From UHGV virus genome UHGV-1624389: a DNA stretch of 26,134 nucleotides; one strand, given 5' to 3'. Numbering within the stretch: position 1 is the first letter of the stretch; every line of letters starts with the position of its first letter. The DNA comes from a virus. This document shows, piece after piece, positions 1 to 26,134 of this stretch. The position numbers and the translations under genes were made by a program. A model generated the notes under the pieces. It saw only the letters and a list, made by a program, of their open reading frames with translations. It searched no databases and had not been told where the DNA came from.

Positions 1-763
1 CCGTAGCCTGCCCTGTCTGCCTGATATACATCGGACGGTAACGGGCAATAAATGCGTCTTCTGTGCGGGCCCGCAGCGCGGTGGTGGTGGCCTCACCGAA
101 ATCATCGTCGTTTCCGGCACGCTGCCCCGCCACCTGGTAAACAGAAAACCGCTCCCGGATACTCTTCTCCGTATCGCAGGAAAGGATGTTTTCCCCGAGT
201 ACCAGCGCGGTATGTGCCCGTGTTGAGCCAATACCGCCAATCACCAGCCTGCCGTGCGGGTCGTCGTAAGCCAGCGCCTGCTGCTGACCGAGTATTTTGT
301 TGATCACCTCGATCACCGTTTCACCGTGATCAGGCTGGACATCAGGAATAACACCCGACGGCGCACCACTGTTCACCACCTCAATGCCGAAAGGCGCAGC
401 AAGCGCCTGCGCAATCTGTACCAGCGATCGTCCGTTAAACTGTGTCGGTTTGGCTGCACAGTCAATCAGGTCAGCGGTCAGACTACGTCCGGCAATACCG
501 GTGCTGACCGAACGGGCATCGTAACGAACGGGCGTCGCCTCCACCCAGCCAGTGATCACCAGCTCATCACCAATCAGCACTTCCACTTTTGAACCGTTTT
601 TAATGCGCGGCTGAAGCGTGGTGATACCCTCATCTCCCGGCCACTGGCGGGTGATCTCCACACTGAAATCCCGCGCCAGTCGTTCAACACCGGCACCGAT
701 GCGCACCGATGTCCAGCCATTCCACTCCCGGCCATTTACCCGTAGCGTGACGTTATCGTTCAT
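1..763 (-). CDS. Phage baseplate/tail protein, Mu gpP / P2 gpD-like; N-terminal part only, 3' end runs off the window
   Basis: Minus-strand ATG at 763..761 overlaps the stop of the upstream N-like gene (ATGA). Hand translation gives MNDNVTLRVNGREWNGWTSVRIGAGVERLARDF... with no stop to position 1. Plus-strand ORFs 52-812 look like antisense artefacts. Family call is from gene order and memory only. Confidence 0.55.
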   Translation of the reverse strand, partial: MNDNVTLRVNGREWNGWTSVRIGAGVERLARDFSVEITRQWPGDEGITTLQPRIKNGSKVEVLIGDELVITGWVEATPVRYDARSVSTGIAGRSLTADLIDCAAKPTQFNGRSLVQIAQALAAPFGIEVVNSGAPSGVIPDVQPDHGETVIEVINKILGQQQALAYDDPHGRLVIGGIGSTRAHTALVLGENILSCDTEKSIRERFSVYQVAGQRAGNDDDFGEATTTALRARTEDAFIARYRPMYIRQTGQAT

Positions 764-2088
764 TGCACTGGCACCTTCAGAGGGATCACCGGCACAAAGC
801 CGGGATGCGTAATGGCATTACGCCGGATAATGTCCCCGTCACGCGCCGCGTTATCAAACCAGGTCGCCGCCAGCACCAGCGCGGGTAAAACCTCATCCGG
901 TGTGCGCTGAATGATCCGTGCAGACTGTTCAAGGCGCGTGTTGATATCCGCATTCAGATCTGCTTTCACCCGGCGCAGCGCCAGAAACAGCGCATCACTG
1001 GTTGTACGGGACAACTCCTTATCAATTGCCGTATTCAGTGTGTCGCGAATGTCGGTCAGTTCTTCCCACGTCGGCAGGTCAACCGTGTTTTTCACCGCCG
1101 GTGCATTGTTCAGTGCCGGATGCGTGACGGAAGGCCAGCAAGTGCTCTGCGCAGGTGTTGTTGCCTGCCCCACTGCGGCATTCTGCATCACCGCGGAAGT
1201 TGTTAGCGCAGGCAATCGGGTGACGGCATACGCCGCTTCGCTGATTGCGGTCGTACGAAGGGTGCTGGCAACCACGTTACGCTGCTGCGTCGCCGTGGCG
1301 GTGGTTTTACTGTCCGTTTTCCAGACGCCGCGCGGTTGCAGATCGCTGCCGAGGCTGACACCGGAAAGCGTTTTGATCATGGTGACCAGGTCGCTGGCGT
1401 TACCATAAAGGCGTTTCCCAGTACGCCACATTTTCTGCACCTGCTCAACGAAATTTTTGCCTGACGATGGCGGCGGCAGAAGTACCGAGATATCCCCCTG
1501 CAACAGCCTGGCGGCATCCGATACGGCAGAATCCACCACTTTCATCGCATCAGAAACATACCCCAGCATTATGCTGGCATTACCGATAACGTCGTTCTGC
1601 ACGAAATCCGCCACACCATCGATACTGAAACCGCTGAAGCTGTCACTGATGCAGTCATCCAGTGCAGAACAGGATGACATCAGCGTCTGCGCCGTCGCCG
1701 CACCTGATGTGGGGTAAGAGAGTTCTCCCGCTTCGACAAACTTCAGGTCAAAGCGGACAATACGCCCTTCACTCTTCGATGTGCTGACCCGAACCTCTCC
1801 GTCAACACAGACTTTCAGCTCACCGTAAGTCGGATGGACAAGCGTGCCGGGACCGGGTTTATTCAGCGCGTCAATCAGGCGATCGCGCTGGTCAAAGCAG
1901 TCATCTCCCACCACATAAGCCGTGATGGACGGGCGGAAAGTGATTTTCCCCAGGTCTTCGGTATAGGGCTTGTCGCGGTTCGGGTATTCATGTGTTTCCA
2001 CACGACGACCGGTTCCCGCACTTTCTTCTTCAACCTTAAACGGCACACCGCGAAATGACGCGTCCTGAAGTCTGTCTTTCCACGTCAT
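760..2088 (-). CDS. Phage DNA circulation protein (Mu N-like)
   Basis: 442-aa ORF starting MTWKDRLQDASFRGVPF, sitting directly downstream of the tape measure as in Mu-like tail modules. Family assignment from memory. Confidence 0.6.
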   Translation of the reverse strand: MTWKDRLQDASFRGVPFKVEEESAGTGRRVETHEYPNRDKPYTEDLGKITFRPSITAYVVGDDCFDQRDRLIDALNKPGPGTLVHPTYGELKVCVDGEVRVSTSKSEGRIVRFDLKFVEAGELSYPTSGAATAQTLMSSCSALDDCISDSFSGFSIDGVADFVQNDVIGNASIMLGYVSDAMKVVDSAVSDAARLLQGDISVLLPPPSSGKNFVEQVQKMWRTGKRLYGNASDLVTMIKTLSGVSLGSDLQPRGVWKTDSKTTATATQQRNVVASTLRTTAISEAAYAVTRLPALTTSAVMQNAAVGQATTPAQSTCWPSVTHPALNNAPAVKNTVDLPTWEELTDIRDTLNTAIDKELSRTTSDALFLALRRVKADLNADINTRLEQSARIIQRTPDEVLPALVLAATWFDNAARDGDIIRRNAITHPGFVPVIPLKVPVQ

Positions 2089-2100
2089 ATATACTCCGAA

Positions 2101-2131
2101 AATTAAAAAGCCACCTATTAGAAGGTGGCCT
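2101..2131 (-). terminator. Intrinsic terminator after the AT-rich tail-cluster insert
   Basis: Read on the minus strand: stem GCCACCT (rc of 2123-2129), 6-nt loop, AGGTGGC (rc of 2110-2116), then TTTTTAATT. It lies between the insert's stop (2150) and the N-like start (2088). Confidence 0.6.
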
Positions 2132-2149
2132 TGTAATGAATTTTATTAA

Positions 2150-2680
2150 TTAGCGAGTCAGAAACAACGAATCTTTATACTTTTGCTGTTGTTCATTTAA
2201 ATACTTAGCTGTTTCATCGCTGGCAAATGGAAATATTACCGTATTTTTAGGCATGGTAATTTCTTTTTTGTCCAGCGTCAGAGTAAACATAGGAACATAC
2301 TGAGCAGAGTAACGCACCGCAGAAACGAGCTCTAGTTTAGACTCTTCAATAACACTTAAATTATCCAGGCTAACTTTCTCTTCATCTTTTTTCTTTGACG
2401 CATTTAAAGTTTTTATTACTTTATTTAATTTCTCCTGAAAATCCTCCTTAAAGTTTTCAGGATTGCCGTCGACAACAAGAATCTGTTCACCCTGATTATC
2501 TGGAAAAATAATCTTTGCACTTATCAATTTATTTTCTTTATAAACATCACCAAGTTTTATGGCTCCTCCAGATAACTGAATAATATGTTCATCTTTAAAG
2601 GAGATGTTGCCAGAGATTATGAGAGATGAAAAAACAGCCGCTGCTCCAAGAATTACACTTGCTGTGATATAGCCTTTCAT
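2150..2680 (-). CDS. Hypothetical signal-anchored or secreted protein; AT-rich cargo gene inside the tail cluster
   Basis: 176-aa ORF with hydrophobic N-terminus MKGYITASVILGAAAVFSSLIISG and a Lys/Glu-rich remainder. Visibly AT-rich compared with flanking tail genes (not computed). Has its own AT-rich upstream spacer (2681-2771) and downstream terminator. Confidence 0.55.
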   Translation of the reverse strand: MKGYITASVILGAAAVFSSLIISGNISFKDEHIIQLSGGAIKLGDVYKENKLISAKIIFPDNQGEQILVVDGNPENFKEDFQEKLNKVIKTLNASKKKDEEKVSLDNLSVIEESKLELVSAVRYSAQYVPMFTLTLDKKEITMPKNTVIFPFASDETAKYLNEQQQKYKDSLFLTR

Positions 2681-2771
2681 TTTTCGCCTATTAACATTTT
2701 TCTAAATGTGCATTAATTCTATCACTCTATTTATGACTTACAACCAGCAATACCTGTGAGGGGAATCCTGG

Positions 2772-4604
2772 CTACCAAAATCGGGTATAGCCAACATCGT
2801 GATTTATATCAATGCCACTGGAGCGTGTTTCCGTAACCCGCATACCTGGTGGCATATTTATAAATGATACCTTGATCTCACCATCAACTTTTGGCGCAGA
2901 AGCTTTGTTAATCATGAAGGGATTCGGGCCTGTGGCATCGGAGGCGTTGTTTGACTGAGCCAGATCTACCGCCGGATAAGGTGTGTATCCCCGCGCCGGT
3001 ATTCCCGTCCCATAAGCATCATAAGCACCCGCGCCCCACTGCGCAGAGTTAATGGCATCGACCGTGTCACCGGAACTGTCGGTAAACCACTCAATAATTG
3101 GCTTCAGCTTATCCCACATATCCTGAAACCACTTAACAACCGGTCCCCAGTTTTTGATCACCATCCCCAGCGGCGACCAGGCAAAAACCTTCTTCAGAAG
3201 TTCCCAGCCAGCCTCAAAATAAGGACCAATGGTTTCCCAGAGCTTCTTGAAATAAGGTCCGACAACATCCCAGTTAGTGATAATTAATCCCGCAGCCAGA
3301 GCAATCGCCGTCGCAATCATGCCAATCGGCGTCATCGACATAATCCTGCTGACAATACTGATGGCACTGCCCACGCCCATCAATCCCAGTTTCAGAATCG
3401 CAAGACCGGCAGCAAGCCCGACGACGCCGCGAATAACCCGGGGATTTTCATCCGCAAACTTCGTGAATTTCTCCCCCAACTCCCCCAGCCACTGCGTGAT
3501 ATTTTTGGCGTCACCAGAAAATGCGCCGCCAATAGCTGCAAGACCGTTAGTTGCGGTCCCCGTCATTGCCTCCCACAGGTTGGACAGCGTACCAAGCTGA
3601 GCCTGAACACGTTTATTCAGGCTGGCCTGTTTATTCATCTTCTGCTGGATCTGATCGTAGCCATCCTTTCCTTTATCGATTAGTGCATTGACCACCTGAA
3701 GGGTTTCGGCATCATCACCAAATATTGCCTTAAGTACGCCTGTTCGCTTAACGTCGGTCAGTTTTCGCAGCTTTGCCAGTTGCCTGAACATGTTATCAAG
3801 ACCGCCAAAACTCCCTTTGCCGTCAGTAAAATCGAGCTGTACCCCGAGTTTCTGGCGGGCCATGATTTTATTGACGTCCCTGATTTTCTTAACGCTTAAT
3901 CCGGACTGGATAACTTTTCGCAGGGCGTTACCTGCCGACTCCCCGTTCATCCCCATCTGATCCATCATGACGCTGATGGGGGCAAGGCTCTGTGCAGCCT
4001 GAAGACCGTCCTTGTTCACCATCTTCAGAACAGAGCTGGTTTTAGTGAAGAAGGACAACATGTTGGTATCGTCAACGCCCAGATAAAACGCCTTCTGGAT
4101 AGTGTCGAACAGCCCCATCATGTCTTTTGACGCCGTTCCGGTAGCATCCTGCATCTTTGCGGCAAACTCGGCAGCCGCTTCCGGTGTTTTTTTCAGTTGT
4201 ACCGCAAGATAAGCTGTCGCTTTACCCACACCGCCAAGAATGTTTTCTGCCGGGATCCCCTGACGCACCAGCATCTGCATCATGTTCTGGAAATCAGCCG
4301 TTGTACCGGGTAGCTGATTACCCAGGCCAATAGCCAGTTTATTGATGTCCTGAAAGCTCTTTCCAACCTCGCCGTTCGCATCCATCATGGCGACTTTCAG
4401 CCCGGTGGCGGCGTTTTCCTGATCGGCATAAGATTTCAGGGAAAGCGTCAGACCCGCTGCCAGTCCGCCTCCAAGCGCCAGCCCACCCTGTGACGCTTCT
4501 TCCGCCTGGCGTTTAAATCCCCGGATTTTCTTTTGCATTTTCGACAGCGCGGGAGAAAGCCTGTCGACACCGGTGATCAACGCCTTAAGCTCAAATTCCG
4601 CCAT
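2772..4604 (-). CDS. Tail tape measure protein
   Basis: 610-aa ORF, Ala/Gly-rich with a hydrophobic block (LAAGLAILKLGLMGVGSAISIV), located after the tail assembly chaperone and before the N-like gene. Confidence 0.8.
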   Translation of the reverse strand: MAEFELKALITGVDRLSPALSKMQKKIRGFKRQAEEASQGGLALGGGLAAGLTLSLKSYADQENAATGLKVAMMDANGEVGKSFQDINKLAIGLGNQLPGTTADFQNMMQMLVRQGIPAENILGGVGKATAYLAVQLKKTPEAAAEFAAKMQDATGTASKDMMGLFDTIQKAFYLGVDDTNMLSFFTKTSSVLKMVNKDGLQAAQSLAPISVMMDQMGMNGESAGNALRKVIQSGLSVKKIRDVNKIMARQKLGVQLDFTDGKGSFGGLDNMFRQLAKLRKLTDVKRTGVLKAIFGDDAETLQVVNALIDKGKDGYDQIQQKMNKQASLNKRVQAQLGTLSNLWEAMTGTATNGLAAIGGAFSGDAKNITQWLGELGEKFTKFADENPRVIRGVVGLAAGLAILKLGLMGVGSAISIVSRIMSMTPIGMIATAIALAAGLIITNWDVVGPYFKKLWETIGPYFEAGWELLKKVFAWSPLGMVIKNWGPVVKWFQDMWDKLKPIIEWFTDSSGDTVDAINSAQWGAGAYDAYGTGIPARGYTPYPAVDLAQSNNASDATGPNPFMINKASAPKVDGEIKVSFINMPPGMRVTETRSSGIDINHDVGYTRFW

Positions 4605-5015
4605 GTGCGCGTTTCTCCTGCTCTATCCTGTTTGCCTGACTGACCAGCAAGGGAATTTCACTGATCGGCATATTCAGCAATTCGAAGGGATTAATGCGCC
4701 AGTAGCTGGCGCAGTCAAAGAAGCGATCAGTGAGGTATTCAGCCGTCAGGCCTGGAGGAAAAAACCAGCCACAAGCCACGCCGCTGCATTCAGGTCTGCC
4801 GGAGACATCTGGTCGACAGAGCTTTGCGGCACTTTCGCCAGCCGCACAATGTATTTCGATACAACATGCGCCAGAAGTCTGACGGACTCATCCTGATTCA
4901 TCTGGTAGGGATACCCCAGCTCGCGGACATCTTTCCCGGTGGGCTCATCAAACTCCAGTACGGAGAGTGTCTCGCCATGAGCGGTAATCGGTTTCTTTAA
5001 CTCAAGCTCTTTCAT
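4591..5015 (-). CDS. Tail assembly chaperone, -1 frameshift-extended product (GT-like)
   Basis: Minus strand reads GCT GGT TTT TTC CTC CAG GCC TGA in frame 0. The -1 frame is open from the slippery T_TTT_TTC (rc of 4758-4764) to 4591, giving ...GWFFPPGLTAEYLTDRFFDC..., and overlaps the tape-measure start at 4604. This matches the conserved chaperone frameshift of dsDNA phage tails. Confidence 0.5.
4746..5015 (-). CDS. Tail assembly chaperone, zero-frame product (G-like)
   Basis: 89-aa ORF between tail tube and tape measure. Ends ...AGFFLQA just after a TTTTTTC slippery run. Confidence 0.6.
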   Translation of the reverse strand: MKELELKKPITAHGETLSVLEFDEPTGKDVRELGYPYQMNQDESVRLLAHVVSKYIVRLAKVPQSSVDQMSPADLNAAAWLVAGFFLQA

Positions 5016-5371
5016 TACTGGTAATCCCCTTCTTCACCGTGGAACTCAAGATCAACCGTGCCTTCTTCGGCATTATGGTTCGCTTCGCCGTGCAGCCAGG
5101 CTGACGACAATACATAGACCTGACCGTTCGCCAGCTCAGCAGTGATGGTCATCTCATCAGACGAGGTGATTTTGCTCACCGGAAAATTCTTCGGCACCTT
5201 GAAGGTCCCTTTGACATAAGGCGCACGGTGAGTTTCCTTGCGGTCCACTGAACCGTCCAGGCCGATGATGTCATCATTGACCGTCCTGTTCATGGGCACC
5301 TCAATGCCGCCGGTCAGCGATAGCTGCTGACCGTCAATTTTGAAATAACAGGTTCCCCCGATACGGGCCAT
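5015..5371 (-). CDS. Contractile tail tube protein
   Basis: 118-aa ORF immediately downstream of the sheath gene (shares ATGA-type junction at 5371). Size and position are typical of myovirus tube proteins. Confidence 0.7.
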   Translation of the reverse strand: MARIGGTCYFKIDGQQLSLTGGIEVPMNRTVNDDIIGLDGSVDRKETHRAPYVKGTFKVPKNFPVSKITSSDEMTITAELANGQVYVLSSAWLHGEANHNAEEGTVDLEFHGEEGDYQ

Positions 5372-6867
5372 TATGCAGACTCCTCTGAATACTGAAGACG
5401 GAACTGGTTAACCACGGCAAAAACACGCAACTGGTTAACATAGTCAGGCGGGAACAGCGTGTTCAGGCGGTTCGGATCGCTGGCATCACGCTCCACAACC
5501 AGGTACTGCTTAAACAGTTCGTAGTTTTCCACGATCCCCGCACGCTCAAGCTGACGGTAGGTTGCCAGCAGTTCCCCTTTGATTACCGCCGGGGTGACAA
5601 TCGCCTGACCGGGACCAAAGCGGGTACCGTCGCTGGCAAGCTTGTGACGCCCGTACTTACTGGTAATGACGGATTTCAGTTTGCGCAGTACATACGCACT
5701 GGTATGCAGCGTCTCGCTGTCGAGGTAGCTGTTATCCGCAACCCCGTAAGAATTTTTCCTGTACGTGGTGACATCACGCTGAATGCGCAGCACCCCGCTT
5801 TCGACATACGCCGTTGCCACGCCATGAGACAACAGGGTCTGCTGCTCGGTCATCGTGAACCGTTTCCCCTTCGGCGCAGGCAGCATACCCACCAGCTCAC
5901 CGGTCTGCGTGGGACGTGCCGGATCGTTGCGGATAAACACCGCTGCGCGGGCGGTACGGCTTGCCGCCAGCTCGTCGGCAGGCGTCTGGGTCTCTTTTTC
6001 GTACCCCGCCAGGGTAATGTGCTGCTGGTTAAACTGGTCACCAGCGGTCACCAGTTCTGACAGCGTGCCGATCTTTGCCGTATACACATGACCGTACAGC
6101 TGACGCGCATAGCTCCAGCGACCGCTGGTATCGTTCATCTCGGTCACCAGCGTGTTAACGGAGGCCGTGTCGTTGAACGGCAGGCCGATATAATCAAACG
6201 GCTCATCCGCCATTGCAGCCACCGCGCCGGTGAGAACCGGAGCACCCGTTCCGGCGGTACCCGTCGCCACGGCAATCTGTACGCCCGCTGGCAGCACTTC
6301 GCCCCCACCAAAGCCGTAGTAATTGAGGCTGACAGGAATTTCATTCCCGCAAAGCCCCTTATGACGCGCGGTCAGTGTGACCACGCCTGCCGAAGATGAA
6401 GCCGTAAACGGCAGGGTCGGAACGGCATTGATGGCATCCTGGATACTGCTGGCAATCATCGTGACGTTATCGCCGTTAGTCACCGGTGCCTGCACGCGGG
6501 TACGTCCCACATACACATTCACCGTGCCGGTTTCGGTTGCCGCCCCGGTCACCGTCAGCGTAACCGTTGCCGCCGCGCCTGTGGATTCAGGAACGGCAAT
6601 CACATACAGCTCGCCAAACGGGTCAGTCTGGCGATAAGCCTCGACCATACGCGCCAGCTGACTTCCCGCACCACAAATCTGGCGTGCATAGTCTGCCGAC
6701 GACATCAGTACCAGACTGTTGGCAACAATCTCTGCACCGTTATTGGCATGACCAATCAGCAGCGATGCTCCGCTGTCCTGTGCAGTATTCGCCGCCTGGT
6801 TATCCATTTCCGCATAAAACAGCGGAACCAGCGTATTCGACGGAATGGTGTTAAAGCTTATCGTCAT
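5371..6867 (-). CDS. Contractile tail sheath protein
   Basis: 498-aa ORF, MTISFNTIPSNTLVPLFYAEMDN..., size and position match Mu L / P2 FI-type sheath proteins. Confidence 0.8.
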   Translation of the reverse strand: MTISFNTIPSNTLVPLFYAEMDNQAANTAQDSGASLLIGHANNGAEIVANSLVLMSSADYARQICGAGSQLARMVEAYRQTDPFGELYVIAVPESTGAAATVTLTVTGAATETGTVNVYVGRTRVQAPVTNGDNVTMIASSIQDAINAVPTLPFTASSSAGVVTLTARHKGLCGNEIPVSLNYYGFGGGEVLPAGVQIAVATGTAGTGAPVLTGAVAAMADEPFDYIGLPFNDTASVNTLVTEMNDTSGRWSYARQLYGHVYTAKIGTLSELVTAGDQFNQQHITLAGYEKETQTPADELAASRTARAAVFIRNDPARPTQTGELVGMLPAPKGKRFTMTEQQTLLSHGVATAYVESGVLRIQRDVTTYRKNSYGVADNSYLDSETLHTSAYVLRKLKSVITSKYGRHKLASDGTRFGPGQAIVTPAVIKGELLATYRQLERAGIVENYELFKQYLVVERDASDPNRLNTLFPPDYVNQLRVFAVVNQFRLQYSEESA

Positions 6868-7021
6868 CGGTGTTCACCTTTTTATTCACGCGCCGGATAT
6901 CACCCGCTGCTTCACGGCGCAGCCAGTAGTTGTTCTCGTCAACATTTCGCCCTTCGACGGGCAAAAGGTCACCGCGGGCAGGGTCAGGCACTGACCGCCC
7001 TTTAACAGGTTTCACAAACAT
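6851..7021 (-). CDS. Small conserved phage protein (Mu gp38 / DUF2635-like), absent from the ORF track
   Basis: Hand translation of minus strand from ATG 7021..7019: MFVKPVKGRSVPDPARGDLLPVEGRNVDENNYWLRREAAGDIRRVNKKVNTDDDKL, stop at 6853..6851. Overlaps the sheath start by 17 nt in another frame. Family name from memory. Confidence 0.45.
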   Translation of the reverse strand: MFVKPVKGRSVPDPARGDLLPVEGRNVDENNYWLRREAAGDIRRVNKKVNTDDDKL

Positions 7022-7029
7022 GAAGATTC

Positions 7030-7590
7030 TCAGGAAGGAAGGGTTATTTCGGTGTGATGTTCGATATCGCCGTCAGGCCCGTTACCGGGCTCGAGATAAT
7101 CAACATCAATCGCCAGCGTTTGCAGTTCATCCAGACTGTTCAGATCATCCTGCTGGCGGGTATCGTCTTCAGTCAGCTCGCTGATGACCGAAAAATCGAA
7201 CTGATAAATCAGCTCATGACGATTCAGATCCAGCAGCGTGCCGCCGTCATAGGTAATCGGGTTACCGCACGCTTCCGGGTTCCAGCCCAGCAGGGCCTTA
7301 AAGAGCATCTGCCGGACATCGTCCACCACATCATACGAGGCAAACTGACCGCGCTCATCACGCCCGTTACTCAGTATGACAACCACGGAGAAGCCCTCTT
7401 TCAGCTCCTGCCAGTAGTCGGTCTGGCTTTTGTTTTCTCCCGGAGAGTCATCACCCGGTACCACATACGCCGCCGGGAGTCTCAGCTTTCCGACCTCCGG
7501 CAGATTTTTGAACTGTGCCGCGCCTGCCACCCGGTTTTCAAAATACGGGCAGCGGGCACGCAGCGCAGCAATAACAGGCGTCAGTTTCAT
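7030..7590 (-). CDS. Hypothetical virion/tail-associated protein
   Basis: 186-aa acidic ORF between head-tail joining genes and the sheath. No motif recognised. Confidence 0.45.
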   Translation of the reverse strand: MKLTPVIAALRARCPYFENRVAGAAQFKNLPEVGKLRLPAAYVVPGDDSPGENKSQTDYWQELKEGFSVVVILSNGRDERGQFASYDVVDDVRQMLFKALLGWNPEACGNPITYDGGTLLDLNRHELIYQFDFSVISELTEDDTRQQDDLNSLDELQTLAIDVDYLEPGNGPDGDIEHHTEITLPS

Positions 7591-8093
7591 CTGTGTCGTC
7601 TCTCCGGCTTCAGTGATTTACGCAATTCCCGCGCCAGAAAATAGCGTGTCCAGCTGCGGTTCTTTTCAAGAGTTTCCACCATGAAGTTATTACGTGGAGC
7701 CAGTCGCCAGCCGCTGCCACCGGATGCACCACGATGATGACTACGACGACGTTTTGCTCCTCCCCGGACACCAAAAAACAGAAACGCCGGATAGAAGTCA
7801 CCAGAGATCATCCGGTTCCCCTTCCCGTTGCGCTGGTTAGGGGCAATGCGTGTCATAAAACCGGCTCGCTTTTTACTGGCTCTCGGCACCATATAACCAA
7901 TCGAACGAGCCAGGCGTCCGGTCTGATAACCGGGGTTTTCACCCGGTGCCGACCGCGCACGGCGCATCACCAGCCGACGGGCATCACGCATATGACGCTG
8001 CCCAATCGTGACAAACGCCCTCCGGACACGGGCGCGGTTAAAGCGCATCTCGGCGGGCTGCTGAACATCAACGTGAAAAAAGGGAGTCGCCAT
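7587..8093 (-). CDS. Putative virion morphogenesis / tail completion protein
   Basis: 168-aa strongly basic ORF (Arg-rich), overlapping neighbours by ATGA-type junctions. Position matches Mu G / HK97 gp10-like genes. Function is inferred from position. Confidence 0.45.
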   Translation of the reverse strand: MATPFFHVDVQQPAEMRFNRARVRRAFVTIGQRHMRDARRLVMRRARSAPGENPGYQTGRLARSIGYMVPRASKKRAGFMTRIAPNQRNGKGNRMISGDFYPAFLFFGVRGGAKRRRSHHRGASGGSGWRLAPRNNFMVETLEKNRSWTRYFLARELRKSLKPERRHR

Positions 8094-8478
8094 TGCTGCC
8101 TCCGTGACTCTGCCTACATTCGCCCAGCTCCGTACACTCCAGCAGCAGAAAGCGCCGCGCCCCGTTCAGATCACGCTGACGTTTCACCCGGTACACACTG
8201 TCATCACAGACCACCTCATAATCAGCAGTGATCCCCCGGCGGTAACGAATGGTGATGTAATGGGTGATGGCGTCCCCGGTCTGCGCGGTTTCCTGCCAGG
8301 TGGTGGCACTGGTCTGGATAACCTTCGCCCATGTCCGGAACGTAACCGGGTATTGAGGCTCCACGCCAAAGTTATCCGCGGGCATATCCACCCGCTGGCG
8401 GATCAGGATGCGTTTATTCAGTTCACCGGGGTCCGGCAGAATGTAGGTTGCGCTGGTCTGCGCCTGACGAATTTTCAT
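8068..8478 (-). CDS. Head-tail adaptor / head closure protein (putative)
   Basis: 136-aa ORF following the gp6-like connector gene. Assignment by gene order. Confidence 0.5.
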   Translation of the reverse strand: MKIRQAQTSATYILPDPGELNKRILIRQRVDMPADNFGVEPQYPVTFRTWAKVIQTSATTWQETAQTGDAITHYITIRYRRGITADYEVVCDDSVYRVKRQRDLNGARRFLLLECTELGECRQSHGGSNGDSLFSR

Positions 8479-8798
8479 TGCGGAAAGTACCTGTACGGGC
8501 CGACAAGCCAGCCAAAACTCTGCGGCATGTCGAGTTTCTCCACTTCCGTAACCGACGAGCGGTTTTCGTAAAAATGACTGATAAGCATCAGCATCCCCAG
8601 ACGAATATCATCCGGCAGGTGCAGCCCGTCCGGATCGCTGTCCGGAATGGTTTCATCCGGTGCATAGAGCTTCCGGTTCAGATACGTTTCCGTCCGCTTT
8701 TGTGCCGCACAGGCCAGCAGTTGCAGATGGCGGTCATCAGCATCGAAATCCTCATCCAGCCGGAGTTGGGCTTTAATCTCTTCCATTGTCAGAAGCAT
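8475..8798 (-). CDS. Head-tail connector protein (gp6-like)
   Basis: 107 aa, MLLTMEEIKAQLRLDEDFDADDRHLQLLACAAQ..., which resembles the conserved N-terminus of gp6-type connector proteins (from memory). Confidence 0.65.
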   Translation of the reverse strand: MLLTMEEIKAQLRLDEDFDADDRHLQLLACAAQKRTETYLNRKLYAPDETIPDSDPDGLHLPDDIRLGMLMLISHFYENRSSVTEVEKLDMPQSFGWLVGPYRYFPQ

Positions 8799-8800
8799 AC

Positions 8801-9001
8801 TCAGCCCTCTTTACTGGTCGTGGCTTTTTTCTCTTTTGTCGCTTTACTGCTTTTTGCACTGGTTCCGCGCTCTGCTAACCCGGCCTGAAGTGCAATCTCC
8901 TGCACCCGGGCAGGAAGCGCCCCGTCGTCATACTCACCGGCCCGAATGACCTCAACACGCATACCGTCCGGTGACCATTTCAGATCTTGTTTCAGGATCA
9001 T
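8801..9001 (-). CDS. Small hypothetical head-associated protein
   Basis: 66-aa ORF with a Lys/Ser/Thr-rich tail, directly downstream of the major capsid gene. Confidence 0.35.
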   Translation of the reverse strand: MILKQDLKWSPDGMRVEVIRAGEYDDGALPARVQEIALQAGLAERGTSAKSSKATKEKKATTSKEG

Positions 9002-9023
9002 GATTCTTCACCCGTCAGAACAG

Positions 9024-9043
9024 GGGGCGCGGTTCCGCGCCCC
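9024..9043 (-). promoter_or_regulatory. GC-rich stem-loop just 3' of the major capsid gene
   Basis: Arms GGGGCGCG (9024-9031) and CGCGCCCC (9036-9043) around loop GTTC. No U-tract follows on the coding strand, so this is not a classical terminator. Confidence 0.4.
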
Positions 9044-9050
9044 TGAGTGA

Positions 9051-10256
9051 TTACGCCGCTGCAATCTTCAGCAGTTTGATGGCCTGCGAATCGACCAGCA
9101 TCCCGCCGGTGCGCTTGGTGGTATAAAAACCGACAAACGGTTTATTGGTGTACGGGTCACGCAGAATGCGGGTGCCGATACGGTCAACGATGGTGTAACC
9201 CCGTTTGAAGTTACCAAATGCAATGGCTTTCGCATCAGCGGCGATATCCGGCATCTGTTCGTTTTCAGCGATACCGTAACCCGCCAGAGAGGACGGCTGC
9301 CCCAGTTCCAGCCCCGGACGCCACAGATAGTTACCCTCGGTGTCTTTCAGCAGACGTATGGCAAACAGGCTGTTGTTGTTCATCATGAACTTCGCGCCAG
9401 TGCGGTGTGCCTTACGCAGCGTGTAAATCAGTTTGATAATGGCGTCTGCGGTCACCGCGGTCGCTTCGCCGGATACAATATGCTGAAGTTTGCCGAACGC
9501 CCGGACCTTGTCGGTTTCATCAGTGGATTCATACGCCAGGAACCCTTTCGGCTTCTTGGTGCCATTGCCTGAGGTAAAGGCAATTTCTTCCTGTTCGGCA
9601 AATTCGGTTGCCAGCTCGCTGTTGATCCAGGCCTCCACGTTGAAGAAGGCATCGTCCAGCATTTTCTGGGTAGCCTGCGGGTTGCCGTAGATTTCCCCCA
9701 TGAGAGGTTCAATCAGCTCCAGTCTGGAGGTGGCAGTCTGGGATCGCGTATCCGTTTCCCCCACCCATCCGGAAGCCGTACCGCCCAGATTCACCAGTTT
9801 TTTGTAGTCGGAACCGCCAACGGTGATCACCGTGGCTTCCTGACGCATCACCACTTCATCTTTCAGCAGGTTAAGAATGTTGCGATCCAGTTCTTCCGGC
9901 ACGGCGTAGCCACCGTCTTCATCGGTACCCACCTGCAATGCCTTACGCTCCAGATCGCGCAGACCGTCTTCACGGCCTTTACGCAGGAAGCCCACAAACG
10001 CCTCTTTATGCTCGGTGGCCAGTTTATTTTGCGCTCCACCTGCCGGACGTTTCAGCTCAAGCAGCTCTTTTTCAAGGTCGCTTTTGAGATTTTCCAGCTC
10101 GCTGAGTTTCCCGTTCAGGGTTTCCACCTGCCCGGCAAGCTTGCCTTTTTCCTGCTCAATCGCATCCACGCGCTTGTCGTTCTTTGCTTTGAAGTCGTCA
10201 AACTTCTGCTGCAGCTCCTGCGCGACCTGTTCGACATCTTTAATATCAACCGCCAT
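9051..10256 (-). CDS. Major capsid protein, HK97-type
   Basis: 401 aa with a coiled-coil-like N-terminal region (KLSELENLKSDLEKELLELK), positioned after the prohead protease and portal as in HK97-type head modules. Confidence 0.8.
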   Translation of the reverse strand: MAVDIKDVEQVAQELQQKFDDFKAKNDKRVDAIEQEKGKLAGQVETLNGKLSELENLKSDLEKELLELKRPAGGAQNKLATEHKEAFVGFLRKGREDGLRDLERKALQVGTDEDGGYAVPEELDRNILNLLKDEVVMRQEATVITVGGSDYKKLVNLGGTASGWVGETDTRSQTATSRLELIEPLMGEIYGNPQATQKMLDDAFFNVEAWINSELATEFAEQEEIAFTSGNGTKKPKGFLAYESTDETDKVRAFGKLQHIVSGEATAVTADAIIKLIYTLRKAHRTGAKFMMNNNSLFAIRLLKDTEGNYLWRPGLELGQPSSLAGYGIAENEQMPDIAADAKAIAFGNFKRGYTIVDRIGTRILRDPYTNKPFVGFYTTKRTGGMLVDSQAIKLLKIAAA

Positions 10257-10270
10257 CGTATTTCTCCTGA

Positions 10271-10957
10271 TTAGAAGTTCAGATTTTTCAGTGCATTCAG
10301 TGCAGAGCCCACATCCTCAGCGTCGCGCAGGGACAGTGCGCCATAGCCCCCGGCCATGAATGCTTTGGCCTGGGTACGGGAGAGTCCGACATCACGCAGG
10401 ACTCTTTCGATTTTTTTCTGTTCGGGGATTTCCCCGCGGGCCAGTGCGTTCTTGACGTCGCTGATCCGCGCCTCGTCGTTAGACGGGAACGTCACCAGGC
10501 TGACTTCCCAGAGGTCGATTTCTTTCAGCAGAAAGGCTTCTTTGCTCCGGTCGTATTCCCAGTCTTTCAGGACGTACCCAATAGAAAGGCCGGTTAACGA
10601 ACCGGCCTTCATGTGTGCATGTGCGCGTTTTGCGAGGGGATCATCATCAATAAGCAACCGTCCCCTGACGTAAAGCCCGACATCGTCTTCCTTCATTTCG
10701 GTGTAAACACCGATGGGTTCATCCATGCGGTGCTGCCAGAGCAGCGCAGGTAACGCTTTTCTGTCACTCCACGCCCGCAGGGAAGCAGCAAATGCCCCGG
10801 ACATCACCACATCATCGTGGCTGTCCTTTACACCAAAGACGGAGCCATACCCTTCAAACTCACCGGAGTCACTGACAGATTTCAGACTCAGCGGTACATC
10901 AAGACGTTGTTTCGTCTGCATTGGCGTTATCCTTCTGCTTACCGGCTTTACTGCCAT
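10271..10957 (-). CDS. Prohead maturation protease (HK97 family)
   Basis: 228-aa ORF between portal and capsid; the true start may be the internal Met (MQTKQRL...). Overlaps the portal 3' end. Confidence 0.75.
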   Translation of the reverse strand: MAVKPVSRRITPMQTKQRLDVPLSLKSVSDSGEFEGYGSVFGVKDSHDDVVMSGAFAASLRAWSDRKALPALLWQHRMDEPIGVYTEMKEDDVGLYVRGRLLIDDDPLAKRAHAHMKAGSLTGLSIGYVLKDWEYDRSKEAFLLKEIDLWEVSLVTFPSNDEARISDVKNALARGEIPEQKKIERVLRDVGLSRTQAKAFMAGGYGALSLRDAEDVGSALNALKNLNF

Positions 10958-12140
10958 CGGAGGGTTTCGTGGTCATGTTCATCGGTGTGAGATAGACATC
11001 ACCACCGGGTCGTGGATTCATATCTTCCAGGTCGCGGCAGTCATTGGGAGAGTAAATTCCCCAGTTGATCCCGGTGGCGTAGGCTTCAAAACGGGACTTC
11101 ATATCCCCGCGCAGTAACGCCCCGGCGTTAAATTTGGCGTAATAAACGCCCTGCTTACTTTTTCGTACCAGTCCGGTGTTGATCCGCTGTTCGATGCGGG
11201 TCAGATACGGCACCAGTGAATAGTTGATAAATCCCAGCCCCAGCTCTTCGATATTGTTGAAGGTGGCGCGATCGGTGTTCTGCACCATGTGCAACGGCAC
11301 CCGGAACAGACGACAGATTTCTTCAAGCTGAAACTTGCGGGTTTCCAGGAACTGGCTGTCCTCGGCGTTCAGCGCCATCGACTTCCAGTCCAGCCCCATC
11401 TCAAGGATCATCGGGCGGTGAGCATTGCCAAGCCCGGTGTGACGCTCCTCAAAATCTTTCTTCAGGCGCTCATAAGCCTGATCTGACAGCGTCTGCTCTG
11501 TACGCAACACACCCGACGTCACCGCGCCATTGCTGAACAGTCTGGCCCCGTGCTCTTCGGTCGCTGCCGCCAGCGATATTGCCTCGCGGGCATAGGCGAT
11601 GGGATTCAGCCCCACCAGTCCGTCCAGCGTCAGCGTGCGCACATGCCAGATATCCTCCTGGCTCAGTACATCCGTGGAGCCATCCGGGAATGTGACCTGA
11701 TAGATCGGCTCCCAGCTACTGTTAAGCTTCGGTACCACACAGCCGGGATCGACGGGCAGCAGTTCAGCCACTTCGCCAAATGCTTTCACTTTGTAGGCGT
11801 AAAAGTTTCCCCGCAGGCACAGACAGGTGACCACCAGCTCCCAGAACTCCTGCGGCGTCATATAGCCATTGGGATGCGTGGAGATCAGCTTATGCAGACG
11901 CTCGCCGGTGGCTCTCTGTTTCAGGCTGCCGTTCAGGTGATACAGATTGCAGGGCAACATCCCGACCGACTCTGCCAGCACCCTGACACAGGAAAAAACC
12001 GCCGTCAGTCGCATGGCCCGCTGGCTGCTGATCTGCTTTCCGGTATAGGTGTCGTAGGACAACCCGATGGCATCCGCCAGCTCTGCTGGCGTGGTCACCG
12101 GTGCGTCACTTTTTCGTTGAAATAATCCCGAAAAGAACAC
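10899..12140 (-). CDS. Portal protein (HK97 family)
   Basis: 413 aa, immediately downstream of the large terminase, with an acidic Lys/Asp-rich C-terminus. Confidence 0.8.
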   Translation of the reverse strand: MFFSGLFQRKSDAPVTTPAELADAIGLSYDTYTGKQISSQRAMRLTAVFSCVRVLAESVGMLPCNLYHLNGSLKQRATGERLHKLISTHPNGYMTPQEFWELVVTCLCLRGNFYAYKVKAFGEVAELLPVDPGCVVPKLNSSWEPIYQVTFPDGSTDVLSQEDIWHVRTLTLDGLVGLNPIAYAREAISLAAATEEHGARLFSNGAVTSGVLRTEQTLSDQAYERLKKDFEERHTGLGNAHRPMILEMGLDWKSMALNAEDSQFLETRKFQLEEICRLFRVPLHMVQNTDRATFNNIEELGLGFINYSLVPYLTRIEQRINTGLVRKSKQGVYYAKFNAGALLRGDMKSRFEAYATGINWGIYSPNDCRDLEDMNPRPGGDVYLTPMNMTTKPSDGSKAGKQKDNANADETTS

Positions 12141-12322
12141 TATTTACCTCCACCAACAGACAGCTGTGTACGATCGAGATATCGCGCTACCAGCCACGAC
12201 CAGAACAGGCACAACGCCCCGGCAACAACAAACCCCGCCGGGGGATAAATCAGCCAGGCACCATACGCCAGCAAAAGCGCCCCCAGCACGCCCACCAGAG
12301 GCGCGAGAATCAGCATGATCAT
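12140..12322 (-). CDS. Small membrane protein (two predicted TM helices)
   Basis: 60 aa, [49 protein letters not shown], wedged between terminase and portal with overlapping junctions. Confidence 0.4.
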
Positions 12323-12333
12323 AATTACCTCAG

Positions 12334-14067
12334 TTAAAGCGAGCGGATCCCATAGGACTCAATGTGGTCAGACAGCGTGTCTTCTTTCTCGTACAGCATG
12401 GCTCTGCCAACCGCCATAATCAGCGCAACTGCACCGTCAATTTTGTTTTCCGCCTGCTCTTTGACGGGTTTCACCACATCATCGTTACCCGGAATGGTTT
12501 TGCCGACCACATTGCCGATACACCAGGTCATGATGGGATTGCCATCATGATGAAAGCGCCCCGATTCAATTGCCGCTTCCAGCTCTTTCATCGGGTCGGA
12601 CATGTTGGTGTAGTTCTGAATGATAGTGACGGGATTCAGGTCTTCATCAGCAAGGTCATGTGACAACCCGGTCGCCCCGAAGGGGTCGATGGGTGACTCA
12701 CTGACCGGGCTGATTTTGTTCGCCGCTTTGGCCTCCTCGAGGATGTAGCGATAATCCACCTCCGCACCATCGGTAACGGTCAGAACGCCCATTTCCACCC
12801 ATTTCTGAAAGCGTTCGGCTGTCCGGCGATCTTCATTTTTCTCGACGCTGTACACCGTGTCATACGGTACCCAGAAGCGCGGAGCCACACTGTAGTAATG
12901 CGTTTTACCGTCAATCTCGCGGGTATAAAGTCGCGCCATGCTGTTCATATCCAGCTTACGCGCCAGGTCAAAGGCCAGAATGCACGGTTGCCCCTCGAAC
13001 TGCTCAAGGGTCAGTGATTTATCCTCGCAGCTCTGCCAGCTCACCAGGTTGAAATACGCCGAACGCGCCGACACCCAGATATTGAGGTGTTTTGTTTTAA
13101 AGACGTTTGCCAGACGGGCGTTATTTTTCGCACGCTGCTGCTGACTTAACAAAAATTCGCGATAAACCGACACGCCAATATTCGGGTTAGCTTTTTCCAG
13201 CACCTGCGGGTCGGTCCAGTCATCGCCTTCGTCAACGGTATAGATGATCCCGAACAGTTCATCGTTGGGTACCGAACCGTTGAGCATCTCGATAACTTCC
13301 CGCCGCTTGTCGTAGCACGGCCCCTCAATGTTGTACCCGGCGGTGGTGATGGCCCACATCAGTGGCTGACGTCGCGCGCCCATCCCGGTAAGCATCGTGG
13401 TATAAAGCGCATCGGTGGCGTGCTCGTGATATTCATCCACCACGGCACAGTGGGGTGATGAACCATCACCGGGGTTACCGATCAGCGGTTCAAACCGCGC
13501 GCCATCCTCCGGACGGTTCATGTTTGAGGCGTTAACCTCAATCCCGAACGCTTCCGTCAGCATGGGTGTGCGTTTACACATCAGTCGCGCCGGGCGAAAG
13601 ACTTCCCACGCCTGTTTCTCTGTCGTGGCACCGGAATACACTTCCGCGCCAAACTCGTTATCACAGGCAAAACAATACAGGGCAACACCGGCAGAGATTG
13701 CCGATTTGCCGTTCTTACGGGGGATTTCGGTATACACCTCCCTGAAGCGGCGCAGCCGGGAGCCTTTATTGACCCAGCCAAACGCACAGCAGATCACAAA
13801 GAGCTGCCACGGTTCCAGCGTGATGGGCATCCTCTTGAATGCCCACTCCCCCTTGGTGTGTGGCAACAGCTGAATAAATTTCGCGGCCCGTTCAGCCAGG
13901 TCCTTGTCGAAGCGGTAACGAAACGACTTACTTTTTTCCGCCATCAGGTCATCAAGATGGCGCTGGCAGGCCTGAATCACAAACTGGCAGGCCACAATCT
14001 TTCCGCGCACGACATCACGGGCATACTGATTGGCAGCATTTACGTTGGGGTAAGATTTCCGGCTCAT
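12334..14067 (-). CDS. Terminase large subunit
   Basis: 577 aa with a Walker A-like stretch ([12 protein letters not shown]) and acidic nuclease-like C-terminal half. ATGA overlap with the small terminase gene. Confidence 0.9.
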
Positions 14068-14567
14068 GATTCGATGATTTTCAGAAACGGGTTAGTGGCT
14101 TTCTTCTGCCCCGCCAGGCCAATCAGACGCTGGCGGCTGCTGGGGTCGAGTCCGAGCATTGCCCCCGTGCTGCTCATCTCGGACTCCTGTTCTTTCTTGG
14201 CGGTCAGCTCCGGATTTTTGACCATGCCACCCATTGCACCGGTGATGGTGTTGCCCTGTCTGGCAATATTTTTCACGGCACGCCGCCAGAACTCGTAGGC
14301 CACGCACCACCGCTCAAGCACCGCGAGGTCAGTCACGCACAGCAGGCCCTGACCGCAGAGTTCTTTGGTTGTCAGTTGCCACATGATCGTGGCGAGAGGG
14401 AGATCTTCTTCAGCGAACCACTCCGGTGGCTCAACACCTTTGATGGGCGTAAAAACAGGTTCATCTTTATTCAGGGCTCGCTTGCCGGGGTTTCCGGCCA
14501 GCGCCTTGCGCGCCGTTGGCTTGGGGCGACGCCCGGAACGCCCCGCCGTTCCAGCCATATGCGGCAC
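14064..14567 (-). CDS. Terminase small subunit (P27-like)
   Basis: 167 aa with basic N-terminus [30 protein letters not shown], directly upstream of the large terminase. Confidence 0.75.
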
Positions 14568-14608
14568 TCCTGGTTAAATTTCATTTTTCGCGGGTATAAA
14601 AAAACGAT

Positions 14609-14657
14609 GGGGCGGGCAGTCCGGAAGACGTCAGGTCACAGAGATTTGACCCGCCCC
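14609..14657. repeat. GC-rich inverted repeat between the HNH and terS genes; candidate cos/packaging-site region
   Basis: GGGGCGGG (14609-14616) and CCCGCCCC (14650-14657) flank a nested GTCA...TGAC symmetry. Location matches cos sites of HNH-dependent HK97-like packaging modules. Confidence 0.35.
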
Positions 14658-14683
14658 TCCCCTCAGACAGTTGAGAATTATTA

Positions 14684-15034
14684 TCACTTTAGCCGTTCAC
14701 GGGCCGTCTTCGCCTTATGACACGGCCAGCACAGACTCTGCAGATTATTGTCGGCCTCAGTGCCGCCATGTGCTTTAGGGATGATGTGGTCAACGGTTTT
14801 CGCCTCACGCACCACACCGGCACGCAGACATAACTGACACAGGCCCTTGTCACGCTTCAGTACACGTTCACGGATAGCATCCCATTTCGAACCGTAGCCG
14901 CGCTGATGACGGGATTGTCCTGGCTTGTATTGCTTCCAGCCTTCGCTTTTGTGGCTTTCGCAGTAGCCTGACGGGTCTGTGGTGGTATGGCGGCAGCCAC
15001 GAACACGGCAGGCTTTTGGGATTCGTGGGGGCAT
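14684..15034 (-). CDS. HNH endonuclease (terminase-associated)
   Basis: 116 aa with Cys pairs and a DHIIPKAHGG...N...CWPCH motif, placed just upstream of terS. Confidence 0.85.
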   Translation of the reverse strand: MPPRIPKACRVRGCRHTTTDPSGYCESHKSEGWKQYKPGQSRHQRGYGSKWDAIRERVLKRDKGLCQLCLRAGVVREAKTVDHIIPKAHGGTEADNNLQSLCWPCHKAKTARERLK

Positions 15035-15060
15035 AAATATATTCCTGTTCTTTGTCCAGA

Positions 15061-15333
15061 TTATTTGCCTGCTGCCAGCAAAGCGTTATGGCGCATCTCG
15101 ATACTTCGAATCCCCGCTTTGTCAATATTGCATTGTCCCAACGCTGACAACAGACTCACATTCAACTCCAGACTGGCACCATACGTCAGCGGATTGGGTA
15201 TAAACGGTACAGGAGTATCAGAAGTCAGGCTGGCTGGCAGTGGTGCCACCGGAGCGCTCACGTAAACCGTCCGCGAATTTCCGCAACCTGTCAGCAGCGG
15301 CAGCAGGCACAGGACGTGAAGCACAATCATCAT
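15061..15333 (-). CDS. Outer-membrane spanin lipoprotein (Rz1-like)
   Basis: Starts at the internal Met MMIVLHVLCLLPLLTGC (lipobox LLTGC), begins inside Rz in another frame and extends past the Rz stop. Pro-rich mature part. Confidence 0.65.
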   Translation of the reverse strand: MMIVLHVLCLLPLLTGCGNSRTVYVSAPVAPLPASLTSDTPVPFIPNPLTYGASLELNVSLLSALGQCNIDKAGIRSIEMRHNALLAAGK

Positions 15334-15610
15334 CCGCAACAGCCACTTTGATATCTTCCTGGGTTCTCTGTGACTCCAGTGCGATCTGCTGTTTTGCATG
15401 CTGGTTAGCCTCTATAACTGTATTGATGATTTGCAGTGATTGCAGAACGTTACGGGTAATGGCAGTTGCTGATTCAGCATTTCGTACAGCCTCATCAGCA
15501 CGCTCCTTTTCGTGCTGATATTTGCTGTAGTAATGCCCGGTAGACCAGATGAAGGAACCAATGACGGTAACAAAGAAGGCAACAATAACCAGCTTATATC
15601 TCAGCTTCAT
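15218..15610 (-). CDS. Inner-membrane spanin (Rz-like)
   Basis: 130 aa with an N-terminal TM helix (LVIVAFFVTVIGSFIW) and a coiled-coil-like periplasmic domain, directly after the endolysin. Confidence 0.7.
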   Translation of the reverse strand: MKLRYKLVIVAFFVTVIGSFIWSTGHYYSKYQHEKERADEAVRNAESATAITRNVLQSLQIINTVIEANQHAKQQIALESQRTQEDIKVAVADDDCASRPVPAAAADRLRKFADGLRERSGGTTASQPDF

Positions 15611-16070
15611 TTACTTCCCCACCAGCCTCTTTAAATCGGGCAATCAGGTCGCCTATTTTATGTTCATACTGACCATAACCTGCACCAGGTAACGACGCCC
15701 AGATATTGCTGCAACGGTCGATTGCCTGACGAATATCACCGCGATCAATCATCGGTAAAGCGCCACGCTCCTTAATCTGCTGTAATGCCACTGAGTCCTG
15801 GCTTCTGGGAGAGAAGTCTTTCAGCCCAAGCTGCTTACGATAAGCATCCCACCAGCGTGAAAGAAGCTGATAGCGTCCAGCGGCTGTTGATTTAAGTTTT
15901 GGGTTTAGAGTGACAAGTTTACGAGGGTGATCGGAGTAATCAGTGAAGAGTTCACCACCGACAATAACATCATAACCGTGATTACGTGTCGGTTGTCGCC
16001 CGTTATCTGTTCCTTCTGACCAGGCCACCATATCCAGAAAAGCTTTACGCTGGGAATTTAGCACCTGCAT
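15594..16070 (-). CDS. R: Endolysin, lambda R-type lytic transglycosylase
   Basis: 158 aa, ...NQRKAFLDMVAWSEGTDNGRQPTRNHGYDVIVGGELFTDYSDHPRKLVTLNPKLKSTAAGRYQLLSRWWDAYRKQLGL..., which matches the lambda R sequence I remember along most of its length. Confidence 0.93.
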   Translation of the reverse strand: MQVLNSQRKAFLDMVAWSEGTDNGRQPTRNHGYDVIVGGELFTDYSDHPRKLVTLNPKLKSTAAGRYQLLSRWWDAYRKQLGLKDFSPRSQDSVALQQIKERGALPMIDRGDIRQAIDRCSNIWASLPGAGYGQYEHKIGDLIARFKEAGGEVNEAEI

Positions 16071-16073
16071 AAA

Positions 16074-16400
16074 TTACTCCTTAGAACCACCAAACTTATT
16101 ACCGATTACTCTCATTGCAGCCCCACGAATAGCATCGACCCCGATCAGCCCAACGCCACCACCAATGGCAACAGAAAGAGATTTAGGCCATCCGACATAC
16201 TCAAGAGCGGATGCAAAAGTCAGCGTCAGAGCACCACAGAGCAAAATCTCGAGCGTTTTTCGTTTCCAGCCACCACCACCGCCAAAATAGGCAATGCGCA
16301 AGCCAGCCATAACGATCGACATAATCACTGCGCCCAGCGGTGTGTCTCCACGCCACCAGCTCTGGAACAACTCCAGCCAGGTATTTGGGTTATGAGGCAT
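16074..16400 (-). CDS. S: Holin (lambda S family, three TM helices)
   Basis: 108 aa with three hydrophobic segments and a GAVIMSIVMAGLRIAYFGGG stretch that resembles lambda S (GAILAFAMAYLRGRYNGG) from memory. Sits immediately upstream of R. Confidence 0.8.
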   Translation of the reverse strand: MPHNPNTWLELFQSWWRGDTPLGAVIMSIVMAGLRIAYFGGGGGWKRKTLEILLCGALTLTFASALEYVGWPKSLSVAIGGGVGLIGVDAIRGAAMRVIGNKFGGSKE

Positions 16401-16544
16401 TTGTAGTTATCTCTCACCTCGCAATACAGGAGGTGCAAATTGAGGGAACATCATGTACCGCAAATCAGAAGCGGAAACGTAAAAGAAGTCGAGCCAATGG
16501 ATAAGTACCAGATAGACCAAGCCCAACGAATACCAAGGCCTAGA

Positions 16545-16575
16545 AATGACAAAACCCGCTCGACGGCGGGTTTAA
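16545..16575 (-). terminator. Intrinsic terminator upstream of the lysis cassette (tR'-like candidate)
   Basis: On the minus strand: AAACCCGC, spacer, GCGGGTTT, followed by TTTTGTCATTTCT (stem arms at 16552-16559 and 16566-16573). Confidence 0.5.
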
Positions 16576-16618
16576 GCTGTGTGGCGAAGTAACCACTCTT
16601 AACACGATACAATAATTT

Positions 16619-16647
16619 TTGCGTACGCGTTAGCGCTTTTGTATATT
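16619..16647 (+). promoter_or_regulatory. Candidate sigma-70 promoter for the plus-strand two-gene insert
   Basis: TTGCGT (16619-16624), 17-bp spacer, TATATT (16642-16647), about 35 bp upstream of the ATG at 16681. Confidence 0.35.
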
Positions 16648-16680
16648 CAGCTTAATCCTATGTATTTATGGAAAAATAAG

Positions 16681-17712
16681 ATGAGCAAGCGTGAAATCAA
16701 AACTAAAAAAATAATCTATAAAGAAGTCACAATGTCAGGTGTGTCAAAGACGCTCCAGTCGATGCTAATGGAGCTGCTCAAAAAACACACTAAAGCAGAT
16801 TCTCGCAAGGAAATGGTCAACCCAGGAGAGGAAGACTTATTCCGATTAATTAATAAACATGAAGAGTTCCAGGGAATGCTGTTTTGCCAGCTTGTTGCCT
16901 TCGAACCAGGCCATTCTCAACGCTATATACAGCTTAAAAATGATGCTGAATCTTATGAAATAAGATCCGTAACATCAGATGAACTTTCTAAAATGACTGT
17001 TGAAGAAGCTGAAGAAGCACGCACAGAGAGGGAACAGGTTGTGCGTGAGTTTATAGATTCAATTCTTTATTTCGGTGTATTTGGTAACAGCATCGTAGTA
17101 ATGCAATCCAGATCTCTTACAACAAGAGAACTTGAAACACATCTGAAATGGTTACTTGGCTCTTTAAGCAATTACTTAGGCGCAGAAAACATCTTAAAAG
17201 TTTCCGATAAGCCCAAAGAAGAGATCATTGAGGAAGTTCTAAAACGACCTGTAAAATCAGTTTCTATAGGTGCCCCTGTAACTGCCGTTAACGAATTTAG
17301 TCAAGGAAGCAAAAGCCCAGGCTGGGTTCCCGCAGGAACTGCCTCTGAACTCCTTAAAGCTATGTTAGCAGAGAAATGGGAAAGCTTCTTACGTAGTAGC
17401 AAGCTTGAAGATTGTCTTGATGACGCTAATCTTGAAGTAACGCTGAAAATCACATACAAGAGGAAAACTTCTGATTCAGGAGAAAGGATGTTAAGAAATC
17501 TTGTTGACGCTACCAGACACTACCCGGATGATGACGTCGTTGTTGAAATGGTTGGTGGGACGCGTTTAACTGGTAAAGAGATTCGTTTATGGAATACTGT
17601 TAAACTCACAACTTACAATAGCTTAATTGATGAACATGAACTATATGGCCAAATGCATGATTGGATGGTCGCTCTGATCAACAATGGAGAAATAGAAGAG
17701 ACCGATGAATAG
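16681..17712 (+). CDS. Insert gene A: soluble protein of unknown function, candidate sensor component
   Basis: Long ORF on the strand opposite to all flanking phage genes. The start is taken at MSKREIKTKK (16681) because the track's first Met at 16639 lies inside the putative promoter. About 343 aa, hydrophilic, no Walker A or nucleotidyltransferase GS...DxD motif seen. Visibly AT-rich. Confidence 0.7.
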   Translation: MSKREIKTKKIIYKEVTMSGVSKTLQSMLMELLKKHTKADSRKEMVNPGEEDLFRLINKHEEFQGMLFCQLVAFEPGHSQRYIQLKNDAESYEIRSVTSDELSKMTVEEAEEARTEREQVVREFIDSILYFGVFGNSIVVMQSRSLTTRELETHLKWLLGSLSNYLGAENILKVSDKPKEEIIEEVLKRPVKSVSIGAPVTAVNEFSQGSKSPGWVPAGTASELLKAMLAEKWESFLRSSKLEDCLDDANLEVTLKITYKRKTSDSGERMLRNLVDATRHYPDDDVVVEMVGGTRLTGKEIRLWNTVKLTTYNSLIDEHELYGQMHDWMVALINNGEIEETDE

Positions 17713-18244
17713 AGAGGCTGCTAAGTGCATATCCTACCAACAACCAAGTAGAGCATTCCACTTGGTTGTTGTAGTATTGCTTATGTTTACAGCCTGGTTT
17801 ATCGCCAATAAGTACATCATTTTAACATCCATTCCTTGGGGCGTATTAACTATCCTCATCTTACCAATTGCAAGTAGCGCAACCCTGTTTCATAAGTTAT
17901 CTGAAACCCAAAAAAACGTTGCTGAGGATTTATCTCGCAATGAACAAAGAAGGTTAACAAGGCTTATTAAAGAAAAAAGCCGGGCAACATTATTCATGCT
18001 TACGCTACAAATTTCGATAATAATTTTTGTGGCATTGATTAGCCTTGGCAATGAGTCCTCTTTTGTTCAACAGCACATTCATACTATAAGTAAATTCGTT
18101 GTTTGTGCTTTGGTTTTTTCACTATACTCATTAATCCCTGTTTTACTAGGAGTAAAGGAAGTTATTGATTTTGAAGGGTTAATAAAAACACGAAAAACAT
18201 TAAATAAGCGTAAAAAATCTGCATTATCCAAGCTTGGGAAGTAA
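17705..18244 (+). CDS. Insert gene B: four-TM small membrane protein, candidate effector
   Basis: 179 aa with four hydrophobic helices (HLVVVVLLMFTAWFIA, IPWGVLTILILPIASSATLF, LFMLTLQISIIIFVALISLG, FVVCALVFSLYSLIPVLLGV), a charged loop and a basic C-tail. Start overlaps gene A's stop (ATGAATAG), so the two are translationally coupled. Confidence 0.7.
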   Translation: MNREAAKCISYQQPSRAFHLVVVVLLMFTAWFIANKYIILTSIPWGVLTILILPIASSATLFHKLSETQKNVAEDLSRNEQRRLTRLIKEKSRATLFMLTLQISIIIFVALISLGNESSFVQQHIHTISKFVVCALVFSLYSLIPVLLGVKEVIDFEGLIKTRKTLNKRKKSALSKLGK

Positions 18245-18265
18245 TCCAAGCTTGGGTTAGCACTC

Positions 18266-18622
18266 TTAAACCATTCTCAGAACACCATCAATAAAACCTA
18301 AAGCAGTTTGCAATTCTTTTCTGATCGTACCATCTGAGCATTTCTGCTTCTTTGCAATTGTACGGAGCGAAACCCCAATAACAAAATGTGCGATTATCAG
18401 CTCATATTCTTCAGGCCTATATTTACGCAACCGAGCCACACAACTGTCTATCATAATGCCTTCGTCATCATCACACTGAATCCGGGACTTTTTGCCATGA
18501 GGTAAAAGCCCCTTGAAGCCAGCGGCTACCGGTTGCCAGTCCACTCCGCTATTGTCTGAAGCAGCCCAAGCTCCCCAACGATCCATCACTTCATACATAT
18601 CACGCATCAACTTTCTCCACAA
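18266..18622 (-). CDS. Q: Late-gene antiterminator Q (phage antitermination Q family)
   Basis: 118 aa: ...RWGAWAA...AAGFKGL...QCDDD...ARL.K...CSDG.I...LQ.A.G.I.G.L, a pattern matching remembered Q proteins of lambdoid/Stx-type phages. Sits upstream of the lysis cassette. Confidence 0.75.
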   Translation of the reverse strand: MWRKLMRDMYEVMDRWGAWAASDNSGVDWQPVAAGFKGLLPHGKKSRIQCDDDEGIMIDSCVARLRKYRPEEYELIIAHFVIGVSLRTIAKKQKCSDGTIRKELQTALGFIDGVLRMV

Positions 18623-18624
18623 AA

Positions 18625-19620
18625 TCAGGCCAGTACGCCTATTGCCAGCGCACGATCGATAAAACGAAATATCAGCTCCAACTGGGAGCCATACATCTCT
18701 TCAAATGCCACGGTATCCGCATGCAGCTCGTCGTGATGCTTTCTGCACAAAGGCAACACAAAGAGGTCATGCGCTTTTGTACCCATTCCCCCCTGACCGT
18801 GGCCTATCAGGTGGTGGGGATCATCAGCAAGCTTTCCACAACATGCACACGGCTGTGTCTTAACCCAGCGCGTGTACTTTTCATTAACCCAGCGGCGACG
18901 TTTTGGGCGTAACATAAAAGACTCCGGCGACTCCGGATCCACTTTCAGCGCCAGCACCTTTTTCGCTTTATCCTGGATAATGCTGGTGGCAGGAACCGAA
19001 GGAACAAGGTCACTCTCCCGGGTGACAGACGGCACAACAGGCTTCGGTAATCTCAGTGCCTTACGGGCTGCACTTTCCGGTAAGGCATCCGCCAGGTCAT
19101 TACGAACCAGCCACCAGCACAGTTCCGGCATTGTCACAACGTGACTGTCATCAAAACCGAGATCACGGCGCACAACAGACAACACCCAGCGGGCACAGTT
19201 ATCCGTTGCCATTGATTCCAGCCGTTCCGTGAACTGATCGCGCAGCTGGTTATCGCAGTGCCAGCACAGACGGATTGCGCCCGGAGCGTGTCGCATTGTG
19301 GTCATGTTCTCGCTGTGCCAGTCGGAATGAGGCCACTGGCAGCCTTTTTCACGAAGTAACCAGCTTTCAAGACATTCCACGCCACCAGCACGACGGATCA
19401 CAGCCTCATTGCGGAACACGGCCCGAACGGCAGGATCATCCGCCAGCGGTTGTGATGCCGCCGGAACGGCACCACTGGCGAAAGATGAATAACGTTCCGG
19501 CTCAGGCTCCAGCAGGACACGCCCCTGCATAAACAGGGGCATCAGCTCTGAACCTGGTCTGAACAATACGATCCCCATACGCGGGGCAATTTCAGGGGTC
19601 AGTAGTGCTCTCACGGTCAC
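18625..19620 (-). CDS. DUF968-type nin-region protein with C-terminal HNH-like Zn-finger motif
   Basis: 331 aa with C-terminal CACCGKLADDPHHLIGHGQGG...CRKHHDELH. The track's first residue is a GTG codon at 19620; an ATG 14 codons in (MGIVLF) is an alternative start. Confidence 0.65.
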   Translation of the reverse strand: MTVRALLTPEIAPRMGIVLFRPGSELMPLFMQGRVLLEPEPERYSSFASGAVPAASQPLADDPAVRAVFRNEAVIRRAGGVECLESWLLREKGCQWPHSDWHSENMTTMRHAPGAIRLCWHCDNQLRDQFTERLESMATDNCARWVLSVVRRDLGFDDSHVVTMPELCWWLVRNDLADALPESAARKALRLPKPVVPSVTRESDLVPSVPATSIIQDKAKKVLALKVDPESPESFMLRPKRRRWVNEKYTRWVKTQPCACCGKLADDPHHLIGHGQGGMGTKAHDLFVLPLCRKHHDELHADTVAFEEMYGSQLELIFRFIDRALAIGVLA

Positions 19621-19621
19621 C

Positions 19622-20419
19622 TCAATGAACGGTATCGAGCAGCTTTAACAGCTCAGGGAATCGGGATTCGAAGAAATGCGGCTGCGTCTCGCGCGGATTT
19701 GCGGGACTGGTGATGTTCTTGCCGAACATGCAGCCTTTCGCTGTCAGTGACCAGAATTTTTTGATGTTGTTAATCGCAGTACGGCTGTATCGTTCGCGCT
19801 GCTCGACGATCCCCAGCTTCACCATCTGGTGATATGCCTGATTAGCTGTCAGGCGGATACCATACTGCTTCAGCAGTGCACTCAGTGACAGCGTGGGGCG
19901 GCTTGAGCCATCAGGCGCGTCAGCAGGAGCATCAATGGCATAGCTCGGTGCCAGATTCGGTAAACCAACAGCCTCCTGGAGTTTCTGACAGGCACCAAGC
20001 ACTGATGAGTTAGACAGGTTTAACTCCCGGCGCATAAAGTCCAGCAGAATCACACCAGCCTGCATCTTGTCAGCAGCCTGCCCGGATAATTTTTCCGGTG
20101 CGCTGGTTACCATGTCGAAAGTACGGATCACCTTCAGATGGAATGACGGGCTGATCCACATTGCATAGGCATACACCAGTTCTTTGCAGACATACGTCCC
20201 CTGGTTATTTCCGCCACGAATAACGTTAACTGGCTCTATATTGACCGAGTTGCAAATCTGCAACTCGCTTATTAAACGTTCAGTTTGCTCATTGCGGAGC
20301 CAGAATGCAGGCTTATGCTTATCCAGAGAACCGGCAGCCCTGTGCAGATCGTTCAGGCTGTAACGCCCATAAGCATCACGACGAACTTCAATACCATCAA
20401 TGACCATCAGATTATTCAT
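19622..20419 (-). CDS. KilA-N domain protein (antirepressor-like)
   Basis: Start set at MNNLMVIDGIEV (ATG 20419..20417), preceded by AGGAG. N-terminal region ...YSLNDLHRAAG...KPAFWLRN... is typical of KilA-N domains. Confidence 0.7.
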   Translation of the reverse strand: MNNLMVIDGIEVRRDAYGRYSLNDLHRAAGSLDKHKPAFWLRNEQTERLISELQICNSVNIEPVNVIRGGNNQGTYVCKELVYAYAMWISPSFHLKVIRTFDMVTSAPEKLSGQAADKMQAGVILLDFMRRELNLSNSSVLGACQKLQEAVGLPNLAPSYAIDAPADAPDGSSRPTLSLSALLKQYGIRLTANQAYHQMVKLGIVEQRERYSRTAINNIKKFWSLTAKGCMFGKNITSPANPRETQPHFFESRFPELLKLLDTVH

Positions 20420-20438
20420 ACTTCGTTTCTCCTCTTGA

Positions 20439-20828
20439 TCAGGCGGCTGCACCCGCCGTTTTCTCGTACTTACTGATAGTGATCTCGACCTTCCCTTCCG
20501 GGATAACCGGTCCCCACTCCACCAGCATTCTTTTCACCTGACTGTCGTCTTCCCACACACCCGCGTGGGTCAGGGCGTCAAACAGCGCCTTGTTATAGTT
20601 GTCCAGATCGCGGATCCGGTTATCCGGAGGAAACAACACGATCTCCACTGAAGCAGGTGCCGACGTTGGTTTTGGCAGACGACGTAACTGCTCAACTATT
20701 GCTGCACACGCCGCGCTCTGGAATTTGCGCCCCGCCGCGCTTATCAGGCTCTTACCTGCAAACGCCCCTTTATTGGGGTGTCGCCAGTACGTGTTCACGC
20801 TGGGCGGGAAAGGCAAGATCAGCTTCAT
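20439..20828 (-). CDS. rusA: RusA-family Holliday junction resolvase
   Basis: 129 aa, MKLILPFPPSVNTYWRH...DLDNYNKALFDALTHAGVWEDDSQV..., which matches the RusA pattern (PPS.N.YYRH...DLDN...DALT.AG.W.DD.QV) from memory. Confidence 0.85.
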   Translation of the reverse strand: MKLILPFPPSVNTYWRHPNKGAFAGKSLISAAGRKFQSAACAAIVEQLRRLPKPTSAPASVEIVLFPPDNRIRDLDNYNKALFDALTHAGVWEDDSQVKRMLVEWGPVIPEGKVEITISKYEKTAGAAA

Positions 20829-21151
20829 ACTTTCAGGCCCCTCTCATGTAACCAGTGGGCTGCACGCAGCCTGGCGTTTTCCTCACCGGCAAGCAGTGAG
20901 CGGATAATCCCGACCGCCTCGCTGTCGTCGTCCTTCACCACGGTATGAAGCGTGATGCCCCGGGCCACGCCACGCTTTATCGTGATGACGCCTTTTTTCT
21001 CCAGTGCGCGAAGATGTTCTACCGCTGCATTCACTGAACGGTATCCCAGCATGGTTGCCACCTCCTGATTGGTTGGCGGGAAGCCACGTTCTTTCTGGTA
21101 AGAAATCAGCATATCCAGCACCTGCTGCTGGCATTGAGTTAACATCGTCAT
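20825..21151 (-). CDS. LexA-like DNA-binding-domain-only protein (no peptidase domain)
   Basis: 108 aa: LTQCQQQVLDMLISYQKERGFPPTNQEVATMLGYRSVNAAVEHLRALEKKGVITIKRGVARGITL parallels the LexA N-terminal winged helix (LTARQQEVFDLI...[43 protein letters not shown]). The ORF stops well before any S24 Ser/Lys domain. Confidence 0.75.
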   Translation of the reverse strand: MTMLTQCQQQVLDMLISYQKERGFPPTNQEVATMLGYRSVNAAVEHLRALEKKGVITIKRGVARGITLHTVVKDDDSEAVGIIRSLLAGEENARLRAAHWLHERGLKV

Positions 21152-21801
21152 GCCGCCATCTCCCTGACCAGTTTTTCCGCCTGCTGGCGAACCTGCGCCA
21201 GAAACGCCTCACCACATGCCTCAAGTTCATCGCGCCCGATGTAGCTGATTGCCGGTCCCTTCCAGGTCTTGTCAAAAACAGCAATAGCACCAGCGAAAAA
21301 AGCTCCTGTCGGTACCTGCTTCTCGTCTTTCGGGATAAACCAGACAGGCAGTTCAAAACCAATACGCCCGCGAATAAAAGCAATATGATCTGCATCTTCC
21401 GGCCACCACACTTCGCTGGTGGCAGCTTTGATCAGGAAAACATAGCGCCCGCCCTTATCACGCATGGCACTGGCATGTTTCATGATGTAACGCATGCCGG
21501 TGATGTATTGCCCCTCATGCTGACTGGCGCGGCTGTATGGGGGATTACCAAAGGCAGCCCCTTTAAGCTCCGCAAGACGTTCTGACCAGTCATGCGCCAG
21601 CGCGTTGTCTTCCGCAGTGTAATACGCAGCACATTTGGCGTTATCACCGTCAGTAAACAGATCCAGAACAAACGGGCCAAACAGGGTGTTAATTCCCCAG
21701 AAAATGTTGTCCGGCGTGCGCCACTGATCGCCCACTTCCTTCAGTTCATGGGCTGGTTTGTTCCGCAGTTCCACCAGCGCCTGGCAATATTTATTACTCA
21801 T
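21148..21801 (-). CDS. Phage N6-adenine DNA methyltransferase (Dam-like)
   Basis: Contains FGNPPYS (the D/NPPY/F catalytic motif). Start set at MSNKYCQ (ATG 21801..21799), which overlaps the upstream stop as TAATG. Confidence 0.75.
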   Translation of the reverse strand: MSNKYCQALVELRNKPAHELKEVGDQWRTPDNIFWGINTLFGPFVLDLFTDGDNAKCAAYYTAEDNALAHDWSERLAELKGAAFGNPPYSRASQHEGQYITGMRYIMKHASAMRDKGGRYVFLIKAATSEVWWPEDADHIAFIRGRIGFELPVWFIPKDEKQVPTGAFFAGAIAVFDKTWKGPAISYIGRDELEACGEAFLAQVRQQAEKLVREMAA

Positions 21802-22289
21802 TAAGCCCCCACGTAATTCCCTGACAGATACCACTCTTCACCCGATGCAGCGCGCTTGCTGCTTTTCCGTAAGCACCGCTCACGACGCGCCAGAAAATTG
21901 TTTCGTTCTGGCTGGGAGTGGCTTTCACGGAATGCCGCCATCCACACGGTTGCAGCACGACGGTATAAGCCCCTGGACTCCAGTTCTTCAGCCTGGCGGG
22001 TCAGGCACAAAATCACCCGTGGATCGTTAGTGCCGACATAGAAATTGCGCACAGGTCTGGTTTCTCGAACTGGTTGTGGTTCCGGTTCCTGCGCTCTCTC
22101 AGTCAGGCGCGGGAAATGTCTGCGTGTATCTCCTTCACAACGGTGAGCCACACGCCCACTCTGACGTAACTTGCTTGCTGACTGCAGAACGCGCTGCCGT
22201 GAGTAACCTGCAAAAGCATCCGCAATGTCTCCGGAAGTACATCCCGGATGGGCTTCAATGAATTTCTGAACTTCATTCAAAAGACTCAT
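21801..22289 (-). CDS. Hypothetical nin-region protein (possible winged-helix N-terminus)
   Basis: ATG at 22289..22287 (MSLLNEVQKFIEAHPGCTSGDIADAF...), 2 nt after the O-like stop. Arg-rich C-terminal half. Not a recognisable DnaC- or P-type helicase loader. Confidence 0.45.
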   Translation of the reverse strand: MSLLNEVQKFIEAHPGCTSGDIADAFAGYSRQRVLQSASKLRQSGRVAHRCEGDTRRHFPRLTERAQEPEPQPVRETRPVRNFYVGTNDPRVILCLTRQAEELESRGLYRRAATVWMAAFRESHSQPERNNFLARRERCLRKSSKRAASGEEWYLSGNYVGA

Positions 22290-22291
22290 GA

Positions 22292-23233
22292 TCACCCCCT
22301 GAATCCTGCCGGGATCTGGCTGTAGTCCACGTTGTCGTAACTGGATTTGAAGTACGGGTCTTCGCGTTTTTCGGTGTACGTGCTGACGGACGGTGATAAG
22401 CGCAGGGAAAGCTCATCCCATTTTTCCCGCAACTTCGACGGGCTGAGCACGTTACGGCACCAGAACGGATCGCGGCTGACGCGGCTGTACATCTCGCAGA
22501 TTTGTTTGTGAGTACGACCATCCTGCACACACATCAGGCGAATTTCGTTTGCCCAGGCTGTCCAGTTCGGTTCTTTGGGACGAACCACCTCGCCGTCACA
22601 TTCGGCGGCTTGCTCGTACAGGGCGATGATTTTTTTCCAGAGCCACTGTGCGCAGGTCAAATCATCCTGCGTTCCCCACTGGCGCTTTTTAGGGCTGAAT
22701 ACAACCGCATCAGGATGGCGAGTTAAAAAATCCTGTTCATCCGTCTGCGTGTCCGGTTGCGAAGCGTCCGGACGAGAAGGTTTTTTATCTGACGGATCAT
22801 GTTTTGATTTTACTGACGGATCCCCGCCAGATTCTGACGGGTGAAAACCCGCTTTTTTGCCAGATTTCGACGCATCAAATTTTGACGGGTCAGATTTTGA
22901 TGCGTCAGATTTTGACGGGTCAGAATCTGACAGTTGAGAAAATGCCGCTGCCTGAAGCTTCGCAACGTTAAGCTGATAAACATTCGACGCATTGCGGTTA
23001 CCCTGGCGACGCGCCTTACGCGTTAACCAGCCTTCTGCTTCCAGCCGTGCGATAGCCGTCCTGACGGTACTCATCCCCGCGCCAATCTGACGGGCAATAG
23101 TTTCAATTGATGGCCAGCACACACCTTCGTCATTACTGAAATCAGCCAGGCGGGCCATAATTGCCACGCTGGATAATTTCATGCCTGATGCAGCGCAACC
23201 ATCCCATACATAGCCGGTTAATTTAGTGCTCAT
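22292..23233 (-). CDS. Replication initiation protein (lambda O-like, N-terminal HTH, iterons embedded)
   Basis: 313 aa with an N-terminal HTH-like region (SIETIARQIGAGMSTVRTAIARLEAEGWL), a central DPSKSDASKSDPSKFDASKSG repeat encoded by 15-bp DNA repeats, and a conserved-looking C-terminal domain. Confidence 0.7.
   Translation of the reverse strand: MSTKLTGYVWDGCAASGMKLSSVAIMARLADFSNDEGVCWPSIETIARQIGAGMSTVRTAIARLEAEGWLTRKARRQGNRNASNVYQLNVAKLQAAAFSQLSDSDPSKSDASKSDPSKFDASKSGKKAGFHPSESGGDPSVKSKHDPSDKKPSRPDASQPDTQTDEQDFLTRHPDAVVFSPKKRQWGTQDDLTCAQWLWKKIIALYEQAAECDGEVVRPKEPNWTAWANEIRLMCVQDGRTHKQICEMYSRVSRDPFWCRNVLSPSKLREKWDELSLRLSPSVSTYTEKREDPYFKSSYDNVDYSQIPAGFRG
22805..22935. repeat. Iteron-like direct repeats (candidate origin of replication) inside the O-like gene
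   Basis: Seven or more copies of a motif with core TGACGG (22814, 22835, 22883, 22913; variants at 22868, 22898, 22928). Five copies are spaced at exactly 15 bp across 22861-22935. Confidence 0.6.
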
Positions 23234-23242
23234 GACCGACCT

Positions 23243-23581
23243 CTATTTCCCTGAATTTACGACGAAACTGTTCGAGCGGACTGAAGCATTCATGCTCATA
23301 ACCTTCGCGGAGGTAGATAACCCGTTGTGTTTCCGGCTCCCAACGAATGACTCTGACGAGCACTCCGTAGTGATCTTTGAACCAGCGGTTAACTTGTCGC
23401 AAAGGACTGTCTCCTTCTGCCGGTTGAAATCACCCACAGCCCACTCTGCAAAGCTGTGGGTTACAATTTCCCTGTCACCTGGTACATTCACTGCATAGCA
23501 ATATTCCACCTTCGCTTTTCCACCCGGTACAGGAAGCGCAATCAGTTGCGAGCGACGGTAGTGTGTTGTTAAACTGTTCAT
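23243..23581 (-). CDS. Hypothetical protein with ambiguous reading frame in its 3' half
   Basis: ATG at 23581 has a good SD (GGAGA, 9 nt upstream). The N-terminal half looks protein-like, the C-terminal half is Ser-rich and low-complexity, and an alternative frame (TTG at 23402 to 23223) reads more like a real protein. See findings. Confidence 0.3.
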
Positions 23582-24147
23582 GCGTTAGTTTCTCCACAAC
23601 CAGAAGCAATCGACGCCACGACGCCCGGAGCTGCACACTCGCGGGCGTCATTACTTTCTGAAATGCAAAAAATTTTGTAGACAAGTGCTGCATGCTCCTG
23701 CAGCTTCGAAATTGAGAGATACAGCTCGTCGTTAATTGCTGTCTTCTCATGCGGTTCCACTACGCCGTCTTCGATTGCTGAACGAATCTGTTTTGAATAA
23801 CTGCCGATCTGTTCAATGACTTCCAGCAGACGCTGGTTAATATCGGCGTTGTCCACATCCTCGACGTCAGGAAGAGACACAAAGACGCCATTTGCAGACT
23901 GCGCCACAGCATCAGCAATGAAGTGAGTGCCACCAGCACGCTGTAAAACCATTGCCCATCCCAGCGGGAAAATCTGATCGCCATCTGCACGAAGGCGGTT
24001 GAATAAAGCGTTCTCTGTTACATCCAGCCAGTCAGCGGCTTCAGCGTAACCCCCCGGCAACGCCGCGATAGTTTTTCTGACAGCTTTCACGTACCACTCA
24101 GGCTGTTTTTCTATTTTCCAGTGATGCTTACCCACGGTTAGCCTCAT
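23578..24147 (-). CDS. CII-position regulatory protein (YdaT-like, putative)
   Basis: 189-aa ORF immediately downstream of the cro-like gene, in the position held by cII / YdaT in lambdoid prophages. No motif positively recognised. Confidence 0.45.
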
Positions 24148-24178
24148 CGTTCTGTGGTTAAAAATTGAAAGTGTTCTG

Positions 24179-24379
24179 CTAATCTTTCGGATAGATATCC
24201 GGTCTTAAGTCAGATTTCGTAATTGCACCTGACGTGCATTGCTCAAGTTTTTTAGCCAGCACAAAACTGGCTTTTTTATAGCCATTGAAAACCAGCCGTA
24301 AGTAGCCAGGTGTTGAGCCAACTTTTCCGGCCAACTCGCCCTGCTGTTCTTTGGTTAAAGAGTCCCAATACGCTTTCAT
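24179..24379 (-). CDS. cro: Cro-like HTH repressor (YdaS-like)
   Basis: 66 aa from ATG 24379..24377 (MKAYWDSLTKEQQGELAGKVGSTPGYLRLVFNGYKKASF...), preceded by GGAGG. Divergent from cI across an operator-rich spacer. The longer 167-aa track ORF would overlap cI and is rejected. Confidence 0.65.
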   Translation of the reverse strand: MKAYWDSLTKEQQGELAGKVGSTPGYLRLVFNGYKKASFVLAKKLEQCTSGAITKSDLRPDIYPKD

Positions 24380-24385
24380 ACAATA

Positions 24386-24454
24386 TGTACCTCCGGTGTA
24401 CATATTACATGATTGAAATGAACCTTCAAGATACTTGTACCTTAACGGTACAAG
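24386..24454. promoter_or_regulatory. Operator region with divergent pR-like and pRM-like promoters
   Basis: Inverted repeats with GTAC cores: TGTACCTCCGGTGTACA (24386-24402) and CTTGTACC-TTAAC-GGTACAAG (24434-24454). Minus strand carries TTGAAG, 16-bp spacer, TAATAT for cro. Plus strand carries TTGTAC (24435-24440), 17-bp spacer, TTTAAT (24458-24463), placing the start near the cI ATG. Confidence 0.55.
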
Positions 24455-24469
24455 GGTTTTAATTTCGTT

Positions 24470-25144
24470 ATGAAAACAATCCATGACATCCGGCGGTCTA
24501 ACGCCAGAAAACTGAGAGATGGTGTTGGCGGGAATTCTTCCTTTGCCACTATGATTGATCGCGAGCCAACCCAGACCAGCAGGTTTATGGGAGATGGTGC
24601 TACTAAAAATATCGGTGACAGCATGGCACGACACATCGAAAAATGTTTCGACCTGCCTGTCGGATGGCTCGATCAAGAACACCAGACAACGAACATCACA
24701 AAAAAACCTGATGTTTCAATCACTAATAAACAAATCACATTAGTCCCTGTCATATCATGGGTACAGGCCGGAGCATGGAAAGAAGTTGGATATTCTGAGG
24801 TTGATTTGAGCACAGCAGAAACGTATCCCTGCCCTGTACCCTGTGGGGAAATGACTTATATCTTGCGGGTGATAGGTGATTCAATGATTGATGAGTACCG
24901 CCCGGGAGACATGATTTTTGTCGATCCTGAAGTACCTGCCTGCCACGGTGACGACGTTATTGCATTGATGCACGATACAGGCGAAACCACCTTCAAAAGG
25001 TTGATAGAAGATGGGACACAGCGTTATCTCAAAGCGTTAAACCCAAACTGGCCTGAGCCTTACATTAAGATCAACGGTAATTGCTCTATAATTGGTACAG
25101 TGATTTTCTCAGGAAAACCAAGAAGATACAAAATCAAAGCCTAA
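24470..25144 (+). CDS. cI: CI-like repressor (HTH plus S24 LexA-like autopeptidase domain)
   Basis: 224 aa with a C-terminal ...VIGDSMIDEYRPGDMIFVDP...TFKRL... segment (Ser in GDSM, Lys in FKRL) typical of the S24 fold. Divergent from cro. Confidence 0.85.
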   Translation: MKTIHDIRRSNARKLRDGVGGNSSFATMIDREPTQTSRFMGDGATKNIGDSMARHIEKCFDLPVGWLDQEHQTTNITKKPDVSITNKQITLVPVISWVQAGAWKEVGYSEVDLSTAETYPCPVPCGEMTYILRVIGDSMIDEYRPGDMIFVDPEVPACHGDDVIALMHDTGETTFKRLIEDGTQRYLKALNPNWPEPYIKINGNCSIIGTVIFSGKPRRYKIKA

Positions 25145-25156
25145 TCAATGTTTATG

Positions 25157-25179
25157 AACCTGCTTCGGCAGGTTTTTTT
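25157..25179 (+). terminator. Intrinsic terminator downstream of cI
   Basis: AACCTGC-TTCG-GCAGGTT followed by TTTTTTT. Confidence 0.7.
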
Positions 25180-25183
25180 ATAC

Positions 25184-25216
25184 TTGACAATGTACCTTTG
25201 AGATACATAATGTACC
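25184..25216 (+). promoter_or_regulatory. pL-like promoter with GTAC operator repeats
   Basis: TTGACA (25184-25189), 16-bp spacer, CATAAT (25206-25211). AATGTACC is repeated at 25189-25196 and 25209-25216, overlapping the promoter. Confidence 0.55.
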
Positions 25217-25321
25217 CAAGCGAAACAACGAACAGGCAGGACGCCCACGAAGTAGCCGCCTGGGGCATATGAAGTCCAGGATGATTCGTTAGCAACAAAA
25301 AAGCGCCCTACAGGACGCTTA

Positions 25322-25333
25322 GCTCTTTAACAA
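25322..25333 (+). promoter_or_regulatory. BoxA-like element (nutL-like)
   Basis: GCTCTTTAACAA matches the boxA consensus (C/T)GCTCTTTAACAA in 12 positions. It lies about 110 nt downstream of the pL-like promoter. Confidence 0.45.
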
Positions 25334-25434
25334 TCTGGTCCCCATCAACAAGTAACTGATAACTTGAGGAGATGTGAAATGCACAAAACAGAACCCAAAA
25401 TCGTCGCGCCTGGCTACACAGATGAGGAAATTTA

Positions 25435-26134
25435 TGAGTGGATGACAAAGAAGCTTGAATCGCCACGGATAATCTAGACACTTCCGAGCCGTTGATAATA
25501 CTGGTTTTCATATTCTGTCGGTGACATCTGATCGCTGGAACCATGCCGACGCTTACTGTTATAAAACATTTCGATGTAATCAAAAATATCGCTGCGGGCT
25601 TCTTCCCGCGTTCCGTAGATCTTTTTCTTTATCCGTTCGCGTTTCAACAACTGGAAAAAGCTTTCTGCAACCGCATTATCATGGCAGTTACCGCGACGGC
25701 TCATGCTGCCCTCCAGGCCGTGTGATTTCAGGAACGACTGCCACTCATGGCTTGTGTACTGACTGCCCTGATCCGAATGAACCAGCACCTGTTTTTGGGG
25801 ATTACGGCGCCATACAGCCATCAGCAGTGCGTTCAGGACAATGTCCTTTGTCATCCGGGATTGCATGGACCAGCCGATAATTTTGCGTGAGAACAGATCA
25901 ACAACCACGGCAAGATACAGCCAGCCTTCGTGGGTCCTGATGTAGGTTATGTCCGTTACCCAACGCTTATCCGGAGCATCCGGATTGAACTGTCGCTGGA
26001 GCCTGTTGGGCGACACGATACTGGCCTCGCCTTTACGTGCCCGCGGGCTCCGGTATCCGACCTGAGCCTTTATCCCGACACGTTTCATCAGTCGCCAGAC
26101 TCTGTTCACTCCGCACTGTTGCCCGCTGTCCCGC
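25435..26134 (-). mobile_element. IS3-family insertion sequence, partial; extends beyond the right edge
   Basis: Contains an IS3-family orfB-type transposase. The left boundary is uncertain: the TGAGTGG... stretch at about 25435 is a guess at the terminal inverted repeat, made from memory of IS3-family ends. Confidence 0.6.
25474..26109 (-). CDS. IS3-family transposase OrfB (DDE integrase core)
   Basis: 211 aa: ...WVTDITYIRTHEGWLYLAVVVDLFSRKIIGWSM...HSDQGSQYTS...GNCHDNAVAESFF..., an RNase-H-like DDE pattern close to IS3 InsF as remembered. The orfA/frameshift region lies outside the window. Confidence 0.85.
   Translation of the reverse strand: MNRVWRLMKRVGIKAQVGYRSPRARKGEASIVSPNRLQRQFNPDAPDKRWVTDITYIRTHEGWLYLAVVVDLFSRKIIGWSMQSRMTKDIVLNALLMAVWRRNPQKQVLVHSDQGSQYTSHEWQSFLKSHGLEGSMSRRGNCHDNAVAESFFQLLKRERIKKKIYGTREEARSDIFDYIEMFYNSKRRHGSSDQMSPTEYENQYYQRLGSV

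Follow-up and report, generated by a model that had tools for sequence, protein, structure and literature searches.

The immunity region and the head of the early-left operon

The window analyzed here is a 26,134-nucleotide stretch of DNA from the virus genome UHGV-1624389. Its last 2 kb hold the immunity region of a lambdoid prophage of the SfV/SfIV/e14 type. A cI-type repressor gene (YmfK / LexA family, Peptidase_S24) occupies positions 24470–25144 of the plus strand, and the minus strand carries a YmfL gene together with a Cro-like YdaS/YmfT gene. The leftward remainder of the window carries replication, Q-type late and structural genes, also on the minus strand. Positions 25145–25477 are where the early-left (pL) operon begins, in a lambdoid prophage of the SfV/e14 type that lacks N. 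Reading along the plus strand, the order is the terminator of the repressor gene, an operator-covered pL, a leader RNA, a hairpin that terminates antisense transcription, an rrn-type boxA and a 68-codon gene cut by an insertion sequence (IS).

The repressor gene ends in an intrinsic terminator, a hairpin followed by a T-run (25156–25175, plus strand). Beyond it lies the pL promoter, composed of TTGACA (25184–25189), a 16-nt spacer and CATAAT (25206–25211), with 11 of 12 matches on the plus strand. This site is the best-scoring promoter in the region and its predicted start is near 25218. Two operator-like repeats of the ATGTACC..GTACAT family, each 17–19 nt long (25189–25207 and 25209–25227), overlap the promoter, and three further copies are found between cI and cro (24385–24452). 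Because repeats of the same family cover the promoter and recur at cI-cro, we regard this as a repressor-controlled pL and not a chance promoter. The second operator copy overlaps the first base of helix P1 of the leader RNA described below.

A preliminary description of this locus, made from the DNA letters alone, had placed a cI terminator and a near-consensus TTGACA-16-CATAAT promoter here, followed by a strong boxA match and no clear boxB hairpin. Each of these points is borne out, the terminator at 25156–25175 and the promoter at 25184–25211 being where they had been placed, and boxA and the missing boxB are treated with the hairpins below.

An IS element interrupts the first early-left gene

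The only open reading frame between boxA and the IS runs from an ATG at 25379 to a TAG at 25475–25477 (32 codons), preceded by GAGGAG at 25366–25371. On the opposite strand the transposase stop occupies 25474–25476, so that the two stop codons have two bases in common. This frame is a fusion of 26 native codons with six IS-encoded codons (ESPRII, then stop). The native part extends over 25379–25455 on the plus strand, the third base of codon 26 being the first base of the IS (25456), and the IS-encoded tail over 25456–25477.

The junction lies exactly at 25455/25456. Relatives in the phage and E. coli collections all stop matching at query position 311, which is window position 25455, while the sequence from 25456 onward has 100%-identical copies on unrelated plasmids with different DNA in front. 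The element (25456–26134, minus strand) runs past the end of the window. A full copy is 1229 bp long, with terminal inverted repeats TGAATCGCCACGG... and ...CCGTGGCGATTCA, and its transposase contains the domains rve, rve_2 and rve_3. The TG...CA terminal inverted repeats together with the rve (DDE) transposase place it in the IS3 family. Its full-length identity to the copy annotated as ISEhe3 in phage SfIV is 89.5%, and we therefore call it an ISEhe3-like IS3-family element.

The closest intact relative is E. coli strain 1428, which is 100% identical over 25145–25455 and carries a PGAP annotation of the whole early region. There the uninterrupted frame has 68 codons and encodes MHKTEPKIVAPGYTDEEIYEWMTKKLAAINQLREVLSYRQETIDSLKKLDQEITVLSQDVTLDIVQTN. 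This protein matches phrog_1744, a family of unknown function, along its full length (E = 6e-35), and we found in it neither a Pfam family nor an Arg-rich motif. The junction seen in the window occurs in none of 5,426 complete E. coli genomes, indicating that the insertion is strain-specific. The truncated frame is ordinary IS damage, the insertion being a recent, strain-specific lesion that inactivates a small gene and puts 1.2 kb of antisense IS into the operon.

An annotated N gene is absent from the early regions of the intact relative, SfV, K-12 e14 and mEp237. In the intact relative the 68-aa gene is overlapped at its 3′ end by a convergent ECs1072-family gene, and the early-left operon continues with a frameshifted ORF, yfdP and yfdQ, and then a hypothetical and a PrtN-like gene. 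The pR operon of the same relative encodes Cro, YmfL, DUF4222, an O-like HTH protein, PerC, RusA, KilA-N and DUF968, and then Q. Because the intact first gene is phrog_1744 and lacks an Arg-rich motif, no N was lost with it. Judging from these annotations, the first gene, truncated by the IS, was never N, and the N-less state is native.

The 32-codon frame with its GAGGAG ribosome-binding site, its run into the IS and its TAG overlapping the transposase stop had been described at these same coordinates, and the reported lack of an Arg-rich, N-like frame before the IS agrees with the native gene. Aligning the region with intact relatives, as had been proposed, yielded both the junction and the uninterrupted 68-aa gene. 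Of the two explanations that had been offered, truncation of the first early-left gene by the IS is correct as to the truncation (relatives stop at 25455 and IS copies start at 25456) but fails as a loss of N, the gene being phrog_1744. The other, an N-independent route, holds in that intact relatives without N point to an N-less native state, and the part of the leader RNA in such a route is what we infer below. The prediction that would have made the short frame itself native, namely intact relatives with the same frame and no N, came out half right: N is absent from them, but their frame is longer (68 codons).

A conserved leader RNA follows pL

In BLAST comparisons, window positions 25223–25290 are the most widely conserved part of the locus. 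They contain a leader RNA of ~64 nt (25227–25290, plus strand) that folds into a three-way junction and begins ~10 nt past the predicted pL start. Helix P1 pairs 25227–25232 with 25285–25290 and closes the junction. Helix P2a pairs 25235–25237 with 25243–25245 around the loop AGGAC, and the invariant segment GCCCACGAAGUAGC covers 25243–25256. Helix P3 pairs 25259–25263 with 25276–25280 and is followed by the nearly invariant junction strand AUGA (25281–25284).

The leader RNA is present in ~50 sequenced phages from ten host genera (Escherichia, Shigella, Salmonella, Citrobacter, Klebsiella, Yersinia, Pectobacterium, Pantoea, Providencia and Aeromonas). Named carriers include SfV, ST64B, ZF40, mEp237, a T5-like Providencia phage and the E. 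coli K-12 element e14. The 23-nt core AGGCAGGANGCCCACGAAGTAGC occurs exactly in at least 120 IMG/VR contigs, one copy per locus. Additionally, a 316-nt query matches 1,825 of 5,426 complete E. coli genomes, and among the matches listed the part matched nearly always includes the leader-RNA stretch; as many as roughly one in three complete E. coli genomes may carry it. A scan of genome contigs for taxonomic spread gave one chance match only, in an alphaproteobacterial MAG.

To examine the structure, we aligned 109 distinct versions of the leader RNA and analyzed them with RNAalifold and by explicit counting of pairs. P1 and P3 are supported by covariation across the 109 sequences, and P2a is predicted but never varies and so falls outside that support. 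In the 109 sequences 94.8% of cells pair, compared with 71.4% after shuffling and 22–42% when the partners are slid. Compensatory changes occur in 10 of the 14 pairs, with up to five pair types at one position, and the covariation score (0.564 vs 0.144) was equalled in 0 of 500 shuffles. Between the helices ~26 nt are nearly invariant (AGGCAGGANGCCCACGAAGUAGCY). The thermodynamic stability of the fold is no better than that of shuffled sequences (z = −0.98), so the case for the structure rests on covariation, which relatedness can inflate. We assigned the strand of the element from the promoter, from the shared orientation of its neighboring genes and from the antisense terminator shielding it, the wobble-pair counts being ambiguous.

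A covariance model of the leader detected a single copy each in the window (93.4 bits), in K-12 e14 (74.2 bits) and in 24 kb of mEp237. A second, putR-like copy was found neither in the window, in the 24 kb of mEp237 or in any IMG/VR locus, nor in the pR operon. Searching Rfam 15 gave no match to the window at the gathering score, no match to plus-strand 25227–25290 at E values up to 10 and no match to the leader in ten related loci. Weak Rfam matches to STnc370, STnc50 and Phe_leader are two terminator hairpins read on the minus strand. We also rejected hammerhead, tRNA-like, kink-turn and CsrA-site readings because of ill-fitting junction strands and the lack of a conserved GGA. Searching the literature for the core and for descriptions of similar elements returned nothing relevant; the search did not cover King et al. 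2011 on phage antiterminator RNAs, so an earlier description is possible. The leader RNA is apparently undescribed so far.

An antisense-terminating hairpin and an rrn-type boxA lie beyond the leader RNA

An A-run and hairpin follow the leader RNA (25297–25320, with the hairpin at 25301–25320). Read on the minus strand, they form a canonical intrinsic terminator, AAGCGUCCUGUAGGGCGCUU followed by U6. On the plus strand the same hairpin has a conserved C.A mismatch and is without a U-tract. The mismatch is kept across 16 distinct contexts, its minus-strand equivalent being a G.U pair. Because a plus-strand C.A that is a minus-strand G.U has been kept, the hairpin appears to be built to stop antisense transcription, and would hinder pL transcripts only weakly. 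The antisense transcription that it stops could come, for example, from a convergent ECs1072-type gene. Both the antisense-terminator nature of this hairpin and the conserved RNA at 25227–25290 had been overlooked in the preliminary description.

Directly after the hairpin lies an rrn-type boxA, GCTCTTTAACAA (25322–25333, plus strand), ~105 nt from the predicted pL start. It occurs exactly once in the window, where simple arithmetic predicts ~0.003 exact matches, and it shares 12 of its bases with the 13-base rrn boxA consensus, UGCUCUUUAACAA. An exact boxA is found in 18 of 128 distinct downstream contexts and, with one mismatch, in three more; on the antisense control it was never found in the 128 contexts. 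The A-run, hairpin and boxA are conserved as a unit, with differing sequence beyond them. In a T5-like phage boxA is found again, 7 nt past the leader RNA. From these sequence counts, boxA is real but accessory, being present in ~16% of the leader-RNA family.

A hairpin of the boxB type, with a short stem and a GNRA-like pentaloop, is absent 3′ of boxA. The sole hairpin there is a 5-bp stem, CAAGU/ACUUG, with an 8-nt loop (25349–25366, plus strand), which begins 15 nt after boxA and abuts the ribosome-binding site.

The leader RNA keeps its position among unrelated neighbors

We compared the surroundings of the leader RNA at 123 distinct loci. A promoter-like site matching at least 9 of 12 positions lies within 75 nt upstream at 48% of them, compared with 2.3% at control positions. 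In most loci P1 starts 12–23 nt past the −10 element (16 nt in the window). The nearest upstream ORF on the same strand is a repressor, and these repressors are very diverse, comprising 85 distinct proteins with 9% mean column identity (56 match HTH_3, 31 Peptidase_S24 and 18 Phage_CI_repr). Members of the family thus sit behind unrelated repressors with different operators. The first downstream ORFs are similarly varied: 100 of them, mechanically called, fall in at least 34 PHROGs, and an antiterminator annotation is absent from the 25 most frequent of these. The pre-early terminal repeat of T5-like Providencia phages carries the leader RNA as well, preceded by a consensus promoter; an early trans-acting RNA would explain its occurrence in a lytic phage of this kind equally well.

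The near-invariant core and the mobility of the RNA between unrelated repressors and first genes argue for a conserved host component as the simplest target, and not a phage protein.

pL transcripts face a long untranslated stretch

In the intact relative a terminator-like site lies 75 nt past the 68-aa gene (L001 6516–6531), and pL transcripts then cross the antisense of the 435-nt convergent gene. An STnc100-like non-coding stretch follows before yfdP and yfdQ (L001 6958–7181; 43.4 bits, against a gathering score of 47). Altogether ~870 nt separate the 68-aa gene from yfdP, part of which is annotated as a frameshifted pseudogene. Read in the sense direction, this stretch is presumably poorly translated at best and would be an obvious substrate for Rho.

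Comparable obstacles are seen in other carriers. SfV has an annotated terminator inside the same operon, and in e14 the convergent ymfI lies between ymfJ and xisE/intE. In K-12 e14, late SOS induction is seen for ymfJ as well as for the distal intE (PMC11002266), although a separate promoter could serve intE. Counting against a need for readthrough, terminator-like sites across the family occur within 1.5 kb at only 42% of loci on the sense strand and at 97% on the antisense strand, and the first sense-strand site is a median of 576 nt away, in a survey that is blind to Rho terminators because these are not predictable.

A model for N-independent antitermination

We propose that the leader RNA is a cis-acting device whose target is the very RNA polymerase that transcribed it. 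The logic would be that of the HK022 put RNA, but the two RNAs share neither sequence nor fold. By recruiting NusB/NusE and other Nus factors, boxA would assist the leader RNA in this phage and add an rrn-like anti-Rho activity. Together the leader RNA and boxA would render pL transcription resistant to Rho and to terminators, and polymerase could then pass through the long untranslated region to the more distal early-left genes. We put N-independent processive antitermination by the leader RNA, assisted here by boxA and Nus factors, at close to an even chance. Against it speak the scarcity of nearby sense-strand terminator-like sites (42% of loci), the restriction of boxA to ~16% of members, the lack of homology to put, and the occurrence of the RNA once per phage with no copy in the pR operon.

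The leader RNA may instead have another job, as a trans-acting sRNA, as a decoy for a conserved host protein or defence system, or as a 5′ stabiliser or processing signal, with any readthrough in this phage left entirely to boxA and Nus factors, in the manner of rrn operons and Salmonella CRISPR arrays. An invariant core with freely covarying helices would suit any conserved host ligand, and the leader is the first RNA made from the strongest early promoter. Its occurrence in a lytic T5-like phage, within the pre-early terminal repeat, the exact rrn-type match of boxA and the fact that a sense-strand terminator-like site is nearby at only 42% of loci are also in keeping with such a job. However, no terminator or processing signal lies consistently 3′ of the leader RNA to release it, and its promoter-proximal, operon-leader position is constant. 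boxA, moreover, is absent from ~84% of members, which would leave most of the family without any antitermination device, N being unannotated in those examined. We consider a role of this kind, the main alternative, unlikely, though it is to be taken seriously.

Quite improbable, in our view, is a riboswitch-like sensor whose ligand or signal decides pL termination at the next hairpin. A three-way junction of ~64 nt with a near-invariant core has the typical size of an aptamer, and AGCGCCCU (25303–25310) could pair either with the 3′ arm of the hairpin or with AGGACGC of the RNA (25238–25244). Such a switch is difficult to reconcile with a sequence past P1 that is wholly different between subgroups, with a median of 576 nt to the first sense-strand terminator-like site and with the window's own hairpin, whose design is that of a terminator for the opposite strand. 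Additionally, no Rfam riboswitch matches the element.

The conserved stretch might also act as DNA, as an additional operator or a site of recombination, or be the trace of recent horizontal transfer without any RNA function, as the overlap of the second operator copy with the first P1 base and the near identity of the core in all members could suggest. We hold this to be very improbable, since two helices stay paired through compensatory changes spanning four to five pair types, a covariation that contradicts it, and since members lie downstream of unrelated repressors whose operators differ. A lambda-type N/nut system that lost its N to the IS, a reading that a strong boxA downstream of pL and an interrupted first gene would invite, merits almost no credence and is refuted by the intact relatives, where the gene in the 100%-identical relative is the 68-aa phrog_1744 without an Arg-rich motif, boxB is missing and N is unannotated in all relatives examined.

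If antitermination by the leader RNA is true, bypassing N by means of an RNA would be a general solution among enterobacterial phages. It would also explain the expression of early-left functions (recombination, excision, kil) in many N-less lambdoid prophages. The K-12 e14 copy, between ymfK and ymfJ, offers a tractable test system. Should the RNA have another role, for example as a decoy for a host factor, a near-invariant core shared across many genera and by temperate and lytic phages would still mark an undescribed phage-host interface.

Comparison with known systems

The CI RNA of P4 and the c4 RNAs of P1 and P7 are likewise structured RNAs in the early-operon leaders of temperate phages. 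They differ in that they are processed and act by pairing with repeated downstream targets. Conserved downstream repeats complementary to the RNA, as in P4 and c4, are not seen here, and there was no match in Rfam, in which a c4 model would be included.

The boxA of rrn leaders is the same 12-nt element as that found here, and a hairpin precedes it, as boxB does in rrn leaders. In both cases a long transcript with little translation lies downstream of boxA and would otherwise be a Rho target. In contrast to rrn leaders, the setting here is a phage early operon, boxA is accessory and the preceding hairpin is an antisense terminator, not boxB. boxA is also found upstream of Salmonella CRISPR arrays (PMC7665894).

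The nutL/N system of lambda occupies the same position, between pL and the first early-left gene, and similarly has a boxA, with terminators and untranslated stretches downstream. It differs in its boxB and N, both of which are absent here. The lambda boxA, CGCUCUUA, is weaker than the full rrn-type consensus in the window.

The closest parallel is put of HK022 and HK639, which like the leader RNA is encoded in cis, is ~65–75 nt long, directly follows pL and belongs to lambdoid phages without N. No dedicated phage protein partner is evident for either RNA, and conservation suggests a host target. For put this target is the zinc-binding domain of the RNA polymerase β′ subunit, and its architecture comprises two stems, a pseudoknot/triplex in stem I and an A9-G35 platform (PMC9378689). 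Unlike the two-stem put, the leader RNA is by covariation a three-way junction closed by P1. A put covariance model built from HK022 putL, putR and HK639 putL found no match to the leader in the window or in five relatives, and the leader-RNA model found none at put sites. Homology to put, first suggested by the short strings CGAAC and CAGGAUGA, was rejected on the basis of both covariance models and the covariation-supported fold.

The leader RNA also differs from put in lacking a putR-like second copy and in that some members add a boxA. put is not known to require Nus factors. King et al. 2011 reportedly gave ten known put sequences, and all putL copies are said to share AACCAU, a motif that is absent from the leader RNA. 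The phages mEp237 and mEp460 belong to a collection described as Nus-dependent (PMC11893012), and both carry the leader RNA. This gives a weak hint of a need for Nus factors, unlike put. The leader RNA may work like put but, by these comparisons, does not belong to the put family.

To our knowledge, RNA-only processive antitermination so far rests on essentially one family, HK022 put and a handful of homologues. Candidate carriers of a second class would be temperate phages of the SfV-, ST64B-, Gifsy/phi80-like and ZF40 types, a T5-like lytic phage and K-12 e14. We suggest tentatively, judging the chance to fall somewhat short of even, that the leader RNA founds this second class, structurally unrelated to put as the first, which would reprogram the host elongation complex without a phage protein, possibly together with Nus factors, and would be far commoner than put.

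Terminators and operator-like repeats around the leader RNA

Within 1.5 kb 3' of the leader RNA, intrinsic terminators on the antisense strand are very common, being found in 97% of the 92 related loci (mean 2.66), against 42% (mean 0.53) for those on the sense strand. The hairpin adjoining boxA (window 25301-25320) keeps a strand-asymmetric C.A / G.U position. Further downstream, the IS entered the 68-aa gene right at the 5' border of a hairpin of 9 bp (GAAGCTGG..CCAGCTTC), which spans 6306-6331 of the intact relative (L001; window ~25450 onward) and was scored by the scan as a terminator-like site on the minus strand.

The window also contains five copies of an operator-like repeat of 17-19 nt, of the type ATGTACC N7 GTACAT. 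Three are located at pR/pRM (window 24385-24452) and two at pL (25189-25227), the last of which overlaps both the first base of P1 and the predicted transcript start.

Additional RNA elements in the early-left operons

Matches to STnc100-like RNA, at 29-43 bits and thus below the gathering score of 47, were detected in the intact relative (L001 6958-7181, + strand), SfV (L004 2160-2375), ST64B (L005 1855-1973) and K-12 e14 (L141 3346-3567). At all four loci the match sits downstream, within the early-left operon headed by the leader RNA. The e14 copy includes a DicF-like 3' part (28.5 bits). Separately, Salmonella phage SPN3UB carries a strong isrB match (99.3 bits; L008 2263-2350, minus strand), antisense in the early-left operon and flanked by a small ORF and recE.

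Members resembling Gifsy/phi80 have in common a second conserved stretch 3' of the leader RNA, ..UUAACGCGCAGCAGGU...ACGUUCCGCYRGCC.GGCGA.AAGGC.., 15-70 nt after P1. It lies at ~1570-1640 in SPN3UB and is also present in loci L007, L014, L015, L016, L018 and L019, suggesting that this subgroup has a longer structured leader.

The leader RNA in other phages and in E. coli K-12

The leader RNA (76.8 bits) also occurs in vB_PreS_PR1, a lytic T5-like Providencia phage, where it follows a consensus promoter in the terminal repeat of the pre-early region (L017 1194-1290), with a boxA-like CGCTCTTTAAAAA 7 nt 3' of it. PSTCR5 carries it too. The core pattern is present in K-12 e14 and in many prophages, yet it gave nothing beyond a chance match in the species-representative genome collection. 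In E. coli K-12 MG1655, the e14 copy (74.2 bits; L141 2575-2655) lies between ymfK and ymfJ; it is a variant form that has one additional C and differs in P3. This K-12 copy means that an experimental system is ready to hand.

Follow-up and report, generated by a model that had tools for sequence, protein, structure and literature searches.

The stretch of DNA analysed here (the window, 26,134 nucleotides) carries part of an Escherichia coli prophage and ends inside an insertion sequence. We consider it probable, at roughly four chances in five, that a common enterobacterial element of 1229 bp, related to ISEhe3, has transposed into the first small early-left ORF of a myovirus prophage of the SfIV/SfV/e14 type, in an orientation antisense to the pL-like promoter. 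The window corresponds to bases 1–26134 of a metagenome scaffold of 26,427 nt, COST17-1_SAMEA4545414_METAG-scaffold_930 (ENA assembly ERZ28576192), and the early-left genes together with int/xis would most likely be found on another contig and not have been deleted.

The IS3-family element and its junction with the prophage

Positions 25456–26134 belong to an IS3-family element of 1229 bp, of which they form the right end. The segment beginning at 25456 is matched by megablast in 2889 of the 5426 complete E. coli genomes, many of them at 100%, and the matches start at 25456. On the minus strand lie the C-terminal 219 codons of the transposase gene orfB (25474–26134, stop codon at 25474–25476), an open reading frame that runs off the window. 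This fragment scores 285.7 bits against the NCBIfam model NF033516, ‘IS3 family transposase’ (cutoff 160), and carries the Pfam domains rve (E=1e-33), rve_2 and rve_3, while the OrfAB reconstructed from an identical full copy reaches 437.7 bits against the same model. The catalytic residues all fall in the window, again on the minus strand: aspartates at 25951–25953 and 25771–25773, a glutamate at 25663–25665 and a lysine seven residues past the glutamate, within the DD(35)E+K motifs VTDITY, HSDQGS and AVAESFFQLLK, which are spaced by 60 and 36 residues. A preliminary description of this DNA had placed an IS3-family element beside the immunity region and had the window ending in its transposase gene; both points are confirmed.

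The terminal inverted repeat of the visible end (IRR, 25456–25488, minus strand) starts at 25456 with a perfect 13-nt stretch, TGAATCGCCACGG, set in an imperfect repeat of approximately 33 nt. Full copies bear the complementary 13-mer at their other end, and the element has the ends TG...CA. A reference full copy from E. coli 06-00048 (L004:1501-2729) is 1229 bp long with the ends TGAATCGCCACGG...CCGTGGCGATTCA. Its orfA encodes 92 aa, the slippery site, A7G, is found at IS position 303, and orfB is read in the −1 frame; PGAP marks a ‘programmed frameshift’ in this copy and names its product only as ‘IS3 family transposase’. In the scaffold's own copy the slippery site falls beyond the window, and IS30 sequence starts 5 nt from it. 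Duplications of 3 bp flank four copies of the element in other genomes (GCT, ATT, CTT and AAA), and from these the GCT at 25453–25455 is predicted to be the target duplication, to be met again at the other IS end. An identical IS copy in E. coli EC101 (L013, NZ_CP196707.1) interrupts a prophage major capsid gene and is flanked by a GCT duplication, GCT being also what stands directly before the window IS. Flanks ending in AGCT or AGCTT were seen at three sites, which hints at a weak target preference.

The junction lies exactly between 25455 and 25456, where the IS inverted repeat starts with its terminal TG. In alignments with the uninterrupted prophages SfIV and that of E. coli 1428 the window is collinear to 25455 and broken from 25456. 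Identity is 100% on either side, to uninterrupted prophages for the phage part and to intact copies in other places for the IS part. The element does lie just past the immunity region, as had been described, although both megablast and the alignment break put the boundary at 25456 and not at 25435. The interrupted gene is a 68-aa hypothetical ORF, the first after pL, of which translations and alignment identify 25 codons and 2 nt on the plus strand (25379–25455); read on into the IS, it yields a 32-aa product ending at 25477, and this fusion is recorded on one contig only, scaffold_930. The intact ORF has no family match in Pfam or NCBIfam, and its N-terminus is not rich in arginine, which rules it out as an analogue of N. 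The transposase gene runs antisense to the pL-like promoter with its 3′ end facing pL. The IS begins 245 nt past the −10 hexamer of that promoter, and the earlier figure of about 300 bp from pL to the start of the transposase gene was therefore roughly right as a distance, but it is the 3′ end of an antisense gene that lies there and not its beginning.

Since none of the 5426 complete E. coli genomes searched carries the phage–IS junction, a simple insertion is not demonstrated, and the exact junction likewise gave 0 matches in the GTDB species-representative genomes and JGI metagenomes. The second junction is predicted to run from the IS left end, ...CCCGTGGCGATTCA, through GCT into GGCAGCTATAAACCAGC; the corresponding pattern (IS left end, 2–5 nt, GGCAGCTATAAACC...) returned 0 matches in the same two collections, a negative that carries little weight because they exclude the other contigs of the ENA sample, SAMEA4545414. 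The reciprocal fusion protein was absent among the 54 ORF homologues obtained when 5.8 billion proteins were searched with the 68-aa query. The homologues P0033, P0035, P0039, P0042 and P0046 are frameshifted in or near an A7 run (TTAAAAAAACTG), which could reflect real gene decay or homopolymer sequencing errors.

The scaffold end and the fate of the early-left genes

Neither an integrase nor an early-left gene is present in the window, as had been noted, and the scaffold itself ends 293 nt further on. The first 238 of these nucleotides still belong to the IS3-family element. At scaffold position 26373 the sequence switches to TGTAGATTCAATTGGTCAACGC... (scaffold 26373–26427 equals L003:10995-11049), and the last 55 nt are the same as the 55 nt immediately upstream of an annotated IS30 transposase gene in the same place in other genomes, so that the scaffold stops after exactly 55 nt of an IS30 copy that lies inside the IS3-family element. 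Because 55 nt is also a commonly used k-mer size (k=55, repeat vertex), we infer that the scaffold stops at an assembly break, IS30 and the IS3-family element both being multi-copy and uncrossable for a short-read de Bruijn assembler. The other end of the scaffold is also within the prophage, where position 2 cuts a baseplate-assembly gene (1–763, minus strand) at residue 254 of 359, leaving residues 1–254. The preliminary description had raised the possibility that these genes are missing or displaced and that the prophage is defective for excision. With the scaffold ending in nested multi-copy IS repeats the absence says nothing about deletion, and two relatives that carry other IS elements in this ORF keep xis/int, so that this part of the description lacks support in the form given.

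The IS could nevertheless mark the boundary of a deletion or rearrangement, arising by adjacent deletion or by IS–IS recombination, in which case the early-left genes and int/xis would have been lost or moved and the prophage would be grounded and defective in excision. We regard such a history as unlikely. It has a precedent in a relative (L008) in which IS1 has entered the same ORF and the neighbouring 479 bp are deleted, and the multi-copy element, seen at up to 16 matching places per E. coli genome, provides substrates for recombination; the predicted second junction was found nowhere in the scans, and the position of the scaffold's other end within the prophage would also fit. However, there is no positive evidence for a deletion boundary in a scaffold that just ends in a repeat, the collections scanned exclude the contigs of the sample in which the second junction would be sought, and both readable IS-bearing relatives keep xis/int by thrW-proA. 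In the first of these (L012) an IS5/IS903-type element with a 9-bp duplication sits a few bases from the window's insertion point, beyond which the ECs1072-family gene and yfdP/Q, like the genes after them and int, are intact; in the second, the relative with the 479-bp deletion, xis, int and proA still lie beyond the IS1. Three draft contigs of relatives (L009, L010 and L011) stop at an IS junction in the 68-aa ORF in the same manner as scaffold_930. By analogy with these cases, simple insertion appears the likelier reading for the window copy.

The search with the 68-aa protein brought up several such variants, with C-termini that correspond to read-through into IS ends. Within about 75 bp of the ORF there are no fewer than eight different junctions, and four kinds of IS take part in them: ISEhe3-like, IS903-type, IS1 (at several sites and in both orientations) and elements with IS3411/IS629-like ends. 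The homologues concerned are L008, L011 and L012 together with P0032, P0036, P0043, P0047, P0049, P0051 and P0052; three of the junctions were checked on DNA and the others were inferred from read-through peptide tails. The ORF may be a recurrent IS target, and selection for shielding the early-left genes, xis/int and possible kil-type genes among them, from pL could account for this in place of chance or sampling bias, although we hold such a reading to be unlikely; if it were true, IS insertion in this ORF would be a route to prophage grounding.

Counted against simple insertion, the reading we prefer, are that the other IS–phage junction was not found in the collections scanned, that the junction seen here is in none of the complete E. 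coli genomes and that the IS part is mosaic. Positions 25456–26134 show 0 mismatches to the intact copy of E. coli 06-00048 (L004), against 12 and 8 to the IS30-bearing copies L005 and L006 respectively, while scaffold positions 26135–26372 differ from the intact copy at 5 positions and from the IS30-bearing L005 at 1. A stretch of 60 nt (26080–26139) is identical between the IS alleles, a length at which a k=55 graph could pass from one IS copy to another. The exact IS::IS30 allele of the scaffold (972 nt) was sought in complete genomes, where nothing better than 98.8% was found. The mosaic may have arisen when the assembler changed from one IS copy to another, or it may be a natural recombinant, and the IS30 junction, along with roughly 290 nt at the scaffold end, may come from a different IS copy of the sample. 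The phage–IS junction, which sits at the exact IS terminus, is unaffected by this pattern. That this junction is itself an assembly artefact, a chimeric path or read with the IS at this site in no genome of the sample, is highly improbable, for although the scaffold comes from a metagenome and the mosaic IS segment has a shared stretch permitting a copy switch, the break falls at the exact terminal nucleotide of the inverted repeat, as transposition yields, graph chimeras form in shared k-mers of which phage and IS have none at the junction, and the mosaic concerns switching from IS to IS beyond the window.

The palindrome GCCGC|GGC, 5 nt away from the A7G site, is where the nested IS30 has entered the IS3-family element, and a duplication of 2 bp (GC) marks the insertion. 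This IS30 junction is present in 341 complete E. coli genomes; the IS30-bearing copies looked at were L005, L006 and L017, the last with IS30 in the opposite orientation. As the junction recurs across these genomes in different contexts and in both orientations, GCCGC|GGC looks like an IS30 hot spot, and targeting of hot spots with 2-bp duplications has been described for IS30 (PMC9333248). In L006 a 3-bp AAA duplication flanks the 2452-bp composite of the IS3-family element and IS30, which suggests that the two elements are able to move together.

Where a contig stops within an IS, a prophage may wrongly be taken for truncated, and the window provides an example of this. A fitting annotation would be ‘prophage fragment ending in an IS repeat; completeness unknown’ and not ‘prophage lacking an integrase’; beyond annotation the significance of the case is small.

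The immunity region and the prophage around the insertion

The immunity segment that leads up to the IS (24150–25455) is 98.5% identical in SfIV and 100% identical in many E. coli prophages. A cro-like repressor gene, ymfT, encoding a YdaS-type HTH protein, lies on the minus strand (24179–24382; 100% over 66 aa to ymfT of the related prophage in E. coli EC21Z-014, L007, with a weak Pfam YdaS_toxin match), and a cI-type repressor gene of the LexA/S24 family, ymfK, on the plus strand (24470–25144; Pfam Peptidase_S24, E=1.5e-26; 100% to ymfK of the same relative). Between the two are the operator-like palindromes ATGTACCTCCGGTGTACATA (24385–24404) and TGTACCTTAACGGTACA (24436–24452), corresponding to repeat families D2 and D3 and inverted repeat I3. 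The putative pL-like promoter, TTGACA-16-CATAAT, is on the plus strand at 25184–25211 and agrees with the consensus at 11 of 12 positions; it is overlapped by a further operator-like 17-mer, TGTACCTTTGAGATACA, which lies inside its spacer (25191–25207). The operator-like form TGTACC-N5-GGTACA is thus found three times, as 17–20-mers, twice between cro and cI and once in the pL-like promoter. As judged from the sequence, a terminator-like hairpin with a T-run follows cI on the plus strand (25156–25175), and a second one, with an 8-bp stem followed by TTTTGTTG, occupies the minus strand between the IS and cI (25301–25320). The minus-strand hairpin would be expected to stop transcripts of the IS, or in relatives those of the ECs1072-family gene, before they run antisense through cI. 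An Rfam search of the whole window for a nut/put-like antitermination RNA after pL gave no match.

What ought to follow pL can be seen in relatives. In E. coli EC21Z-014, whose prophage is 97% identical to the window, about 4 kb past cI hold small ORFs, yfdR, yfdT, a xis-like HTH gene and a tyrosine integrase gene that adjoins tRNA-Thr (thrW) and proA. SfIV and E. coli 1428 have the 68-aa ORF, the ECs1072-family gene and yfdP/yfdQ-type genes, followed in SfIV by xis and int. No N or red/recET-type gene is annotated in these three relatives. A lambda-type early-left operon with N and recombination genes, which the preliminary description had expected after pL, does not suit this phage group: in relatives its place is taken by the 68-aa ORF, the ECs1072-family gene, ORFs of the yfdP/Q/R/T type, the xis-like gene and int, and the lambda template fits for xis/int only.

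If the prophage continues past the IS, the insertion would be polar on transcription from pL. The fused ORF would stop after 32 codons, and beyond it the transcript would contain no less than 1.2 kb of antisense IS RNA that is not translated, a length that would grow to 2.45 kb should IS30 be nested in this copy. Given this long untranslated RNA, and with no N-like gene or Rfam antitermination element recognisable, Rho-dependent polarity on the xis/int operon is plausible, and xis/int expression and possibly excision might be lowered by it. Even a simple insertion may therefore still reduce excision through its polarity on pL.

Each of the 36 annotated genes of the EC21Z-014 prophage lying wholly in the window was recovered by tblastn at full length or nearly so, in collinear order and with no internal stops (36/36), over a span that takes in the DNA-circularisation protein, tail, head, terminase, lysis, Q, replication, cro and cI genes; the 68-aa ORF is the sole one disrupted. 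The claim of an intact immunity, replication, lysis and morphogenesis set accordingly stands for immunity, replication, lysis and the head and tail genes, but goes too far for morphogenesis, which is incomplete in the window with the baseplate gene cut and the tail-fibre genes absent. The scaffold does not reach the remaining baseplate genes, the tail-fibre genes, xis or int.

Between the Q antiterminator gene and the holin gene, a two-gene cassette encoding proteins of 343 and 179 aa is found at 16681–18244 on the plus strand, opposite to its neighbours. PADLOC gave no match for the cassette, and Pfam returned for the 179-aa protein only a sub-threshold hit to LPG_synthase_TM (18.9 bits, cutoff 33.4). 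The same locus in relatives holds TIR plus caspase genes, a KAP NTPase, an NYN-domain gene, an SDH-type protease or a DNA methyltransferase; it is a variable cargo slot, often with defence-like genes.

Comparison with known elements and prophages

The element most closely resembles ISEhe3, which is annotated in Shigella phage SfIV (KC814930) and in S. flexneri genomes. The two have the same length of 1229 bp, are collinear throughout and share the layout of a 92-aa orfA with a 270-aa orfB as well as the same type of ends; a length of 92 aa is also given for orfA of ISEhe3 in the literature (PMC4924310). However, nucleotide identity to the copy annotated in SfIV is only 89.5% over 1229 nt. Isoforms in the ISfinder convention share about 95% DNA identity or more, and at the value seen the window element would be neither ISEhe3 itself nor an isoform of it. 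By that convention the window element is ISEhe3-like, related but separately named.

The prophage itself is of a familiar kind. The window is 91–94% covered at 97–98% identity by prophages in hundreds of genomes, and temperate myovirus prophages of the SfIV/SfV/e14 type, known from E. coli and Shigella, are collinear with the whole of it at 97–98% in 535 complete genomes, the difference being that the window copy has an IS in the 68-aa ORF after pL. A functional parallel is with lambda, where IS insertions in lambdoid early operons are classically polar. As in those cases, the IS lies within the first few hundred nucleotides of the early transcript and the first ORF is truncated, from which a fall in downstream expression would be expected by analogy; the difference from them is that no N-type antitermination gene is recognisable in the window. 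We are thus dealing with a known IS in a known type of prophage, at a site that is new among complete genomes and recurrent in kind.
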